Shown one piece after another: positions 1 through 64,000 of a stretch of 64,000 bases of DNA (position 1 is the first letter of the stretch; the number at the start of each line of letters is the position of its first letter). The translations under genes and the position numbers were made by a program. This DNA comes from an uncultured Alphaproteobacteria bacterium (GTDB lineage: Bacteria > Pseudomonadota > Alphaproteobacteria > Rs-D84): assembly GCA_944390125.1 (NCBI GenBank), contig CALXOX010000001.1, forward strand, positions 206,990 to 270,989, given 5' to 3'. Under the pieces are notes generated by a model. The model saw only the letters and a program-made list of their open reading frames with translations, was not told the origin of the DNA and made no database searches.

Positions 1-280
1 GGATAAAACCTACCAACATGCCGGTACCTTTTTTTCTCAAGTCGTCCAAATTCAAATCACCCGGTTTACTAATATATCCCCATGCCCAACCTGCAATGAT
101 AAACGCAGCGCCAACAAAAGCCAACGTACGCAAAATTTTAAACACACCATACATCTGACCAATCAGCGCACACAGACCGTCATTACTTACACCACCAGCT
201 GCTGGGGCCGCCAATGCGACAGACGCACCCGCAAAAACAGTAATTACAGCAAAGCCTAATTTTTTTAATATATTCTTCAT
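1..280 (-). CDS. TrbC/VirB2-like type IV secretion pilin, partial (ATG at 278-280; C-terminus runs off the window)
   Basis: Not in the ORF track because it is truncated. Translation from 280 is MKNILKKLGFAVITVFAGASVALAAPAAGGVSNDGLCALIGQMYGVFKILRTLAFVGAAFIIAGWAWGYISKPG... It has a long signal peptide followed by two hydrophobic helices, like VirB2 (..ICTFILGPFGQSLAVLGIVAIGISWMFG..). AAGGGGA RBS lies just upstream. Minus-strand promoter: -35 TTGAAT at 328-333, -10 TAAAAT at 305-310. Confidence 0.45.
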   Translation of the reverse strand, partial: MKNILKKLGFAVITVFAGASVALAAPAAGGVSNDGLCALIGQMYGVFKILRTLAFVGAAFIIAGWAWGYISKPGDLNLDDLRKKGTGMLVGFI

Positions 281-399
281 AAAAATCCCCTTTCTTTTTC
301 TGTAATTTTATCATAAAAAATACGCTTATTCAAGCAACAACAACATATAAAAAGTGCCGCACAACTGGCAGCACTTTTTGATTTTCTATGTACACAATC

Positions 400-786
400 T
401 TACATAGCAGGAACGATAATATATCTGCGTTTCAGTACAGGCTGAGATTTTTCACAAGAATTACAAGATACTTTTTCAACCTGGCTGCATGCATTGCATG
501 AAACTTCCTGAGCTGCTGGAACCAAGATTTGACGATCCTGGCGAGGCGCCTGCCCAAACATATCCATAGCATACAAATCTTCGCAACGAGTATTACGATA
601 AACGATTTTTTTAGCGTTATCTATACCACCAACATAACGAGAGAAGTTACGACCATATTCACCAGCATAGTAAATACAATCTTGACCGTCTTGTGTGTAT
701 CTTACGCCACCCTTATAATAATCATAATATGCGCCGCAACCAGCCAAAGAAGTCAGTGCGATTACAGAAACCAGAACTTTTTTCAT
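400..786 (-). CDS. Lipoprotein, Tyr/Cys-rich, unknown function
   Basis: Track ORF 400..894. I prefer the ATG at 784-786 (M37), which has an AGGGG RBS and the lipobox MKKVLVSVIALTSLAGC. No family recognised. Confidence 0.6.
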   Translation of the reverse strand: MKKVLVSVIALTSLAGCGAYYDYYKGGVRYTQDGQDCIYYAGEYGRNFSRYVGGIDNAKKIVYRNTRCEDLYAMDMFGQAPRQDRQILVPAAQEVSCNACSQVEKVSCNSCEKSQPVLKRRYIIVPAM

Positions 787-890
787 ATTTCGTACCCCTA
801 AATTTAACTCTGTTATCTCTCTGACTTGCTCCCCGATTCGTGATTTAATTGTTGCACAAAAAATCTCATTGTCAAGTTGTATCAAAAAAA

Positions 891-2048
891 TCATGAAGGG
901 TCATACATTATCTTTCCCGACCCTGGGAAAGTAAAACATCCATTATCATCGCAAAATTTTGTTCCACTTGGGCCACGGTTCATATAACAATTACTTTTAG
1001 CAACTGCAGCACCTTCAGCACTTGTTGTTCCCATTGGACACTCTTTTTTACCTTGGCCAGGCAAACAATAATATCCAGCAGGACACTTTACAAAGTAAGC
1101 ATATAACTTTATCGGGTTATCAAGTCCATAAGACTCACTTGGTTCAGGAATTATATTTTTTTCTGGATTATCTGGATAAAATTCACCGGAACATCCCGCA
1201 CCACATACCCAATGATCAAAAATCGTATTACCAGAGCCAACAAAACCATTTCCTGGCTTTAATGCTTCGCAACCACCATTACCCATTTCGCATGAGCGTG
1301 TTGTATAAAGGTTTTCCATAGCAGAATCACGATAATACTCAACAGTATACAAAACCTTATTCCAGTGTCCGTATAACGTCGTGTCTTCAGTAAAGGTTTT
1401 ACTAGTAGTTCCTGTTCTTTCCACATAACCTTCCTCATTAAATCGACGGGTTCCACCGGTTTTGGCTGTATAGTAACCAACAAAATCTTGCCACCAGTTA
1501 AAACTTGGTATAACTCCAGGTCCATCTTCATCCCAAGGTCCATTCTTGTTTTTCGAGAAACCAACCCCATACTTTACATATGCCTCTTTGGGACTTTCTG
1601 CAAAATTAGTTAAATTTTTTTCCAAAGTTAAAGTAAAAACTGTAGGCTCACAAATATCTGAATTTGGTTCCGGGTACTCTTCCCCATATCCTTTTACACT
1701 CGTGCTATTAGAGTTATGAAACTCGGGACAATTAGCACAAACTCTACCTTTCCAATACTGATCAGCCTCACATGTAATCGTCCATGGACAAGAGTCTGTT
1801 GTATGACCAGCACTTTCCTCCCATTGCGCGCCATTCGGCTTTGTACAAGATTTACAAGAAACTGAAGTCCCATCATTATAAGTTCCCGACCCGCAAATTT
1901 CACATTTTTTTAAATCCGTTGAATAATAACATCCAGGTCCGCAATTATTATCTTCATCCGGGTTACCACAACTTGTGACTTGTCCGGCAAAAGCCCCACT
2001 AATCCCCAGAGCAACACAATAAAAAATAGAAAAAAATAAAACTCTCAT
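891..2048 (-). CDS. Cys-rich secreted protein with ephrin-receptor-like (GCC2/GCC3 or VSP-type) CxxC repeats and a Flg_new-like repeat
   Basis: Track ORF of 385 aa. Signal peptide MRVLFFSIFYCVALGISGAFA. Motifs KCEICGSGTYNDGTSVSCKSC and CPAGYYCLPGQGKKECPMGTTSAEGAA. FVGYYT..FTEDTTLYGHW resembles the Listeria-Bacteroides repeat. Promoter TTGACA (2101-2106), 16-nt spacer, TAGAAT (2079-2084) on the minus strand. Confidence 0.75.
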   Translation of the reverse strand: MRVLFFSIFYCVALGISGAFAGQVTSCGNPDEDNNCGPGCYYSTDLKKCEICGSGTYNDGTSVSCKSCTKPNGAQWEESAGHTTDSCPWTITCEADQYWKGRVCANCPEFHNSNSTSVKGYGEEYPEPNSDICEPTVFTLTLEKNLTNFAESPKEAYVKYGVGFSKNKNGPWDEDGPGVIPSFNWWQDFVGYYTAKTGGTRRFNEEGYVERTGTTSKTFTEDTTLYGHWNKVLYTVEYYRDSAMENLYTTRSCEMGNGGCEALKPGNGFVGSGNTIFDHWVCGAGCSGEFYPDNPEKNIIPEPSESYGLDNPIKLYAYFVKCPAGYYCLPGQGKKECPMGTTSAEGAAVAKSNCYMNRGPSGTKFCDDNGCFTFPGSGKIMYDPS

Positions 2049-2112
2049 CCAATAACCCTTAAAGCAAACTTTATTATTATTCTACACGTTTTGCATAAAG
2101 TGTCAATTCATT

Positions 2113-2140
2113 AAAAAAACCGGCATCAGCCGGTTTTTTT
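2113..2140 (-). terminator. Intrinsic terminator after lipoprotein gene 2139..2612
   Basis: CCGGC-AUCA-GCCGG stem-loop followed by a U run in minus-strand sense. It starts at the stop codon. Confidence 0.7.
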
Positions 2141-2612
2141 AGCGTTGTTTTTGTTGTTCTGTAAATTTTTTGTTTATCGTCCAACCTTTTGAAACATACC
2201 ACAAACTATCTTCTGGTACTTTAGAAGCTTCTCCCACCATAAAAGTAAAATCACCACGTGCTTTAAATCTAGGTGAATAATTCATTATTGTTTCCAGTGT
2301 AACTTTACGCAATGCGGTTATACTTGAGCTTGTAAAATTGCTCCAACTGCCCACAGGTACATAATATATGTCTCTTACTGTTGGATCATTTAAGTAGTAC
2401 AAAGCTAAATCACTTGGGCCACGATTTCCGTTTTCATCATCTTTATACAAGGTCCCCTCATTGCCCCATATATCGAAAGTTATCTCTACATCACGTGTTG
2501 GAACGATTGGTTCTTCTTTTTCACAACCGCCCATAAACAACGTTGCACCTGCCATACCCAGCATTGGTATCAGTCTTCTAATTTTATAAGGTACCACTTT
2601 TTTAAATTGCAT
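2139..2612 (-). CDS. Lipoprotein, unknown function
   Basis: Track ORF of 157 aa. Lipobox ATLFMGGC. GGGGG RBS 7 nt upstream of the ATG. No family recognised. Confidence 0.7.
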   Translation of the reverse strand: MQFKKVVPYKIRRLIPMLGMAGATLFMGGCEKEEPIVPTRDVEITFDIWGNEGTLYKDDENGNRGPSDLALYYLNDPTVRDIYYVPVGSWSNFTSSSITALRKVTLETIMNYSPRFKARGDFTFMVGEASKVPEDSLWYVSKGWTINKKFTEQQKQR

Positions 2613-2661
2613 TTCTGCCCCCTTTTTGTTGTCGCTTTATCAAAGACTTTTTTCCTGATAA

Positions 2662-2890
2662 AAGCGAAAAAGCCCGGAAAAAATCCGAGCTTTTTTAGTT
2701 GTCTGACACAAAAGCATTTGCAGAGGTCAAAAATTCAGGCGAAAAAACTTTCCCCAATTCTCCCCCCACGGCCGCAGCGCAACCACTGCATGGTGGCCAA
2801 TCGGGCGCACCCCCAGAAGAAAAAAGAAAAAAAGACTCCGTTCGAATCATACAGCCTCCACACAACACTTGTGTGTTGTTTGTTCGTTCA
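2662..2890 (-). ncRNA. Candidate ~230-nt GC-rich ncRNA or long leader with a tmRNA-like 5' segment
   Basis: Strong promoter (see 2897-2925). RNA sense contains GGAGGCUGUAUGAUUCGAACGGAG (compare E. coli tmRNA GGGGCUGAUUCUGGAUUCGACGGG). This is followed by a U-rich stretch and a GC-rich block (about 2740-2815) unlike the surrounding AT-rich DNA. A possible tag frame GCA AAU GCU UUU GUG UCA GAC AAC UAA lies at 2695-2721. The terminator GCUCGGA-UUUUUU-CCGGGC plus U run is at 2672-2690. Confidence 0.4.
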
Positions 2891-2896
2891 TCTTTT

Positions 2897-2925
2897 AATA
2901 TAAGACTAAAAAGTATCTTTGTCAA
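2897..2925 (-). promoter_or_regulatory. Sigma70-like promoter driving the 2662-2890 RNA
   Basis: Minus strand: -35 TTGACA (2920-2925), 17-nt spacer, -10 TATATT (2897-2902). Confidence 0.6.
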
Positions 2926-3026
2926 GTCATAACAAAAATACTAAAAAACTTTCCTATCAAAAAAATCAGACATTCAACAATGGATTATGCTATAATTTTC
3001 GTAATACTTTAATGAAAGGAATATAA

Positions 3027-3971
3027 ATGGATTATAAAGATTTTGGTTTAGCAAACACAAAAAAAATATTTGCAGACGCTTTGGCAAGACATTATGCAGT
3101 TCCAGCATTTAACTTTTATAACATGGAAACGTTGTCTGCTATTGTAAACGCCGCACATGATACCAAAAGCCCCGTTATCCTTGCGGTATCAGAATCGGCT
3201 TTAAAGTACATGGGTGAAGATTTATTACGCGGAATGATTTGGGGATTAAATTTAAAAGATTCTGATAAAGTCGCCCTACATCTTGACCATGGTTCTTCTT
3301 TTGAGTCTTGTGTAAACGCGATAAAACTTGGCTTTTCAAGTGTTATGATTGACGGCTCTAAATTACCATTTGACGCAAACGTTGCACTTGCAAAACAAGT
3401 TGCTGATTATGCACATCAGTATGATGTATCCGTCGAAGCAGAACTTGGCGTTTTATCAGGTATTGAAGATGAAAATACAAAATCAGAAACATCCAGTTAT
3501 ACCAATCCAGACGATGTAGTAAGTTTTGTAAATTCTACCAATATTGACTCCCTGGCCATTGCAATTGGCACAAGCCACGGTGCATATAAACGTAAATCAG
3601 ACGATGAAGAATTACGTTTTGATATATTAGATGCAGTTGCGAAACAGCTGCCAGATTTCCCATTGGTACTGCATGGGGCATCCAGCATTCCACAACACTT
3701 TGTAAAAACAATAAATGAATTTGGTGGCAAAATGTCAAATGCACGAGGTATCGCAGTTGACCAATTAAAACGCGCCGTTGAAAAAAACATCTGCAAAATC
3801 AACGTAGATAGCGATTCGCGGTTAGCATTTACAGCCGGTGTTCGCGAATTTTTGACAACAAAACCGGAAAACTTTAATCCACGCGATTATTTAAGTTTAG
3901 GTAAACAAAATATTTACAACAATTGCGTTGAAGAAATAAAAAATATTATGAATTCAGAAAACAAGTTATAA
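3027..3971 (+). CDS. fba: Class II fructose-1,6-bisphosphate aldolase
   Basis: Track ORF of 314 aa. Contains AVPAFNFYNMET, LHLDHG and GTSHGAYK, typical of the class II FBA/tagatose-bisphosphate aldolase family. AAAGGA RBS. Confidence 0.9.
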   Translation: MDYKDFGLANTKKIFADALARHYAVPAFNFYNMETLSAIVNAAHDTKSPVILAVSESALKYMGEDLLRGMIWGLNLKDSDKVALHLDHGSSFESCVNAIKLGFSSVMIDGSKLPFDANVALAKQVADYAHQYDVSVEAELGVLSGIEDENTKSETSSYTNPDDVVSFVNSTNIDSLAIAIGTSHGAYKRKSDDEELRFDILDAVAKQLPDFPLVLHGASSIPQHFVKTINEFGGKMSNARGIAVDQLKRAVEKNICKINVDSDSRLAFTAGVREFLTTKPENFNPRDYLSLGKQNIYNNCVEEIKNIMNSENKL

Positions 3972-3999
3972 AAAACGGCGATAATTTCGCCGTTTTTTT
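3971..3999. terminator. Bidirectional intrinsic terminator between fba and efp
   Basis: AAAAA-CGGCG-ataattt-CGCCG-TTTTTTT. Confidence 0.75.
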
Positions 4000-4010
4000 A
4001 TTTGAAAAAA

Positions 4011-4580
4011 TTATTTTGCACGTTCTACATATTCTAATGTTTCTGTGTTCACAACAATCTTTTCACCTTGTTCAATGAATAACGGAACCTGAACGCGTAC
4101 ACCATTATCCAAGATTGCAGGTTTACCGCCACTGCTGGAAACAGTCTGTCCTTTCAAAGCAGGCTCAGTTTCTTCAACCGTTGCAACAACAGTCTTTGGC
4201 AAAGAAATAGAAACAGGATTCCCTTCAACAAAATTGGCCTTTACCATCATTTCTGGGGCCAAGAATTTCATTTGATCACCCATTGTTTCCACAGGCATAG
4301 TAAACTGTTCGTAATTAGATAAATTCATAAAATATGCATCCGTACCATCTGAATACAAATACTGACAATCAAAATCTTCAACCGTCAATTTTTCAACTTT
4401 ATCTTCAGCACGCCAGCGGTCATTACCTTTATTACCTGAATCAATATCACGCAAATCAGCCTGAACGAACGCGCCGCCCTTACCTGGTTTTACTTTAGTG
4501 ATAGACATAACAGAATAACGTTTACCGTTATGAGAAATGACCCAACCTACACGCATATCATTTGCAATATATGAAGCCAT
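4011..4580 (-). CDS. efp: Elongation factor P
   Basis: Track ORF of 189 aa. Contains KPGKGGAFV, the conserved EF-P loop. Length and layout are typical. Confidence 0.95.
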   Translation of the reverse strand: MASYIANDMRVGWVISHNGKRYSVMSITKVKPGKGGAFVQADLRDIDSGNKGNDRWRAEDKVEKLTVEDFDCQYLYSDGTDAYFMNLSNYEQFTMPVETMGDQMKFLAPEMMVKANFVEGNPVSISLPKTVVATVEETEPALKGQTVSSSGGKPAILDNGVRVQVPLFIEQGEKIVVNTETLEYVERAK

Positions 4581-4639
4581 AACAATACCTCTTATTTTTC
4601 TGAGTTATTATAAGTTTACACTTCTCTAAGCGCAAGCAT

Positions 4640-5182
4640 TTATTGCGCCGCACGCTTATGTGCCCAATAACGATCAATGCTTTCCAGAATCAACTTATCT
4701 GCCGCCGCACGATCTGCCCAACCTTTAACTTTCGACCAAGAGTTTGGTTGCAAGTCTTTATAATGTTGAAAGAAATATTCAATTTTAGAACGCAATATTT
4801 CTGGCAACTGCTCTATATACTCTGTCTTCGTATAGAACGGGTCAATGTTATCACGAGGCACACAAATAATTTTTTCATCGCCACCGGCTTGATCTTCCAT
4901 CAACAGCGCTCCAATTGGACGAACTTCAATTAAAACACCTGGGCGCAAAGGCGCATTACATACAACGACACAATCCAACGGGTCACCGTCATCACCAAGA
5001 GTTCCCGGGAAATATCCATAATTCGCTGGATAAGCCATAGGTGTATGTAAAATTCTATCAACGCGCAGCAAGCCCGTTTCTTTATTTATTTCATATTTAA
5101 CATGACCATTTTCTGGGACCTCGATGATAGCATTCATCTTCTTTGGAGGTTCTTTTCCAGGTATAATTTCTTCTAAAGACAT
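4640..5182 (-). CDS. ppa: Inorganic pyrophosphatase (family I)
   Basis: Track ORF of 180 aa. Contains YPANYGYFPGTLGDDGDPLD. Promoter TTGCAA, 16-nt spacer, TAATAT lies just upstream on the minus strand. Confidence 0.95.
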   Translation of the reverse strand: MSLEEIIPGKEPPKKMNAIIEVPENGHVKYEINKETGLLRVDRILHTPMAYPANYGYFPGTLGDDGDPLDCVVVCNAPLRPGVLIEVRPIGALLMEDQAGGDEKIICVPRDNIDPFYTKTEYIEQLPEILRSKIEYFFQHYKDLQPNSWSKVKGWADRAAADKLILESIDRYWAHKRAAQ

Positions 5183-5568
5183 ATAACTAATCCTTTGTTT
5201 TGCGGCGCAATATTATCACAAAAAATCTAATTTGCAATTTTAAATCCAATAAAATAGTTATTTTATTCTTACGTACATCAACTTAGATACGATGGCAACA
5301 GAGACTTATAATGATGAAAAACCGAATGAAATATGTTTTTGTTCTTGAGAATTTTGTAATTGCTCTAGCACTTATTATAAGTTAGACGGTGCTTATTAGA
5401 AACGTCCAGAGAATAGAACTAGTTATGGCGTACATGTGGAATAACTAAATGTTTTATTCCTGCTGGTTGAACTGGCGGAACAGCTAGTACAGATACTTGA
5501 GTTTACGATTCAAATTATTTTTATTAGGAATAACGAAAAATCCCGCGATACGGAATTTTTTGTCAAAA

Positions 5569-6186
5569 TTACTCAGAATAATAGCAATTACCACCTTCTA
5601 AAATATAATCTCCTGTCACATCTTCAAAATACATTCCCCTTAAATCAGATTCTTGAATATAACAGTCTGTTATATCCGCATCTTTATTCGCATATTCGGT
5701 TAAACCGTGTGCCATACCACCTTTATCATCGTATAACCACGGGCATTCTTGACATTCATATATCATGAAGTCCGGTTCAGAGAGTCCATAATAGCCACTG
5801 CTACAAGCACCTTCGGTTTTGTTAAAAACATAGTCGCATCTGTATGTGCTAGAATTTTGCATTGTTATACTTTGTCGAGTTAATACACCGCTGCTGGTGT
5901 TTGAATAAGTCCAATCGCTTGTATAGTCATAGCATCCACAAAATTGACAAGCGGGGGCTCCTAGGTTAGTAATTGGCACCCGGTATGTTAGTGTGTCAGA
6001 AGTTTGAGACACAATGCAATATTCTGTAGTTTGATAATCACACATTGGACGTCCTATCAAGTGCGAGTATCGTAAACCCTCAGCTTTACAATTACAAACA
6101 ACATCAATGTATGCATAAGATGAGGTCGTAATTAAAGTTAAAAAAATTAGACTAATAAAACCAATAATAGTATTGAAATTTTTCAT
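5569..6186 (-). CDS. Small Cys-rich secreted protein (paralog of 29175..29786 and of the C-terminus of 891..2048)
   Basis: Track ORF of 205 aa. Signal peptide MKNFNTIIGFISLIFLTLITTSSYA. C-terminal module CSSGYY..CQECP..GLTEY..DCYIQ..DVTGDYILEGGNCYYSE is shared with 29175..29786. Preceded by structured leader copy 1. Confidence 0.75.
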   Translation of the reverse strand: MKNFNTIIGFISLIFLTLITTSSYAYIDVVCNCKAEGLRYSHLIGRPMCDYQTTEYCIVSQTSDTLTYRVPITNLGAPACQFCGCYDYTSDWTYSNTSSGVLTRQSITMQNSSTYRCDYVFNKTEGACSSGYYGLSEPDFMIYECQECPWLYDDKGGMAHGLTEYANKDADITDCYIQESDLRGMYFEDVTGDYILEGGNCYYSE

Positions 6187-6211
6187 TTATCAAACCCCTG
6201 TTTGTTTTTGT

Positions 6212-6421
6212 TAAACAAAAACCACCAAAATATGGTGGTCAGGAGGTTGATAACAATCTTACGAATTGCGTGACCTATTTTAATATTCAGCCACCCTCCT
6301 GACCCGAAAAAGCCAGGAGTGTATTTATCGTCGTAATAAAAAAAGCGCACCGCGCCCATAGGTATCTATTCCGACGCGTAAGAGAGGTTATCAAGCCCCA
6401 TCGCAGTAACCCACCGCGACA
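6212..6421 (-). promoter_or_regulatory. Structured 5' leader, candidate riboswitch/attenuator, copy 1 of 2
   Basis: Minus-strand RNA from about 6421 to the terminator ACCACCA-UAUUU-UGGUGGU-UUUU (6239-6217). Highly similar to 29808-30022, with helix-preserving differences. Mutually exclusive pairings of GUCAGGAG exist. Confidence 0.6.
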
Positions 6422-6427
6422 GTAATA

Positions 6428-6455
6428 ATTTTACGTAAACTTAAGAAAAAGTAAA
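6428..6455 (-). promoter_or_regulatory. Putative promoter of leader copy 1
   Basis: Minus strand: -35 TTTACT (6450-6455), 16-nt spacer, -10 TAAAAT (6428-6433). It lies directly after the dnaN terminator. Confidence 0.45.
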
Positions 6456-6457
6456 GA

Positions 6458-6487
6458 AATAAAAAAGCCCCTTTTCGGGGCCTTTCT
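6458..6487 (-). terminator. Intrinsic terminator of dnaN
   Basis: GGCCCC-GAAAA-GGGGCU followed by UUUUUU in minus-strand sense. Confidence 0.75.
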
Positions 6488-6492
6488 ATTTA

Positions 6493-7611
6493 TTACATTC
6501 TCATCGGCATTAAAACAAACAAAGCGTCTGTATTTTTATCTGTCGATTTTATGATTGTCGGAGACAAAGGATCCTGCATTTCCATCTGGAACTTTTCACC
6601 TTCAACCTGTCCAGCAACGTCCATTAAGAACTTTACATTAAACACAACTGTGAATGAAGTATCACCATTATATTCAATATCCAATTCCTGGGTTGCAGTC
6701 CCTGCATCCGGACTGGATGCGTTGACAACCAACTTATTCATAGAAAATGTCAGTTGAACGGACTTAGTCTTATCAACACTAGCAACAGAAACCAAGTCAA
6801 CTGCATTCAAGAATTGCTTTCTATCCAAAATAGCAATTTTATCGTTACCTTTTGGAATAACGACACGGTAATTAGGATACTGGGCATCGACTAATTTACT
6901 TGTCAATGTTGCTGTGCCAACTGTGAAACGCGCCTTAGTATCAGACAATTCAACCGTTACATCGTCAACATTGGCATCTTCCAACAATTTAGACAACTCG
7001 CCAATTACGCGACGAGGCAAAATAACCGCTGGCATTTCTGCGCTACCGACAGGAGCCGGCATAGCGCATAGCGCCATACGCTGCGCGTCTGTTGCGACAG
7101 CAGTCAGCATTTTTTCTTTTCCTTCGTCAGCAATATGGAAATAAATTCCCCCCAAGTGATAACGCACATCATCTGTTGGAATTGCAAATTTAGTCTGATT
7201 TATCAAATGCGCCAAATCACCCGTTGTCATTTGGAATTTTGTAGTTAAATTGCTACCTGCCATTGCTGGGAAATTTTCTGCTGGCAATGTAGGCAAGCGA
7301 AATACCGCACGACCACTGGATACAATCAATTGATCACCAGACTGCTTGAAAGAAATTTCTGCATCATCCGGTAACTTACGAACAATATCATACAACATCT
7401 GAACAGGAACGGTTGTCTTTCCGCCCAACGTGATATCCGCCGCCACATGTTCAACCAATTCCAAATCGACATTGGTCGCAGACAGGATTAAATCATCAGC
7501 AACCTCTATCTTTACATTTACTAATATCGGCAAGGTTGCACGCTTTTCAACGATGGACTGCATATGTCCCAGCGCACGAATTAAAACCTGACGAAATACT
7601 GAAAATTCCAT
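6493..7611 (-). CDS. dnaN: DNA polymerase III beta sliding clamp
   Basis: Track ORF of 372 aa. Three-domain clamp length, with N-terminal PILVNVKIEV and C-terminal LFVLMPMRM typical of DnaN. Confidence 0.95.
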   Translation of the reverse strand: MEFSVFRQVLIRALGHMQSIVEKRATLPILVNVKIEVADDLILSATNVDLELVEHVAADITLGGKTTVPVQMLYDIVRKLPDDAEISFKQSGDQLIVSSGRAVFRLPTLPAENFPAMAGSNLTTKFQMTTGDLAHLINQTKFAIPTDDVRYHLGGIYFHIADEGKEKMLTAVATDAQRMALCAMPAPVGSAEMPAVILPRRVIGELSKLLEDANVDDVTVELSDTKARFTVGTATLTSKLVDAQYPNYRVVIPKGNDKIAILDRKQFLNAVDLVSVASVDKTKSVQLTFSMNKLVVNASSPDAGTATQELDIEYNGDTSFTVVFNVKFLMDVAGQVEGEKFQMEMQDPLSPTIIKSTDKNTDALFVLMPMRM

Positions 7612-7790
7612 AATTATGCTCCTGTTAAATCTATTTTCGTCCTACATTCTTTCACCTAAGTTTACCAAAAAAGCCCGATTCGGTGCAAGGGTTATTCAAA
7701 ACAAAACACACATAGACAAAGTAAGTTTCTGTATAAAAATCATTTTCATTTTAAAAGCGCCCTTATGGGCGCTAATTTTTGCATTTTAAA

Positions 7791-8549
7791 TCATTTATAC
7801 ATAACTTTTTCCAGCTTTGTGCGCAGCTTTTTCATATCATCATACTTAGTAAACTTGCCTTTTTCTGCGATTGATATGTCACCACTTTCTTCCGAAACAA
7901 CTAATACAACCGCACCTGATACTTCCGACAGTCCCAAAGCAGCTCTATGCCGTGTTCCATACTTCCAGTTTAAGTTATTTTTAGACAAAGGTAAAATTCC
8001 ACCAGCATACGCAATACGGTTTTTCTCTATTATTACAGCCCCATCGTGCAGTGGCGTTTTATTAAAGAAAATCGTCAGCAATAATTCACTTGAAATTTCT
8101 GCATCAATTACGACACCAGGTTTATCAATTGCACTTTCGTCCAAAGAATTAGTAAAAACAATCAACGCCCCAGTATGTTTAGCAGACATATACTCAGTTG
8201 CGGACACGATTGCATCCAGTGCCTTGGTATCACGTTTTACGTCCACCCCACTTTTAAATATACGACGCCATTCATCTACATTCCCAAGCAGCGCCATAAA
8301 CTTACGCAGTTCTGGTTGAAAAACAACGATCAAGCTGATTGACAAGAACAACGCAGTCCAATGTAAAAAACCACCCAACAAATCTAAACGCGCCCAAGTC
8401 AAAACGAAACTCAGCCCCCACAGCAAAGCCAAACCTAACAGCCCACGAACTAAACGCTCAGAAGAAGTGTTTTTTATAAAACTTCTATAAAACACCAATA
8501 TTAAAAGTATGATTACAAGAATCTGAGCCAAACCAAGCCAATTAAACAT
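7791..8549 (-). CDS. cdaA: Diadenylate cyclase CdaA (c-di-AMP synthase)
   Basis: Track ORF of 252 aa. Three N-terminal TM helices, then a DisA_N domain with the motifs LHDGAVII and GTRHRAALG. Confidence 0.88.
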   Translation of the reverse strand: MFNWLGLAQILVIILLILVFYRSFIKNTSSERLVRGLLGLALLWGLSFVLTWARLDLLGGFLHWTALFLSISLIVVFQPELRKFMALLGNVDEWRRIFKSGVDVKRDTKALDAIVSATEYMSAKHTGALIVFTNSLDESAIDKPGVVIDAEISSELLLTIFFNKTPLHDGAVIIEKNRIAYAGGILPLSKNNLNWKYGTRHRAALGLSEVSGAVVLVVSEESGDISIAEKGKFTKYDDMKKLRTKLEKVMYK

Positions 8550-8551
8550 AA

Positions 8552-10657
8552 TTAAAAACTCCCACTATTATCTATGATGCCATTTGCCAAATCTATTGCA
8601 GGTACACTCAACCACTCTGGGTCATCACGACGTTTGGGTGCCCCTTTTTCCATTGCTGTTTGGCAAGGATTGTCATCAGCCAACCAATTTTCCAATAAGT
8701 CACCAGCCAGCAGTCCAACGCCTGCTCCAGCAACTAAGCCTATTCCTCCAGTAAAAGGTGCCAACAACAACCCTATTCCAGTTGCCGACGCAACTTTTCC
8801 TGCAACAGCTGCACCACTTATCTGAACGGTCGGCTCTGCTAAATTACCGGTAATTTCAATAGAATTTACGACATTACCCGTCAAAGATAGTTTCAATCCG
8901 CGGACAGGAACGGTTGTCAAAGACATCTGAATTTTTTCATCTCCTAAATCCAAACTGCCCGCCAATCGGACATTTATAGCATTGGTTTCAACCGCAACCC
9001 CATGTTGTGTTTCTGCCAAACCATTACGCAGTTTTGTATTCACAACAGCACAGGAAATTTTCATCTGATTATATTTCTTTTCGGACCTAAACAAGTCTTG
9101 AATACTATGGCGAAGTGTTGTTAAAAAGTCTGTTCCGTACATATTTGCGACCAATGTAGAATGTGCATATCCAGAAGATGAAGAATATACTTGAACAGGT
9201 CCTGTTATAGTCTGCATCCATTCAGACAGAGTAGAACCATTTGCCTCGACATACATATCAAAGTCAACAGGTAAATCAGAAATCAAATTATCAATTTTTA
9301 ACTGATCTAGTAAATTCCCTATTACAATTCCACGTCCCTTTCCGCCAACTTTTACGCTTATGCTTCCTTCTTCATCTGTCTGCACATCTGCTGCAGCTAT
9401 TACCTGTCCCCCGGCAAGCACAGTTGTAGTGTCAACTCTTCCTTGTCCTGCATTTAACTGTATGTGAGCATCTAAATCTTGCAAATCAAACTCACGATAA
9501 ACAATAAAATTATCTAATAAAACACGAACATCTAAATCATATTTCAAAAACTCTTTTCCAAACAATGGAACATCGTGAAAAACATTTAAATCGCGATTAG
9601 GATGTATCCAATTTCTGTTGTATAACTCTGGGAATAAATCAACCAAGTTTATTGATTTAGATTCAAAATTAGCTTTTATACTTGGTAATTTTTTTGACCA
9701 ATCAATAACACCAGAAAAAGCCAAAGTATTTCCTCTAACTTTTATTGAGGAATTACGTAATGACAATTTTTGCCAATCATAACCACCCGAAATATTTACC
9801 TTCATCATAGGCATTGGAACCAAATCCAAGTTAAAAGCCCGACCAACCTCTGCAACATCAGGGATATCACCTTTAATAATAAAATCAATTGGCGCTTTAC
9901 TTGTTCCTTCCAAAGCCACATTTGCAATCAAAGCGTCGCCACCAGTTGCAAAAGCAATTCTCAACGGATAAACTTTACGTTCAGCATTATATTTTGAAAA
10001 AGACAAAATGAATGGGAATACATCGGTATCTGATTTTATCCAGCCGCTATATTCTCTTGTTTCATCACGCGGTATATAACGTATCTGAAATCCTGGCAAA
10101 GAATAATTAGCACCAAGAATATCTATATCAATATTCTGAACTTCCAAGCCACCTAAACCAGGATCAACAAATGGGTAATCAGGTTTGGCAGTATTATCCG
10201 ACTTATTATCTTTAGGAACGTCAGAAATATTTGGAGTTATAGAAAACTCACCTTTTTCATTTTGCTCTACGCAAACAGTAGCGTCATAAACTTTTACATT
10301 TTGTATAGTAGGTCTATCTTGGAACAAAGAAATCAAATCTAAAGTAACGTCTATTTTTTCGGCGCTAAAAGCATCTTTATGTTTTGCCCATTCCGCATTA
10401 GGTACCCGCACCTTATTTAACTCTATTTGTGGACGCAAAGATAACTTCCAGGATACAGCACCATCAATTTCAACTGGCAAACCAGTTGATTCTTGTAATA
10501 TAGCCAAAACATCCCCACGCAAAGCTTCCAAATTTATTTGCGATAAGGCAATCACTACGGCCACAAGCAGCCCCATAACAAACAGGGTTATAACACGCAT
10601 AACTTTAAAAAAGGTCTTCTCTTTTTTCTTCTTTTTGACCATTTTTAACTGCACCAT
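8552..10657 (-). CDS. AsmA-family outer-membrane biogenesis protein
   Basis: Track ORF of 701 aa. One N-terminal TM helix, a long beta-rich periplasmic body, and a Gly-rich C-terminal segment. Size and layout fit the AsmA family. The start may be the downstream MVKKKK. Confidence 0.65.
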   Translation of the reverse strand: MVQLKMVKKKKKEKTFFKVMRVITLFVMGLLVAVVIALSQINLEALRGDVLAILQESTGLPVEIDGAVSWKLSLRPQIELNKVRVPNAEWAKHKDAFSAEKIDVTLDLISLFQDRPTIQNVKVYDATVCVEQNEKGEFSITPNISDVPKDNKSDNTAKPDYPFVDPGLGGLEVQNIDIDILGANYSLPGFQIRYIPRDETREYSGWIKSDTDVFPFILSFSKYNAERKVYPLRIAFATGGDALIANVALEGTSKAPIDFIIKGDIPDVAEVGRAFNLDLVPMPMMKVNISGGYDWQKLSLRNSSIKVRGNTLAFSGVIDWSKKLPSIKANFESKSINLVDLFPELYNRNWIHPNRDLNVFHDVPLFGKEFLKYDLDVRVLLDNFIVYREFDLQDLDAHIQLNAGQGRVDTTTVLAGGQVIAAADVQTDEEGSISVKVGGKGRGIVIGNLLDQLKIDNLISDLPVDFDMYVEANGSTLSEWMQTITGPVQVYSSSSGYAHSTLVANMYGTDFLTTLRHSIQDLFRSEKKYNQMKISCAVVNTKLRNGLAETQHGVAVETNAINVRLAGSLDLGDEKIQMSLTTVPVRGLKLSLTGNVVNSIEITGNLAEPTVQISGAAVAGKVASATGIGLLLAPFTGGIGLVAGAGVGLLAGDLLENWLADDNPCQTAMEKGAPKRRDDPEWLSVPAIDLANGIIDNSGSF

Positions 10658-10658
10658 T

Positions 10659-11630
10659 TTAAGGTAATTTAAATTCCAAGAATTTTATTACCGGTTGCAT
10701 AAATTCCGGTATCGGCGCACGCAAAGTAAGCAATTTACCGCTAGACGGATGACGAAATGTTAGCTTATATGCCAACAAAAACAAGTTATTTGTTTCCAAC
10801 ATAGATCTCAACGCGCCGTCTAATTTCTTGTCCATCCCATATAATACATCACCAACAATTGGCGCATGTAGACACAGCGCACTATGAACACGCAACTGAT
10901 GTGTACGACCTGTTTTAGGAGAAAAACGTACCCAAGACAGATGTCCACCTGCCTGAGTTAAAACTTCATATTCTGTAATCGCCCTTTGTGGACGCTGCCC
11001 CGTACCATTATTTAGACGCTCTGGGCCATCAAAAACTTGTCCCTTTATCATATAATTATCAATAACGCCACGTTGCGGACGAACATCACCATTTAATAAT
11101 GCTAAATATTCTTTTTGTGCAGATTTTGTTTGAAATTCATTGGACAACACCTGTGCTGCACGTTGATTTTTAGCAACTACTAAAATGCCACTAGTTTCCC
11201 TATCTAACCGATGAACCAAAGAAATTTTGTCATATGGGAATAATGCTGCCGCCATTTTATCAACAGATTTTCTGATACCAGTTCCACCCTGAACAGCCAA
11301 CCCAGCAGGTTTATTGAAAACAACTATATCAGCATCATCGTGAATTATACACTTACGCAAACTCTCTAAATCTGACAAAGAAAAATGCGAACCGCTTTCT
11401 GTCTTTTTCGCTGGCGTTGCCGCATAGCTTGCCACAGTTGGCGGGATTCTGACAACATCACCAGCACGTAAAATTTCTTGACCTTTGGCACGTGAAGAAT
11501 TTACACGTATCTGACCACCACGGCATAATTTGTAAAATTCCCGTTGAGGCATAGACGGATAGCGACGCAAAAACCATCGCAATAATCGCGTTCCTTCTTC
11601 TGTACTTGGAACAGTAATCATTTCCGCCAT
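10659..11630 (-). CDS. RluA-family (RluC/RluD-like) rRNA pseudouridine synthase
   Basis: Track ORF 10659..11651 begins at a TTG. I prefer the ATG at 11630 (MAEMITV). It has an S4-like N-terminus and the catalytic motif HRLDRETSGILVVAK. Confidence 0.85.
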   Translation of the reverse strand: MAEMITVPSTEEGTRLLRWFLRRYPSMPQREFYKLCRGGQIRVNSSRAKGQEILRAGDVVRIPPTVASYAATPAKKTESGSHFSLSDLESLRKCIIHDDADIVVFNKPAGLAVQGGTGIRKSVDKMAAALFPYDKISLVHRLDRETSGILVVAKNQRAAQVLSNEFQTKSAQKEYLALLNGDVRPQRGVIDNYMIKGQVFDGPERLNNGTGQRPQRAITEYEVLTQAGGHLSWVRFSPKTGRTHQLRVHSALCLHAPIVGDVLYGMDKKLDGALRSMLETNNLFLLAYKLTFRHPSSGKLLTLRAPIPEFMQPVIKFLEFKLP

Positions 11631-11658
11631 TTTCAAACACCCCACACACAAATATATT

Positions 11659-12123
11659 CTATTCGCCGTATGTTATTTGAACAACGTTTTCACCATTATT
11701 AGCGTTACAGTCACTTGAGGCACCACTTTGTGTACGACCAGATAATTCATAGCCTACAGAACCATCCCAACCCTTTGTGACAAAATATTCACAATCAGAT
11801 TGAGACAAACCAGTAATAGAAACCACAAATTGACGAGTATTAGAAGGATTTACAGCTATCTCATATGTACCACCATATGGATTTTTATTTGTCATTCCAA
11901 TAGCCCCGAAAATTGTCGCATTATTTATATTAGAATAATCATCATATTCAGTAAACATTTGGCGTACTTGTGTCACCATCTGCAAAACTTCGTCATTTAC
12001 TTCATTGCGTTTCTGCATTTTCATGGCACTAGATATGGCGGCAATTGCCCCCACCGTAATAACACCCATAATTGCCAAAACACCCATCATTTCAATCATA
12101 GAACGACCAGATTCTTGTCTCAT
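11659..12123 (-). CDS. Type IV pilin-like protein
   Basis: Track ORF of 154 aa. Class III signal peptide MRQESG/RSMIEMMGVLAIMGVITVGAIAAI with Glu at +5. A C-terminal Cys pair (SDCEY...SSDCN) is typical of the pilin D-region. Confidence 0.7.
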   Translation of the reverse strand: MRQESGRSMIEMMGVLAIMGVITVGAIAAISSAMKMQKRNEVNDEVLQMVTQVRQMFTEYDDYSNINNATIFGAIGMTNKNPYGGTYEIAVNPSNTRQFVVSITGLSQSDCEYFVTKGWDGSVGYELSGRTQSGASSDCNANNGENVVQITYGE

Positions 12124-12174
12124 ATTGATATCCCCTATTTGCTATTTATTTTTTTATATTCTATCATAAAAGGT

Positions 12175-13599
12175 ATGAATATTCAATTTTCTGATTTAAT
12201 TGCAAATAGTCCTAGTGCCCCAGGTGTATATAAAATGTATGACACCGAAGGGAACCTTTTGTATGTTGGGAAAGCCAAAAATTTGTCCAATCGGTTAAAA
12301 CAATATGTAGACATATCCAAATTAGAACCGCATAAGCAAGTAATGCGCACATTAGTTACGCGCGTAGATTGGGAAATAACAGCGACAGAATCAGATGCCT
12401 TATTACTGGAACAACACCTGATAAAAACCTTAAAGCCAAAATATAACATAATGCTAACAGACGGAAAAATGTATCCGATGATAGCACTGACACAATCAGA
12501 GTACCCACGTTTATTAAAATTTCGTGGCAAGATTTCACAGCGACGTGATGTTTATGGTCCCTATCCGTCTGTTTACGCACTGAATGAAACAATAAAAACC
12601 ATTCAGAAAGTATGTAAGCTACGTACATGTACGGATACATTTATGCGCAATCGTACTCGTCCATGTCTGCTATATCAAATTGGCAGATGCAGTGCCCCCT
12701 GCACTGTTGCTCAAACAGACTATAATGAAAACGTACAGCTTGCCCGAAAGATTCTGACCGGTGACAGCGAACCAATAATTGCTGATTTAACAAAACAAAT
12801 GAAAAAATTTTCAGATGAAATGGACTTCGAATCAGCAGCAAAATGTCGCGACAAAATTACAGAATTGACACAAACATCAAATCGCGGTATGCGCCAGAAT
12901 CGTGCACATAGCGCCAATTTTGATTGGCAAGATTCCGTTGAAGATTTAGAAAACTGGCTGGGGCTAAAAATAGAATGCGCGGGCGTATTTGATAATTCAC
13001 ACCTATTTGGGAAAAGTCCTGTTGGTGCAATGATAACCTTTGGACATAATGGCTTTATAAAATCGGGATATAGACACTTTAAATTACGCGATGCTGCACG
13101 CGCCGGAAACGATATTGCTATGATGGCAGAATTTGTTTCACGCGCCACGAACAACGGGCCAAAATTGGATTTGATAATAGTTGACGGCGGACAAGCACAA
13201 TGGAACATAGCCCACAAAGTTGCACCGAATATTCCTGTACTGGGTGTAACCAAAGGTGAAGTAAGAGACGGTGACGAGCATTTTATAATGCCTGACGGCA
13301 CAGTATGTCGAGACTTAGCAAAAGATTCTAAATTATTCTTACTATTACGTGCCGTACGCGATGAGGCACACCGATTTGTGATAACCTTTCACAGGACCAC
13401 TCGTGCCAAAGCAATGACATCTTCAGTCTTAGACGAAATTGACGGCATCGGCCCGACACGCAAAAAGGCATTATTGACTCATTTTGGCTCTGTTCGCGCC
13501 ATAACAGATGCCAGTTTAGAGGCTTTAATGCATGTTCCTGGACTTGGGAAATCTGCCGCGGAAAAAATTTATGCCCATTTCCATTCTGAAGTGCTATAA
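12175..13599 (+). CDS. uvrC: Excinuclease ABC subunit C (compact form, 474 aa)
   Basis: Track ORF 11800..13599. The true start is taken as M126 (MNIQFSDLIANSPSAPGVYKMYD, the GIY-YIG motif), because the upstream part is antisense to the pilin gene. UVR motif FESAAKCRDKI. C-terminal HhH DEIDGIGPTRKKALL. Confidence 0.9.
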   Translation: MNIQFSDLIANSPSAPGVYKMYDTEGNLLYVGKAKNLSNRLKQYVDISKLEPHKQVMRTLVTRVDWEITATESDALLLEQHLIKTLKPKYNIMLTDGKMYPMIALTQSEYPRLLKFRGKISQRRDVYGPYPSVYALNETIKTIQKVCKLRTCTDTFMRNRTRPCLLYQIGRCSAPCTVAQTDYNENVQLARKILTGDSEPIIADLTKQMKKFSDEMDFESAAKCRDKITELTQTSNRGMRQNRAHSANFDWQDSVEDLENWLGLKIECAGVFDNSHLFGKSPVGAMITFGHNGFIKSGYRHFKLRDAARAGNDIAMMAEFVSRATNNGPKLDLIIVDGGQAQWNIAHKVAPNIPVLGVTKGEVRDGDEHFIMPDGTVCRDLAKDSKLFLLLRAVRDEAHRFVITFHRTTRAKAMTSSVLDEIDGIGPTRKKALLTHFGSVRAITDASLEALMHVPGLGKSAAEKIYAHFHSEVL

Positions 13600-13631
13600 T
13601 GACATTATTGATACATAAAAGGAGAACTCTT

Positions 13632-14234
13632 ATGAAATTTTTTGTAAACTTTTTATCAGCTTTTCGTATTGCAGCATCATTTGCAATCATCCCAACCTTG
13701 ATGTTCGGCATGTACTGGACAACATTTATATTGTTCGTGCTGGCAGCATTATCAGATTGGTTTGATGGTTTCTTGGCCCGCAAATACAATGTATGTTCAA
13801 AACTTGGCGGTGTAATGGATCATATTGGCGACAAATTGCTGGTTGTAAATACATTGATTATGTTGACTGTTATGATGCCAGTCTGGTTTATAGTCGTTCC
13901 TGTTATCTTAATGATTGCACGCGAATTGTACATCAGTGGTCTGCGTGAATTTTTGGGAACACAAAAAATTGAAATGCCTGTACCAAAAGCACGCTTTTCC
14001 ATGGGAAAAATTAAAACAACACTGCAAATGGTTGCAATATGTGCATTCTTGTTGCTGTTCGCAGTTGGTACATTGATTACACCTGATACAACAAGCCGCT
14101 TTGTAATGTGGTTGATTTATATCTTGCCATACGTCGGCATCTGGGGAACATGGTTGGCATTGGTTGCATCTTTGTGGTCAGCAACACAATACACTTTCAC
14201 ATTCTCGCAGAAATTGAAACAAATAAAAAAATAA
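13632..14234 (+). CDS. pgsA: CDP-diacylglycerol--glycerol-3-phosphate 3-phosphatidyltransferase
   Basis: Track ORF 13599..14234. The ATG at 13632 has an AAGGAG RBS. CDP-alcohol phosphatidyltransferase motif DWFDGFLARKYNVCSKLGGVMDHIGD. Confidence 0.85.
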   Translation: MKFFVNFLSAFRIAASFAIIPTLMFGMYWTTFILFVLAALSDWFDGFLARKYNVCSKLGGVMDHIGDKLLVVNTLIMLTVMMPVWFIVVPVILMIARELYISGLREFLGTQKIEMPVPKARFSMGKIKTTLQMVAICAFLLLFAVGTLITPDTTSRFVMWLIYILPYVGIWGTWLALVASLWSATQYTFTFSQKLKQIKK

Positions 14235-14246
14235 AAATACAGCAAT

Positions 14247-14275
14247 AAAAAATCCCGTCATTTGACGGGATTTTT
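14247..14275. terminator. Bidirectional terminator between pgsA and dnaJ
   Basis: AAAAAA-TCCCGTCA-ttt-GACGGGA-TTTTT. Confidence 0.75.
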
Positions 14276-14327
14276 ATTATCGCAAAAAATAATTACATAT
14301 GGCAGAAAACATGCATATAGAGCTGTT

Positions 14328-15464
14328 TTAAAACCAACCTTTCTTTGCACTTTTTGTTTCAGCAAATTCAGTCAAAATCTTCTTTTGCTTTTCTGTAAGT
14401 TTGGTCGGGACAGGCATATTTATATCTATGTATAAATCGCCAAAACTACCTGCACGACGTCCTGGCATACCATGCCCACGAACACGTAATTTTTCACCGA
14501 CCTGAGTTCCAGCTGGAACCTTTACAGACAATTTCTTATCATCAATGGTTTCAACCTCAATCTCTCCACCCAGCGCAAGCGTTGTAAACGGAATATCAAC
14601 CTTTGTTATCAAATCTGCCCCATCTCGTTCAAATCTTTTGTCCGGGCGCACACGAATATCCAAATAGAAATCACCAGCAGGCGCACCGTTTTGCCCTGCC
14701 TCTCCCTGACCTGCTAAACGTAGACGCGCACCGTCTTCAACACCGGCCGGTATTTTTACATCCAAAGTTCTGGTTTTGCGAACCGTACCAGCGCCATCGC
14801 ATTCAGAACATTTCTTGTCAATCTTATGTCCTAAACCATTACAATCTGGACATGGTGTCTCCATAGCAAAGAAGCCACGTGCTGCACGAACGTATCCAGT
14901 TCCCCCACAGCGAGAGCACACCGGTGCTTCTTTACCATCTGCCGTACCAAAGCCATGACACTTTTCACATTCTACGTTGGTGGTAAATTTTACTGTGTGC
15001 GTTGTGCCAAAATAGGCATCACGTAAATCAATTACGACTTCATCTAATAAATCACGCCCACGACGCTGCCTGCTGCCACCACGGGTAGAAGCACCGCCAC
15101 CCATATCAAAACCGAAACCACGCATCGCTTCACGCAATATATCTTCCATCCCGGCGCCACCACCCATATCGAAATGGAAAGCACCGTTACCAAACGGGTT
15201 GGCTCCTGCACCAAATGGATTTGCACCTGACGCATTACCGCCAGCAAATGCAGCATCCCCAAATCTATCATAGGCAGCACGCTTTTGAGGATCTTTCAAA
15301 ATATCAAAAGCGTTATTTACTTCCTTAAACTTTTCTTCAGCCTCTTTATCCCCAGGATTTCTATCTGGATGATATTTCATAACCAATTTATGGTATGCTT
15401 TTTTGATATCAGCATCGGACGCATCACGCGCTATACCTAAAACTTCATACGGATTTTTATTCAT
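14328..15464 (-). CDS. dnaJ: Molecular chaperone DnaJ
   Basis: Track ORF of 378 aa. J-domain with HPD (KYHPDRNPGD), a G/F-rich linker, and four CxxCxGxG zinc-finger repeats. Confidence 0.95.
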   Translation of the reverse strand: MNKNPYEVLGIARDASDADIKKAYHKLVMKYHPDRNPGDKEAEEKFKEVNNAFDILKDPQKRAAYDRFGDAAFAGGNASGANPFGAGANPFGNGAFHFDMGGGAGMEDILREAMRGFGFDMGGGASTRGGSRQRRGRDLLDEVVIDLRDAYFGTTHTVKFTTNVECEKCHGFGTADGKEAPVCSRCGGTGYVRAARGFFAMETPCPDCNGLGHKIDKKCSECDGAGTVRKTRTLDVKIPAGVEDGARLRLAGQGEAGQNGAPAGDFYLDIRVRPDKRFERDGADLITKVDIPFTTLALGGEIEVETIDDKKLSVKVPAGTQVGEKLRVRGHGMPGRRAGSFGDLYIDINMPVPTKLTEKQKKILTEFAETKSAKKGWF

Positions 15465-15629
15465 TTTTCACATTCCATAATTATTCTGTCTAGAGATATA
15501 TAGATATTATTATATAAAAATCAAGGTGATAAAAAATAAAAATACTGGCTAATTCTGGCAGAAATATAATGAAATCGTGTATTCTTTGCACTTGCAAGAA
15601 ATCTAAAAATGTACTAATAATATTGTGCT

Positions 15630-17609
15630 ATGACAGAACAAAATACACATACTTATGACGCTTCAGATATTCAAGTACTAGAAGGACTAGAACCTGTTCG
15701 CCTTCGCCCAGGCATGTACATTGGCGGCACAGACGAAAAGGCTTGGCACCACTTGCCTGTTGAAATTCTAGACAATTCTATTGACGAAGCCGTTGCTGGC
15801 TTTGCGAAACGAATTACTGTAAATTTAATAGATTCCAAGACAATTGAAATTACCGACGATGGTCGTGGTATACCAGTTGACGAACATCCAAAATTCCCAG
15901 GCAAATCTGCATTGGAGGTTATTTTAACCACCCTGCACTCTGGCGGTAAATTTAACAACAACGTATACAAAACCAGTGGTGGTTTGCATGGTGTTGGAAG
16001 TTCTGTTGTAAACGCCTTGTCATCAGAAATGATTGTTACGATATCTCGTGATGGTTATGAATGGCAGCAAACTTTTTCTCGCGGTAAACCAACAAGTAAG
16101 ATGATTCAGGGCTCACCGACGAAAAATCACGGAACCAAAATAAGATTTACAATTGATGATGAAATATTCGGTGTAAATGCAGTATTTAAACCAGTAAAAA
16201 TTTATCGTATGGCGCGTGCAAAGTCCTTCTTGTCACGCGGTGTACGCGTGGATTGGATTTGCAATCCAGAATTATTGACCGAGGATATGAACATTCCGGC
16301 TCAAACAGAGTTTTATTATCCGAATGGCGTAGCAGACTTTTTAGACGAAAAAACACGTGAAAAACCACGTATCATGCCAAAAATATTCAGTGGCACGGTT
16401 GATTTCCCTGATGATTCAGGTCGTGTGGAATGGGCTTTAACATTCTTGACTGATGAAAATGGCGCAGCATCTGACGATGGTTTCTTTGCCTCTTACTGCA
16501 ATACAATTGCAACAATAGACGGGGGAACACATGAATCAGGTTTCAAATCTGCAATTACTCGTGGAATAAAAGCATACGGCGAAAAAGTAAATAATAAAGC
16601 CGCAGCTTCTATAATAAGTGACGACGTGTTTGATTCCGTTGCGGCAATTGTATCTGTATTTTATAAGACGCCACAATTTTTAGGCCAGACAAAAGAAAAA
16701 TTATCCAACCCAGAAATAGCACGTTTTACAGAAAACGCATTACGTGACCCGTGGGAAATATTCTTGGCATCAGATCCAAAGACCGCTAACGCAATATTAG
16801 ATTTTGTTGTAAATTTGGCAAATGCTCGTATAAAGACAAAGCAAGTAAAAGAAATTGCACGCAAGACCCCAACAAAACGCGTTCGTATGCCAGCAAAGCT
16901 AGCAGACTGTTCAAAGCACGGGATTGAAGGCACAGAACTATTTATCGTAGAGGGAGAGTCTGCTGGTGGTACTGCAAAACAGGCTCGTGACCGCGCGACG
17001 CAAGCAATTATGCCTCTGCGTGGCAAAGTATTAAACGTTGTATCCAATTCAGATGAACGCTTTAGTGCTAATAAAGAATTAAACGAATTGATAGATATTA
17101 TTGGTGCAGGCACTGCCAAAGATTGGGATGAAAGTAAACTGCGTTATGAAAAAATCATCGTCATGACTGATGCTGACGTTGACGGTAGTCATATTGCATC
17201 ATTATTGATGGCCTTCTTCTATCAAGTAATGCCACAATTGATTTATGGTGGGCACTTGTATTTATCCTGCCCTCCTTTATATAAACTAACATGTGGCACA
17301 GAATCGATATACATAGATACAGACGAAGAACTGGAAAATCTGAAAAACACAAAATATAAAAACAAAAAAGTCGAAATATCTCGATTCAAAGGGTTGGGCG
17401 AAATGATGCCTAACCAATTGAAGGAAACAACCATGTCACCAAAGACCAGACGTTTAATACGCGTCGATCTGCCCCCAAGAACAGACGAAGGCGCAGAAGA
17501 CACAGAAAAAACACGTACAATCGTCTCTGAATTGATGGGTAAGAAACCAGAATTTCGATTTAAATTCATTACAGAACACGCACAATTTGTAAAAGATTTG
17601 TTTGTATAA
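15630..17609 (+). CDS. parE: DNA topoisomerase IV subunit B
   Basis: Track ORF of 659 aa. GHKL ATPase N-terminus (LEGLEPVRLRPGMYIGG), Toprim EGESAGG, and PLRGKVLNV. The length fits ParE rather than the ~800-aa GyrB. Confidence 0.85.
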   Translation: MTEQNTHTYDASDIQVLEGLEPVRLRPGMYIGGTDEKAWHHLPVEILDNSIDEAVAGFAKRITVNLIDSKTIEITDDGRGIPVDEHPKFPGKSALEVILTTLHSGGKFNNNVYKTSGGLHGVGSSVVNALSSEMIVTISRDGYEWQQTFSRGKPTSKMIQGSPTKNHGTKIRFTIDDEIFGVNAVFKPVKIYRMARAKSFLSRGVRVDWICNPELLTEDMNIPAQTEFYYPNGVADFLDEKTREKPRIMPKIFSGTVDFPDDSGRVEWALTFLTDENGAASDDGFFASYCNTIATIDGGTHESGFKSAITRGIKAYGEKVNNKAAASIISDDVFDSVAAIVSVFYKTPQFLGQTKEKLSNPEIARFTENALRDPWEIFLASDPKTANAILDFVVNLANARIKTKQVKEIARKTPTKRVRMPAKLADCSKHGIEGTELFIVEGESAGGTAKQARDRATQAIMPLRGKVLNVVSNSDERFSANKELNELIDIIGAGTAKDWDESKLRYEKIIVMTDADVDGSHIASLLMAFFYQVMPQLIYGGHLYLSCPPLYKLTCGTESIYIDTDEELENLKNTKYKNKKVEISRFKGLGEMMPNQLKETTMSPKTRRLIRVDLPPRTDEGAEDTEKTRTIVSELMGKKPEFRFKFITEHAQFVKDLFV

Positions 17610-17707
17610 AAAATTCCCAAACAAATCTTTACCTACAAAACTCACAATATTGCGTTGACAATATTGTTTTTTGTATTATATTATCTAACACAAAAAGGTA
17701 AGATGGA

Positions 17708-18145
17708 ATGAAACCCACAAAAAAAAGAAAAAATACATACGTAATTACAACATCTGTTTTAGCTGATTTATCTTTATTTAGTGCATGCAGATCAACACCA
17801 TTGGTAGTTGTTGAATTGAACGGTAAAAAGGTGAATCAAGACACAGGTTGGAAAGCTGGCACAGAATTTCCAAATCCTGGCGCATCGGATATGGTTGTTG
17901 CGTTTAAACAATTACAGCCTATCATGGGCGAAAAATTAGCAAGCACAATTGTAGAATATTTAGACAAAGAAACAAACGAACCTGTTGCTATGTTATTTCC
18001 AACGAATGATATAATGTACAGAGAAGATGCAGGGAAAAACTTTACGAACCGGTTAAATCATGCAACGCGTCAAGATTTAAAACGTCAAATGTCTGTCCGT
18101 GAAAAATATTTAAAGAAACTTGCAGAAAATCAGAATCAAAAATAA
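17708..18145 (+). CDS. Lipoprotein, unknown function
   Basis: Track ORF of 145 aa. Lipobox LSLFSAC. Promoter TTGACA, 16-nt spacer, TATATT upstream. Confidence 0.6.
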   Translation: MKPTKKRKNTYVITTSVLADLSLFSACRSTPLVVVELNGKKVNQDTGWKAGTEFPNPGASDMVVAFKQLQPIMGEKLASTIVEYLDKETNEPVAMLFPTNDIMYREDAGKNFTNRLNHATRQDLKRQMSVREKYLKKLAENQNQK

Positions 18146-18162
18146 AAGTCTCAGATAAAAAC

Positions 18163-18191
18163 AAAACGCCGGATATGAATCCGGCGTTTTT
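18163..18191. terminator. Bidirectional terminator
   Basis: AAAA-CGCCGG-atatgaat-CCGGCG-TTTTT, between 17708..18145 (+) and 18209..19633 (-). Confidence 0.75.
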
Positions 18192-18208
18192 CGTTTTCCC
18201 CATCTGTT

Positions 18209-19633
18209 TTATTGGATACCGACGCGGAACTCATCGCCCCAGCCCGCAACAACCTGACCGCCGACTGTGCATTGTATATCTTCAAAACCATTTTCAACCT
18301 GGTTTTTCTTTACAACGTTACTTGTTATTAAACCACCTGCAGTACCCAAAACTACACCTGCGATAGAGTCTGACAACAAACGAGAAGTATTAAAATTACC
18401 CTCTTCATCACGCCATACTGTCAATTTCAAACCAGATTTAATATCCTCGATTTTAGCAACCGCGCTTGAAATATTTTCACGTGCCCTATTCTGAGTTATG
18501 GTCACTTCACTAGAAGCAGATGCAGAACTTGCAGCATTCGCATCAACACAAGCAGTCTGTTCAGCGTTGATAACCTTACCTACTTCAACGCAATAACATT
18601 GATTTGTTGTGTAATTCCAATTTGCCCCTGTTATTTGCAAGCATTTTAGTATGGCAGGATTCATATCGCAAATACTGCCATTCCAAGAATATTGCTGATT
18701 TGTACAACGACATTGCTTATTTACGTCATCCCAATACGCGCCAGATGCCACACTAGATTCTGACAAACACTTTTGCTGCAATGCTGCGGCATCAGTCAAG
18801 TCACAGCGATCGCCATTACGCTTATAATTCACATCGTCCAAACACACGCAAACATTATTTGAAACCTTTAAATTTTTCGCGTTATCACAAGCACACTGGT
18901 TATTTGTCCACGTACCACCAGAATCTTCACATGCACTTTTAAGTTTCTGATTAGCTTCTTCCTGACGACGACGATTCTCATCATCTATAACTGACTGCTT
19001 CTTCTTGCAACCATTTACACCGTTTGGCTCATAATTAGAATTTATACATTCACAAGACTCGCCATTTGCTGCCAATTTTATATTCTTTGAAGAGCTGCAA
19101 GAACATTTACCATTCGCCCACGTACCACCACTATTTACACAAGCGGTCTTAGCCTCCCCAATAGATTTGCACTTACAAATATTTGTTCTATCTGTAAACA
19201 ACAATTGTGCCTTACTGCCAGTAGAAATTCCGACATTTCCACCATTGTCATCCATTATGTAATACCCATCAATTTGACTAGCTTCATCAGTAACTCTGCA
19301 CTGCTGAGCATCACAATCAGCTATGTCACTTATTTTCCACTCAACCCACATCTGATCGCCCCTAGCAGCACAATAATATAGTTTCTGTTTTGATTCTAAG
19401 TTGCCCTTAAAATAATGGTTCGCTGGCATAAAAATCACCTGTCCCCCATCACAGTGTCCACGACCACATTCGTACGCATATTTTCCATTATAACGCGAAG
19501 AACTTTGATACAAATATTCGTCACTATTCTTTATTGCCAAACCGCTTAGTTCTTGCTCATCACACACAGCGGCCGACACAGAAGGACCTAAAATCCCCAC
19601 CAAAAACAAAGAACACAATAACAGTTTTTTCAT
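18209..19633 (-). CDS. Secreted Cys-rich repeat protein with C-terminal glycine-zipper segment
   Basis: Track ORF 18209..19789. I prefer M53 (ATG at 19633), which has a GGAGAAG RBS and the signal peptide MKKLLLCSLFLVGILGPSVSA. Four ~45-aa repeats fit C..SGGTW.N..C.C......K......C.C. C-terminal IAGVVLGTAGGLITSNVV. Confidence 0.75.
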   Translation of the reverse strand: MKKLLLCSLFLVGILGPSVSAAVCDEQELSGLAIKNSDEYLYQSSSRYNGKYAYECGRGHCDGGQVIFMPANHYFKGNLESKQKLYYCAARGDQMWVEWKISDIADCDAQQCRVTDEASQIDGYYIMDDNGGNVGISTGSKAQLLFTDRTNICKCKSIGEAKTACVNSGGTWANGKCSCSSSKNIKLAANGESCECINSNYEPNGVNGCKKKQSVIDDENRRRQEEANQKLKSACEDSGGTWTNNQCACDNAKNLKVSNNVCVCLDDVNYKRNGDRCDLTDAAALQQKCLSESSVASGAYWDDVNKQCRCTNQQYSWNGSICDMNPAILKCLQITGANWNYTTNQCYCVEVGKVINAEQTACVDANAASSASASSEVTITQNRARENISSAVAKIEDIKSGLKLTVWRDEEGNFNTSRLLSDSIAGVVLGTAGGLITSNVVKKNQVENGFEDIQCTVGGQVVAGWGDEFRVGIQ

Positions 19634-19772
19634 ATCTCTTCTCCATTTATAATGCGTATACGCACCATAATTATTACTTATGATTTTACCATAATTTCTA
19701 ACTATTTCCAATAAGGAATTAAAACTTCTCAACAAAAAAGTGCCACTTTTCGTGGCATAAATTTTTATTATC

Positions 19773-21062
19773 TTATCTGCAATCTGCAATCAATTGATTC
19801 ATCTGTGCAGCCAAAACCAAATCCGTCTTCTTCAACTTTTCAATTTGTGAAATTGCATACAATACTGTTGCATGATCACGATCACCGCATACACGACCAA
19901 TTTCTGTCAAAGACATATTTGTCGCATCTTTCAATACTGCCATCATCATTTGACGAGCCAAAACAACTGCGCGGCAACGGCCCTTTCCACAAACTGCATC
20001 ATACGCAACACCCAACTTTTCGCACATAGACTTTACCATAGCGATAGGAGTTTTTGCCTTTTGCAATGTATCTGCTAACAAATGCTGCGCAACTTCCATT
20101 GTGACATTCTGTCCCATCAATTCAGCATATGTCTTGATTTTCATTGCAACGCCACCAACCAAATGACCATCACCAGCAATACGAGCCGCAATAGCATCTG
20201 CAACCTCTGATACAACGCCAGCACGCATCAACATAACACGTTTTACATTTGTTGTTGGTGCAACAACGTCTGCAACCAAACCAGATGCCAACAAAGACTG
20301 AACACGACGATCAAAGCCTGTCAAATTACCTGGTGCAACATTTGCTGTTAAAACAATATTCTTACCTGCCCCGCGCAAATCCATTACCAACTGTGCAAAT
20401 TCTTCACATGTTGCACGTTTGCCCGCCAAAGCCTGAACATCATCTAAAATAAATGTATCACAATTACGGCAGTAATCTTTAAATGCGAAAATTGTTCTGT
20501 CGTGCAGGCTGCGTGTAAACTCAGAAACAAACTGACCACCAGACATTTTGATTACGCGACCAGCAGAAGCTTCTTCAATGCAATTTGCCAACAAAGATTT
20601 GCCACAACCAGCAGGTCCATAAATGAATAACGGCGAGAAAGAAACCGAACCCGCCGCTAATTTTTTACATGCCGACAATACGAATGCATTTTCATCACAA
20701 CATACAAACGCATCAAACGCCTTTGTATTTATTTCTTGTGCTGTAGCAACATTTGCTGCCGGTGCATAAGACTGTACTGCATTATCGTTTGCAATCGGTG
20801 CAGCAACAACATTTGCCCCACGAACACAAATAGAAACAACCAAGCCAAACTGAGCTGCAACTGCATTCAAAACATTCTTGTGAACACTGCCGATAAAATC
20901 TGCTGAAAATTGATTTTGTGCTGTCAGCACTAATTCATTACCCAAAACTTCAAACTGTAAAGGCGCAATCCAAGAAGTAAAACTTGCAGAATCCATTTTT
21001 GCGGCGATGGCCTCCTTGATTTGTTCCAAGTTAGTCATTTTAATTGTTGCCGCTGCCTGCAT
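19773..21062 (-). CDS. dnaA: Chromosomal replication initiator DnaA
   Basis: Track ORF 19773..21101. The ATG at 21062 (MQAAATIK) is preceded by AAGGAG. Walker A GPAGCGKS. C-terminal DNA-binding helix region DHATVLYA. Confidence 0.9.
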   Translation of the reverse strand: MQAAATIKMTNLEQIKEAIAAKMDSASFTSWIAPLQFEVLGNELVLTAQNQFSADFIGSVHKNVLNAVAAQFGLVVSICVRGANVVAAPIANDNAVQSYAPAANVATAQEINTKAFDAFVCCDENAFVLSACKKLAAGSVSFSPLFIYGPAGCGKSLLANCIEEASAGRVIKMSGGQFVSEFTRSLHDRTIFAFKDYCRNCDTFILDDVQALAGKRATCEEFAQLVMDLRGAGKNIVLTANVAPGNLTGFDRRVQSLLASGLVADVVAPTTNVKRVMLMRAGVVSEVADAIAARIAGDGHLVGGVAMKIKTYAELMGQNVTMEVAQHLLADTLQKAKTPIAMVKSMCEKLGVAYDAVCGKGRCRAVVLARQMMMAVLKDATNMSLTEIGRVCGDRDHATVLYAISQIEKLKKTDLVLAAQMNQLIADCR

Positions 21063-21385
21063 ATGTTTCTCCTTTCCTTCCCTAACAGAACTTTCTGTCA
21101 CCCGTGCAAGAGTATAAAAACCACCTGCCTATAAACGCTAAAATCCATTGTCACTACGTGTCATCAGAATTTAGTGTTTATATTTTAGCCCTACGTTTTA
21201 ACCCTCTCGCTTTTGTTTGTGATTGAGATGTCTCAATCGTTTTGGATACGTCAGATAAGTTATAAGATAAAACCGATTTTGCAACCGATTGTTAAACAAT
21301 TTTTGAACATTTATTTTTTGACAACGATTCGTTTTTTTGCCAGATTTCCGCGCTTTGTATATACAATGTATAGACAACATTTTTT

Positions 21386-22423
21386 TTACAAACGAACGTA
21401 TCCGCCGTCAACTTTTCGCACTAAACCCTGCAATTCCAGAATAACCAAATCTCTTTTTATTTCCGAAATTGTTTTTTTGACAATTTCTGACAATACAGAT
21501 TCTGACACTGGAATTGTTCCTAATGCATCCAATAAAGAATTTTCCGAATCGGATTTTTTTTCATTTTTTGTCTTATCAATATCAAATTGTTCATTTTTGA
21601 AAAAGTCTGACACACTATCACATAACTTTGCGGCACCAGATTTTATCAAAGAATTTGGCCCAATCGCCCGAGAATCCGAAGGATGAGAAGGAATCGCCCA
21701 AATTTTCCGATTCGATTCGCACGCAAATTTCACAGTTTTCATACTTCCAGATTTTAAATCTGCCTCGCCTAAGATTAAATTTTGGCTGATTCCTGCGACC
21801 CAACGATTTCGCATTACAAAATTTGCAGCAACAGGAACAAATCCAACGGGCATTTCGCTAATAACCGCACCACGTTCAACAATTTCCCAATACAACGATT
21901 CGTTTTCTGTCGGCCATATATAATCCACACCGCCTGCCAACACAGCTATTGTTTGACTGTTTCCAGCGGCCCGTAAAGCACCACGATGTGCGGCGGTATC
22001 TGTTCCCATTGCCATTCCAGATACAACTGCATAATTATGCCCCGCAAAATCTTTAGCAAGATTCGCAATAAAATTCATACCTGCCGCCGTTGCATGACGT
22101 GTTCCCACGATACTTACAGTTTCTTTTTGTAATGCAGCAACATTTCCACGAACAGCTAAGACAGGAGGATGATTAGCAACTGTCCTCAATAACTTTGGGT
22201 ATTCAGCCATATCATCACATATATAATATATATTCAATTGTTTTGCCCTTTCTATTTCCCGCAAAACTAAATCCCGAATCGCATCATCAGGTTTTAATAC
22301 ATCAATAACAGCTGCCGGACTGCCATATTGTTTTATCAATTGAGCATACTTTACTGGCCCTATATTAGGGCTGCGCAAAATCAGCAATTTGTTAAATAAG
22401 TCATCTATATTCATAATATGCAC
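21386..22423 (-). CDS. dprA: DNA-processing protein DprA
   Basis: Track ORF of 345 aa. Rossmann-like DprA core (VSIVGTRHATAAG..VVSGMAMGTDTAAHRGAL..TIAVLAGGVD). The start may be the ATG 9 nt downstream. Confidence 0.9.
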   Translation of the reverse strand: MHIMNIDDLFNKLLILRSPNIGPVKYAQLIKQYGSPAAVIDVLKPDDAIRDLVLREIERAKQLNIYYICDDMAEYPKLLRTVANHPPVLAVRGNVAALQKETVSIVGTRHATAAGMNFIANLAKDFAGHNYAVVSGMAMGTDTAAHRGALRAAGNSQTIAVLAGGVDYIWPTENESLYWEIVERGAVISEMPVGFVPVAANFVMRNRWVAGISQNLILGEADLKSGSMKTVKFACESNRKIWAIPSHPSDSRAIGPNSLIKSGAAKLCDSVSDFFKNEQFDIDKTKNEKKSDSENSLLDALGTIPVSESVLSEIVKKTISEIKRDLVILELQGLVRKVDGGYVRL

Positions 22424-22497
22424 TATAGGAAAATAGCTATATATATTAAAAGCACTAAATTACAATGAATAAGGCTCCAAATCGGAGCCTTTTATTT

Positions 22498-23355
22498 TTA
22501 GTTTTTTGCATTCAGAAGATAATCATAATTATAATTATTACATTCTGACGGCTTGTTATCCCCTTGCCAAGCATCACACTCTTCTTTCAAAGTTTCCAGA
22601 GCATTCATAATCTGATCAAATTCACTCCGATTTTGATTTTTGAGGGCCCTTAGCTGCATTACCAACTGTTCATCTGCAGACAACCCCTTCTGCTTTTGCC
22701 CCATAACACTTCCACCTATCAATCGATTACCAAACAATTCCATAACCCCGACACCAACGCCTGCGCCGCCAACGGCACCACCAACAGTTGCCCAAGTACG
22801 TGCACTCTTTTTCGCATCCAAAATACGCTGACGCAAAGTTTCTTCATCAGCCCAACTTCCACATGTTATATTCTGCCCCATCTGGAAATACTTTTCAGGA
22901 ACGTCAGATACATTTATTCTTGGATCAGACGACTTGACACCAACTAAAACAAAGCAAACATTGTTTTCTGGATTCTTCACATCCTCTACCATAGAAGAAT
23001 AATTATTCGTATTACTATAACGAGAAGCCCAAACGAAAGTATTTCCTATACCGATATTGTTGTTCAAACAAGCCGCTTTTTGCTTTTCATATTCGCTGTC
23101 ATCCGGCTTTTCAGAGCCAGAATCATCGCCATCACCAAAATTATCTTCAACAGGAACCCGGATGCTGGATTTATCAACTACCTCTACCCCGGCATTCGCA
23201 TTTGCCATTGCAGAAATTTGATTGGTAGAAGCCGTCGCGCGTGGCGCTGCCATTACCATCTGAGAAGTCATAGAACGACGTGCCTGTGACGATGTGGCCG
23301 CAACAGCAGGTATAACGAACAAAGAAACGACTAGTAAAGATATGATTTTTCTCAT
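22498..23355 (-). CDS. Secreted protein with glycine-zipper membrane segment, unknown function
   Basis: Track ORF of 285 aa. Signal peptide MRKIISLLVVSLFVIPAVA. TVGGAVGGAGVGVGVMELFGNRLIGG resembles segments in 52175..54094. Confidence 0.65.
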   Translation of the reverse strand: MRKIISLLVVSLFVIPAVAATSSQARRSMTSQMVMAAPRATASTNQISAMANANAGVEVVDKSSIRVPVEDNFGDGDDSGSEKPDDSEYEKQKAACLNNNIGIGNTFVWASRYSNTNNYSSMVEDVKNPENNVCFVLVGVKSSDPRINVSDVPEKYFQMGQNITCGSWADEETLRQRILDAKKSARTWATVGGAVGGAGVGVGVMELFGNRLIGGSVMGQKQKGLSADEQLVMQLRALKNQNRSEFDQIMNALETLKEECDAWQGDNKPSECNNYNYDYLLNAKN

Positions 23356-23462
23356 CTCTAAATCCCCATTATCTTGCCGTTCATTATAGCATAAAAGTCA
23401 ATAAAAATAAAGAATAAATACTTTAATATAAAAAAGAATCGCCATAAAATATGGCGATTTTT

Positions 23463-24071
23463 TTATTTTTTCCACTTCCATTCTATTTTTGACTCTGTTC
23501 CAGATAACAGACGCCCAATATTTGAACGGTGACGCCACAAACACAATAAAGCAATTGCTAAGAAAGGCCACCCCATTTGAGAACTAATCACGAACCCTAA
23601 TACTGGCATCAAGCAGAACGCAACAACAGCCCCCAAAGAAGAATAACCAGAAGACAAAGCAACTATCAGCCATTCAACGCCACACGTCACAAAGGCCAAA
23701 GGATTCACTGCCAACAAGACACCAAACAAAGAAGAAATACCTTTTCCACCACGAAACTTTAACCAAACAGGATAACAATGTCCAACGATGGCAGCAAAAC
23801 CACACCAAGCACCAAACACCGGCCCAGCAACGGCATTACCAATAAAAACCGCTGCAATTGCTTTTAACATATCCAAAATCCAAGTTAGCGCAGCCATACG
23901 CAAACCGCCGACACGCATGACATTGGTTGCCCCAATATTGCCACTGCCAACCTTGCGTAAATCACCCTTACCCATAGCCTTTGTTAAAATCAGTCCCATT
24001 GGGATAGAGCCCAATAAGTAAGAAACTAAAACTGCGAGCACAAAAATAATGCTAAAACCTGTTGGTATCAT
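23463..24071 (-). CDS. plsY: Glycerol-3-phosphate acyltransferase PlsY
   Basis: Track ORF of 202 aa. Polytopic membrane protein with GSGNIGATNV and FRGGKG motifs. Confidence 0.9.
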   Translation of the reverse strand: MIPTGFSIIFVLAVLVSYLLGSIPMGLILTKAMGKGDLRKVGSGNIGATNVMRVGGLRMAALTWILDMLKAIAAVFIGNAVAGPVFGAWCGFAAIVGHCYPVWLKFRGGKGISSLFGVLLAVNPLAFVTCGVEWLIVALSSGYSSLGAVVAFCLMPVLGFVISSQMGWPFLAIALLCLWRHRSNIGRLLSGTESKIEWKWKK

Positions 24072-24144
24072 TTTATTTTTCCTTGATTTTATGTTTGTTT
24101 TCTATAAAATAGCAGAAAACGTGACAAAATAAAAGGAAAATAAA

Positions 24145-24405
24145 GTGGCAAATCACAAGTCATCTAAAAAAAGAATTCTGGTAACGGAAAAGAAAAATTC
24201 CGTCAACAATTCTCGTCGTAGTGCTGTAAAAACAGCAACAAAGAAAGTTTTAGTAGCCGTTGAATCTGGCGACAAGGTTGCTGCGACAAACGCTGCACGC
24301 GCGGCAGAAAGCAAAATTATGAAATCTGCTGGTAAAGTTATGCCTAAAAAGCGTGCTGCACGCAAGATTTCTCGTTTGACCAAGAAAGTAGCCAAAATGG
24401 CCTAA
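24145..24405 (+). CDS. rpsT: 30S ribosomal protein S20
   Basis: Track ORF of 86 aa with a GTG start. MANHKSSKKRILVTEKKN... is basic and matches the S20 N-terminal signature. Confidence 0.9.
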   Translation: MANHKSSKKRILVTEKKNSVNNSRRSAVKTATKKVLVAVESGDKVAATNAARAAESKIMKSAGKVMPKKRAARKISRLTKKVAKMA

Positions 24406-24516
24406 TTGGTAATTTCAGAATTCTGAATAAAAATTTACCCCAATTGGGGTAGTTTTTATTTTATAAACAGATACAACAAAAAAAACCGTCTCTTTGACGG
24501 TTCTTTTTAATTGTTA

Positions 24517-26145
24517 CTAATTCAGCGGCGCTCCCCAATGTTGCTGTATCGTACGTTCCGCATCCATCGGACTTACCAATACCTGCGGTGTCAAGATTAC
24601 AACCAACACATCACGGGTAGCAGACGTTTCACGCGAGCCAGATAGGGCCATAAAGTCTGGGTCGCCTAAGCCATAACGAGTATCGTTATTAGTCTGCTTT
24701 TCAAAACCAGATACAACCAACATCTGACCAGATTCCATAATAACTTCCTGCATGAAACTACGTTCCTCAACCTCTGGTAACTGTAATGTTACTTCACCGA
24801 TAGTCTGAGTGGACATCTTCAGCAGTTCACGAATTGACATTCTGAACAACAGTAAAATTTTTCCATTTTCCAGAACATTAGGCAACAACTGCATAGAAAA
24901 GCCTGTTTCCAAATCATCTTGATCAACCGTACTTGATTCGACCGTTGTAAAGTTACGAGATTCAAAACGTTTAATATAACCTGTTGTACGTGTATTATTT
25001 ACAGGAGCGACACGATTATTACGCGTGGTTACACCAACGTTAGTAACCAAAGACACCTTGCCCTGCTTTGCCAAAGCCTGAATCAAAGCATCTGTTCCTG
25101 CCAATCCAGACAAAGACCCGTTTTGTATTTGATCTTGGGTATAAGCACCAGCGACCTCCTTTGTTCCTTCCAAATGTGTCGCCCCCGTCAGACCAGACAC
25201 AGCATTCGACAAAACTGCGATATTCATTGAACTGGCTTCTGTACTTGTCAAATTATTCTTAGGGTTAGCAACGATATTCAAACCAGAGGCAGAATTTATC
25301 GCCGCCGCCAAATTCAATCCGAACGCTGAGTCATTAGATATAGATACCTGCAAAACTTTTACATCTATCGTTACCAACTGAGACAAACGTCTATTTTGTT
25401 TATCGATATAATCAGCCACACGATTCAATGTGGATGGAGGTGCAGTAACTGTTACAGTACCCAAACTACGTGATACAGTAAAGCTCGCATTATCGACATC
25501 TCCTATTATAGTATCCAAAGCATTTTCAATCTCGTCCCATTCCTTTAATGTAGACTCTAAAGAAACCGTATTGCCATCATCTGTTTCAACCGCAGTTTGG
25601 TAAGAAACGTCAGTCCCCAGCGCATACAAAGTAAATGTCTTTGTTTCTGTTTCATAGAAAACAATTGCTGATTTATCGTAATACCATAATAAATCCAAAT
25701 CAGTCGCAACCTGTGACAACAATCCAGACAAGCTACCCGTATAAGCAATATTTATCGTTTTCTTTAATTTCTCTGAACTTACCTGATTATCAATTTTTAC
25801 AGGGATGCCAGTAATGGAAGTGATATTATTTGCCAAAACATTCAGTGTAACTGGTTCATCCAGCAAAATTGTAATACCTGTGCTGGTTTCAAATTGAGAC
25901 GGCAAATTATTTCTGTGTTCTAACAACGTAGAGGAAGCACCTAACCAAACACCTTCAGACATAGAAACAGTATCACCACTAGCAACCTTGGCCGGCGGGT
26001 TTTTAGACATTTCAAACGCATCATATGCATTTATAAAATCCTGGTCAACAGACGCCGCAACTTTGGCAGATTCCTCTTTAGCGCAACCAGAAACGAACGC
26101 GCCCAGCAGAGTGCACATTATTAAAAATCTTGTCGGTTTGGTCAT
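24517..26145 (-). CDS. Secretin-family outer-membrane lipoprotein (PilN-like, type IVb pilus class)
   Basis: Track ORF of 542 aa. Lipobox AFVSGC. C-terminal secretin domain GQMLVVSGFEKQ..YGLGDPDFMALSG..RDVLVVILTPQVL aligns with the canonical GQTLVLGGL..PLLGDIPLLG..ELLIFITP pattern. Confidence 0.75.
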   Translation of the reverse strand: MTKPTRFLIMCTLLGAFVSGCAKEESAKVAASVDQDFINAYDAFEMSKNPPAKVASGDTVSMSEGVWLGASSTLLEHRNNLPSQFETSTGITILLDEPVTLNVLANNITSITGIPVKIDNQVSSEKLKKTINIAYTGSLSGLLSQVATDLDLLWYYDKSAIVFYETETKTFTLYALGTDVSYQTAVETDDGNTVSLESTLKEWDEIENALDTIIGDVDNASFTVSRSLGTVTVTAPPSTLNRVADYIDKQNRRLSQLVTIDVKVLQVSISNDSAFGLNLAAAINSASGLNIVANPKNNLTSTEASSMNIAVLSNAVSGLTGATHLEGTKEVAGAYTQDQIQNGSLSGLAGTDALIQALAKQGKVSLVTNVGVTTRNNRVAPVNNTRTTGYIKRFESRNFTTVESSTVDQDDLETGFSMQLLPNVLENGKILLLFRMSIRELLKMSTQTIGEVTLQLPEVEERSFMQEVIMESGQMLVVSGFEKQTNNDTRYGLGDPDFMALSGSRETSATRDVLVVILTPQVLVSPMDAERTIQQHWGAPLN

Positions 26146-26189
26146 TTTTATTTTCTCCTACAGCAAACAACTATACGACGTCTTAAAAC

Positions 26190-27101
26190 TTATTCCGAAG
26201 TAGAAATCACCAAAACGCGATTTCCCTTATAAAACTTTGCATACGGCACAGGTGTTGCGCGTGCAAAATTACGTACCAAAGCAGATGCAACATCAACGAA
26301 GCGTCCCTTAAATACAGCACTTGCTTCAATAGGATATTCACGAGATGTTGCCCAAACTAAATCCCAACCTTCTTTATTGCACCAGTCTTGCAAAACCTCA
26401 CGCAATGTCTGACCATTTGCAACGACCCAAGAACGAACTTGATCTGTAACCGTTGCCGGGGCTTCGGCATCCGCAGAAATATCAACTGCAATTTCTGCAT
26501 CTAAGTTCTCAGTTGCCTCATTAGCCGCGGCAATTTCTGCTTCACTCATACCGTATTTCGCCATAAAGGCTTCATATCCGTCACGATATTGATTACAATC
26601 TTGACGACTACTACGAGAAACAGCCAAAACACTGCCACCATCATCTTCTAACATTTCACGGCTCAGCAAAGGCATTTCGGCACCACTTTTACATGGGTCA
26701 TCAAAACCAGCTGGCACCTGCGTACCATGCAACATATTTGCACCACCCGACCAACCAGCAAAACCATCGCTATCTGTCGTGCCTAAATTAAAATTATTTT
26801 CAACAACCAAATCAGCGCCAATTTTAGAAACTATACGAATATTGTCTTTTTGTTTATCGCCTGAACACGCACCGTCATCACACGCAACTGTAACGTCTGC
26901 ATCCGAACCAGCAATCGGCCACACAGGTACCTCCTGTTGAGCAGCCGCAGTATCTTCGTACTGAACCAATTGAGTTTCAGAAACTACTGGTTCTTGAGAA
27001 TAATAAACTTCAGACGTAACGACCTGTGGTAAATACTCATCTGCGAAACAGTACCCTGCCGCAGTTGCAAACATCGCCACGATTAGAATCTTGCGAAACA
27101 T
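26190..27101 (-). CDS. TcpQ/PilL-like pilus biogenesis protein
   Basis: Track ORF of 303 aa with a signal peptide. C-terminal ~90 aa WVVANGQTLREVLQDWCNKEGWDLVW..YPIEASAVFKGRFVDVASALV matches the TcpQ-domain pattern as I remember it. It sits immediately upstream of the secretin. Confidence 0.55.
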   Translation of the reverse strand: MFRKILIVAMFATAAGYCFADEYLPQVVTSEVYYSQEPVVSETQLVQYEDTAAAQQEVPVWPIAGSDADVTVACDDGACSGDKQKDNIRIVSKIGADLVVENNFNLGTTDSDGFAGWSGGANMLHGTQVPAGFDDPCKSGAEMPLLSREMLEDDGGSVLAVSRSSRQDCNQYRDGYEAFMAKYGMSEAEIAAANEATENLDAEIAVDISADAEAPATVTDQVRSWVVANGQTLREVLQDWCNKEGWDLVWATSREYPIEASAVFKGRFVDVASALVRNFARATPVPYAKFYKGNRVLVISTSE

Positions 27102-27290
27102 AAAAACTTCCTTTCCTGAATTGGTTATTATATTTATTACATATTATTATAACAATTTGACCGAATCTGTGCAAGATTAAAACGCACCAGAAAAGCGGCT
27201 AATTTTTATACCCCCAAAAAGATAAAATCGCACGAATCGATAAAAAATGCTATACTAGTTCGGATAGGTTTAAACTTCGGGAGTTATTAT

Positions 27291-27836
27291 ATGGAAAACG
27301 TGCTATTACTTGTTGGTATTTGCCTTGTCATTGTTCTTCAACTAGGAATATTGTATTTATTTTATACAACAAACAGTCGCGTTCGTGAAATCACTAAAAC
27401 TTTAACTCACCAATACAATTTGATTGTCAAAATTCAGTCCATTCTAAAAAACAAATCAGCAACAAACGCAGTTGCAGAGAACGCAGAGATGATTTATCAA
27501 GACCTATTACAAAACCTAATTCCAATTATGGCCGCCATTGACGTTATGCCAAGGAATACAAACGAGCATCCTCTATGGCGGGCTCTGGGTGGAATTATGG
27601 ACGAATATGCAAAAAATCCATTTGCTTTAGAAAAACTGCGTAGATGTATCAAATTAGATACAGAAGTTGCGCGAAGTGTTGATAACTATATGAATCGTGC
27701 AGACGGATTTCTGAATCACTTGACAACAACGGATCCTGACGGAATACTGGCAGCAACATTTACAGATGGCTTGTTGGGGCAATCGCTGACATTCTTTGCC
27801 CAAGCAAAACAACTTGCCATGCAAACGAATGAATAA
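27291..27836 (+). CDS. Membrane-anchored hypothetical protein
   Basis: Track ORF of 181 aa with one N-terminal TM helix. It ends 4 nt before sufB. No family recognised. Confidence 0.6.
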   Translation: MENVLLLVGICLVIVLQLGILYLFYTTNSRVREITKTLTHQYNLIVKIQSILKNKSATNAVAENAEMIYQDLLQNLIPIMAAIDVMPRNTNEHPLWRALGGIMDEYAKNPFALEKLRRCIKLDTEVARSVDNYMNRADGFLNHLTTTDPDGILAATFTDGLLGQSLTFFAQAKQLAMQTNE

Positions 27837-27839
27837 GGT

Positions 27840-29171
27840 ATGCCAAAACTATCTGAAAATCTTGTCCAAGAAATTTCAAACACTCGCGGTGAGCCTATCT
27901 GGTTATTAGAATGGCGATTGAATGCGTTACGTTCTTGGCAGAAAATGTCAGAGCCACACTGGGCTGAAATAGATTACAAAGCAATAGATTATGACTCCCT
28001 GAATTATTATAACGAAGCGAAAAAGATAGATAATTCCGAACTTCGTGAAACTTATGAAAAAATGGGTTTGCCCGAAAGCGAACAACGTGCCCTGCTTGGT
28101 ATGGCAACAGATACAGTAATAGACAGCAAGTCCGTTCATACTTCTTATACAGAAGAATTAAATAAACGCGGCATAATATTTTTACCTTTTTCAGAGGCGG
28201 TAAAACAGTATCCAGAATTAGTAAAGCAATATCTTGGTACAGTAGTTCCTGCTACAGACAATTTTTTTGCCGCATTAAATGCCGCGGTATTTTCTGATGG
28301 AACATTTGTATATATTCCGAAGAACACAAAATGTCCAATAGATTTAGCAAGCTATTTCAGAATAGAAACGGCAAAAATAGGACAGTTTGAAAGGACACTA
28401 ATTATTGCAGATGAAGGTTCTGAGCTCAGTTATATGGAAGGTTGCAGCGCACCACGCCGCCCTAATCACCAATTACATAGCGGTGTTGTTGAAATAGTAG
28501 TAAAAGATAATGCAACCGTAAAATATGCAACTGTACAAAATTGGTATGCTGGTAAATTTAACTCTGAACAAAAGAAAAACGAAGGCGGCATATTAAACTT
28601 CGTAACCAAGCGCGGAAAATGTGAAAATAATGCCAGACTAGATTGGACACAGGTAGAGATAGGTTCTGCCATGACCTGGAAGTATCCATCAACAATTTTG
28701 GCCGGAAACAATGCACATAGCGATTTTTACTCACTATCAATAACCCGTGGTGCCCAGCAAGCGGACACAGGAACAAAAATGATTCATATTGGAGATAACA
28801 CTGTATCCAATATAACGTCATATGGTGTTGCATTAGATGCCTCGCGACAGACATTTAGAAGTTTAGTAAGTTTTAGCGGTCACAATGGTAAAAACGCATC
28901 GAAATGCGACACAAGATTGATTGGTTCAGAAGCAATTGCCAACACTCTGCCAACTATAATACACACGAACGGAGATAATTTGCAAAGCCACGAGGCTTCA
29001 ACAGGAGCCATAGACGCCAATCAACTGCAATTTTTAATGGAATCTGGAATCGAAGAAGATGAAGCAACCGCATTGATAATAGGCGCAGTCGCCTCACCTG
29101 TCATATCAAGATTACCCATGGAATTTCTTGTAGAATCAAAACAACTAATTCAAATGGCATTATCAAAATAA
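27840..29171 (+). CDS. sufB: Fe-S cluster assembly protein SufB
   Basis: Track ORF of 443 aa. Contains FERTLIIADEGSELSYMEGCSAP and the beta-helix core typical of SufB. Confidence 0.9.
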   Translation: MPKLSENLVQEISNTRGEPIWLLEWRLNALRSWQKMSEPHWAEIDYKAIDYDSLNYYNEAKKIDNSELRETYEKMGLPESEQRALLGMATDTVIDSKSVHTSYTEELNKRGIIFLPFSEAVKQYPELVKQYLGTVVPATDNFFAALNAAVFSDGTFVYIPKNTKCPIDLASYFRIETAKIGQFERTLIIADEGSELSYMEGCSAPRRPNHQLHSGVVEIVVKDNATVKYATVQNWYAGKFNSEQKKNEGGILNFVTKRGKCENNARLDWTQVEIGSAMTWKYPSTILAGNNAHSDFYSLSITRGAQQADTGTKMIHIGDNTVSNITSYGVALDASRQTFRSLVSFSGHNGKNASKCDTRLIGSEAIANTLPTIIHTNGDNLQSHEASTGAIDANQLQFLMESGIEEDEATALIIGAVASPVISRLPMEFLVESKQLIQMALSK

Positions 29172-29174
29172 AAA

Positions 29175-29786
29175 TCACTCTGTCCAATAACAGCGAGCAG
29201 ACCAGCTATTTCCTTCTATAATATATTCTCCAGTTTCATCACTATACACACTATATGTTCTGTCAAAAGGTTGCAAATAACAATCCTCCAACGTCATATT
29301 CGCCATGCTTGCTGTTGTACCATATGACATTCCTTCCTCAGAATCCATACCGCATTCTACACACGGAACCCCAGGACATCTTACACAGTCTTTGGCATCA
29401 GTAGAATAATAGTAACCATACTGACAATATGCTTCAATAGAAATCACCGTCCACGTATCACACAAGCACCCACTGCCCTGTTCGGTTATTGTGGCACCAT
29501 TTTCAGTTCTTGTGCGAGTTCCACACGAAGTATAACAAAAGCCAGAGGAAGTACATTTGACACCATTACTTGAAGAACCAACCGAAACATTTGTAACGCC
29601 TTTCGTACACCCAGCATAAGTAGATTTACAATTTCCAGCTTGCGTACTGCCGCCACCAAGGCACCAAAGGCATTGATAAGATGTGCTCCTTGCGCAGTAA
29701 CCATCTATGGTATAGGACGCAGCGAAAGAATTTGTGAATACGAACATCCAAAAACAAATTACACCAACAAAAATTTTTTTCATCAT
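29175..29786 (-). CDS. Small Cys-rich secreted protein (paralog of 5569..6186)
   Basis: Track ORF 29175..29828. I prefer the ATG at 29786 or 29783 (MMKKIFVGVICFWMFVFTNSFA), which follows a CAGGAG RBS. C-terminal module CQYGYY..CVRCP..YGTT..DCYLQ..DETGEYIIEG..CYWTE. Preceded by leader copy 2. Confidence 0.75.
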   Translation of the reverse strand: MMKKIFVGVICFWMFVFTNSFAASYTIDGYCARSTSYQCLWCLGGGSTQAGNCKSTYAGCTKGVTNVSVGSSSNGVKCTSSGFCYTSCGTRTRTENGATITEQGSGCLCDTWTVISIEAYCQYGYYYSTDAKDCVRCPGVPCVECGMDSEEGMSYGTTASMANMTLEDCYLQPFDRTYSVYSDETGEYIIEGNSWSARCYWTE

Positions 29787-29807
29787 CAAACTCCTGTTTT
29801 TTTCAGA

Positions 29808-30022
29808 ACGAAAAAACCACCAAAGCATTTGGTGGTCAGGAGGTTAACGACAATTACAGGAATTGTGCTGCTTATTCAATATATTCGCAAGCCCTCCTGA
29901 CACATATCAGGAGTTTATTTTTCGTCGTAATACTAAAAACGGCGCAAAGGTCCGCGCCATAAGTACATATTCCGACGCCTGTAAAGAGGTCGTTACACCC
30001 CATCAGCAGAACACCCGCCGAC
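29808..30022 (-). promoter_or_regulatory. Structured 5' leader, candidate riboswitch/attenuator, copy 2 of 2
   Basis: Minus-strand RNA from about 30022 to the terminator ACCACCAAA-UGC-UUUGGUGGU-UUUUU (29836-29811). It shares long identical blocks with 6212-6421. Confidence 0.6.
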
Positions 30023-30028
30023 AGAGAC

Positions 30029-30057
30029 ATTATAGGTTTCCGCACGTTGCAACGCAA
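30029..30057 (-). promoter_or_regulatory. Putative promoter of leader copy 2
   Basis: Minus strand: -35 TTGCGT (30052-30057), 17-nt spacer, -10 TATAAT (30029-30034). Confidence 0.55.
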
Positions 30058-30074
30058 GCAATTTATGTTATAAT
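30047..30074 (+). promoter_or_regulatory. Putative sufC promoter (divergent, overlapping the leader promoter)
   Basis: Plus strand: -35 TTGCAA (30047-30052), 16-nt spacer, -10 TATAAT (30069-30074). AAGGTG RBS precedes the ATG at 30101. Confidence 0.5.
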
Positions 30075-30100
30075 TCTAGCTATAAATAAGGTGTTGATAG

Positions 30101-30778
30101 ATGTTAGAAATAAAAAATTTATCTGTATCTCTTGGTGATAAAAGTTTATTGACCGACATAAACATGCATATAAAAAGGGGTGCCCGTCACTTATTGGCTG
30201 GGCATAATGGTTCTGGAAAATCTACACTTGTCGGTACAATTATTGGTAACCCAGCATATACCATAACTAGTGGTAAGATAATATTTGACGACAAAGATAT
30301 AACAAACGAAAATACCACAACACGTGCATTATTAGGGATTTTTCTTGGTGCACAAAACGTACCTGAAATACCTGGTCTTACCGTATTGAGTTTTTTAAAA
30401 CACTCTATTGCCGCACATAAACATTTTGAAACAGGAAAAGAACTATCTATGGGCGAATTTCTGTCAAACCTAGAAACAGCTCGCACTAAATTAGACATTC
30501 CAAAAGAATGGTTAAACCGCAGTATAAACGTCGGTTTTTCTGGTGGCGAACGCAAACGCCTGATGCTGCTACGTCTGATTTTAACCAATCCGAAATTCGC
30601 CATTCTTGACGAGCCTGATTCTGGTGCAGACGCAACTGTACAACAACAGATTGTTGATACCATACACGAAATGAAAGATACAACATTCCTGTTTATAAGC
30701 CACCAACAGCATTTCACAGAATTGGTAAAACCTACAGATATAACGACTTTGTCGGATGGTAAAGTTATGATAAAATAG
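30101..30778 (+). CDS. sufC: Fe-S cluster assembly ATPase SufC
   Basis: Track ORF of 225 aa. Walker A GHNGSGKST, ABC signature FSGGERKR, Walker B AILDEPDSG. Confidence 0.95.
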   Translation: MLEIKNLSVSLGDKSLLTDINMHIKRGARHLLAGHNGSGKSTLVGTIIGNPAYTITSGKIIFDDKDITNENTTTRALLGIFLGAQNVPEIPGLTVLSFLKHSIAAHKHFETGKELSMGEFLSNLETARTKLDIPKEWLNRSINVGFSGGERKRLMLLRLILTNPKFAILDEPDSGADATVQQQIVDTIHEMKDTTFLFISHQQHFTELVKPTDITTLSDGKVMIK

Positions 30779-30796
30779 TCATAAAAAGGACAGTAA

Positions 30797-31696
30797 ATGA
30801 AACTTCATAAATCATTATCTTTGTTATCTTGGCTTCTTTGGTTCCCATTAAAGTTTTCGATAATTTCATTTTTATTGATACTGATGACTTTCGCACTTGT
30901 TGGACATTTTGCACCAACTGCATCGGATGCAGCAATGGCTTCGTGGCTTACTCTCGCCGTTATAATTTCTGCCATAATAACGCTATATAATATGCCACGA
31001 CAAAATATGGACCAAAAAGGGTTCGTTGCCTTAAATAATGCCCAGATGTTTATACTAGCAACTTGTTTTATGATAACAATGTTACTGATAACCGCATATA
31101 GAAATGAAATATTTATAAAAACAATGTGGCTAAGCACGCATTATAGCTCTTCGTTTATATTCATTGTTATAATAACCGCCCTTTTGTTTCTGTATCTCTT
31201 CGGTATATTCGTAACTAATTGGTATGCTAAATTCAGACGTTGTCGCGAAATGGGCATTTCCACTTGGAAAATTATTTGTTCTATGCCATTTGGATTTTCA
31301 TTTATGTGGATTCCAGGCTATCTGATAAATGATAAAAAACTTCAAAACCCAGCAGTCAATGTTCACAATAAATTATACACGAAAATAAATACTTGGATTG
31401 TTACACACAATATAAGAACAATTATCGCGTTCATTACTTTGACATTATATTCCGGATTCTTTTTCGGTTTTAACTCTGTGCTTTTAACGATAGCATCAGC
31501 AATCGTATTCATGCTGTGGTTTAAATCTGTTGGGCTTTCAAGTTTTCGCCAACAACAGAATAAAATTTATTCATACGTTGCAATAATAATAAACATCGCT
31601 GTTTTCTTGGGTATAGTTATATATTTTACCCAACACACAGCCCCTGACATAACCGTAAATATAACTGACGTTGCAGACACACAAATTATGAGTTAA
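30797..31696 (+). CDS. Polytopic membrane protein, unknown function
   Basis: Track ORF of 299 aa with about 8 hydrophobic helices. It occupies the position where sufD would be expected but looks nothing like SufD. Confidence 0.6.
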   Translation: MKLHKSLSLLSWLLWFPLKFSIISFLLILMTFALVGHFAPTASDAAMASWLTLAVIISAIITLYNMPRQNMDQKGFVALNNAQMFILATCFMITMLLITAYRNEIFIKTMWLSTHYSSSFIFIVIITALLFLYLFGIFVTNWYAKFRRCREMGISTWKIICSMPFGFSFMWIPGYLINDKKLQNPAVNVHNKLYTKINTWIVTHNIRTIIAFITLTLYSGFFFGFNSVLLTIASAIVFMLWFKSVGLSSFRQQQNKIYSYVAIIINIAVFLGIVIYFTQHTAPDITVNITDVADTQIMS

Positions 31697-31738
31697 AAAA
31701 CGCGCTATATGCATCAAAACAAAGCATAGGAGGATTTT

Positions 31739-32788
31739 ATGAATGGAATAATTTTATTTATTGGCCTACTTTTAATTCTGTGGCTTGGTCGTTCAATTTT
31801 GATTCCGTTGCTTGTCGCAACTTTTTTATGGTACTTGATAAACGCTATAGCAACATACTTCAGGAAACTATTTCCATTTAATTCTGATGAAAAAAGAAAA
31901 ACGAAACCTATCGTGGCCACGATATTTGATTGGACTTCCAACATATTAGCCGTGTTTGTAATGTGCGTTCTAATGTACTTTTTCGTCACCCAGATACAGC
32001 CTATGTTCAGAGAATTAGTTGCAGCATTACCTGGACTACAACATAGGATTATAGAATTCAGTCATTATGTTTCGCAGTCTATCGGATTAAATTTTGATGT
32101 AAACATGCTGCCAAATGTTGCAAACATTGCTGCAAACATAGGTTCTTCAATTGCCGGCATAGTTACATCAACAGGCATGATTTTAATTTATATGATATTC
32201 ATGTTTATTGAACAAAGTACATTTGATAAAAAGTTCTCTGCCCTATTTCCTAACAAAACTAAATACAAAAAAGTTCGCTATATCATAGACAGCATTGATG
32301 ACAACATGAAAAAGTACTTATTCATGAAGACTTTATTGTCGGGGATTACCGGTATTTTGTCGTATTTTTGGTTACAAATGATTGGCGTGGAATTTGCTGG
32401 CATATGGGCATTTATTGTGTTTATTACAAGTTATATTCCAACTATTGGGGCAATTGTTGCATGTGGATTGCCAATTTTATATTCATTGGTAACAGCCCCA
32501 TCACTACATCAACCAATTCTAACTGCAATCGGTTTGATAACGCTGCAGGTGGTATTTGGCAATATATTAGAGCCTAAATTTACAGGTAAAACTTTAAACT
32601 TGTCGACATTAGCTATATTGATAAATTTGGTATTTTGGGGAGTTATTTGGGGCATAGCTGGTATGTTTTTCAGTGTGCCTTTATTAGTAGCAATATTTAT
32701 CATAACTGCTCAATTCGATTCGACACGCTGGATAGCAATATTGTTATCTGCTGACGGGAAAATCCCGGCAAAAAATGAAGACGAATAA
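31739..32788 (+). CDS. AI-2E family transporter (PerM/YhhT-like)
   Basis: Track ORF of 349 aa. Polytopic, with NILEPKFTGKTLNLSTLAILINLVFWGVIWGIAGMFFSVPL typical of the family. Confidence 0.8.
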   Translation: MNGIILFIGLLLILWLGRSILIPLLVATFLWYLINAIATYFRKLFPFNSDEKRKTKPIVATIFDWTSNILAVFVMCVLMYFFVTQIQPMFRELVAALPGLQHRIIEFSHYVSQSIGLNFDVNMLPNVANIAANIGSSIAGIVTSTGMILIYMIFMFIEQSTFDKKFSALFPNKTKYKKVRYIIDSIDDNMKKYLFMKTLLSGITGILSYFWLQMIGVEFAGIWAFIVFITSYIPTIGAIVACGLPILYSLVTAPSLHQPILTAIGLITLQVVFGNILEPKFTGKTLNLSTLAILINLVFWGVIWGIAGMFFSVPLLVAIFIITAQFDSTRWIAILLSADGKIPAKNEDE

Positions 32789-32829
32789 CGACAAAAAACG
32801 GTGCTATATGCACCGTTTCTGGTATTTTT

Positions 32830-33285
32830 TTACATTTTTAAGCGTTTAATTATTGCAATTGCATTTTCTAAAATAACGCGTGCAGCTTCTGAATCTAATT
32901 CAGATTTGATATCTGAAACTCTAACCTTCCCCATAGATTCTTGTGCACTCATACTCGTAAAACTCTCATCTATAAAAGCCACTGGCAAATCGCTGTATGT
33001 GCATAATTCTGTGGCAAACACGCGAACTGCATTGGTTGTTTCCGATTCAGAACCATCTGAATAAAGTGGCAATCCAATAACAATACCGCAAACATTTTCT
33101 GTCTTTGCGATATCGGCAACTTGCCGTGCAACAGAAAGTCCGTTACGTGCTGTTTTTATCACAGGTCTTGCAAAAACAAAATTTCTGCTTTCGTCTGACA
33201 CAGCGACCCCTGTGCGACTTGCGCCCCAATCTATTCCCAATATGCGTCCAACGCGCGGAAAATCGTTGAAATCTGGCAAAATCAT
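32830..33285 (-). CDS. ruvX: Holliday junction resolvase-like RuvX (YqgF)
   Basis: Track ORF of 151 aa. Contains ILGIDWGASRTGVAVSD and VIGLPLYSDGSES. Confidence 0.9.
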   Translation of the reverse strand: MILPDFNDFPRVGRILGIDWGASRTGVAVSDESRNFVFARPVIKTARNGLSVARQVADIAKTENVCGIVIGLPLYSDGSESETTNAVRVFATELCTYSDLPVAFIDESFTSMSAQESMGKVRVSDIKSELDSEAARVILENAIAIIKRLKM

Positions 33286-33335
33286 TGTATAATTTCCTCT
33301 AAAGTTTTTTACTATATAACAGAATAGGATTCAAA

Positions 33336-33629
33336 ATGGCATTTAGCAAGCAACAATTAAAGAAATTTGCTGATTTGATACGAATTGATATTTCCGATGA
33401 AAAATTGGAAAAAATGAACATTGATTCCGTAATAGACTGGCTGGATAAACTGCAAAAAATTGATACAACTGGTATTGAGCCAATGTTAAACCCTGCGGAA
33501 CACAAACTGCCAAAACGTGCAGACGTTGTAAATGACGGTAATATTCGTGATGCAGTATTAGCAAATGATCCAGATACAGCTGGTGTATCTCGCGGTTATT
33601 TTGCGGTACCTAAAGTTATGGACGAATAA
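33336..33629 (+). CDS. gatC: Asp/Glu-tRNA amidotransferase subunit C
   Basis: Track ORF of 97 aa. The LIRIDISDEKLEKM...IEPM pattern and its position upstream of gatA support the call. Confidence 0.9.
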   Translation: MAFSKQQLKKFADLIRIDISDEKLEKMNIDSVIDWLDKLQKIDTTGIEPMLNPAEHKLPKRADVVNDGNIRDAVLANDPDTAGVSRGYFAVPKVMDE

Positions 33630-33656
33630 AATTAAACAACAATTCGGAAAATTAAA

Positions 33657-35123
33657 ATGATAGACCTAACAATTACAGAAGCATTAGAACAATTAAAATC
33701 TGGTAAAATCAGTTCTACAGAACTGACCAAGGCGTACCTAGATCGTATTGAAAAATATGGTACTGAATTAAATTGTTATATAACGATAACCCCAGAACGT
33801 GCTCTGGCAGACGCAGCCGCATCTGATGCACGTTATGCGGCCGGCAGTCCTCTACCCTTGGATGGTCTGCCAATTGGTATGAAAGATTTATTTGCAACCA
33901 AGGGGATTCGCACGACAGCGGCATCACATATGTTAGAAAACTTTGTTCCAGAATACGAATCGACTGTATCTCAAAAATTCATCGATGCTGGTACAGTGTT
34001 ATTAGGAAAAACCAACCTAGACGAATTTGCGATGGGAACATTCAGCAAGACAAGTTATTTTGGTGCCCCCGTAAACCCCTGGCAAATGGAACGAAAATTG
34101 ACGGCAGGTGGTTCTTCTGGGGGAACAACAAGTGCTGTTGCTGCAGGTTTAGCAATTGGCGGCACTGGAACTGATACTGGTGGTTCGATTCGTTTTCCAT
34201 CTGCAATAACTGGTTTAGTTGGGATGAAACCAACTTATGGCTTGTGCAGTCGTTGGGGTTGTGTTGCATTTGCGTCCAGTCTAGACACACCTGGTCCAAT
34301 TGCACGTACAGTTGATGATGCCGCCCTATTATTATCTGCTATGGCGGGTCATGACAAAAAAGATTCTACAAGCGCGGATGCCGGATTTCATGCACATACA
34401 CCGCTTGAACCTATTTTGGGTAACGGTAAGAAATTACGTGTCGGTGTTATAAAAGAATTTGCAAATGTCGAAATTTCTTCTGACATGAAGCAAGTACTTG
34501 AAGCCAGAATTGCAGATTTAAAATCTGCTGGTGCCGAAATCGTTGAAGTATCAATTCCAAACATTCTAGATGCGTTGGCAGCATATTATATCATTGCCCC
34601 TGCAGAGGCATCCTCTAACTTGGCTCGCTATGATGGCATGCGTTATGGATTACGTGTTGAAGGAACAGATTTAATAGACACATACAAAAAAACTCGTGCA
34701 GCAGGATTTGGTGAAGAAGTACAACGTCGTATGATTGTTGGTACTGCAGTATTATCCAGTGAATCGTATGAAGTATATTTCATGCAAGCAGCACGTGTTC
34801 GTCGTATGCTTGCCGACAGTTTCAATGCAGCATTTGAACAATGTGATTTGATAGTTTGCCCATCAAGCGCTGGACCTGCAATGCCATTAGATTCTGATTT
34901 AACACCATTGGAATACTATGCGTTGGACTTATTCACAGTTGCAATGAATTTAGCGGGCATTCCAGCCTGCAGTGTACCAGCAGGTTTGGCAGAAAATGGA
35001 TTGCCATTGGGATTACAAGTTGTGGGCAAACGCTTTGACGATATGCGCGTTCTGCAGTTGGCAAAGCATATTGAGCAGTTTGCGGGTGTAGATAATCGTC
35101 CAACAAAGATAATGGGGAAATAA
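33657..35123 (+). CDS. gatA: Asp/Glu-tRNA amidotransferase subunit A
   Basis: Track ORF of 488 aa. Amidase signature GGSSGGTTSAVAAG..GTDTGGSIRFPSA. Confidence 0.95.
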   Translation: MIDLTITEALEQLKSGKISSTELTKAYLDRIEKYGTELNCYITITPERALADAAASDARYAAGSPLPLDGLPIGMKDLFATKGIRTTAASHMLENFVPEYESTVSQKFIDAGTVLLGKTNLDEFAMGTFSKTSYFGAPVNPWQMERKLTAGGSSGGTTSAVAAGLAIGGTGTDTGGSIRFPSAITGLVGMKPTYGLCSRWGCVAFASSLDTPGPIARTVDDAALLLSAMAGHDKKDSTSADAGFHAHTPLEPILGNGKKLRVGVIKEFANVEISSDMKQVLEARIADLKSAGAEIVEVSIPNILDALAAYYIIAPAEASSNLARYDGMRYGLRVEGTDLIDTYKKTRAAGFGEEVQRRMIVGTAVLSSESYEVYFMQAARVRRMLADSFNAAFEQCDLIVCPSSAGPAMPLDSDLTPLEYYALDLFTVAMNLAGIPACSVPAGLAENGLPLGLQVVGKRFDDMRVLQLAKHIEQFAGVDNRPTKIMGK

Positions 35124-35127
35124 AAAA

Positions 35128-35203
35128 TGGTGGCTAGAAGTGGAATCGAACCACTGACACAGGGATTTTCAGTCCCTTGCTCTACCAACTGAGCTATCTA
35201 GCC
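35128..35203 (-). tRNA. tRNA-Phe (GAA)
   Basis: Minus-strand sequence GGCUAGAUAGCUCAGUUGGUAGAGCAAGGGACUGAAAAUCCCUGUGUCAGUGGUUCGAUUCCACUUCUAGCCACCA. It folds as a cloverleaf with anticodon loop CUGAAAA, T-loop GGUUCGAUUCC and an encoded CCA. Confidence 0.9.
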
Positions 35204-35256
35204 AACGTGAGACGAATAATAAAGTACTAAATAAAAAAAAGCAAGGAAAAAGAAAA

Positions 35257-36777
35257 ATGTTTACGATAAAAGGCAAAACAACAGATTGGGAACTGGTTAT
35301 TGGGCTAGAAACTCACATTGAAGTTTTATCTAAAAGCAAGTTATTCAGTGGTGCTTCAGCTGATTACAACCCAACTATTGCCCCGAATACTCAAGTATCT
35401 ATGGTAGACGTTGCAATGCCTGGTATGCTACCGGTACTAAACGAGTTTTGCGTTGAGCAAGCGATTCGCATGGGCTTGGGACTAAACGCAGAAATATCCA
35501 GAAAAAGTAAATTTGCCCGTAAACAGTACTTTTACCCTGACCTGCCACAAGGTTATCAAATTTCGCAACCTGCGGAAGAACCACCTGTTGTTGGTCGTGG
35601 CTGGGTTGAAATTATGGGTGACGACGGAAAACCTAAAAAGATTTTAATTGAACGCGCACACTTGGAACAAGACGCAGGAAAATTAAAACATGATGTACAT
35701 CCTACAAAATCTTTTGCTGACTACAATCGTACAGGCGTTGCGCTATTAGAAATCGTAACATTTTTAGATACTAAGAACCCAGAAAATAATTCTTATATCA
35801 CATCACCAGATGAAGCAGAACGTTATTTACGTGAAATTCGAGAAATAGCCCGCGCATTAGGTGTATCCAAAGCAAATATGGAAGAAGGTTCTATGCGTGC
35901 TGACGTAAATGTATCTGTACGCCCTGTTGGTAGCAAAGAATTCCGTACGCGTACAGAAACAAAGAATATGGTTTCATTTAAATTTATTAAATCAGCCATC
36001 GAATACGAAGCACGTCGTCAAATTGAAATATACGAAAACGGTGGCACAGTATCACAAGACACAATGCGTTATTCTCAATCAGAAGGTACTACGTCTGTTA
36101 TGCGCAGCAAAGAAGATGCGTTAGACTATCGTTATTTTCCTGACCCAGACTTATTGCCATTAGAAATTAGTGAAGAAACGATTGAGCGCATAAAAAATAC
36201 CATGCCAGAATTACCTGCTGCAACGCGTGCGCGCTTCATTAGTTTAGGTTTAAATGAATATGATGCAGCGCGTTTAACAGAAACAACGGATATATCAAAA
36301 TGGTTTGACGCAGCAGTTGGCGGAAAAGCAGAACGTGCAAAACCGGTTGCAAACTGGATGATAAGCGAATTGTTTGCACACCCAGAAAATTGGGATGTAA
36401 AAAACGCTGTGGATGCATCAAATCAAGGCGAAGCGCGAATCATTACACCAGAAAATTTGGCGGAATTGGTGGATATGATTGCGGCGTCTGAGATAAATGG
36501 CAAACAAGCAAAAGAAATCTTTATCAAAATGTTAGACGGCGAATCGGGAACGCCGAAAGAAATTGCAGACCGTTTCGGTATGAAACAAATTACTGATACA
36601 GGTGCTATAGAAAAAGCCGTTGATGATGTAATTGCTGCCAATCCATCACAAGTAGAACAATACAAATCTGGCAAAGTCGGATTACTTGGATTCTTTGTTG
36701 GTGGTGTAATGAAAGCAACTGGCGGCAAAGCAAATCCGGCAGTTGTAAACGAAATTTTGCGTAAAAAACTCTCATAA
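35257..36777 (+). CDS. gatB: Asp/Glu-tRNA amidotransferase subunit B
   Basis: Track ORF of 506 aa. Contains VIGLETHIEV, YFYPDLPQGYQISQ and RADVNVSVR. Confidence 0.95.
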   Translation: MFTIKGKTTDWELVIGLETHIEVLSKSKLFSGASADYNPTIAPNTQVSMVDVAMPGMLPVLNEFCVEQAIRMGLGLNAEISRKSKFARKQYFYPDLPQGYQISQPAEEPPVVGRGWVEIMGDDGKPKKILIERAHLEQDAGKLKHDVHPTKSFADYNRTGVALLEIVTFLDTKNPENNSYITSPDEAERYLREIREIARALGVSKANMEEGSMRADVNVSVRPVGSKEFRTRTETKNMVSFKFIKSAIEYEARRQIEIYENGGTVSQDTMRYSQSEGTTSVMRSKEDALDYRYFPDPDLLPLEISEETIERIKNTMPELPAATRARFISLGLNEYDAARLTETTDISKWFDAAVGGKAERAKPVANWMISELFAHPENWDVKNAVDASNQGEARIITPENLAELVDMIAASEINGKQAKEIFIKMLDGESGTPKEIADRFGMKQITDTGAIEKAVDDVIAANPSQVEQYKSGKVGLLGFFVGGVMKATGGKANPAVVNEILRKKLS

Positions 36778-36792
36778 CCCAAGGTGTAAAAC

Positions 36793-36969
36793 ATGAAAGT
36801 AATAACAATTGTAGAAGACAATGCGATAACAGGCGTACAATATGGAACAGTAGAAGTACCTGAACAAGGCAAAAAATTATCTCGCGTTGCACGTGCCTAC
36901 AAACGTATACAGAAAATTCAAGAAAGTCGTGCAGCTTTACAACGTATGGAACGTACAAAGAAAAAATAA
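36793..36969 (+). CDS. Small basic protein (58 aa), hypothetical
   Basis: Below the track cutoff. AAGGTG RBS at 36781-36786, ATG at 36793. MKVITIVEDNAITGVQYGTVEVPEQGKKLSRVARAYKRIQKIQESRAALQRMERTKKK. It fills the gatB-miaB gap exactly and ends 5 nt before miaB. Confidence 0.4.
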   Translation: MKVITIVEDNAITGVQYGTVEVPEQGKKLSRVARAYKRIQKIQESRAALQRMERTKKK

Positions 36970-36974
36970 ATACA

Positions 36975-38282
36975 ATGAAACAGTTTTTTATTCATACATT
37001 TGGTTGTCAGATGAACGTCTACGATGGTCAACGCATTGCAGCGATGTTGACTGCACGTGGCATGAAACAAACAGACGACGTTTCTGCGGCAGATATTATT
37101 ATATTAAATACTTGTGCTGTTCGCGCAAAGGCAACGGATAAAGTCTTTAGTGCATTAGGAAGAATTCGCAATGCCAAAAAAGCAGACGCATTATTTGGTA
37201 TTGTTGGCTGCGTTGCCCGTGAAGCTGGTGCAGACGCATTCCGTAGAATACCTGAATTAAACTTTGTATTGGGACCACAAAGTTATCATAAACTGCCAGA
37301 AATTTTAGAAAATCCGGATACAAAACTGTTAAATATTGACTTGGGCGGTCTTGAAAAGTTTGATGAACTGCCACAAATGGAAAAATCACCAGCAGTTGCA
37401 TATATACCAATACAAGAAGGCTGCAATCATTGCTGCACATATTGCATCGTGCCATATACACGCGGTCGCGAAATTTCTAGATCCTTTAACGACGTTATAA
37501 AAGACGTAAATCATGCAGCCCAAACAGGTGCTATAGAAATCTGTTTCCTGGGACAAAACGTAAATGGCTATAAATATACAGATTCTGATGGCGCTATTTA
37601 CAGATTATCAGATTTAATCAGAGAAACTGCCAAATTAGATGCTATAAAACGCATACGTTTTACATCAAGTTATCCAACGGAAATGACAGACGACTTGATA
37701 GACATGTTCAGAACAGAACCCAAATTATTACCATTCTTGAATTTGCCTATACAAAGCGGATCGCAAAATGTATTGACAAGAATGAATCGTCCGTACAGCC
37801 TAGATCTATATATAGATATAGTTGACAAATTAAAGTCAGCGCGTTCAGACATTCAAATATCTAGCGATTTTATTGTTGGTTTTCCAGGAGAGACTGACGA
37901 AGATTTTGAACAAACTATGGACATTGTGAAAAGAGTAAGATACATAAACTCGTACTCTTTTAAATATTCACCCCGTCCACATACTGCTGCGGCTGTAATG
38001 CCAAACCAAATTCCGGAAAGCATCAAAGCAAAGCGCCTTGCAATACTGGACTCATACTTAAACGAAATTCAACGCGATTTTAATTTATCATGCGTTGGCA
38101 AAAAATTAAATTGTTTATACGAAGGTCCAGATAAAACCGGTAAACATTTAGTCTATAGAACACCATATATGCAGCAATGCATAATAGACTCTATTGACGG
38201 TAACATTCCATCAATGACAATGATAGAAATTACAGCGGCCAACAAAGCATCTTTACGTGGCAAAATAGCGAAACCAGATTAA
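36975..38282 (+). CDS. miaB: tRNA-i6A37 methylthiotransferase MiaB
   Basis: Track ORF of 435 aa. N-terminal TFGCQMN, radical SAM CNHCCTYC, and a TRAM-like C-terminus. Confidence 0.9.
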   Translation: MKQFFIHTFGCQMNVYDGQRIAAMLTARGMKQTDDVSAADIIILNTCAVRAKATDKVFSALGRIRNAKKADALFGIVGCVAREAGADAFRRIPELNFVLGPQSYHKLPEILENPDTKLLNIDLGGLEKFDELPQMEKSPAVAYIPIQEGCNHCCTYCIVPYTRGREISRSFNDVIKDVNHAAQTGAIEICFLGQNVNGYKYTDSDGAIYRLSDLIRETAKLDAIKRIRFTSSYPTEMTDDLIDMFRTEPKLLPFLNLPIQSGSQNVLTRMNRPYSLDLYIDIVDKLKSARSDIQISSDFIVGFPGETDEDFEQTMDIVKRVRYINSYSFKYSPRPHTAAAVMPNQIPESIKAKRLAILDSYLNEIQRDFNLSCVGKKLNCLYEGPDKTGKHLVYRTPYMQQCIIDSIDGNIPSMTMIEITAANKASLRGKIAKPD

Positions 38283-39835
38283 AAATCAAAATTTGCAGAT
38301 AGTTTTATTTTGTACCCGACACTTCCTTCTGCCATGCGAACAATTCCTACACTAAAAGAGCCACCTGCCCTGTCCGCTAAAGAACGTACATCTATATCTA
38401 CGTACGCATCAATTTGCTGGTTCGTGTACACGACAAGATTTGCACCATATTTATAAACAAAATCATAGTCATTTATTTCCAAGACAACATCTGCACCAAC
38501 GCCAGCATATAAATCACCAACATAAGTATTTACTATTTTTGCACCATCATATACGGCGCGAACAAACGGAGCCATGACAAAGTTTGATTTTACATACATC
38601 AATCGGCCAAAATCAGCACTTGAATAAAAAGAAAAACCAGACGGAGATTCTACAATTTTCCCATTGTCAAAAATATTTTCGATATCAAAATTCGCAATTG
38701 TACCACCAACCTTACCTTTTATAAATACATCATCTTTAAAATACGCTATATGCACATTTCCGCCATATACAGCAGATTTATAGTTTTCATATTTATCTGA
38801 ATTATTAAATGAAGCGGCATAAATATTTAATCCAAAATTCAAATCATTGATTAGTTCAAAAGCAGCATTTAATTGCATACCGAACGCAGAAAAAGAATCC
38901 CCAAATACGCCCAATGGAGCAATTGAAAACGTACTTTCACTTGGCTCTTTTTCATTTAAAATGAACGAATCAAATATACGAACAGAACTCATCAACTTTA
39001 TCGGATTTAATCTAACAGAATCAGAAATTATCTCATTTATTTCTGTAATCGAAGCAGCACTATCCAGCACCGATAATAATTTATCATTTGGATTTTCGCC
39101 CCTTAAATAATTTAAAAATTTACCAGTATCGTTCTTTAAAATTTTGAAATAATCTGTATCTCTAACAACATCAAAGTAAAGCGAATTATTTAATATATAA
39201 GATTGAAAACGATAAAGGCTGTTAGTTGATTCAGCTTCTATTCTTATAATCCCATCACCAGATATATTTGATAAAATGGGACTATCTGTAGCAACAAAAT
39301 TTTCATCCAAATAAATTGTGATATCACCATGTAATTCGATATCTGGCACTTTAATTGAGTTCAAAATACGAGCTGCCTTACCAGTCAACTCTAACCCAGA
39401 ATCATGTAAAATTATCTTGTCTGCACCAGCGGAAATATTTTGAATTCCAAACCAAGAAACTTTGTCAGCGTTTTCAACAAGAACACTAAAATCATTTGCT
39501 CCAATCGGGTTTATATCCGAATTATTTTGAATAAGTTGTATAATATTTGACGTTTCAGGCAAACCAAATTCTGCATTTATAATACCAGCATTCTTTATGT
39601 ATAAATCACAACCTTTGCATACGTCAATATTACCATTGATTACGCCATTATTTGTAATAACTGCAGAATTTACGACATTCAAATTATCAACAACGACCGA
39701 ATCGGCTATAACAGTATTATTAAAAACCATATAGTTTTCAGAATCGTTATTTACATAATCAACAGCAGCAAATGCACAAAACGGCATTGCTGAAAAAGGA
39801 ACTAATAATAAGAAAATATTCCACTTTTTCTCCAC
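38279..39835 (-). CDS. Autotransporter-like outer membrane protein
   Basis: Track ORF of 518 aa with a signal peptide. The N-terminal half is Asn/Val-rich and beta-helix-like. The C-terminal ~250 aa has alternating beta-strands and ends ...KLSANFDF with an aromatic terminus. Confidence 0.6.
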   Translation of the reverse strand: MEKKWNIFLLLVPFSAMPFCAFAAVDYVNNDSENYMVFNNTVIADSVVVDNLNVVNSAVITNNGVINGNIDVCKGCDLYIKNAGIINAEFGLPETSNIIQLIQNNSDINPIGANDFSVLVENADKVSWFGIQNISAGADKIILHDSGLELTGKAARILNSIKVPDIELHGDITIYLDENFVATDSPILSNISGDGIIRIEAESTNSLYRFQSYILNNSLYFDVVRDTDYFKILKNDTGKFLNYLRGENPNDKLLSVLDSAASITEINEIISDSVRLNPIKLMSSVRIFDSFILNEKEPSESTFSIAPLGVFGDSFSAFGMQLNAAFELINDLNFGLNIYAASFNNSDKYENYKSAVYGGNVHIAYFKDDVFIKGKVGGTIANFDIENIFDNGKIVESPSGFSFYSSADFGRLMYVKSNFVMAPFVRAVYDGAKIVNTYVGDLYAGVGADVVLEINDYDFVYKYGANLVVYTNQQIDAYVDIDVRSLADRAGGSFSVGIVRMAEGSVGYKIKLSANFDF

Positions 39836-39937
39836 ACGCCAAGGCTAGCATATAAGATTTTTTTCTTAAAGCATAATTATAAAAATAACCCGAAATACAT
39901 CGGGTTATTTCATTGATCAACCGGACAATTATTTAAT

Positions 39938-40495
39938 TTACAGCATCATGCCCTTTTTTAAAGTACCCCAAGCTGCCTTATAGCCACCATCACGCTCCAA
40001 ATAAATCTTTGCGTTATTCAACTGTTCAGCAGTCAAACCATGCAAAATGAAAGATTCTTTCAAGCGACCCGCTGTTTTAACACTTAAAGTAGGTAATTCC
40101 ATCTGCATTGGCATTTTATTGCAGCACATACCACTATCACATTTGCTGCACTGATAGATTTTTGCAGTATAAACTTTTCCTGGGCGCAAATCTTTCAAAT
40201 CAACTTCCATTTTTAAACCAGCATCTGTTTCCATAAACTTTATATCACCCATTCTTGATTCACCGCCATGACTGCTGTGCGTATACATTTTTGCTTCTAC
40301 GTGCGTAATATCAGCATCTTCATATGTCTGATAGAATACGACAGTTTCTGTTGGTTGCTGTTGCTGCTGCATCATACGATTGTGTTGTTGTGGTTTCATT
40401 TTCTTTTGTCCACACATAGTGGTACAACCAGACATCAAAACAACAGCACCCAAAACGGATGTCAACATGAACATTTTTTTAATCAAGTTTTTCAT
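39938..40495 (-). CDS. Lipoprotein, Met/Gln/Cys-rich, distant Cu/Zn-SOD-like fold (uncertain)
   Basis: Track ORF 39938..40549 has a GTG start. I prefer M19 (MKNLIKKMFMLTSVLGAVVLMSGC lipobox). GDIKFMETDAGLKMEVDLKDLRPGKVYTAKIYQ resembles the SodC N-terminal strands, but the His ligands are absent. Confidence 0.55.
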   Translation of the reverse strand: MKNLIKKMFMLTSVLGAVVLMSGCTTMCGQKKMKPQQHNRMMQQQQQPTETVVFYQTYEDADITHVEAKMYTHSSHGGESRMGDIKFMETDAGLKMEVDLKDLRPGKVYTAKIYQCSKCDSGMCCNKMPMQMELPTLSVKTAGRLKESFILHGLTAEQLNNAKIYLERDGGYKAAWGTLKKGMML

Positions 40496-40755
40496 AAAGG
40501 TCTCCTTTTTTCTTATGGTTACAATACATATTGTATAATAAAAAAACACAATTTTCGTCAGGTTTGAATCCCTAGGAATACCAGGAAATCATGCACATAC
40601 AGCGATTTCATATAACCAAAAAATCATTTAATAAATCTGCTTTTTATCAGCACAAACCCACCTAGTTCGATAGAGTTTTATTTTCGTCATCATACCTTGT
40701 TAAACTTCTAAAAAAAAACCGCCGAACGAATCGGCGGTTTAAACAACAATCATGA

Positions 40756-41370
40756 TTAGAACATAAATCTAACACCAATATCACCACCAAAATTATGTAA
40801 GCCAGAATTGATATCTACATAATTATAGCGAGCAGCAATATCAACAGCGAAACGTTCCATATCGAATGTTACGCCCATCGTACCCATTGCAGAAAAGCGA
40901 GTTTTGCTTTCGCTGTGATGACCGACATCTGGAACTTCACGTTTAACATCCGTAAACGCGACACCGGCACCCAAACCAACGAATGGACGAACTACGCGAT
41001 AACCACCGAATTCCCAATAAGAGTTCCACAACAGGGTCTGCATTTTTGTTTCTACTTTTACATCGCCGATATCGCCGAAATTAGCAGTATCTTTTGCTTT
41101 GCTGTAGATAGACCATTCAATTTCTGAACGCATCGTATCACAAACTTCCAAACCCATTGCTGCTCTGCCCTGGAAAATCATATCAGACAAAGTTTCTTTT
41201 TTATCGTTATAGCTATAATTTAAATTAGAATAACTTGCACCGCCACGCATACCGATGTAAGGATCCAAACCAAACATCTGCCAGCTACTGCCTTGAGACT
41301 GATAACCTGTTCCAGCAAATGCAGGGCAAGCAATCAGCACAGCCAGTGTTGATATAACTATTTTTTTCAT
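40756..41370 (-). CDS. Outer membrane beta-barrel protein (OmpA-like/Omp25 porin family)
   Basis: Track ORF of 204 aa. Signal peptide with AFA cleavage site, alternating beta-strand pattern, and terminal GVRFMF. Confidence 0.8.
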   Translation of the reverse strand: MKKIVISTLAVLIACPAFAGTGYQSQGSSWQMFGLDPYIGMRGGASYSNLNYSYNDKKETLSDMIFQGRAAMGLEVCDTMRSEIEWSIYSKAKDTANFGDIGDVKVETKMQTLLWNSYWEFGGYRVVRPFVGLGAGVAFTDVKREVPDVGHHSESKTRFSAMGTMGVTFDMERFAVDIAARYNYVDINSGLHNFGGDIGVRFMF

Positions 41371-41502
41371 TTTTCTCTCTCCTTTTATTGAGTTGTCATT
41401 TTAAAGTTTTTTCATGTCAACAGTGTGATTCTATCAAAGTAAATATAAACTTTGCATAGGTATGGCTACCTATTACAATTTCAAGCAAAAATGACAAAGC
41501 CC

Positions 41503-41530
41503 TTGCATTTAGCAAAAAAAGGACTATAAT
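41503..41530 (+). promoter_or_regulatory. Putative promoter of tRNA-Lys
   Basis: -35 TTGCAT (41503-41508), 16-nt spacer, -10 TATAAT (41525-41530). Confidence 0.5.
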
Positions 41531-41575
41531 CGCCTAGGTCTAAAGATTAGGACACTATATAATTACAACGGACCC

Positions 41576-41651
41576 GGGTGCGTAGCTCAGTTGGTAGAGC
41601 AACTGACTCTTAATCAGTGGGTCCAGGGTTCGAGTCCCTGCGCGCCCACCA
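41576..41651 (+). tRNA. tRNA-Lys (CTT)
   Basis: GGGUGCGUAGCUCAGUUGGUAGAGCAACUGACUCUUAAUCAGUGGGUCCAGGGUUCGAGUCCCUGCGCGCCCACCA. It folds as a cloverleaf with anticodon loop CUCUUAA and an encoded CCA. Confidence 0.9.
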
Positions 41652-41655
41652 AAAA

Positions 41656-41680
41656 TAAAAACCGCAATGCGGTTTTTCTT
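41656..41680. terminator. Bidirectional terminator shared by tRNA-Lys and the M23 peptidase gene
   Basis: AAAAACCGC-aat-GCGGTTTTT. Confidence 0.7.
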
Positions 41681-41685
41681 TTTAT

Positions 41686-43023
41686 CTACTTTTTTAAATA
41701 AGATGATGGATTATAGGCCTTTGTTCCCTTACGAATTTCAAAATGTAATTGCGGCTGATCCACCTTGCCCGTTTCACCAACAGTACCAATTTTTTGTCCA
41801 ACCAAAACTTTTGTACCACGGCGCACAGCCATAGAATCCAGGTGTGCATACACTGTCATCCATCCGTCAGAATGCTGAATAATTATCAAATTCCCCATAC
41901 CTTTTACTTCATTACCAGCATATGCTACAACCCCGTTTTCTGCTGCCTTTACGACAGTTCCTCGTGCTGCGCCAATGTTTATACCATCATTAAACAGCCC
42001 ATTTGATTTTGAACCATAACCAGATAAAATTCTGCCTTGTACTGGCCACGAGAACTTTGAAGAAGAACGTGCACTAATAGTTGGTAACTTTTTAGTTGGG
42101 TCAGACGAAATCTTTTCTTTGGGTTTTGCAACTGTGGTTTTGTTCACCGTTGAACCTGCCGTCGTACTGGATTGTTGACTTACTGCAGTTGACGATGTAG
42201 ACACTCGAACTGGTGCAGTGCTCAAGTTCGGCACTTTCAATTTTTGACCTACAGATAAAGTAAATGGTGCGGTTAAATTATTCATAACCGCCAAATCATT
42301 GACTGGCACAGAATATTTACGAGACAAAGAATACAGCGTATCACCAGCATTCACGGTAATTTCTTGCAACTGAACGCGAGTCGTTGTATTGGGTACAGCG
42401 GTCGCTGTTCGATTCGGTACTTGAACCGTTTGAACAACAGTAGTTTCGGTTTTAGCAGGAATCTTTAACTGCTGACCACCATACAAAGAATATGGTTCTT
42501 CTAAATTATTCACGCGCGCAATTTCTTCTACAGAAGTAGAATATTTTTTTGCCAACGAATACAAAGTATCACCAGCCTGAACTGTTACATCAACCGTTGA
42601 TTGTACGGTCTTTGACCCACCATACATTGGAACAAATAAATACTCACTATCTGCGTCCGCCACTGCTGTATCATTTGAAACTATCGGCGCCCCATAATCC
42701 ACGTTTGTCTGAACAGGTGCATCACCATACATTGCCCCGCCCTCTCTTGCGGGCGGTATTATATAATCATCAACACTTGCATATTCAATATAATCCGCAC
42801 TTCCAACAGAACCGTACAAATTAGGTGCAGCATAAACCCCATAGTCTGTTGCGGCAGAATTATAAATTTCTGGCTGGGTTTCTGGATCCGCTAACAAAGC
42901 CGGATAACGCGCAGAAATAAACTCGCCAACTGTGTCGGGTAACGACACTATCTTTGGCTGCAAATCACAAGCGGCAACAGCAATTACCGCCACCCCGGCA
43001 AAAAATAAACCGATTTTTTTCAC
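41686..43023 (-). CDS. LysM-domain M23 murein endopeptidase (NlpD-like lipoprotein)
   Basis: Track ORF of 445 aa. Lipobox AVAAC. Two LysM repeats (GDTLYSLAKKYSTSVEEIARVNNL and GDTLYSLSRKYSVPVNDLAVMNNL). M23 domain with HSDGWMTVYAHL and LHFEIR. Confidence 0.9.
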   Translation of the reverse strand: MKKIGLFFAGVAVIAVAACDLQPKIVSLPDTVGEFISARYPALLADPETQPEIYNSAATDYGVYAAPNLYGSVGSADYIEYASVDDYIIPPAREGGAMYGDAPVQTNVDYGAPIVSNDTAVADADSEYLFVPMYGGSKTVQSTVDVTVQAGDTLYSLAKKYSTSVEEIARVNNLEEPYSLYGGQQLKIPAKTETTVVQTVQVPNRTATAVPNTTTRVQLQEITVNAGDTLYSLSRKYSVPVNDLAVMNNLTAPFTLSVGQKLKVPNLSTAPVRVSTSSTAVSQQSSTTAGSTVNKTTVAKPKEKISSDPTKKLPTISARSSSKFSWPVQGRILSGYGSKSNGLFNDGINIGAARGTVVKAAENGVVAYAGNEVKGMGNLIIIQHSDGWMTVYAHLDSMAVRRGTKVLVGQKIGTVGETGKVDQPQLHFEIRKGTKAYNPSSYLKK

Positions 43024-43060
43024 ACACCAATTATATCACAAAAAACAAAATAAATCTTAT

Positions 43061-43774
43061 CTATTTTGTATCATCTCGCATAAACAGCAAACTTGCCTCG
43101 AACAACCCCCACATAGGCAAAGCCAGCAATACCTGAGATACAACATCAGGCGGAGTCAAAACAGCCGCGACAACAACGATTAAGACTATTGCATATCTAC
43201 GCATTTTCACGGCACGTGCACGCGACAAAATTCCAATCCTATTTAGCAAAACCAGAACCAATGGTAACTGAAAAGCAATTCCAAAAACCTTCAGCAATCC
43301 AATTGCAAAAGACAGATAATCTTTCGCAGCAGGCAAAACAACTGCCGGCACCGGTGAAGACTGATTTAATTCTATAAAGAACCCAAACACAAACGGAAAT
43401 AAAATATAAAAAGCAAATCCCGCCCCCAAAAGGAATAACAACGGCGAAGCAATCAAAATTGGCCATATAATTTTTTGCTCTTTTTTATGCAAACCGGGTG
43501 CAACAAAAGCCCAAACTTGCCACAAAACAAATGGAGTCGAAACAAACAAGGCAAATAGTACAGACAAGGAAAATCGTATCATCAAACCATCAGCCAACCC
43601 TGTATATAATAATTCTCCTTCTGGCCAAACATTTAATAACGGCGCTGTTAAAAACTCCTGCAGCCAAGGCGAAACATACCAACCAACAACCAGCGCAACA
43701 ACAAATAGCCCGAACACCCATAATATTCGACGACGCAACTCTGCAAAATGTTGTCCCATAGTCATACGCATCAT
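43061..43774 (-). CDS. tatC: Twin-arginine translocase subunit TatC
   Basis: Track ORF of 237 aa with six TM helices. Contains HFAELRRRIL and LTPPDVVSQ. Confidence 0.9.
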   Translation of the reverse strand: MMRMTMGQHFAELRRRILWVFGLFVVALVVGWYVSPWLQEFLTAPLLNVWPEGELLYTGLADGLMIRFSLSVLFALFVSTPFVLWQVWAFVAPGLHKKEQKIIWPILIASPLLFLLGAGFAFYILFPFVFGFFIELNQSSPVPAVVLPAAKDYLSFAIGLLKVFGIAFQLPLVLVLLNRIGILSRARAVKMRRYAIVLIVVVAAVLTPPDVVSQVLLALPMWGLFEASLLFMRDDTK

Positions 43775-44100
43775 TTACGTTTTGCACCTGCTCTTTTGTT
43801 TATTACCTTTGACTTAGTTTTTCTTGTTTTTACAACGTCTTTTCTTATTTTTCTCAACGGTTCAGAAATGCCATCCAACATATCTGCTGTTGTGGATTGA
43901 ATTAAATCATCAATAGGCTTTTCTAAATCTATCTGTTGTCTTATCTGTTCAGAGGCATCTGTTATTTTCCAAATCAATTTTCTGATAAAAGTAACCGCCT
44001 GCGCCAAAAATCGTGCAACATCTGGCCACATACGTGCTGGAATTACCAAGACGCCAACCAATAAAATAACTAAAAATTCTGCCCAACTTATGCCAAACAT
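43771..44100 (-). CDS. tatB: Twin-arginine translocase subunit TatB
   Basis: Track ORF of 109 aa. MFGISWAEFLVILLVGVLVI followed by an amphipathic helix. It overlaps tatC by 4 nt. Confidence 0.8.
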   Translation of the reverse strand: MFGISWAEFLVILLVGVLVIPARMWPDVARFLAQAVTFIRKLIWKITDASEQIRQQIDLEKPIDDLIQSTTADMLDGISEPLRKIRKDVVKTRKTKSKVINKRAGAKRK

Positions 44101-44102
44101 TT

Positions 44103-44717
44103 TTAATCGTAAAACGAATCGCCCCCACTGGTGCTAACCGTTCTATGTTTCTGAATTTGAAAATAATCAGACCCAAAATTTGTTTTCGTTTTCAAGTTAT
44201 TAAATGCAACATCTGTTTTGGCTCCGGTTGCATCAACAACAGTCCAAGAATTTAATTTTACTGGGCTTTTATCAAAAACAACCGTCATATTCCCAACACC
44301 CTCTTGCCCACGCAAATTCATTTTTAATGAAAAAGTATCATCTGAAGATTGTGTTTCCATTACATTTATATCGGCATTACGTAAGTCAATATTTTCACGA
44401 ATCAAAATACCCGCTGGGGTACTGGTTAAAGGAACGGTGGTAATTTGATCTAAAGACTTATCAAAAAAATACAAGTCACGCCCATCAGCAATCAATTGTA
44501 CTGGCATATTATCGTAATCTAGGCGCACACGTCCTGGGCGCAACATAGAAAAAACACCCTTCTCTTGCTTCCCGTTTGCAGTTTGTACAAAGTTCCCCGT
44601 CAAACCCGTTATAGAATTCAAATATTTTTCTGCAGAACTTACCAAAGAAGAGTCAACCGCGGCCTGTGCAACTGTGCTAAAAATCATAGCAACAACTGCA
44701 AAAATTATTTTTCTCAT
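44103..44717 (-). CDS. LolA-like outer-membrane lipoprotein carrier
   Basis: Track ORF of 204 aa with a signal peptide. F.Q...G....G.F...RPGRVRLDY pattern and LolA-like size. Confidence 0.7.
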   Translation of the reverse strand: MRKIIFAVVAMIFSTVAQAAVDSSLVSSAEKYLNSITGLTGNFVQTANGKQEKGVFSMLRPGRVRLDYDNMPVQLIADGRDLYFFDKSLDQITTVPLTSTPAGILIRENIDLRNADINVMETQSSDDTFSLKMNLRGQEGVGNMTVVFDKSPVKLNSWTVVDATGAKTDVAFNNLKTKTNFGSDYFQIQKHRTVSTSGGDSFYD

Positions 44718-45670
44718 TTCGCCCCCCTAAATAATTCCAAAATCTTTGCATGTACATTTTCTAAAGTATCATACACCACAGCCCCTGCAGCACAATCATG
44801 TCCTCCCCCACCAAGTGCCATTGCAATATGATTTACAGACTTTGTCTTGCTGCGCAGAGATACCCCCACCTGTTTTTCCTTTTGTTGTTTTAACAAAGCA
44901 ATATACTCAACACCTTTTATCTGTCCCAACAAAGACAAAACGATATCGCCGCGCCCGTCTAAATTCTTATAGTCTTTAGAATCTATAATCGCTATTGCAA
45001 GGCTGCCATGGTAAAAAAATTCTGCACGAGATGCGACCGCTGCTTCAGTCAAAACTGTCTTACGTGGTTTGTTATTTAATAAATTAGATAACCTATCTAT
45101 ATCAACCCCACTATCAACCAACTTTGCCATTATACGGAGTACTGTGCCTTCGCGAGTGTACTTAAAAAAACCTGTATCGGTAAGAATTGATATAGCCAAC
45201 AAATCATTTACAACATCATCTGCTCTCCATCCCGATTTTTTTGCAATATCAAAAATAATTTCCCCCACAGATGAAGACTTATCATTGTTCAAACATAAAT
45301 TACCAATAGTGTCATCATTTTTATGGTGATCTATTTCGATTATAAATTTCGCCTTTTCTACAGCTGGCATTGCCCCACCAATATGATTTTTTGTTCCGTA
45401 ATCTAATACGAAAACCAAATCAAAGGCTTTAGACAAATTCATGTGTTCATGATATTGCATAGTATCGCGCAAAGGCACATTATCGAACATATCAGGAATG
45501 TTACCGTCATAAACACACACAGCATTTTTATCAAAATTTATTTTCAATAATCTTGATAATGCCAAAACCGAGCACAACGAATCGCCATCAGGATTTTTAT
45601 GTCCCGAGATCAGGATTCTTTTTGCGCCCTGAATTTTATCAATCAAAATTTTTAGTACTTCTGCTTTCAT
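44714..45670 (-). CDS. DHH/DHHA1 phosphoesterase (NrnA-like oligoribonuclease/pAp phosphatase)
   Basis: Track ORF of 318 aa. Contains GHKNPDGDS, IEIDHHKN and GGGGHDCAAG. Confidence 0.8.
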   Translation of the reverse strand: MKAEVLKILIDKIQGAKRILISGHKNPDGDSLCSVLALSRLLKINFDKNAVCVYDGNIPDMFDNVPLRDTMQYHEHMNLSKAFDLVFVLDYGTKNHIGGAMPAVEKAKFIIEIDHHKNDDTIGNLCLNNDKSSSVGEIIFDIAKKSGWRADDVVNDLLAISILTDTGFFKYTREGTVLRIMAKLVDSGVDIDRLSNLLNNKPRKTVLTEAAVASRAEFFYHGSLAIAIIDSKDYKNLDGRGDIVLSLLGQIKGVEYIALLKQQKEKQVGVSLRSKTKSVNHIAMALGGGGHDCAAGAVVYDTLENVHAKILELFRGAK

Positions 45671-45672
45671 GC

Positions 45673-47436
45673 TTATACCGCAATGTCTTCCAAAAAGAAC
45701 TGTGCACTGACATGCCCGTTGTATTCATTTTCTTTTAACTTGCCCAACAACATTATTTTAGTGTTTGTGTTAGCATCGTCCAGCAAAAAATCACCTACTG
45801 GCGTACCAACCAAATTAAATCCAACAAAAGCCAATTGACTGCCACTGCTGGTTGTAACAGTTCCGCGTAAATGTGCCCCATGCCCCATTGTTGTAGCATA
45901 ACGCAAAGACGCCCCATACAAAATCAAGGTAGGCTCCGGATTTCCCTGTCCGAAAGGCTCCAAAGAGCTCAATTTATTTACCAGTTTTAATGTGGCGCCG
46001 CCAGCATCTAATTCCGCATCCGCCACGACTTCACGATGCGGTAATTCTCCATGTAATTGTTCTTTAACAGCCTGCTCTAAAAACTCACAAAAAGCAATTT
46101 CGTTTTCCGCAGACAAAGAAAATCCGGCAGCAGCAGCGTGTCCGCCCCCCTCTGATATAATTCCACGCGCCAATGCGTCATGAATAATTTTCCCTAAATC
46201 CACACCTGGAATAGAACGTCCAGAACCATTTATAACACCATCTGTTCTGGTTGCAACACAAGATGGCAAATTATACTTATCTTTCAAACGCCCAGCGATA
46301 ATTCCCATCACACCGCCATGCCAATTATCACCACAAACGAATAAACTACAATGTCCATCCTTGCAGCATTTCTGTGCCATATCACCCGCGGATACCATAA
46401 TTGCATTTTGAATATCAATTCTATCCTGATTCATCTGATGCAATTTTTGTGCTAAATCATTTGCAATTAAAGGATTATCCGTCAGCAATAACTCTAATGC
46501 CGGCGCAGCAGAATCCAATCTACCAGCTGCATTTAATCTGGGGCCCAACGCAAAGCCAGCAGCATATACAGACGGTTTTTTAATACCAGCAATATCCATT
46601 AAAGTACGTAATCCCAAATTATTACGCAATCCTAAAACTTTTAAGCCAGTTGCAACAAAAGCCCTATTTAATCCTGTCAGTGGCATTGTGTCACAAATTG
46701 TTCCCAATGCCACCAAATCCAAATAATTCATAGGATTGGTCTCTGAAATTTTTGCTGCTATATCAGCGTCTAAATCACGTTTTTTCAGTTCTCTACGCAA
46801 GGCAACCAGTGTCAAAAAAGCTACACCGACACCAGCCAAATAAGATAGTTCAGACGTATCATCCGAGCGCTTTGGATTTACCACAGCATCCGCATCTGGC
46901 AAAACAGAGTCAGGCGAATGATGATCAGTAACAACAACTTTCAGTCCCAATGATTTGGCATGTAAAACTTCATCTATTCCACTTATACCACAATCAACCG
47001 TAATTATAAGTTTTGCTCCACTAGCAGCAATTTCATCAATTGCCCCAACATTCAATCCATACCCCTCGCCTTCACGTGTTGGCAAATGCCAAATGACATC
47101 ACCCCCCAGCGCACGCAGATATTTAACAAATATTGCCGTAGATGTAATACCATCAACGTCATAATCCCCATAAATGGCTATTTTTTCTTTATTTAAAATA
47201 CTATCTGCAATTATTGCGGCAGCCTTGTCCATATCTCTAAGAATAGAAGGATCAGGCATATCATCCTTTATGGCCGGATTCAAAAAACGTTCCATTGCAG
47301 CCATATCAGTTATGCCGCGACTGATTAAAATTCTTTGCAACAAATTATCTGCCGAGTTCTGATTTTCGTCTTCCCCCGGATACGACGCCACCGCCCATAC
47401 TTGACCAAGCATGGACTTATCTACAACCTTTCTCAC
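45673..47436 (-). CDS. recJ: Single-stranded-DNA-specific exonuclease RecJ
   Basis: Track ORF of 587 aa. Contains IYGDYDVDGITS, VTDHH and GGGHAAAAG. Confidence 0.9.
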   Translation of the reverse strand: MRKVVDKSMLGQVWAVASYPGEDENQNSADNLLQRILISRGITDMAAMERFLNPAIKDDMPDPSILRDMDKAAAIIADSILNKEKIAIYGDYDVDGITSTAIFVKYLRALGGDVIWHLPTREGEGYGLNVGAIDEIAASGAKLIITVDCGISGIDEVLHAKSLGLKVVVTDHHSPDSVLPDADAVVNPKRSDDTSELSYLAGVGVAFLTLVALRRELKKRDLDADIAAKISETNPMNYLDLVALGTICDTMPLTGLNRAFVATGLKVLGLRNNLGLRTLMDIAGIKKPSVYAAGFALGPRLNAAGRLDSAAPALELLLTDNPLIANDLAQKLHQMNQDRIDIQNAIMVSAGDMAQKCCKDGHCSLFVCGDNWHGGVMGIIAGRLKDKYNLPSCVATRTDGVINGSGRSIPGVDLGKIIHDALARGIISEGGGHAAAAGFSLSAENEIAFCEFLEQAVKEQLHGELPHREVVADAELDAGGATLKLVNKLSSLEPFGQGNPEPTLILYGASLRYATTMGHGAHLRGTVTTSSGSQLAFVGFNLVGTPVGDFLLDDANTNTKIMLLGKLKENEYNGHVSAQFFLEDIAV

Positions 47437-47479
47437 GCTATACTCTTTTATTTATTATCAAAAAGATTATAAACAAAAA

Positions 47480-49105
47480 TTATTCAAATAGCAACGGCAG
47501 TATACTATCAAGAATTTTTCCCGTTGTAGGAACTGCATTCCAAGCGGCGGTACGCAATCCAAAAGACTCTTCTGTACCCCGTGGTTCATCCAAGATAACC
47601 AATATTGTATATTGTGGTGCCGACACAGGGAATATACCAGCAAAAGCTGTTAAATTTTTCTTATGGTTTACCTTACCATTTTCATACTTTTCTGCTGTCG
47701 CAGTTTTACCACCAATCTCCACACCAGCAACACGAGCTTTTCTACCCCCAGTTTGCTCGGCTATATTAAACATAATTTGACGTAATCTGGCAGAAATATC
47801 ACTGGATAAAACTCTTTCACCCCGAACAGGTCCGACTCCTCTTTTCAATAAAGTTGGATAAATATAAATTCCGCCATTCGTCATCGCATTTACAGCCAAC
47901 AATAAGTGCATTGGTGTAACTGAAATACCATGCCCGAAAGATAAAGTTGCACGCTCTACAGGTCCCCACTTGGCGGGCATCAAAGGATGTTCTGTTGTAC
48001 CAAATTCCAACTTCAGGCTTTCATCCAAATGCAAACGGTGAAAAAATTCTTCCTGTGTTCCATCTGGCAAATCCAAAGCAATTTGAGCACTACCTGCATT
48101 ACAAGAATGCAGCATAATTTCTTCTATTGTTAAATTTGGGCGCGGTGGTTTAAAAGTACGAACATCACTGATGCGTGCGGCCGTACGACCAAACTTATCC
48201 TTTATTTCATAAGGTTTAGCAACATAATATTCTTTATTTATCCCATTTTCCATCGCCATAGCCGTATTAAATATCTTAAATATAGACCCCATTTCAAACA
48301 CGCCGCGCAAAGGCATAAACAGACGATTAGATGCCGGGTCTAAATTTATATTTTCTGGATCATAATCTGGCAAAGACACCATTGCTATCATTTCGCCGGT
48401 ACGGGAATTCATAAGCATTCCCATAGCGGCCTTGGCCTGATAATGTTGCATAGCCATAGACAATTGTTCATAAAATACGGATTGAATTCTAGCATCTAGG
48501 GACAACTGTAACGGGTCTGTATTTTCACGAAGATAATCATCATAAATTCGCTCAACCCCTTCTAATCCGAAGCCATCACGCCCAACAAAACCAACAATAT
48601 GAGAAAACAATCTGCGCTTTGGATAACGACGTTTTTGTTCTGCCTCTATCTCCAAGCCCTGTAATTTAGCGTTTTCAACAACTTCACGCTGTGCATCAGA
48701 AGCATACTTTTTTACATAAACAAACTTACGTTGAGAATTTACCAATTCTAACGCCTGTGCTAACGTATATTCATATGGTAAAATATTATGAATAACTTGG
48801 GCGACCTTATCACGATCTTTTACATATGGTGGACGAAGCGTTATATGACCAGACATAATATTTTTAGCTAAAATATCACCATTCCTATCAACAATATCTG
48901 CACGCTGAGCCATCCAAGCACCATCAGCCCCTGCACGTCTAGATCTGTCTGTACCTTCTATTCCCAACTGTAAAGTTCTGCCAATAAATAAAATAAAAAC
49001 GGCAACAAAAACGTAATAAATTATACGCATACGGCGCTGGCCTCTGCGATCACCAGACGCGTTTAAAAAACCGTGCTTAAAGATGTCTCTTCCTATCTCA
49101 AACAT
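47480..49105 (-). CDS. ftsI: Penicillin-binding transpeptidase (FtsI/PBP3-like)
   Basis: Track ORF of 541 aa with an N-terminal TM helix. Motifs SxxK (GSIFKIF), SxN (HSCN) and KT[GA] (GGKTATAE). It follows the ftsL-like gene. Confidence 0.8.
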   Translation of the reverse strand: MFEIGRDIFKHGFLNASGDRRGQRRMRIIYYVFVAVFILFIGRTLQLGIEGTDRSRRAGADGAWMAQRADIVDRNGDILAKNIMSGHITLRPPYVKDRDKVAQVIHNILPYEYTLAQALELVNSQRKFVYVKKYASDAQREVVENAKLQGLEIEAEQKRRYPKRRLFSHIVGFVGRDGFGLEGVERIYDDYLRENTDPLQLSLDARIQSVFYEQLSMAMQHYQAKAAMGMLMNSRTGEMIAMVSLPDYDPENINLDPASNRLFMPLRGVFEMGSIFKIFNTAMAMENGINKEYYVAKPYEIKDKFGRTAARISDVRTFKPPRPNLTIEEIMLHSCNAGSAQIALDLPDGTQEEFFHRLHLDESLKLEFGTTEHPLMPAKWGPVERATLSFGHGISVTPMHLLLAVNAMTNGGIYIYPTLLKRGVGPVRGERVLSSDISARLRQIMFNIAEQTGGRKARVAGVEIGGKTATAEKYENGKVNHKKNLTAFAGIFPVSAPQYTILVILDEPRGTEESFGLRTAAWNAVPTTGKILDSILPLLFE

Positions 49106-49107
49106 TA

Positions 49108-49437
49108 TTACTGCTGCGTTTTTTCTTCCCTAGCCGGCAAATCATAAACAGAAACATGCTTATGAAAGCTTATCACTTCCGCTTTTGGGTAAACACTAGT
49201 GACTAAATTTCTTAAAATTTCTGGCCTTACATAAGACGCGAAATCAGCCTGTGCGACAGCAATATCTTGCTGTGTCTGAACAATTGCAGAACGCACACGA
49301 TTACGCGCCCTATTCTGGGTGCGATAACAAACCTGAAGTACGGCCGACAGCATAAACATCAAACACACTGCCATAAAACCAATATTTAACATTCGTTTTG
49401 CTTCACCCATGTCTCCCGCCCACATAAATAAATTCAT
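49108..49437 (-). CDS. ftsL: FtsL-like cell division protein
   Basis: Track ORF of 109 aa. Single TM helix plus a short coiled region. Its position directly upstream of ftsI supports the call. Confidence 0.55.
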   Translation of the reverse strand: MNLFMWAGDMGEAKRMLNIGFMAVCLMFMLSAVLQVCYRTQNRARNRVRSAIVQTQQDIAVAQADFASYVRPEILRNLVTSVYPKAEVISFHKHVSVYDLPAREEKTQQ

Positions 49438-49447
49438 AGTAATGTTA

Positions 49448-49810
49448 TCATAAATTCTGTAAAAAACGAATCATAGAATTCAGCCCACCTAGTCTGCCGC
49501 TTCCAAGGTTTATATTCAGGGAAGAAAACTCACCTAACAAATCCATCTGCTTTATTTCCAATGGCGTTTTTCCATCTACCATCGCCGTAATTATTGCAAT
49601 AATTCCACGCACCAAAGCCGAATCGGCACGCCCATAAAAATTGTTTCCCTTCCGACAAATCTCGGCATATGATGCACATCCAATGATTTCTGTACAAATG
49701 GCATCTTCTGGAACGGTCGGCATACACTTGCCAAAGTCCATAACTATTTCTAACTTTTCAACAGGATCCGATATAACAGATAAAAGATTTTTCATTTCTT
49801 GGTAAGTCAT
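49448..49810 (-). CDS. sufE: Sulfur acceptor SufE
   Basis: Track ORF 49448..49978. I prefer M57 (MTYQEMKNLL), which abuts the stop of the upstream gene. It has the conserved GCAS cysteine loop (EIIGCASY). Confidence 0.8.
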   Translation of the reverse strand: MTYQEMKNLLSVISDPVEKLEIVMDFGKCMPTVPEDAICTEIIGCASYAEICRKGNNFYGRADSALVRGIIAIITAMVDGKTPLEIKQMDLLGEFSSLNINLGSGRLGGLNSMIRFLQNL

Positions 49811-49812
49811 AA

Positions 49813-50121
49813 TTACCACCCCTGTTCTGTTAAATCTAAGTCCAATCTGGCCTGTTCGGACATACGCGACAAATCCCAAGGCGGGTCCCACACTAAATCT
49901 ACTTTTACGTCGCGTCCCCCAGATATCGCTGCGACCGAATCGTGAACCTGTTGTAACAATTCTTCCATCATAGGACACGTAGGACTTGTAAAAGTCATAG
50001 TAATAATAATTTCTTTATCACTGATGGCAATATCATATACCAAACCCAAATCCCATATATTGACTGGAATTTCTGGGTCATATACAGATTTTAACGCATC
50101 TATAATAATATCTTTATTCAT
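49813..50121 (-). CDS. sufT: DUF59/SufT-type Fe-S assembly protein
   Basis: Track ORF of 102 aa. Contains DPEIPVNIWDLGLVY and TSPTCPM. Confidence 0.8.
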   Translation of the reverse strand: MNKDIIIDALKSVYDPEIPVNIWDLGLVYDIAISDKEIIITMTFTSPTCPMMEELLQQVHDSVAAISGGRDVKVDLVWDPPWDLSRMSEQARLDLDLTEQGW

Positions 50122-51263
50122 TATTTAACTATACCTTCTATAATATCAGCTGCTTTTTGAACATCTGACATAGTATTCCAAGAGCCAACAGAAATTCTGA
50201 CCGTACCAGACAATTCCATTAAATTATGCAACCAACCAGCACACATATTTCCAACACGCAAACATAGCCCCATTGTACCGACCATTACACCAAAATCCAA
50301 CACATGCATATTTTTTGGAACGAATGTGAACATAGCAGAATCACGTTCTGTTATTACTTTAATATTTTCGTTCTTTGATAATCTATCATACAAATATTTT
50401 ATTAAATCTAAATTTGGTCGATGCGAAATCAAATGTTCAATCGCCGGTTCTAATCCAATTATTTGAGTCAGCGGCAATGTACCCGCTTCAAACTTAGCCG
50501 GTGCCGTTTCCCATTTCACACTATAATTACTAGATGCCGCACTACCAACTATTCTAGAAACCATTCCGCCACCAAATTTATCTGGCGACACCCAACGGTC
50601 AGGTTCTTTGATATACATTACCCCCAAACCCGTATCCGCACCAATTTTATGAGCAGAAAAACACATAAAATCACAATTCCACTTTTGCACGTCAATTTTT
50701 TCATGCACGACATATTGCGCAGCATCAACAATGGTAATTACATTTGGATTTTTTTTACGTGCCGCAGAAATCAAACCCTGAACGTCTTGCGCAACACCTA
50801 AAACATTTGACATAGCGGTTATTACAAAAACATCAGCCTTAGGTAAATCTGAACACATCAAATTATAATTTCTATCCATTGGACACAGGACGATTTTACA
50901 ATCAAACGAATTACGTAAAACCTCAAAAGGTAGGCGCGCAGAATGGTGGTCTAAATCCGACACCATAATAGTCTTGTTTTTTAATGTCTCTCCGCTAACG
51001 GGATTATCAATAATTTTTGCGATTCTATTCATTCCATCTGTCGTACCAGATGTAAAAATAATTTGAGTCTCATCCTCTGCCCCGATAAAATCAGCAACTT
51101 TTTTACGAACATGCGATACGGTCGTATCAACAGCCACTGCACGTGCACACACTCCCCTTCCCGCATTAGCATAAGAATCGCGTAAAAACTCTGTTTCGGC
51201 CTTTATAACAGATTCGGGTTTTAAGGCAGACGCAGCAGCATCTAAGTATATGATATTATTCAT
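50121..51263 (-). CDS. sufS: Cysteine desulfurase SufS (class V aminotransferase)
   Basis: Track ORF 50121..51599. The true start is taken as M113 (MNNIIYLDAAASALKP). PLP-Lys motif SAHKIG. The longer form would overlap trxA. Confidence 0.9.
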   Translation of the reverse strand: MNNIIYLDAAASALKPESVIKAETEFLRDSYANAGRGVCARAVAVDTTVSHVRKKVADFIGAEDETQIIFTSGTTDGMNRIAKIIDNPVSGETLKNKTIMVSDLDHHSARLPFEVLRNSFDCKIVLCPMDRNYNLMCSDLPKADVFVITAMSNVLGVAQDVQGLISAARKKNPNVITIVDAAQYVVHEKIDVQKWNCDFMCFSAHKIGADTGLGVMYIKEPDRWVSPDKFGGGMVSRIVGSAASSNYSVKWETAPAKFEAGTLPLTQIIGLEPAIEHLISHRPNLDLIKYLYDRLSKNENIKVITERDSAMFTFVPKNMHVLDFGVMVGTMGLCLRVGNMCAGWLHNLMELSGTVRISVGSWNTMSDVQKAADIIEGIVK

Positions 51264-51336
51264 TTTATGATTTCTCTTGCATTTTGTGGCGATTATAATA
51301 CACTCGAGAAAAATATCAACAAGGAAGGAGATAAAG

Positions 51337-51657
51337 ATGGCTTTGGAACACGCAAATGACGCAACATTTGATTCATTGACAGCTTCCGGTATCGCATTGG
51401 TTGATTTCTGGGCACCTTGGTGCGGTCCATGCCGTATGTTTGGTCCTATTTTTGAATCTACCTCCGAAAAGGTACCTGATGTAAAATTCATAAAATTTGA
51501 GATAGATGAATCAAACCGTCGTACACCGGCAAAATTTGGTATTCGCAGCATTCCGAGCGTACTGGCATTTCGTAATGGCGAATTGATTGAAGCACGCACA
51601 GGTTTGATGGACGAAGAAACACTTATGGATTGGATAGGTGAACTAAAAGGATCCTAA
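51337..51657 (+). CDS. trxA: Thioredoxin
   Basis: Track ORF 51277..51657. The ATG at 51337 follows GGAAGGAG. Active site WAPWCGPC. Confidence 0.92.
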   Translation: MALEHANDATFDSLTASGIALVDFWAPWCGPCRMFGPIFESTSEKVPDVKFIKFEIDESNRRTPAKFGIRSIPSVLAFRNGELIEARTGLMDEETLMDWIGELKGS

Positions 51658-51659
51658 AG

Positions 51660-52088
51660 ATGGCAAAAGAAGATTATAAGAATTTGGAATTACCGCCAAA
51701 ATACGTACCGAAGAAATCGGAACCATATATGTGCCCACAACAGTTGGCATATTTTTACCAGTTGCTAAGTGCACAAAAAGACGAATTACTACACGATACC
51801 GATTCGACATTGAGTGCCGTACGTATTGCAGAAAAGGCAGATTCTGCCGGCGTTGGAGACGATTCGGATAACGCGACATTCGAACAAGAAATAACAATGA
51901 ATTTGCGCATGTCTGAACGTGACAATAATTTATTGAGAAAAATAAACGCTGCGTTAGAACGTATGGAAAATGGAACATATGGATATAGCGTTGTTTCTGG
52001 TGAAGAAATTGGTATATCACGTATGTTGGCTCGTCCTTTGGCAACTATGACAGTTGATGAACAGGAAGAGTACGAAAAGCGTAAATAA
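51660..52088 (+). CDS. dksA: DksA/TraR-family RNA polymerase-binding regulator (Cys-less finger)
   Basis: Track ORF of 142 aa. Coiled-coil with acidic tip (GDDSDNATFEQE). C-terminal GTYGYSVVSGEEIG occupies the position of the C4 zinc finger. Confidence 0.8.
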   Translation: MAKEDYKNLELPPKYVPKKSEPYMCPQQLAYFYQLLSAQKDELLHDTDSTLSAVRIAEKADSAGVGDDSDNATFEQEITMNLRMSERDNNLLRKINAALERMENGTYGYSVVSGEEIGISRMLARPLATMTVDEQEEYEKRK

Positions 52089-52174
52089 TCTTAAATAATC
52101 CCCTAAATGGGGATTTTTTTATTCACAAAAATAGCGAAAACTTATAACTAATAGTACCAGCAAAGAATTTTTTA

Positions 52175-54094
52175 CTACTTATTTTCCGTATTTTTATCAA
52201 AAATTCCGCCATTTAACAGAACATCACCAACCACACCACCAACAATTCCAACGCCACCAACGACAGCACCCGTTTTTATATTTTGTGATGTTTTATCAGA
52301 TTGTGCCTGTAACACTTCAGCATCAGCGCCGTCTGGATTCATCAACGCTTTTGATACAGAGGCATACGTTCCATTTACTCCTGTGGATTCATTATCATAT
52401 AAACCAGTTTCAGATGCATTTAATACAACCTCCGACTCTATCCCCGGTTTCATTTCCAACGCCTCTTTCCTGCTCTTTAAATCGGCTGCCAATGAAACAT
52501 ATTCATTATATAGCGGCAACAATACATTCGCACCAGGAAGCGTTATATTGCTTTCGCCACCCTTTACGTTCATCCCAGAACCATAATCGCACTTAAATGT
52601 AGCCAAATATGCACTCATATCTTGTTCAGCATCTGTATCAGCGTTTTTCTCTGCCAACCCAGACGCCAACATCATTCCGCCTATACCGCCTGCCCCAATT
52701 GCTGCCGCACCAAGTATACGATTTCCTAAAGATTGCTCTTTAGCCTTTGCTTCTTCATACGCTTTTTGGGCCTGTCGATAATTATCCAGTTTTACATCAT
52801 AAGAAACTAAATTATCCAAAATATCAAATATTTCTGCATTAGTTGTGTTTTCAGTAACAGAATCAATTGCACTAACTACCTGATTTCCCAAAGCATCAAT
52901 TTGTTGCTTTTCCTCTTCCAACATTTTTTCCATATTCTCCATGGCGGTTCCAGCTGACGCACCAGACGCATCAATAAAACTTGCAACAGGAAGTAAGTTT
53001 TTCTGACCACCATCAGTCGTGTTTATGGATTCTACATAATTACTCGGCATAGCCAATGGCGCAGCAATTTCATCTATTTTTGCCGCATCAGATACAGAAC
53101 CATTATTCCAAACTTTTCGTCCACTTATGATATCTGCCAAAACATCTTTCGATGGGGAAGTTTTTTTCATTTCTTTCAATGCGGCCGCAAAGTTTGAAGA
53201 CGCAGAATATAAAGACTTATTCTCGCCAAACTCATCAGCATCAAAAGAAGTTCTTGATCTTGATAAAATTCCGTATATCTGATTATCATTAGCCCACGCA
53301 GCGCCACCAGAATTGCCCTCAGATGACTGACAATTACCATTATAAGAAAAAGCAACTAATTGATTTGCTCTATCCACAACACTAACATCACCAACGCCTG
53401 TCAATTCACAGGATTTGTCTGCCTTCAATCTATATCGTTTTTTTCCAGACGCAACATCCCAATCCTTCAACTCTTTTCCATCAAGCAATGTTGTAAAGTC
53501 ACTATAAAATTTATCTAAATAATTTTCTGCGCTTTCATAAGAAGGCATATTTTTTTCTAAAAGTTTTTTATGTATTTTTTCTATTTCATCTGGTGTCAAT
53601 ATTCTTAACCAGCCAAAACCAGCAATTTGAACATTTACAGGAAAACTTGCATCATTTTTTTTTAAAGAGTCCGGAAAATAATCGAAATATTCTTTACTAA
53701 AAAAGTGCCCATCTGTTACACGCAACAATGCCCAATCATCAGCCAAAGACCTTCCATATTTTTCTAAAACAGCCCACGTCTCTCTACCATCATATGTCTC
53801 TATTGGAATTTTCTCACCTATCATTTGATAATCATCATAAGTACTTCCATAAATCAAACAATGCCTAGCCGTTAAAATTATGTCTGGTGCAACATATTGC
53901 CCTGTACAGGTCACCAAAACCCAATCAGCAGAAAAAGTATTCCCCTTTATCAACACAATTTTATTATATGGCGCTGCAGACCAATCTACATATTCACGCT
54001 TATCAACATCGCCAATATAAGCACTTGCCACACATGGCACACACAACAGCACCGCAAAAATAAATATGCGCAATAACAATTTAACTTCACCCAA
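52175..54094 (-). CDS. Secreted trypsin-like (S1) serine protease fused to a coiled-coil and two glycine-zipper segments
   Basis: Track ORF of 639 aa with a signal peptide. Catalytic triad context TARHC, DDWALLRV and GNSGG. The C-terminal half has LGNRILGAAAIGAGGIGGMMLASG and GAVVGGVGIVGGVVGDVLL. Confidence 0.75.
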   Translation of the reverse strand: MGEVKLLLRIFIFAVLLCVPCVASAYIGDVDKREYVDWSAAPYNKIVLIKGNTFSADWVLVTCTGQYVAPDIILTARHCLIYGSTYDDYQMIGEKIPIETYDGRETWAVLEKYGRSLADDWALLRVTDGHFFSKEYFDYFPDSLKKNDASFPVNVQIAGFGWLRILTPDEIEKIHKKLLEKNMPSYESAENYLDKFYSDFTTLLDGKELKDWDVASGKKRYRLKADKSCELTGVGDVSVVDRANQLVAFSYNGNCQSSEGNSGGAAWANDNQIYGILSRSRTSFDADEFGENKSLYSASSNFAAALKEMKKTSPSKDVLADIISGRKVWNNGSVSDAAKIDEIAAPLAMPSNYVESINTTDGGQKNLLPVASFIDASGASAGTAMENMEKMLEEEKQQIDALGNQVVSAIDSVTENTTNAEIFDILDNLVSYDVKLDNYRQAQKAYEEAKAKEQSLGNRILGAAAIGAGGIGGMMLASGLAEKNADTDAEQDMSAYLATFKCDYGSGMNVKGGESNITLPGANVLLPLYNEYVSLAADLKSRKEALEMKPGIESEVVLNASETGLYDNESTGVNGTYASVSKALMNPDGADAEVLQAQSDKTSQNIKTGAVVGGVGIVGGVVGDVLLNGGIFDKNTENK

Positions 54095-54255
54095 AAACTA
54101 CTAGATGATTTTATCACAAAAGGCCATCTTTTTAAACAAAAAACCGGCGAAAGCCGGTTTTTATACACAAAAATACTAAAAGAAATACGAAACATGAATT
54201 TCATCTTACACATGCATAAAAACTACACATGTGTACCCATGCCGCAAGCCTTATT

Positions 54256-54531
54256 TTATTTTTTCGTTACGACATTCTTTGCAGATTTTTTTACTGTTGC
54301 CTTTTTTACACCTTTCTTTGCAGTACTCTTCTTAGCAACTTTTTTTTCATCTGACGCAGGTTCTACTTTTTTCGCTTCTTTTTTATTTCCAGTATTTTTT
54401 ATCTCTTTCTTAAAGACATTGATACCATCGGCCAAATTCTTCATCATGCCAGGAATTTTGTTATGTCCAAACAAAATCAGAACCAAAACAACAATTACAA
54501 GTATTTCAGCCCAACCAAAACGTCCAAACAT
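54256..54531 (-). CDS. tatA: Twin-arginine translocase subunit TatA/E
   Basis: Track ORF of 91 aa. MFGRFGWAEILVIVVLVLILFG followed by an amphipathic, Lys-rich tail. Confidence 0.85.
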   Translation of the reverse strand: MFGRFGWAEILVIVVLVLILFGHNKIPGMMKNLADGINVFKKEIKNTGNKKEAKKVEPASDEKKVAKKSTAKKGVKKATVKKSAKNVVTKK

Positions 54532-54549
54532 CTGAACTACCTCTTAATA

Positions 54550-55380
54550 TTATTTAGTTACGTAACAATCCAAACCGTCCGCTTTTGCATTACGGCAGAA
54601 ATTATTTGCTTCAGCCGATGTATTAAAGCCAACGCGCAATCTGTAAGTTGTTGTACCATTTGGCAAAACAGCCGCCAAAATTACGAACTGATGACCAGCA
54701 AATAAGTTCTTATGAGAGTTTTGCAATTTGCGTTGTCCAGCCTCCGCTAACGCGCGTGTACTATAAGAACCTATCTGAGCATACCAAGCATATGCCTTCG
54801 GGGTAGTCTGAGCACGCTTTTGCGTCTGCTGAGCAGCCGTTGTTGTACGGCGTGCAGTTTTTTGTGCAGCAGGTTTAGAACTTGGCTTCACCTGTGCTGG
54901 CTGCGGAGCCGCTTTTTCAGGGTTAAATGTAACTTCTTTTCTATCTTCAATTACACGAACTGGAACACCAGGTGTGGCAGTTTCAGCAACTGGTTGCGGT
55001 GCAGGCTTTTGTACCTGTACAGGTTTTGCTGCAGGCTGCACAACTGCTGGCTGCGGAGCCGGTTGAACTTCAACAGGAGCCGGCGCAACATTTACAGGTT
55101 GCGGTGTTTCTGGCCCAACAACTAGCGGCGCATTAGGATCCGCACCTTCAACTATAACTGCTGGCGCATCCAAATCTACTTCCATTGTAGAGGCAGAATC
55201 CCCACCAACAATACGAATTATAACGTACGTTGCCAAAATGATAACCAACAAACCAACCGCCATCAACAGCCATGGTTTTTTTGGTCTTGGTGCAGATAGT
55301 GGCGCAGCCTCAGGCAATGTGTCCATAGAATCTGCATCATCATTTAAATCTAATAAATCCAAATTATCATCATTGTTCAT
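54550..55380 (-). CDS. SPOR-domain septal peptidoglycan-binding protein
   Basis: Track ORF of 276 aa. Acidic N-terminus, one TM helix, a Pro/Ala/Gln-rich linker, and a C-terminal SPOR domain (YAQIGSYSTRALAE...YRLRVGFNTSAEANNFC). Confidence 0.85.
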   Translation of the reverse strand: MNNDDNLDLLDLNDDADSMDTLPEAAPLSAPRPKKPWLLMAVGLLVIILATYVIIRIVGGDSASTMEVDLDAPAVIVEGADPNAPLVVGPETPQPVNVAPAPVEVQPAPQPAVVQPAAKPVQVQKPAPQPVAETATPGVPVRVIEDRKEVTFNPEKAAPQPAQVKPSSKPAAQKTARRTTTAAQQTQKRAQTTPKAYAWYAQIGSYSTRALAEAGQRKLQNSHKNLFAGHQFVILAAVLPNGTTTYRLRVGFNTSAEANNFCRNAKADGLDCYVTK

Positions 55381-55454
55381 CAGGATTCTCCCATAGTTCT
55401 TTACGGTTCATTATATCACAAAAAACCGCATTTTCCAAAGATTATATAAACAAA

Positions 55455-55598
55455 TTACTTTGGCATTTGCCCAAAATTAGGCGGCACAATCAACTTATGA
55501 TTTTCTTCTACAATTGGTTCTGTCTCACACTTAGAAATACATGCAGATAGCGCTAATGGCAGCGCAATAATTGCTAATAATAAAATTGCTTTTTTCAT
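55455..55598 (-). CDS. Small lipoprotein (47 aa)
   Basis: Below the track cutoff. MKKAILLLAIIALPLALSACISKCETEPIVEENHKLIVPPNFGQMPK. Lipobox LSAC. AAAGGA RBS upstream. Confidence 0.5.
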   Translation of the reverse strand: MKKAILLLAIIALPLALSACISKCETEPIVEENHKLIVPPNFGQMPK

Positions 55599-55667
55599 AT
55601 TTAATCCTTTCCAAACTGTACCTATATTATAATGGCGCGTTTAAAACGCGCCATATTTTTTTAGTTA

Positions 55668-57401
55668 TTATGCTGGCATTTTTACCGCGTCTTTCATCTG
55701 AGATATAAAGTCATCAAGTTTTACAACTTCCTGCTTTTCTACTCCCAAACGACGCAACGTCACAGTTTTATCGGCCATTTCTTTTTCACCGACAACTGCA
55801 ATGATTGGTGTTTTTGCCAATGACAATTCACGGATTTTATAATTTACTTTCTCATCACGCAAATCCGCACGCGCATAAACACCATTCTCACGCAACTTTT
55901 CAACTATCTCTTCCGCATAGTCACGGAACTTTTCTGAAATTGGCGCAACAACGACCGGTTCTGGCGACAACCACAACGGTAGATTACCGCCCGTAGATTC
56001 CAACAATATCCCCATAAAGCGTTCTACGGACCCCAGCATTGCACGGTGCAACATAATAGGACGATGTTTTTCACCGTCTTCACCGATATAGGATAAGTCA
56101 AACCTTTCAGGTAAATTCATATCCAATTGCACGGTACCACACTGCCATACGCGTCCCAACGCATCTTTCAGATAGTTATCAATCTTTGGGCCATAGAAAG
56201 CTGCATCTCCTTCTGCAATTTCGTATTCAATACCATTCGCATCCAGCGCATGTTTCAAAGCCCCTTCTGCTTTATCCCAAATTTCATCGGACCCGATGCG
56301 GAATTCAGATTCTTTACGCGTTGCCAACTTCATGGAAATTTTATCAAAACCAAACTTTCCATAAATATCTTTAATAAAGCGTAAAATCTTCACAACTTCT
56401 TCTTCCAGTTGTTCTTCCGTGCAGAAAATATGAGCATCATCCTGAGTAAACTCACGAACACGCAACAAACCAGACAAAGCACCTGCAGCCTCATAACGAT
56501 TTACCTTACCGAATTCAGCCAAATACATTGGTAGGTCTTTATAAGACTTGATGCCCTGCCCGAACACCAACATTCCACCCGGACAAGACATAGGCTTTAC
56601 GCAGAAGGTTTTACCGTCTTGAGTCTTACCAGAATAATTATGTTCACCATATTTAGCCCAGTGACCAGAACGTTCCCACAAGCATCTGTCCATAACCGAT
56701 GGAGTAGAAATTTCCTGATATCCGGCTTTCTCTTGGCGATGACGGATATATTCAATCAGTTTACGATAAATTTTATACCCTTTGTCATGCCAGAACACTG
56801 CACCTGGAGCATATTCAGGTTCAAAATGGAACAAGTCCATATCTTTACCTAATTTACGGTTATCACGTGCTGCAGCCTCTTCTTGCATTTTTAAGAATTC
56901 ATCTAATTCTTCCTTAGACGCAAATGCATCTACATAAATACGCTGCAACATTTTGTTTTTCGCATCACCCTTCCAATATGCACCTGCAACATTACGAATC
57001 TTGAACGAATCACGAGGCAAATCTTTTGAAGATTCAACGTGAGGTCCACGACATAAATCAATAAAATCACGGAAAGTATAAACAGACAACTGTTCACCAG
57101 CAGCATCATATTCGTTCAACCATTCCATTTTATATGGCTGATTTGCGAAAATTTGTTTTGCTTCATCCAAAGATACATTGCGCTGTTCAAAACGTCCGTT
57201 TGATTTAATCAGCGAACGCATTTCTTGTTCTATTTTTTCAAAATCGTCTTCTGAAAATCTGTGTTCTGTATCAAAGTCATAATAAAAACCATTTTCAATT
57301 GCAGGGCCACCCGCAAATTTGACATCAGGATACAGTTTTTGAACCGCTGCCGCCATAACATGCGCCAGAGAATGACGAATCGTTTCAATAGGATATGACA
57401 T
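55668..57401 (-). CDS. thrS: Threonine--tRNA ligase (no N-terminal TGS domain)
   Basis: Track ORF of 577 aa. It starts at the editing/SAD region (HSLAHVMAAAV), followed by the class II core and an anticodon-binding domain. Confidence 0.95.
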   Translation of the reverse strand: MSYPIETIRHSLAHVMAAAVQKLYPDVKFAGGPAIENGFYYDFDTEHRFSEDDFEKIEQEMRSLIKSNGRFEQRNVSLDEAKQIFANQPYKMEWLNEYDAAGEQLSVYTFRDFIDLCRGPHVESSKDLPRDSFKIRNVAGAYWKGDAKNKMLQRIYVDAFASKEELDEFLKMQEEAAARDNRKLGKDMDLFHFEPEYAPGAVFWHDKGYKIYRKLIEYIRHRQEKAGYQEISTPSVMDRCLWERSGHWAKYGEHNYSGKTQDGKTFCVKPMSCPGGMLVFGQGIKSYKDLPMYLAEFGKVNRYEAAGALSGLLRVREFTQDDAHIFCTEEQLEEEVVKILRFIKDIYGKFGFDKISMKLATRKESEFRIGSDEIWDKAEGALKHALDANGIEYEIAEGDAAFYGPKIDNYLKDALGRVWQCGTVQLDMNLPERFDLSYIGEDGEKHRPIMLHRAMLGSVERFMGILLESTGGNLPLWLSPEPVVVAPISEKFRDYAEEIVEKLRENGVYARADLRDEKVNYKIRELSLAKTPIIAVVGEKEMADKTVTLRRLGVEKQEVVKLDDFISQMKDAVKMPA

Positions 57402-57547
57402 AATAAAAACCCTTATATTTATAAAGTATTATTGAACTGTTATTGATTATTGCACTGTGCGGAAAAAACCGCAAATAGAATCTACACCCCCGCAGGGGTT
57501 GTTGTAGTTGTGATGAAGAAAACAACATAACTTTTCATAACAGGCAA

Positions 57548-57576
57548 ATTTTAGTACTTAAAATCAATAATGTCAA
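57548..57576 (-). promoter_or_regulatory. Putative thrS promoter
   Basis: Minus strand: -35 TTGACA (57571-57576), 17-nt spacer, -10 TAAAAT (57548-57553). This implies a ~140-nt leader. Confidence 0.5.
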
Positions 57577-57583
57577 ACCCGTT

Positions 57584-58339
57584 TTACATATCAATTATAC
57601 AACCAAACAACACCGCAAAGAAGAAACAAACGCTTCCCCCGATAACGAACAAATGCCAAATTGCGTGTGAATATTTCATTCTGCGCCATAGATAGAAGAT
57701 AACACCCAAAGAATAAGACAAACCACCTGCTAATATAAACCATAAGCCACGAACAGGTATATTGTATAACATTGCTGGCAATATAAACAACAGCGTCCAA
57801 CCCATAACCAAATACAAAGCTACCATCCATTTAGGTTGCTGTTTTGGGTTCCGCATTTTCATAATTGAACCAAATATAACCACAGCCCATAAAATACCAA
57901 ACACAGTCCAGCCAAGTGCGCCACGCAAATTGACCAATAAGAATGGCGTATACGTACCAGCAATCAAAGCATAAATGGCGACACTATCCCACACTTCAAA
58001 AAAGCACTCGCCCTTTTTGCCGATTGTCGCATGACACATTGTTGAGCCAAAATATAAGGTAAACATTGTTAAACCAAATATAGCGCAAGAAACGATAGCC
58101 CATGGATCACCCTTTAAAGACGCAAAGACTACCAACAAAGTCAATCCCGCAATCGCCAAGCCTATTCCAATACCATGTGTCAGAATATTTAAAACCTCTT
58201 CCGATTTGGTACTTGGTCTTTCCCAACGGAACAAACCAGTTGCACGAAGTATGCGCAACAAACGACTACCGCGCGAATCGGATTTGACTGCTTTTAATTT
58301 TGCACGAACAACTTTCTTTGATTTAACCATTGATAACAT
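57584..58339 (-). CDS. Hemolysin III / PAQR-family membrane protein
   Basis: Track ORF of 251 aa with seven TM helices. It has the N..THG.G N-terminal motif and the HAIWHLFV C-terminal motif. Confidence 0.85.
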   Translation of the reverse strand: MLSMVKSKKVVRAKLKAVKSDSRGSRLLRILRATGLFRWERPSTKSEEVLNILTHGIGIGLAIAGLTLLVVFASLKGDPWAIVSCAIFGLTMFTLYFGSTMCHATIGKKGECFFEVWDSVAIYALIAGTYTPFLLVNLRGALGWTVFGILWAVVIFGSIMKMRNPKQQPKWMVALYLVMGWTLLFILPAMLYNIPVRGLWFILAGGLSYSLGVIFYLWRRMKYSHAIWHLFVIGGSVCFFFAVLFGCIIDM

Positions 58340-59903
58340 CCTTTATACGGCTGATGACTCTGTCTGCCCCCATAACCTGCATGATAGAATACAAATCTGG
58401 TGTATTAGTACGCCCTGTCAAAGCCACACGCAAGTTCATTGCTACATCCCCGTTTTTAACGCCTTTATCCGCAGCAATTGCAACAATCTTTGCCCACCAA
58501 GCATCTTTATCATCACAAATATCAAAACTTGATAGAAAAGCACTCAACAAATCTTTGTTAAAATCATACTCGGTATTTGGAACAAACAAATCATCCCAGA
58601 AATAAGACACTTCCTGTAAAGTTTGCTTCCAGGTTATAAAGTCCTTACGAATACGTTTTGGATTATCACGTTCAATCGCCAAAATATTTTTTAGGTATTC
58701 AGGATTAGCGCCGATTCGTGCAGCCCACTGTAAATCATACTCATCGGCCCAATCACGAACACGCTTTACTAATTCATCAACAGGCAAACTAGCAATATAT
58801 TCTTTCGCCCACCATTCTAATTTCTTCATATCAAACAAAGCACCAGACATAGGTATTTTCTTTGGGCGCATTTCGTAATCCCAAATAGACTTGACCTGCC
58901 CTTTTGCTTTCGCTTCTTCATAACCAGATGCCGCAATATTTCCAAGATATTCTAACACAGCCTCAACTGGCCAACCATCCTGCAAAAAGAACGCAACATT
59001 TGCCTCTGGATCATGACGTTTTGATAACTTACGCTGTTTACCCGTTTCTTCGTCAATTTTATCGATTGTCGATGTATGTATATATAGAGGTGGCGTCCAA
59101 CCCATCATTCTAAACAATTGAATATGCAATGGGAAAGATGGCAACCATTCTTCACCACGAACAACATGAGTTGTATGCATAAAATGGTCATCACACAAAT
59201 GTGCAAAATGATATGTCGGCAATCCATCATTAGATTTAATCAAAACAATATCTTCATTGTTTTCTGGGAATCCAATAGAGCCACGAACAGCATCTTTACA
59301 GAAAATTCTATTATCTGGATTTCCCATAGAATACAAACGAATCGAAGGTACTTCGCCTGCATCTAAACGACGAACTATTTCTTCATCAGAAATATCTCTA
59401 TCACGTGCAAATTCACCATAAATCCCAGTTGCAAAGCCGGCAGCTTTCTGATTCTCACGAATTTTTTCCATATCTTCTGCTGTCAAAAAGCATGGATACG
59501 CCAAACCGCGTGCCAATAGATCTGCAGCAACACTATGATAAATATCTTTACGTTGAGATTGATAATATGGGCCATATTCTGGCATATCATTATATTCTAA
59601 TCCGAATCGATGCATAGAATCTTCTATGATTTTGACAGCGTCTTTTACTTCACGCTTTGTATCAGTGTCTTCTATACGCAGCATAAAAACGCCACCAGAC
59701 TGACGCGCCAACTTACAATCAACAAATGCTTGGTACAAACCACCAATATGCATATATCCCGTCGGACTTGGTGCAAAACGTGTCACAAACGCACCCTCTG
59801 GTAAATTACGCGCAGGATACTTCTCTTCTAACTCAGCCAAAGTATATTTTGGCGCACTTTCCAACACACGTTCAATCAAATCTGCAGATAAACCTTTACG
59901 CAT
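58323..59903 (-). CDS. gltX: Glutamate--tRNA ligase
   Basis: Track ORF of 526 aa. Class I motifs HIGG (PSPTGYMHIGG) and KLSKR. The presence of gatCAB suggests a non-discriminating enzyme. Confidence 0.88.
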   Translation of the reverse strand: MRKGLSADLIERVLESAPKYTLAELEEKYPARNLPEGAFVTRFAPSPTGYMHIGGLYQAFVDCKLARQSGGVFMLRIEDTDTKREVKDAVKIIEDSMHRFGLEYNDMPEYGPYYQSQRKDIYHSVAADLLARGLAYPCFLTAEDMEKIRENQKAAGFATGIYGEFARDRDISDEEIVRRLDAGEVPSIRLYSMGNPDNRIFCKDAVRGSIGFPENNEDIVLIKSNDGLPTYHFAHLCDDHFMHTTHVVRGEEWLPSFPLHIQLFRMMGWTPPLYIHTSTIDKIDEETGKQRKLSKRHDPEANVAFFLQDGWPVEAVLEYLGNIAASGYEEAKAKGQVKSIWDYEMRPKKIPMSGALFDMKKLEWWAKEYIASLPVDELVKRVRDWADEYDLQWAARIGANPEYLKNILAIERDNPKRIRKDFITWKQTLQEVSYFWDDLFVPNTEYDFNKDLLSAFLSSFDICDDKDAWWAKIVAIAADKGVKNGDVAMNLRVALTGRTNTPDLYSIMQVMGADRVISRIKDVING

Positions 59904-60453
59904 TTTTATTTTCCTTTTCCCAATCTGACTTTAACTTAGAATACGTGAAAACGTCTTTTAATTCACCCTGAAACATATAACTTTGACGGCGAACACCCTC
60001 ACACACATACCCTGCCCGTTTGGCCACACCTTCGGATTTTAAGTTATCAATTTCCATTATTATTTCTATTCTGTTCACATCCATTTTTTCAAATGCAAAC
60101 TTTTCTAACTGTCGTACACAGCGTGTCATAATACCACGACCTGTATATTTTCCAGATAACCAATATGCAATTTCAGCAATTTTATTTCTATTAGAACTTA
60201 TATCTATTCCAACATTTCCAACTATTTCGCCGTCACATATTATATAATAAGATCCATTATCCGTTTTAGAAACCTTATACATATGCATAAACATGTCTTC
60301 TGGACATTTAGACCCATCTATCCAAGACAAAAAGCGACGCAAAGAATCACGTTCGGCATCTACAATTTCAAAAATTTTGCGTGCATTTTCAAATGTCGGC
60401 GCAATTTTTTCCAAGGTTATCTCGTCAAATTTAATAACTTTAGGATATTCCAT
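59896..60453 (-). CDS. GNAT-family N-acetyltransferase (RimJ/RimL-like)
   Basis: Track ORF of 185 aa. Acetyl-CoA motif YTGRGIMTRCVRQLEKFAF. Confidence 0.8.
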   Translation of the reverse strand: MEYPKVIKFDEITLEKIAPTFENARKIFEIVDAERDSLRRFLSWIDGSKCPEDMFMHMYKVSKTDNGSYYIICDGEIVGNVGIDISSNRNKIAEIAYWLSGKYTGRGIMTRCVRQLEKFAFEKMDVNRIEIIMEIDNLKSEGVAKRAGYVCEGVRRQSYMFQGELKDVFTYSKLKSDWEKENKNA

Positions 60454-60499
60454 TATAATTTACCTTGTGTTCGTATACGCTGAATTTTATACTAAATAT

Positions 60500-61141
60500 A
60501 TGGAAAAACAAGAGATAAGAACATTTGGACGCCGTCACGGCAAGAAACTATCAGCACGCCAAAATCTGCTGATAAAAAGTGTATTACCAACAATAAAACC
60601 AACAAAAATACCGGCAAACACCGGTTTAATACTAGAAATTGGTTTTGGTGCGGGCGAGCATTTACGTGAAATTAGCCGGCAAAACCCGGAAAAAATTGTG
60701 ATAGGTGCAGAGCCTTTCATGAATGGTGTTGCCTCGCTGTTATCAGCAATTACGGACGAGCAAAATTCGATTCGTTCTGAATACAAAAACATTCGTGTAT
60801 TTGCGGATGATGTACGTGATTTTCTACGAAATACCGATTCGAAATTCGAACAAATTTGGGTTTTACACCCAGATCCATGGCCCAAGGCACGTCATGAAAA
60901 GCGCCGACTTTTAAGTGCAGACTTTTTAGAATTATTGTCGAACCATTTAACTAATGATGGTGAAATAATAATAGGCACTGATCATTGGGAATACTTTGAA
61001 TGGATTGAAAAACAGGCAAAAAGTACAAAACTTGTAAAGAATATCCCTGGCTTACAAACTATACATACTCGCTACCAAGAAAAAAACAAGGCTGGGACAG
61101 AGGCACCAAAATATATGATATTAAAATTACCTAAGCATTGA
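60500..61141 (+). CDS. trmB: tRNA (guanine46-N7)-methyltransferase
   Basis: Track ORF 60293..61141. I prefer M70 (MEKQEIRTFGRRHGKKLS). Contains LEIGFGAGEHL and HPDPWPKARHEKRRL. Confidence 0.9.
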   Translation: MEKQEIRTFGRRHGKKLSARQNLLIKSVLPTIKPTKIPANTGLILEIGFGAGEHLREISRQNPEKIVIGAEPFMNGVASLLSAITDEQNSIRSEYKNIRVFADDVRDFLRNTDSKFEQIWVLHPDPWPKARHEKRRLLSADFLELLSNHLTNDGEIIIGTDHWEYFEWIEKQAKSTKLVKNIPGLQTIHTRYQEKNKAGTEAPKYMILKLPKH

Positions 61142-61793
61142 TAAAAAACTTCAACTTTGCTAACAAATTCGGTCTAACGGCTTCTACTAGTCTATATACC
61201 TGCTCTATTCTTGTTTTATTTGTGCCCAACATAAAATGCAAAGAAATATCATCAGCATCCAGTTCATTTAGTGCAGCATAAACCCGTCCAACGAAATCAG
61301 ATTTATCACCTTCATCTTTCGTCAAAGCCAAAATCAGGCCCGTTGCTCGCATTTTCTTTAATTCTGCAAATATACGCTTCCAGTCAAACGGTCCTATCTC
61401 ACTTATATCCATACCTATAAAAACAGACTTATTAAAAAATAAATCATCTCGTATCAAATACAATTGCGAAACAAAACCCTCTAAATCAGCAAACGACAAA
61501 AATACCTGAGCGCCATCTGCACCTTGTTTAAAAGAAGAATTTATTTTTTCTGTTATGTCAGATATACTCTCTGAATTTTTAGACTTCAAATAAAAACGAG
61601 AAAAAATATCAACGCCTTTATTTTCCAACCACGGCCACACAATCGACACAGATTCCGGAATTACAGACAAACTTTCTATATTTTTATCAATTGCAATGGA
61701 CACAGCCTGAGCCAAATCAGCCGAATCGAAGTCCGCCCCACACCACAGCGCCGCACCAGAAATACCATCAAGAAAGTTGTCCTTATCAATCAT
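61131..61793 (-). CDS. Hypothetical protein
   Basis: Track ORF of 220 aa with coding-like composition. No motif recognised. It overlaps the trmB 3' end by 11 nt (convergent). Confidence 0.55.
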   Translation of the reverse strand: MIDKDNFLDGISGAALWCGADFDSADLAQAVSIAIDKNIESLSVIPESVSIVWPWLENKGVDIFSRFYLKSKNSESISDITEKINSSFKQGADGAQVFLSFADLEGFVSQLYLIRDDLFFNKSVFIGMDISEIGPFDWKRIFAELKKMRATGLILALTKDEGDKSDFVGRVYAALNELDADDISLHFMLGTNKTRIEQVYRLVEAVRPNLLAKLKFFINA

Positions 61794-61836
61794 AGCTCTT
61801 TTTACTTTATCATAAATATGATATAATTAAAACCAA

Positions 61837-62781
61837 ATGAAAATTCGTCTTGATAATGTATTATTGTGCATACTTTGGTTGCTGGCAATAACGCTGGGAA
61901 CCTGCTTTTGGTTTAATATAGCCTTTGGATTTAATGTATTTTCTGCCGAACACTGGGAATATGTATCTGCATTGCAGGCAGCGCGCACACCTATAAAACC
62001 GGGTTTTTATGTTTCTATGGCGATATCTATTTTTCTAACTATTTTTGGGCTATATGTTGTCGTTCGCCCGCGTTTCAGAAATATAAAAATGCCAATTATA
62101 AAAATTGATAAAAAACCGATAACAATAATCAATCAAAATCAGACCGACAATACAAATCAAAAGTCTGATGCATCGACTATTGATGTTTTACCAGCAGAAC
62201 AACAACATACAATACCGCATGCTAATAATGCCCCACCTGCATCTGCCCGCCCGCCACGTTTAACATTACCAACACTGAACGGTAATTACTTTTCACCGGT
62301 TAAAGAACCTGTTTTATCGCAGGATAATCCTTTTGCTACAAATGTTTATACACAACAAAATCAAACGGCAGATTGGTCCGAAATACGAGATATATTTAAG
62401 AACGCCGGTTACACAGTAAAACCAAACACTAAAGTAAACGGCTTACAAACAGCTTTAATTGCCATTGGTACAAACGAGGTTATGTGGCTTGGTTGTGTAG
62501 GTGTAAAAACAACTGAGGTACGTAAAATAATAGAAAAATTCCAGCAAGTATTCATGGATACTTTGGACGAAACAGAAATTGAGATAAATGGTTTTGCAAT
62601 TGCCGCACCTGATGCCGCAACATCAGAATTTCAAGACATCTTGATGTTTAACTCAATTAGCGAGTTACGAACATACATGTCAGACAAACAGAATCCGCCA
62701 TTACCAGAAGATGATGACGGAATGTTCGAAGCATACTCGCAATACATAGATGCAGTAATAACACATATAGGTAAAATTTAA
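61837..62781 (+). CDS. Membrane protein with Pro/Gln/Asn-rich linker, unknown function
   Basis: Track ORF of 314 aa with two N-terminal TM helices. Its stop overlaps the next ATG (TAATG). Confidence 0.6.
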   Translation: MKIRLDNVLLCILWLLAITLGTCFWFNIAFGFNVFSAEHWEYVSALQAARTPIKPGFYVSMAISIFLTIFGLYVVVRPRFRNIKMPIIKIDKKPITIINQNQTDNTNQKSDASTIDVLPAEQQHTIPHANNAPPASARPPRLTLPTLNGNYFSPVKEPVLSQDNPFATNVYTQQNQTADWSEIRDIFKNAGYTVKPNTKVNGLQTALIAIGTNEVMWLGCVGVKTTEVRKIIEKFQQVFMDTLDETEIEINGFAIAAPDAATSEFQDILMFNSISELRTYMSDKQNPPLPEDDDGMFEAYSQYIDAVITHIGKI

Positions 62782-63287
62782 TGCAATTAAATAAAGAAAC
62801 TGCAGAAAGACGTTTATTGGATTTTGGCATGGGCGACTTACCCGTACAAGAAATTCGCCCTATACCTGTTAGAGTCGCACCAGATTGGTTTGCAAAGTAT
62901 AAAAAACTATGTCATGACTTCATCATATCACTTACAGATTCTGTTGAAGAACTGGCTTTTATGAATCTTACCCAGGATGAATTTATGTCTTTGATTAGTG
63001 GTGCCAAAATTCCACAAAACCTTTCTATAAGATTTCGCATTCCTTTGGTATGGGGCGGAAAACTTGAGATAGAAAATTTATTTATGTGTTGGACATTTCC
63101 TTATTCGCAACGTTTGGATCGGTTTATAATCGAACAAGCAGGTTCCGAAACTATATGGTTACCTAACCCAGTAAAAAAGATTTACGTTTCTGCACACAAT
63201 GCATCTGGCGGCGATGGCGGAAACGCTACAGAAGACAGACTAAGTCAAATGGCGGCACAAATTGCTGCATCACGAGGCATGGAGTAA
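62781..63287 (+). CDS. Hypothetical protein
   Basis: Track ORF of 168 aa, translationally coupled to both neighbours. No motif recognised. Confidence 0.55.
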   Translation: MQLNKETAERRLLDFGMGDLPVQEIRPIPVRVAPDWFAKYKKLCHDFIISLTDSVEELAFMNLTQDEFMSLISGAKIPQNLSIRFRIPLVWGGKLEIENLFMCWTFPYSQRLDRFIIEQAGSETIWLPNPVKKIYVSAHNASGGDGGNATEDRLSQMAAQIAASRGME

Positions 63288-63291
63288 TAAA

Positions 63292-63726
63292 ATGGGATGC
63301 AGCGATTTTTTATCTTCAATGAAATCATATGGCGCACTTTTTGCACCAGCGGCATCTGCACAATCAATTACGCTGACAAATACATCTTTACAACATATAC
63401 GTGCGGCAATGCTGCCACAATTTATGATAGATTTTTATTCTCATTGTGGCGGGATAAATTTAGGTAATGGATATATTTTTGGCCCTAATGAAATTTCTCG
63501 TGGGCAAAAATACCCTATTCCAAATATTCTACAAATAAATACAGACTTAAGTGGTCTTCCATACTTACGAGGCAAAACAGTTTTCGGAAGAAATGATTTA
63601 TTTTGGTTTGCCTTTGACGCATTTGGTTCATGCTTTATGTTGGATAATTTAAATTTAAACATTTTACGAAAATACGATGATCCATATCGAGCCATGACAG
63701 ATTGTTTAATTGCGGGGAAATTATAA
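63292..63726 (+). CDS. SMI1/KNR4 (SUKH)-like protein
   Basis: Track ORF 63262..63726. I prefer the ATG at 63292. The pattern LPQFMIDFYSHCGGINLGNGYIFGPNEI...FGRNDLFWFAFD resembles the SUKH-1 family. Confidence 0.5.
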   Translation: MGCSDFLSSMKSYGALFAPAASAQSITLTNTSLQHIRAAMLPQFMIDFYSHCGGINLGNGYIFGPNEISRGQKYPIPNILQINTDLSGLPYLRGKTVFGRNDLFWFAFDAFGSCFMLDNLNLNILRKYDDPYRAMTDCLIAGKL

Positions 63727-63727
63727 A

Positions 63728-63934
63728 ATGAAAAAGATATCAGTATCTTTATCTGGTCATCAAACCAGTATATCTTTAGAAGAAGAATTTTTTGCTGCGC
63801 TACAAGAAATTGCAAAGAAAGAAAATAAATCAATTGCATCAATCATAGAACATATTGATGACAATCGTGATCCAGATTCTAACTTATCTTCTGCAATACG
63901 AATTTGGGTTTTAAAGAAATACCAAAAAGCGTGA
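63728..63934 (+). CDS. Ribbon-helix-helix (RHH_4-type) protein
   Basis: Track ORF 63710..63934. I prefer the ATG at 63728. KKISVSLSGHQTSISLEEEFFAALQEIA...NLSSAIRIWVL matches the RHH_4 pattern (GHrTSvsLE..FW..L..iA....LSSAiR) as I recall it. Confidence 0.7.
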   Translation: MKKISVSLSGHQTSISLEEEFFAALQEIAKKENKSIASIIEHIDDNRDPDSNLSSAIRIWVLKKYQKA

Positions 63935-64000
63935 TTTTTAATCACGCTTTTCTAATAAAGCCAAGGAAATTGTGCATATACACGAAAATAATAATATAAT

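Follow-up and report, generated by a model that had tools for sequence, protein, structure and literature searches.

A two-state RNA leader, probably a transcription-attenuation switch, precedes Cys-rich secreted-protein genes in gut Alphaproteobacteria

Results

The window is a 64,000-nucleotide stretch of contig CALXOX010000001.1, from an uncultured alphaproteobacterium of the Rs-D84 lineage. A sequence-only reading had placed a self-contained minus-strand leader, with its own promoter and terminator, ahead of a gene starting at ATG 6186. All three elements were confirmed, at most a few bases away from the positions it gave:

6428..6455, minus strand: promoter of copy 1, -35 TTTACT (6455-6450), 16-nt spacer, -10 TAAAAT (6433-6428)
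6217-6421, minus strand: copy 1 leader, ~205-nt RNA between the -10 box and a Cys-rich secreted-protein gene
6217..6240, minus strand: intrinsic terminator of copy 1, GACCACCA-UAUUU-UGGUGGUU plus U run, 8-bp stem
5569..6216, minus strand: 30-nt spacer with RBS CAGGGG, then the regulated gene (ATG at 6186)

Judging from the promoter, transcription would start at about 6421-6423. The terminator hairpin reads as GACCACCAUAUUUUGGUGGUU followed by a U run at 6240-6217. The predicted RNA 3' end is at 6217, and read-through past this point is predicted as well. The gene product is a 205-aa protein with a signal peptide and 13 Cys, in which no Pfam domain was found. The gene cdaA (DAC domain) is encoded 1.3 kb from the leader. 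In two related species, orthologues of the 5569-6186 gene (54% and 50% identity) lie inverted between ppa and dnaN; the leader was sought beside both and is absent, and it is therefore not essential for this gene.

The second copy that had been claimed at 29808-30022 was recovered at 29812-30023, with 80% identity to copy 1 across an aligned stretch that reaches through the RBS. It scores 220 bits with the family covariance model and has the same parts:

29812-30023, minus strand: copy 2 leader
30003-30021, minus strand: P1
29906-29913, minus strand: block a
29893-29902, minus strand: block b
29867-29892, minus strand: P7
29850-29866, minus strand: P8
29834-29843, minus strand: block c
29812-29837, minus strand: terminator, 10-bp stem, then T run
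29175..29786, minus strand: regulated gene (203 aa, signal peptide, 18 Cys)

The two downstream proteins have only their C-terminal region in common (30% identity over 123 aa), in agreement with the earlier description. Fold stability against shuffled sequence gave z = -5.65 and -6.41 for the two copies. Both carry a G+C-rich hairpin with a U run directly after it, an arrangement conserved across the family, and the terminator stem covaries in variants (CCACC:GGUGG / CCGCC:GGCGG / CCAUC:GAUGG).

An exact-pattern scan of species-representative genomes returned at least 118 loci, almost all in MAGs of gut Alphaproteobacteria, and covariance-model searches added ~47 further divergent copies. The family thus comprises ~165 instances recovered from ~53 gut alphaproteobacterial assemblies ('Ca. 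Enterousia'/Rs-D84), which provides the homologs outside this genome on which the original proposal depended. One genome holds at least 12 copies. A -10 box is found in 104 of 105 instances; in 93 of these 104 the end of the hexamer lies 5-6 nt ahead of the first helix, 67 of them with a perfect TATAAT. An ORF starts 20-40 nt past the terminator in 112 of the 118 matches listed, and the encoded proteins have a signal peptide and 8-32 Cys (8-10% Cys). In contrast to the conserved leader, these proteins are hypervariable; leader-gene units occur in tandem clusters. Pfam searches with nine of the downstream Cys-rich proteins gave no domain. A scan of viral contigs with the b/c pattern gave eight matches, all by chance and none with nhmmer support. 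No Rfam family reached its gathering score in the whole window or at 18 variant loci, so the designation 'unclassified' stands; the nearest sub-threshold family is sRNA-Xcc1, at 34 against a required 53 bits.

The alignment supports a first fold, the terminator (T) state, consisting of P1, the long-range helices P2 and P3, the P4-P5 arm, P6 (a:b), P7 and an intact intrinsic terminator. Its parts, in copy 1 coordinates, are as follows:

6401..6419, minus strand: P1, 5'-terminal hairpin, UCGCGGU-GGGUU-ACUGCGA, compensatory changes in 7/7 pairs
6387..6399, minus strand: P2 5' strand, GGGG C UUGAUAAC, partner 6243-6254 in the T state
6243..6254, minus strand: P2 3' strand, GUUAUCAACCUC, covarying
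6377..6381, minus strand: P3 5' strand, UUACG, partner 6258-6263, compensatory changes in 5/6 pairs
6329..6376, minus strand: P4-P5 arm, CGUCGGAAUA...UAUUACGACG, enclosing the GC-rich P5 hairpin and a U run (6339-6356)
6312..6319, minus strand: block a (P6 5' strand), CUCCUGGC, anti-antiterminator, sequesters block b
6270..6294, minus strand: P7 hairpin, loop motif GAAUAU...AAUA, in both states, compensatory changes in 5/5 pairs

In a test on 105 sequences, 95.4% of cells in the 58 pairs of this fold were paired and 35 pairs showed compensatory changes; none of 500 shuffles matched the observed values (phylogeny uncorrected), and slid controls were 36-52% paired. A column pair of P2 (36:242) illustrates the pattern, occurring as GC44/AU30/UA16/CG15. 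A tertiary pair joins the bulged U of P2 to the first junction nucleotide 3' of P7, as U-A in 93 sequences and C-G in 12. No other unpaired stretch is as well conserved across subtypes as the P7 loop, which sRNA-Xcc1 also has. The P4-P5 arm is dispensable, being missing from short variants; P5 and its U run also score as terminator-like. No covariation between the P1 and P7 loops, as a kissing interaction would give, appeared among the top 60 mutual-information pairs. A kink-turn in the P2/P3 internal loop was rejected, the sequence having no tandem G.A pairs.

The second fold, the antiterminator (AT) state, is supported as a three-way junction of the block b:block c helix, P7 and P8, and draws on these further elements:

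GGGG of P2 with CCUC 6384-6387, minus strand: P2', local hairpin of the AT state only, covarying
6295..6304, minus strand: block b, GGUCAGGAGG, alternative partners block a (P6) or block c (antiterminator)
6253..6269, minus strand: P8 hairpin of the AT state, GCAAU ... AUUGU, loop formed by the P3 3' strand (6258-6263)
6237..6246, minus strand: block c, CCUCCUGACC, pairing in its entirety with block b in the AT state

P3 and P8 are mutually exclusive, because the 3' strand of P3 is the loop of P8, with a linker of 0-1 nt. Block c is likewise shared: the CCUC in its 5' half is bound by the P2 GGGG in the T state, and the terminator 5' arm has as its base the (G)ACC at the 3' end of the block. 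The antiterminator helix, GUCAGGAGG:CCUCCUGAC, is present and backed by covariation family-wide, and takes the first 3-4 nt of that arm. The 3-nt overlap proposed earlier thus corresponds to ACC, or to GACC if the G.U pair is counted. Residual terminator of ~5 bp is still left in the AT state.

Among 72 diverse sequences, 87.6% of cells in the AT helices (P2', P8 and b:c) were paired, with compensatory changes in 14 of 19 pairs; shuffles equalled the observed values in 0/500 cases on four of five measures and in 1/500 on the fifth, further pair types (phylogeny uncorrected), and slid controls were 31-56% paired. P8 occurs as ACAAU:AUUGU, CUAUU:AAUAG, CUAC:GUAG, GCAU:AUGC and ACAUU:AAUGU. Blocks a, b and c vary together, as CUCCUGA / GGUCAGGAGG / CCUCCUGACC, CUCCAACC / GGUUGGAGG / CCUCCAACC or CCCCGA / GGUCGGGGGG / CCCCCCGACC, and single-pair compensations are also seen (e.g. 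GGAUG:CAUCC, GGAGU:ACUCC, GGAGA:UCUCC). The type-1 set was gathered with a pattern that fixes blocks b and c, and variation in these two blocks comes solely from the ~47 divergent copies. Cognate b:c duplexes have a mean energy of -19.6 kcal/mol vs -14.0 for non-cognate ones, and none of 5000 permutations was as low.

All the helices named in the sequence-only reading proved real, with family-wide covariation: UCGC/GCGA is P1, GGCGC/GCGCU is P5, GCAAU/AUUGU is P8, the CUCCUG:CAGGAG hairpin is P6, and its downstream pairing is the antiterminator. The long-range helices P2 and P3, hairpin P7, local hairpin P2' and the tertiary pair are features beyond its list. Its anti-antiterminator/antiterminator/terminator layout is borne out by compensatory changes in ~165 relatives and by the concerted changes of the three blocks.

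Calculated energies favour the T state by 10.6 +/- 4.5 kcal/mol at full length and by 3.9 +/- 4.4 kcal/mol before the terminator 3' arm emerges, and 74% of sequences adopt the T state as their minimum-free-energy fold. Junction strands differ between subtypes, almost every junction strand of one state being a helix strand of the other, and no invariant pocket of the metabolite-aptamer type was seen across subtypes. A leader peptide was rejected: inspection of the sequences by eye showed no consistent start codon or ORF after the SD-like AGGAGG of block b.

Discussion

Covariation demonstrates the helices of both the T and the AT state, and the compensatory changes in ~165 relatives together with the fixed ORF context therefore argue for a cis-acting transcription attenuator. 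We consider it very likely that the nascent leader chooses between these two mutually exclusive folds, and we regard the family as a previously uncatalogued, well-supported orphan switch. A sigma-70-type promoter of its own would drive each copy, which would form the 5' leader in the transcript of a Cys-rich secreted-protein gene. In the T state, the 5' domain would capture both antiterminator strands, block b through P6 and the CCUC of block c through the GGGG of P2; P2 and P3 would close a junction bearing P4-P5, P6 and P7, the tertiary pair would form, and the intrinsic terminator would fold and release the ~205-nt RNA. In the AT state, the b:c helix would close the three-way junction with P7 and P8, an sRNA-Xcc1-like fold, and remove the bottom 3-4 nt of the terminator 5' arm, letting RNA polymerase enter the gene 30 nt downstream. 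Intrinsic termination needs a stem that abuts the U run, from which we would expect termination to be lost in this state. The choice of fold would thereby govern read-through, and the energies point to termination as the default outcome.

Binding of an effector may stabilise the three-way junction, with its hallmark P7 GAAUA...AAUA loop, and so turn on the hypervariable secreted/surface-protein regulon. Our guess is that a dedicated RNA-binding protein and a small ligand are about equally likely as the effector. Features expected of a riboswitch are present, namely a covariation-supported conserved structured domain and an expression platform with mutually exclusive terminator and antiterminator, in which blocks a, b and c and the terminator strands all covary. 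It is a tentative suggestion, unlikely in our estimate, that the three-way junction represents a new class of aptamer, sensing a metabolite or signalling molecule, and the leader an ON-riboswitch. Candidate ligands may include c-di-AMP, given that cdaA is encoded here, which is unusual for an alphaproteobacterium, or a compound related to thiols or cysteine, in view of the 8-10% Cys of the regulated proteins.

The opposite polarity, an OFF-type metabolite riboswitch in which the T-state junction (P2/P3/P4/P6/P7 and the U-A tertiary pair) acts as aptamer and a bound ligand promotes termination, strikes us as unlikely. A multi-helix junction with a covarying tertiary contact is aptamer-like, and the energies are near balance at the decision point. 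c-di-GMP riboswitches (GEMM-I/II) occur in many copies per genome ahead of secreted/surface proteins and regulators, and the many leaders per genome before secreted/surface proteins and regulators follow the pattern of cyclic-dinucleotide riboswitches. However, the T state is already favoured without ligand, its junction strands vary across subtypes, and it is the AT-state junction and not the T-state fold that recurs in the wider sRNA-Xcc1 family.

We judge it improbable that the element is instead an independent trans-acting sRNA gene like sRNA-Xcc1, with the ~205-nt terminated RNA as its product, acting via its CCUCC anti-Shine-Dalgarno-like blocks or by protein titration. In favour of this stand a promoter of its own, a strong terminator and many near-identical copies per genome, and a T state that is the minimum-free-energy fold in 74% of sequences would be expected to yield an abundant short RNA; moreover, the 3' half resembles RF02221, an 88-nt RNA that has been detected experimentally (PMC2996969). 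Yet the fixed spacing of 20-40 nt to the ORF in 112 of the 118 matches listed leaves no space for a second promoter, the conserved unit continues through the RBS, and the only evident consequence of the covariation-backed alternative helix is disruption of the terminator. A dual role, as a leader and as a released sRNA, may apply.

Translational control, with the anti-SD-like blocks a/c (CUCCUG) pairing with the RBS (CAGGAG) to gate ribosomes and the terminator secondary, seems very improbable as the main mode of action: the type-1 RBS is often (A/U)CAGGAG, complementary to block a, but in type-2 leaders blocks a and c become CUCCAACC without a matching change in the RBS, which is still a generic GGAG(G). 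The stem and U run of the terminator, moreover, are conserved and covary. That the conservation lies at the DNA level, in a 210-bp repeat or recombination site for the shuffling or conversion of hypervariable surface-protein genes, we find barely credible. Antigenic-variation families do have conserved 5' regions, and in favour of such a reading the proteins behind the conserved leader are hypervariable, the units form tandem clusters, and related species carry an orthologous gene in inverted orientation with no leader. Yet dozens of compensatory changes that keep pairing up to ~220 alignment columns apart are not expected from conservation of the DNA itself, and strand and spacing to promoter, terminator and ORF are fixed.

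An RNA with two states, both of whose folds are independently supported by covariation, including three-way strand changes, is a rare clean example, and the leader family may prove useful as a model of how RNAs switch and fold during transcription. It also defines a regulon in the uncultured Ca. Enterousia / Rs-D84, composed of dozens of hypervariable Cys-rich secreted proteins, surface-repeat proteins and XRE regulators. Genomes of this group are smaller than 1 Mb (PMC12306168). The presence of at least 12 leaders of 200 nt in such tiny genomes suggests that the regulated proteins are central to a symbiotic or parasitic lifestyle. The effector of the switch is now a testable question. If the junction is indeed a new aptamer class, an ON-riboswitch would preside over the whole hypervariable secretome of these reduced-genome gut symbionts, and sRNA-Xcc1, which precedes toxin and regulator genes in integrons, plasmids and phages, would be recast as a ligand-sensing cis-regulator.

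Known terminator/antiterminator riboswitches and protein-dependent attenuators (purine, c-di-GMP-I/II, T-box, RAT/ANTAR) are likewise 5' leaders transcribed from a promoter of their own, in which the anti-antiterminator, antiterminator and terminator helices exclude one another and the terminator stands just ahead of the RBS, and the c-di-GMP riboswitches also share the many copies per genome ahead of secreted/surface proteins and regulators. In contrast to these systems, the leader matches no Rfam class, and its two folds are both large, each with covariation support. Membership of the T-box class (RF00230) was rejected, as there is no Rfam match and the antiterminator junction strands vary freely without a conserved UGG. 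ydaO/kimA (RF00379) elements also precede some secreted cell-wall enzymes, and cdaA lies 1.3 kb away in this genome; the leader, however, is without their pseudo-two-fold architecture. A faint ydaO (c-di-AMP) resemblance had been suggested, but it is unsupported, because RF00379 gave no match at E <= 10 in 6100-6520 (and none at gathering score in the whole window) and the stretch concerned consists of P2/P3 strands that vary freely across the family.

The closest likeness is to sRNA-Xcc1 (RF02221), which the literature presents as a trans-acting sRNA of 88 nt, located in integron cassettes and upstream of symE (PMC2996969; bioRxiv 10.1101/2025.06.18.660453). By cmscan, 6229-6304 aligns end to end with RF02221 at 34.3 bits (E = 2e-4) and the type-3 variant L122 scores 27.5 bits; this segment and all 18 variant loci fall short of the gathering score of 53, while genuine members used as positive controls gave 68.8-72.6 bits with the same tool. 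The leader covariance model did not detect genuine sRNA-Xcc1 (<=10.6 bits), and a viral-contig scan with the sRNA-Xcc1 consensus pattern gave five matches, none of them RF02221. Genuine members start at block b, with no P1-P6 5' domain and no block a, and the four examined have no U run after the downstream hairpin. Rather than a stand-alone RNA of ~88 nt starting at the closing helix, the -10 box of the leader would place the start ~115 nt upstream of block b, and a covarying 5' domain precedes that block. The 3' half of the leader nevertheless resembles sRNA-Xcc1 as a sub-threshold relative. The AT state has the same G/C-rich closing helix (b:c), P7 with AAUA...GAAUA-type unpaired motifs, P8, a short linker and CACC, and this architecture, a closing helix around two hairpins and then CACC, is seen in both window copies, where CACC comes after block c. 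Genuine members also lie ~40 nt upstream of an ORF, and in Aeromonas block c is followed by an overlapping CCACCAU...AUGGUGG hairpin. sRNA-Xcc1 is poorly understood, and this link suggests that its members may be cis-regulatory domains and not only trans-acting sRNAs.

The leader and its two copies

The minus-strand unit noticed in the sequence-only reading is real, and the interpretation placed on it is supported. The comparative evidence strongly supports the leader as a new family of two-state attenuator leaders, a candidate orphan switch. Copy 1 lies between the dnaN terminator (6457-6491) and ORF 5569-6186, whose ATG is 30 nt past the leader terminator, and the promoter and terminator claimed for it are present as sequence features:

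6455-6450 and 6433-6428, minus strand: sigma-70-like promoter by sequence match (-35 TTTACT, 16-nt spacer, -10 TAAAAT)
6421-6217, minus strand: copy 1 RNA, about 205 nt, predicted from promoter and terminator
6240-6217, minus strand: intrinsic terminator by sequence, GACCACCAUAUUUUGGUGGUU followed by a U run

The second copy (29812-30023) is 80% identical to copy 1, an identity that extends through the RBS. The products of the two downstream genes, 5569-6186 and 29175-29786, are indeed alike only at the C-terminus (30% identity, confined to 123 residues). Both copies fold much better than shuffled sequence (z = -5.65 and -6.41, respectively), and a covariance-model search of the window returned only these two.

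The genes nearby are ordinary housekeeping genes: dnaN, cdaA, ppa, efp, fba and one for an AsmA-family protein. The genome, evidently alphaproteobacterial, thereby includes a cdaA-type diadenylate cyclase (7791-8549, minus strand; DAC domain E = 3.7e-39); to our knowledge, c-di-AMP signalling is uncommon in Alphaproteobacteria. Opposite copy 2, a good plus-strand promoter match (30047-30074; TTGCAA, 16-nt spacer, TATAAT, upstream TG) is directed away from the leader to ORF 30101-30778, and the intergenic region is therefore predicted to be divergently transcribed.

Terminator and antiterminator folds

The terminator (T) state was modelled on a 105-sequence alignment with RNAalifold and completed by hand, giving 58 pairs in nine helices.

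Helices of the T state
P1: hairpin at the 5' terminus
P2: long-range, 12 pairs, with about 150 nt between the strands in both window copies and about 210 columns in the alignment
P3: second long-range helix
P4-P5: optional arm, missing from short variants
P6: block a with block b
P7: hairpin with conserved loop GAAUAU...AAUA
Terminator: last helix

Standard pairs occupy 95.4% of cells across the 105 sequences, with compensatory changes at 35 pairs and 720 cells altered on both sides. Shuffles, which ignore phylogeny, reached these values in 0 of 500 trials, and moving the 3' partners by 1-3 columns left 36-52% of cells paired. A mutual-information scan added one more perfectly covarying pair, between the bulged U after the P2 GGGG and the first nucleotide past P7 (U-A 93, C-G 12 in the first alignment; UA 48, CG 10, UG 3 in the diverse alignment). 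These positions are columns 31 and 221 of alignment A3 and, in the window, C 6395 after GGGG and G 6269 before CAAUU; the covariation suggests a T-state tertiary contact packing P2 back onto the junction. The P5 hairpin (6343-6357 and 29939-29960, minus strand) is GC-rich, has a conserved U5 run behind it and scores as an intrinsic terminator. It is absent in type-2 variants, and may be a programmed pause or early attenuation site.

In the antiterminator (AT) state, block b pairs with block c instead, forming a three-way junction with P7 and P8. Blocks a, b and c alter together across divergent leaders.

Blocks a, b and c in the three leader types
Type 1: a CUCCUGA; b GGUCAGGAGG; c CCUCCUGACC
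Type 2: a CUCCAACC; b GGUUGGAGG; c CCUCCAACC
Type 3: a CCCCGA; b GGUCGGGGGG; c CCCCCCGACC

Because the pattern used to gather the type-1 set fixes both b and c, variation in these blocks rests on about 47 divergent copies. Single-pair compensations specific to b:c are GGAUG:CAUCC, GGAGU:ACUCC, GGAGA:UCUCC and GGGGG:CCCCC, and the mean duplex energy is -19.6 kcal/mol for cognate against -14.0 kcal/mol for non-cognate blocks (0 of 5000 permutations as low). The GCAAU/AUUGU hairpin of the sequence-only reading, P8, covaries in five pairing versions (ACAAU:AUUGU, CUAUU:AAUAG, CUAC:GUAG, GCAU:AUGC and ACAUU:AAUGU). P2', a local hairpin of GGGG with the CCYN immediately 3' of the P2 strand, covaries as GAGG:CCUC, GGAG:CUCC, GGAA:UUCC and GGGA:UCCC. 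Together, P2', P8 and b:c are paired in 87.6% of cells over 72 diverse sequences, with compensatory changes at 14 of 19 pairs, counts that include type-2 rows where an indel misaligns half of b:c. Shuffles that ignore phylogeny equalled the observed values in 0 of 500 trials on four of five measures, and in 1 of 500 for further pair types.

P3 and P8 cannot coexist, since the 3' strand of P3 is the P8 loop and the linker is 0-1 nt. The b:c duplex is incompatible with P6 and with the top of P2, and the 3' end of block c, (G)ACC, is the base of the terminator 5' arm. Judged by the covariation of b:c, P8 and P2' and the concerted changes in the three blocks, T and AT are genuine alternative states, bearing out the mutually exclusive structures first proposed.

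Among 105 type-1 sequences, the T state is favoured by 10.6 +/- 4.5 kcal/mol at full length and by 3.9 +/- 4.4 kcal/mol before the terminator 3' arm emerges, and it is the unconstrained minimum-free-energy fold in 74% of sequences. We infer from these energies that termination would be the default and that the antiterminator would need something to favour it. Of the unpaired sequences, the P7 loop is the most conserved, and the AT junction is what the leader has in common with sRNA-Xcc1 as a wider family. The most economical guess is therefore that an effector, either a protein or a small ligand, would bind and stabilise the AT junction, making the leader a putative ON switch. The opposite logic, a ligand stabilising the compact T-state fold, is possible.

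Distribution and downstream genes

The leader recurs in related genomes and metagenomes, which the sequence-only reading had proposed to search. Scanning one genome per species with GTCAGGAGG-N40-70-CCTCCTGACCACC gave at least 118 loci, and among the matches listed all except three chance ones came from about 53 gut Alphaproteobacteria assemblies, with at least 12 leaders in one MAG. Hosts are labelled 'Ca. Enterousia', 'uncultured Rickettsiales/Alphaproteobacteria' and, in a few mislabelled bins, Bacteroides fragilis or Muribaculaceae. The latter assemblies carry typical leaders and Cys-rich genes (collected loci L063, L065, L083, L084 and L137 in CAVGNU01; L096 and L111 in CAZJGX01), which suggests mislabelling or contamination of these bins. 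Ca. Enterousia, of order Rs-D84, has genomes mostly below 1 Mb and lacks the TCA cycle and respiration (PMC12306168). A covariance model, R1, built on 105 leader instances found about 22 additional divergent leaders in the same loci, and a scan of metagenomes with the P7 loop and terminator 3' arm as anchors found others, chiefly in animal-gut metagenomes. A -10 hexamer is present in 104 of the 105 instances (a perfect TATAAT in 67), ending 5-6 nt before the first helix in 93. Literature searches on Rs-D84 cysteine-rich proteins and on RF32 riboswitches gave no account of this RNA, and none of the Enterousia papers listed (15 of 16) deals with an RNA element.

Among the matches listed, 112 of 118 have an ORF with a Shine-Dalgarno sequence after the terminator, spaced 20-40 nt in 102 of those. 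The products have a signal peptide, a median of 186 aa, about 8% Cys and extreme variability; none of nine downstream Cys-rich proteins tested had a Pfam domain. A Cys motif in the C-terminal 60 aa or so, roughly C..GYYG...C..CP...G...(D/S)CY......D.TG.Y.....CYY and likewise without a Pfam match, is common to both window products and many family members. It may serve these hypervariable secreted proteins as a common module for anchoring or folding. Type-2 and type-3 leaders precede further Cys-rich proteins, small XRE-type HTH regulators (PF01381) and other signal-peptide proteins, of which some contain Listeria-Bacteroides repeats (PF09479).

Type-2 leaders ahead of PF01381 or PF09479 genes (collected loci)
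L093:1716-1896
L133:345-525
L078:2167-2315
L094:6306-6453
L156
L144

Orthologues of 5569-6186 (54% and 50% identity) occupy the same ppa-dnaN gap in related species (L007:2818-3700 and L011:1286-2166). Their orientation to the flanking genes is inverted, and the leader is absent beside them on comparison with window 5569-6457; the leader-gene association has therefore been gained or lost between close relatives. The family is predicted to control a Cys-rich, hypervariable secretome in gut Alphaproteobacteria with reduced genomes.

Comparison with known RNA families

Neither in the window nor in 18 variant loci did the leader match an Rfam family at gathering score, in agreement with its proposed unclassified status; the faint resemblance to ydaO was not supported in this comparison. 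Two tRNA genes (35131-35203, minus strand; 41576-41648, plus strand) are the window's only Rfam matches above threshold. The only notable sub-threshold match was sRNA-Xcc1 (RF02221), at 34.3 bits (E = 2e-4, 6229-6304), with a type-3 variant at 27.5 bits. Both alignments cover all 87 positions of the model, and the fold they follow is exactly that of the AT state.

sRNA-Xcc1 is described as an 88-nt RNA (PMC2996969). It precedes symE in integron cassettes of Xanthomonas (bioRxiv 10.1101/2025.06.18.660453), and in APSE phages it precedes an ORF6N gene (bioRxiv 10.1101/2020.03.17.996009). Four genuine members from PLSDB, used as positive controls, scored 69-73 bits, and our leader model fails to detect them. 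They share the AAUA...GAAUA motifs with the window leader but start at block b, without its 5' domain. In three of the four, those with an annotated gene or readable ATG, an ORF starts 31-46 nt downstream.

Genuine sRNA-Xcc1 RNAs near ORFs (plasmids or chromosomes of Nitratidesulfovibrio, Pseudomonas and Aeromonas)
L166:1182-1272, before a hypothetical protein
L169:1198-1280, before a BRO-family protein
L167:1185-1284, before an unannotated ORF

After the Aeromonas RNA comes a CCACCAU...AUGGUGG hairpin that overlaps block c of the closing helix, with no U run behind it. Genuine sRNA-Xcc1 RNAs may be cis-regulatory and not just trans-acting. The window element is not an RF02221 member by that family's own criterion. 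From the comparison of sequences, we conclude that it probably works like a terminator/antiterminator leader, and that its antiterminator domain and sRNA-Xcc1 are probably distantly related.

Follow-up and report, generated by a model that had tools for sequence, protein, structure and literature searches.

The pbuE (ydhL) adenine riboswitch is of the transcriptional ON type, and its closing helix shares bases with the terminator. The leader RNA described here, two copies of which lie in a 64,000-nucleotide stretch of DNA (the window) from an uncultured Rs-D84 alphaproteobacterium, resembles it in that the intrinsic terminator takes its 5′ foot from the 3′ strand of the closing helix, so that the two are mutually exclusive, and in that the sensor appears to be a multi-helix junction with tertiary contacts. 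It differs in that the overlap is of 2–3 nt only, in that the 5′ strand of the closing helix can also be claimed by a third strand (segment A), and in having two predicted loop-to-tail pseudoknots, no identified ligand and no similarity in sequence or in Rfam. A second parallel is with the c-di-GMP riboswitches GEMM-I and GEMM-II, which occur in many copies per genome before genes whose products, secreted or at the surface, have no known function; our leader likewise stands in multiple copies before genes for secreted proteins, not metabolic genes. We treat this as an analogy of regulon only, carrying no evidence about a ligand, and none of the second-messenger riboswitch classes in Rfam hit the leader even at E-values up to 10.

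Rfam, to which a preliminary description of this locus had pointed as a check, holds no family that claims the leader: neither in the window nor in 19 loci does any family reach its gathering score, and the only meaningful sub-threshold hit at E-values up to 10 is sRNA-Xcc1 (RF02221), an RNA of Xanthomonas campestris that is found in integron cassettes upstream of symE. It was detected as an 88-nt RNA (PMC2996969) and is described as a trans-acting sRNA under HrpG/HrpX control (PMC2996969; Chen 2011 as cited there); like our leader, it sits directly upstream of a same-strand gene (bioRxiv 10.1101/2025.06.18.660453). The 3′ domains of copy 1 of the leader (34.3 bits) and of loci L047 (43.0 bits) and L050 (35.9 bits) match RF02221 without meeting its gathering score of 53, whereas copy 2, the subject of this account, gave no hit to it at E-values up to 10. 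Both have a three-way junction, closed by a stem of 9–10 bp (helix B:C) and holding the hairpins P6 and H7 together with a single-stranded junction; ACC and a U run make up the 3′ tail. However, sRNA-Xcc1 begins at the closing stem, whereas the leader promoter lies ~127 nt upstream of segment B; it lacks both this 127-nt 5′ domain (P1, S1, P3a, P4/P5 and segment A) and a separate terminator hairpin, and its hosts and downstream genes are different. Moreover, the 5′ domain of the leader covaries with the 3′ domain, and on sequence evidence the latter is not an independent transcript of ~88 nt that starts at the closing stem. EGFOA (RF02955), known from large intergenic regions of Veillonella and Paenibacillus, gave no hit and is unrelated.

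We consider it likely that the region comprises a promoter and a ~215-nt cis-acting transcription-attenuation leader of an mRNA for a secreted Cys-rich protein. The leader is an orphan riboswitch-like family new to RNA databases, its effector and switching direction being unknown, and literature searches on Enterousia and Rs-D84 gave no title or abstract that deals with an RNA motif in this lineage. The promoter consensus, the covariation-supported helices, the mutual exclusivity of the A:B and B:C pairings and the bases that C has in common with the terminator are observations. In the absence of transcript data, where transcription starts, and that it terminates or reads through, are inferences. 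A fuller proposal, that this is a new orphan riboswitch class with a reciprocal loop-to-tail clasp, which in response to a small-molecule or second-messenger signal switches on together all the fast-evolving secreted Cys-rich proteins of a gut symbiont lineage with reduced genomes, and of which sRNA-Xcc1 is a truncated relative, remains speculative; were it true, sRNA-Xcc1 might be re-read as a truncated, leader-type element upstream of symE and not as an ordinary trans-acting sRNA.

The copy 2 locus

Copy 2 sits on the minus strand between sufB and sufC. Its putative promoter consists of a −35 hexamer, TTGCGT (30052–30057, minus strand), which is identical in the orthologous locus L071, and a −10 hexamer, TATAAT (30029–30034, minus strand), separated by a 17-nt spacer, from which we infer an as yet unmapped transcription start near 30022, the first base of hairpin P1 and some 7 nt after TATAAT. 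The −35 hexamer agrees with TTGACA at just 3 of 6 positions, which is why the scan tool did not list it, and the support for calling it comes instead from conservation in the family, where the promoter keeps a constant distance from P1: among 110 members, TATAAT itself is the best-scoring TANNNT upstream of P1 in 66, 79 carry a TTG at −35 and 90 have a 17-nt spacer. On the plus strand, a predicted divergent promoter for sufC (TTGCAA at 30047–30052, 16 nt, then TATAAT at 30069–30074) scores 10/12 with the scan tool; TG precedes its −10, both hexamers are kept in L071, and base 30052 is common to its TTGCAA and the leader −35. At the other end of the leader, a Shine–Dalgarno (SD) sequence, CAGGAG (29791–29796, minus strand), complementary to the CUCCUG of segments A and C, precedes an ATG at 29786, a second ATG at 29783 giving the more usual 7-nt spacing. 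A check of the minus strand recovered at the same positions the promoter boxes, ribosome-binding site, start codon, CUCCUGA/UCAGGAG hairpin, 9-bp helix and terminator that the preliminary description had proposed, and the divergent promoter that it had placed across the leader −35 is likewise present, overlapping by that single base.

The leader family and its fold

All family counts rest on a covariance model of the leader, R1, that was built in this analysis. It gives 130 matches, spread over 100 sources from Candidatus Enterousia and the Rs-D84 gut Alphaproteobacteria related to it, with at least 12 copies in one MAG; the family is widespread in one bacterial order and is more than a paralogous pair. 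The window holds exactly two strong matches (223 and 177 bits). Copy 1, at 6216–6427 on the minus strand (177.5 bits), has its −10, TAAAAT, at 6428–6433, P1 at 6400–6420, segments A, B and C at 6313–6319, 6295–6304 and 6237–6246, and its terminator at 6217–6239, all on the same strand. Weak R1 matches at 23433–23601 and 40713–40816 are no additional copies but ordinary terminators where genes end, and GC-rich palindromes that contain the same words (L005, L013, L105, L117 and others) match on both strands, differ in composition and were left out of the family.

The two copies are 73% identical (BLAST) with 12 compensatory pairs between them, their folding z-scores are −5.8 and −6.5, and the gapped helix pattern, for which the expectation is 0.00, is present twice in the window; the structure of the leader is not due to chance. 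Across the family, 94.6% of cells pair in the model-based alignment and 54 of 59 pairs have changes on both sides, a level of pairing reached by none of 500 shuffles, while slid partners pair at 39–52%. An alignment made with MAFFT, blind to structure, still gives 92.4% of cells paired and 40 pairs with changes on both sides, and S1, B:C and H7 covary although they are absent from the covariance model. Covariation, which the preliminary description had put forward as a test, is overwhelming, and its contention that the copies reflect structural selection and not recent duplication gains more from the 130 relatives than from the two copies themselves. It was also right to see a transcribed, structured non-coding design, but the simple fold that it drew was incomplete, lacking S2, P3, the S1 pseudoknot, H7 and the lone tertiary pair.

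Many copies per genome, and a unit inserted between sufB and sufC, could also suggest that this is no functional RNA but repeated DNA, such as a recent duplication, a promoter cassette or the end of a mobile element. We give this almost no credence in view of the hundreds of compensatory double changes in stems whose loops vary in length and sequence, the fixed orientation relative to the downstream gene and the lack of any match to the leader in plasmid and phage collections. Conservation points the same way, since between orthologous loci the leader is 91.7% identical, exceeding the neighbouring housekeeping genes sufC (74.6%) and sufB (78.1%), with the regulated coding sequence at 56%.

The fold begins with P1 (30002–30022, minus strand, as are all elements of the leader), an 8-bp hairpin of GUCGGCGG and CUGCUGAU with the loop GUGUU, in which 98.4% of cells pair and all 8 pairs have changes on both sides. 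It is followed by the S1 hairpin (29986–30001), in which GGGG (29998–30001) faces CCUC (29986–29989); at the second pair, 75 sequences have GC, 31 GU, 15 AU and 2 no pair, and GGAG/CUCC variants exist. Within the S1 loop, S2a (UAACGA, 29990–29995) is predicted to form a pseudoknot with S2b (UCGUUA, 29845–29850), a helix with 99.7% of cells paired (99.1% in the structure-blind alignment) and up to four pair types per position. Reciprocally, P3a (UUACAGG, 29978–29984), the 5′ strand of the long-range helix P3, finds its partner P3b (CCUGUAA, 29854–29860) in the loop of hairpin H7 (ACAAU/AUUGU, 29850–29866). All 7 P3 pairs have changes on both sides and they are the top pairs by mutual information, and the H7 stem occurs in at least seven complementary versions across variants (CAAU/AUUG, CUAU/AUAG, CUAC/GUAG, GCAU/AUGC, AAUC/GAUU, GUCAU/AUGAU and GAUA/UAUC). 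Covariation thus supports two loop-to-tail pseudoknots, S1/S2 and H7/P3, with the question of whether H7 and P3 coexist or alternate still unsettled. In addition, A163 (29866) covaries with U32 (29997), the two being UA in 100 sequences and CG in 13.

Between these elements lies the P4/P4b/P5 arm (29923–29977; CGUCG...CGACG, AAUA...UAUU and GGCGC...GCGCC, followed by five U at 29935–29939), which covaries in all three helices and is optional, being missing from short variants, and the P6 hairpin (29868–29890; UUGC/GCAG), in which all 4 pairs covary around a nearly invariant, conserved loop, GAAUAUAUUGAAUAA. The scan tool scored P5 with its U run as terminator-like, and the 5′ strands of P4 (GCGUC) and P5 (GGCGC) could conceivably form an antiterminator of this internal element, on which covariation is undecided. 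A contact between the P1 loop and the CACAAUUC junction found no support in mutual information. The element has one mark of a riboswitch, a conserved and structured 5′ UTR whose helices are borne out by covariation and whose junction bases do not vary.

The AUG of the GAUGGGG motif, present in 92 of 110 members, raises the alternative of a leader-peptide attenuator, in which a short ORF starting there controls the terminator. The length of the frame, however, is not conserved, the shortest having 7 codons and the longest more than 57, and the earlier counts of 11 codons in copy 1 and 43 in copy 2 are reproduced; the AUG is missing in 18 members, no SD precedes it, and its bases are already accounted for by pairing in P1 and S1, leaving this explanation barely tenable.

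Competing helices and the terminator

The 3′ part of the leader contains three segments, namely A (CUCCUGA, 29907–29913), the proposed anti-antiterminator strand, B (GUCAGGAGG, 29893–29901), which can partner either A or C, and C (CCUCCUGAC, 29835–29843), proposed as the 3′ strand of an antiterminator helix, B:C. Pairing of A with B, in a hairpin that uses UCAGGAG at 29894–29900, holds in 99% of cells and that of B with C in 98.4%, the latter with changes on both sides in 6 of 8 pairs. The terminator, ACCACCAAA-UGC-UUUGGUGGU plus a U run, occupies 29811–29836 (hairpin 29836–29816; 29837–29815 in the scan tool) and qualifies as intrinsic, being a hairpin that contains G+C and runs straight into the U run, which is of at least 4 in 105 of 110 members. 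Its first two bases, A and C at 29836–29835, belong to segment C, and in 97 of 110 members B has a G in front of it, extending B:C to 10 bp and the overlap with the terminator to 3 nt. As C shares these 2–3 bases with the terminator foot, the arrangement is that of a terminator, an antiterminator and an anti-antiterminator, and the mutually exclusive pairings expected of a riboswitch expression platform are present, in silico only.

That the helices are alternatives is shown by the three segments changing together. In one variant CUCCUGA/GUCAGGAGG/CCUCCUGAC becomes CUCCAAC/GGUUGGAG/CUCCAACC and in another CCCCGA/GUCGGGGGG/CCCCCCGAC, with both pairings kept in each case, so that the competition between the CUCCUGA/UCAGGAG hairpin and the 9-bp helix, proposed from copy 2 alone, can be taken as real. 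This covariation comes mostly from ~20 variant sequences in three sequence classes, which means that independent events are few, and the overlap of only 2–3 nt between C and the terminator is a weak point of the switch model. Median energies are −13.3 kcal/mol for A:B, −19.1 kcal/mol for B:C and −10.0 kcal/mol for the full terminator, falling to −2.4 kcal/mol without its three basal pairs, from which the two states come out nearly iso-energetic. Nearest-neighbour folding of the full leader, with pseudoknots excluded, has A:B plus terminator beating a forced B:C by ~13 kcal/mol.

On this basis we propose that the 5′ two-thirds of the leader would fold into a sensor domain made of two hairpins, each followed by a tail, in which the S1 loop and the tail after H7 form S2, and the H7 loop and the tail after S1 form P3; the lone pair U32:A163 would tie the S1 and H7 hairpins, with the optional P4/P5 arm and P6 completing the domain. 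Segment B would then decide the output by its choice of partner. In the OFF state, pairing of B with A would leave C free, the full terminator would form and the transcript would end near 29811, whereas in the ON state a B:C helix of 9–10 bp would withhold the 2–3 basal pairs of the terminator and the gene would be read, polymerase passing through since the remaining hairpin would be weak and set back from the U run. The sensor domain may bind a small molecule or other factor that tips the balance between A:B and B:C, an inference made without binding data, and that stabilization of the docked fold favours B:C, making this an ON switch, is a guess.

A cis-acting leader need not have a dedicated effector, and it could instead be a constitutive attenuator, a thermometer, a device sensing polymerase speed or Mg2+, or a means of masking the SD with the CUCCUG of A or C. 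For masking there is the CAGGAG sequence, which can pair with A and C and serves as the SD of 59 of 99 class-1 genes, as well as an RNAalifold prediction that pairs C with the SD; for the absence of an effector in general, there are no ligand-related genes downstream. Yet the complementarity is confined to class 1 without covariation, the SD remaining unchanged when A/B/C become CUCCAAC or CCCCGA, and we therefore reject masking by either strand, while a thermometer or simple attenuator would need far less than a ~130-nt sensor that has two pseudoknots, a tertiary pair and junction bases that do not vary. We regard an effector-free leader as unlikely, though not to be dismissed.

The downstream genes

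The gene after copy 2 (29175–29786, minus strand) encodes a secreted Cys-rich protein of 203–204 aa with 18 Cys and a signal peptide and, as had been noted from the sequence, is a paralogue of the gene after copy 1 (5569–6186, minus strand), which encodes a secreted Cys-rich protein of 205 aa. The copy 2 protein has no Pfam match and only four homologues were found; its AlphaFold model is poor (pLDDT 54.6). In the family at large, 79 of 110 downstream products belong to one superfamily and the median Cys content is 8.2%, the overwhelming majority being secreted Cys-rich proteins, the coherent regulon that a riboswitch would be expected to have. These genes offer no metabolic or ligand-related clue.

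An SD and start codon follow the terminator on the same strand in 110 of 130 copies, mostly 20–60 nt away, a gap that leaves no room for a second promoter, so that the genes can be transcribed only through the leader. This weighs against a free-standing sRNA gene, whose terminated 215-nt transcript would act in trans and for which downstream expression would be incidental, as does the A/B/C arrangement overlapping the terminator, which would be purposeless in a plain sRNA. The element nevertheless carries a promoter of its own and a strong terminator, the terminated form is the thermodynamically favoured one, the many copies per genome would make terminated leaders abundant, and the 3′ domain is similar to sRNA-Xcc1, a detected 88-nt RNA. 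We find a purely trans-acting role improbable, and the roles of sRNA and leader are not mutually exclusive.

Taking the element as a cis-acting leader, its biological setting is the order Rs-D84 with Candidatus Enterousia, Alphaproteobacteria not yet cultured that inhabit the gut of humans and farm animals and have genomes below 1 Mb (PMC12306168). A reduced genome thus devotes a highly constrained 215-nt leader to each of a dozen or more genes, and since the leader is conserved above sufB and sufC while the proteins behind leaders diverge to ~34% identity, control of this set of secreted or surface proteins, probably the point of contact with a host or partner, would seem central and coordinated. 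For RNA biology, the family brings a large, clean alignment of a new, predicted two-pseudoknot fold, an unusually explicit three-strand switch and a testable orphan riboswitch candidate. No integron cassette, transposon or plasmid context was found at the window copies (attC sites being outside the search), and their neighbours are chromosomal housekeeping genes (dnaN; sufB/sufC).

The leader, its promoters and its family

Reading the minus strand across 29400-30400 and extracting each element, we found every feature listed in the preliminary description of copy 2, the leader under study, where it had been placed. The leader promoter comprises a -35 TTGCGT (30052-30057) and, after a 17-nt spacer, a -10 TATAAT (30029-30034). 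Downstream, on the same strand, lie a hairpin between CUCCUGA (segment A, 29907-29913) and UCAGGAG (29894-29900), a competing 9-bp helix between GUCAGGAGG (segment B, 29893-29901) and CCUCCUGAC (segment C, 29835-29843), a terminator ACCACCAAA-UGC-UUUGGUGGU with its U run (29836-29811), reported independently by a scan tool, the RBS CAGGAG (29791-29796), and an ATG at 29786 with a second at 29783. The proposed divergent plus-strand sufC promoter (TTGCAA, 16-nt spacer, TATAAT; 30047-30074) was also matched by the scan tool (10/12, TG-extended); the two promoters stand back to back between the suf genes and have base 30052 in common in their -35 hexamers. Pfam upheld the identity of sufC and sufB.

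The other leader of the window, copy 1 (6216-6427, minus strand), precedes a paralogous Cys-rich gene (5569-6186). The two leaders are 73% identical, their proteins about 30% over half their length. Compared with shuffled sequences, both leaders fold far more stably (z-scores of -5.8 and -6.5), and between the two copies 12 predicted pairs survive changes on both sides, which, with the covariation across the family described below, supports the claim of a structured leader RNA present in two copies with its stems preserved.

We scanned one genome per species for the pattern GTCAGGAGG-N30-60-CCTCCTGACCACC, and found more than 118 stretches among the matches listed. Nearly all belong to gut MAGs of Candidatus Enterousia or of 'uncultured Alphaproteobacteria/Rickettsiales', the hosts being humans, chickens, sheep, goats, deer, horses and rabbits. 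At least 12 leader loci occur in one MAG, and one circular MAG is 958,618 bp in size; Enterousia belongs to the uncultured order Rs-D84, with genomes of about 0.75-1.0 Mb and strongly reduced metabolism (PMC12306168). Leaving out nine G+C-rich palindromic matches from other phyla gave 110 distinct examples, both window copies included, which can be aligned from a conserved promoter through to the terminator: the best-scoring TANNNT upstream of hairpin P1 is exactly TATAAT in 66, while 79 have TTG at -35, 90 have a 17-nt spacer, and 105 have at least four consecutive U after the terminator. A covariance model, R1 (218 positions, 55 pairs), gave 130 matches across 100 sources; about 25 of these lack the exact search words, and those 25 or so sample the family free of search-word bias. 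Within the window R1 has exactly two strong matches (223 and 177 bits); two weak ones are ordinary gene-end terminators and were rejected as leader copies. The leader belongs to a large family of riboswitch-like attenuator leaders that had not been catalogued before, in a gut lineage about which little is known.

Typical leaders with Cys-rich genes are also carried by contigs titled Bacteroides fragilis (L046, L048, L065, L066) and Muribaculaceae (L077, L092), most likely mis-binned or mislabelled Enterousia-type contigs. Separately, G+C-rich perfect palindromes with the words GGTCAGGAGG...CCTCCTGACCACC occur in Rhodopila and other unrelated MAGs (L005, L013, L105, also L117, L038, L041, L049), those of L013 and L105 matching on both strands; none reaches an Rfam gathering score. 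They could be REP-like hairpins, or else distantly related to the closing helix.

A covarying, pseudoknotted fold

In the model-derived alignment (A4), standard pairs fill 94.6% of cells, and two-sided changes are seen in 54 of the 59 pairs; none of 500 shuffles reached the covariation score of 0.467 (0.159 when shuffled), and sliding the partners reduced pairing to 39-52% of cells. Because A4 leans towards the model, the count was repeated on a structure-blind MAFFT alignment (A3), where 92.4% of cells still pair and 40 pairs show double changes, again unmatched in 500 shuffles. This covariation contradicts the explanation of the copies as repeated DNA, and bears out the earlier view that they are no recent duplication. 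A leader peptide is contradicted too, as the frame ranges from 7 to more than 57 codons and its AUG is missing in 18 members, in keeping with the earlier failure to see a conserved ORF across the copies.

The fold opens with P1 (30002-30022), followed by a second hairpin, S1 (29998-30001 with 29986-29989), whose loop holds S2a (29990-29995); S2a pairs over a long range with S2b (29845-29850), making S2 a pseudoknot with S1. A further long-range helix, P3, joins 29978-29984 to 29854-29860, and beyond it stand the P4/P4b/P5 arm (29923-29977), absent from short variants, the A:B hairpin, P6 (29868-29890) with its nearly invariant loop GAAUAUAUUGAAUAA, and the terminator (29811-29836). S1 was outside the model; at its second pair, 75 sequences have GC, 31 have GU and 15 have AU, and two are unpaired. 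A mutual-information scan ranked these same helices highest, adding a pairing of position 33 with 185 and U32:A163 (29997 with 29866; UA in 100 sequences, CG in 13, UG in 3-4). A further hairpin, H7 (29862-29866 with 29850-29854), forms from four bases flanking P3b on each side and has at least seven complementary versions among variant sequences (CAAU/AUUG, CUAU/AUAG, CUAC/GUAG, GCAU/AUGC, AAUC/GAUU, GUCAU/AUGAU and GAUA/UAUC).

As arranged by covariation, the 5' and 3' parts are each a short hairpin followed by a tail, and the loops pair reciprocally: S2 joins the loop of S1 to the tail that follows H7, and P3 joins the loop of H7 to the tail that follows S1. In both hairpins one or two linker bases precede the pairing segment on its 5' side, with none on its 3' side, a geometry known from kissing complexes with loop-helix stacking. 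U32:A163 connects the linker of S1/S2 with the end of H7. From this geometry and this pair we infer that S1, S2, H7 and P3 coexist; alternation between them remains possible.

Inside the arm (29935-29960, minus strand), a nearly invariant U5 comes after the G+C-rich P5 hairpin; the scan tool reports the combination as terminator-like, and it might serve as an early terminator or as a programmed pause. The 5' strand of P4 (GCGUC) is complementary to that of P5 (GGCGC).

Alternative helices at the terminator

Segments A, B and C change jointly between variant classes: class 1 has CUCCUGA/GUCAGGAGG/CCUCCUGAC, class 2 CUCCAAC/GGUUGGAG/CUCCAACC, and class 3 CCCCGA/GUCGGGGGG/CCCCCCGAC and related forms. 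The 113 aligned sequences contain 10 distinct triplets, nine of which keep 6-7 of 7 A:B pairs and all nine B:C pairs; the tenth, a poorly aligned class-3 sequence, keeps only 6 of 9 in B:C. B:C lay outside the model, yet 98.4% of its cells are paired and double changes occur at 6 of its 8 positions. As A and C cannot hold B simultaneously, A:B and B:C are alternative helices, and their joint change with both pairings kept substantiates the competition first proposed between the hairpin and the 9-bp helix.

The last bases of C, A and C at 29836-29835, are also the first two of the terminator stem, an overlap kept in classes 2 and 3 despite their differing sequences, and in 97 of 110 members B is preceded by a G, so that B:C reaches 10 bp and captures a third base of the terminator. 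Median energies are -13.3 kcal/mol for A:B, -19.1 for B:C, and -10.0 for the full terminator hairpin, falling to -2.4 without its three basal pairs, such that A:B plus terminator and B:C plus stump differ by about 2 kcal/mol at most. Nested folding of the whole leader favours A:B with the terminator by about 13 kcal/mol, the pseudoknots being creditable to neither state. Once B:C has formed, the residual stem lies 3 nt from the U run; in intrinsic termination a gap of 3 nt between stem and U run abolishes release.

We think it probable that this is a cis-acting leader in which termination or read-through is set by A:B against B:C, with the pseudoknotted domain as sensor; neither effector nor direction has been shown. 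A:B would give termination and B:C read-through, and a docked fold, if stabilized, would favour the latter, a reading preferred because B:C belongs to the conserved three-way junction and A sits on a variable A-rich linker (loop length variable, median 8 nt). An attenuator without an effector, or masking of the Shine-Dalgarno sequence, is possible: CAGGAG, complementary to A and C, precedes 59 of 99 class-1 genes, but in other classes the Shine-Dalgarno sequence does not track A/B/C. A free-standing trans-acting sRNA would leave the switch and the gene arrangement unexplained, and is not excluded as a second role.

Short variants, mostly without the P4/P5 arm, carry the class-2 triplet at five loci (L051 73-222, L061 2162-2316, L074 1715-1912, L075 6301-6454, L081 5103-5276). 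Another subfamily (L050 1088-1318, L064 7696-7917, L075 2474-2710, L097 2780-3024, L103 7620-7868) is longer and divergent; its B strands are G-rich (GUCGGGGGG) and its P6 region is enlarged, but it retains P1, S1/S2, P3, H7 and the terminator overlap.

Known relatives and regulated genes

The Rfam check proposed in the preliminary description was run, and no Rfam 15 family reached its gathering score for the leader; the window's only matches at that score are two tRNA genes (35131-35203, minus; 41576-41648, plus). The best family for the 3' domain (B, P6, H7, junction, C, ACC), in three members spanning all three classes, was sRNA-Xcc1 (RF02221), with scores of 34.3, 43.0 and 35.9 bits where the gathering score is 53. 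An RNA of 88 nt from Xanthomonas campestris (PMC2996969), sRNA-Xcc1 is found upstream of symE in Xanthomonas integron cassettes, oriented so as to escape the cassette promoter (bioRxiv 10.1101/2025.06.18.660453). It has the same three-way-junction structure as the leader 3' domain, but the score test fails, the predicted leader transcript begins 127 nt further upstream, and the leader's 5' domain covaries with its 3' domain; we therefore regard sRNA-Xcc1 as the closest known relative or analogue of the leader and not as its family. By eye, the B strand and next bases of the longer subfamily come nearest to the sRNA-Xcc1 consensus. Judged by analogy of mechanism, the closest known kind would be a transcriptional riboswitch in which terminator and closing helix have bases in common.

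In 110 of 130 copies the terminator is followed, on its own strand, by a Shine-Dalgarno sequence and an ORF, the start codon mostly within 20-60 nt. Nearly all products begin with a signal peptide and are Cys-rich (median 182 aa, 8.2% Cys); 79 of the 110 join one superfamily and 14 a second, while small XRE-like HTH proteins, not secreted ones, often stand behind short class-2 leaders. Pfam gave no match to the proteins behind the two window leaders, and a search of 5.8 billion sequences yielded only four homologues. The covariation and the joint change of A, B and C bear out the first reading of a structured leader with competing helices.

In the closest relative, L071, leader and Cys-rich gene likewise lie between sufC and sufB. 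Identity to copy 2 is 91.7% in the leader and 86.5% in the promoter region, and to the window 74.6% in sufC, 78.1% in sufB and 56% in the regulated CDS (protein 34%); at this locus the leader is thus under the tightest constraint and the gene behind it under the loosest. In both (window 27840-30778, L071 1092-4016) the pair splits sufB from sufC on the opposite strand, an insertion that must be old because a related species shares it. The regulated proteins (29175-29786; L071 2083-2685) are 34% identical, their neighbours about 79%; the cysteines and a C-terminal C..GYY...C..CP...DCY...DETG motif are kept, a pattern that, on sequence alone, points to a protein evolving rapidly, and possibly under diversification, around a disulfide scaffold.

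Elsewhere on the minus strand, 891-2048 encodes a secreted 385-aa Cys-rich protein with a weak, below-cut-off match to TNF-receptor-like repeats (PF23091); its gene is not preceded by a leader of the family. At 24517-27101, also minus, a secretin gene (PF00263) adjoins a TcpQ-like gene (PF10671), a pair whose predicted domains suggest a type IV pilus or related secretion apparatus near the leader locus.
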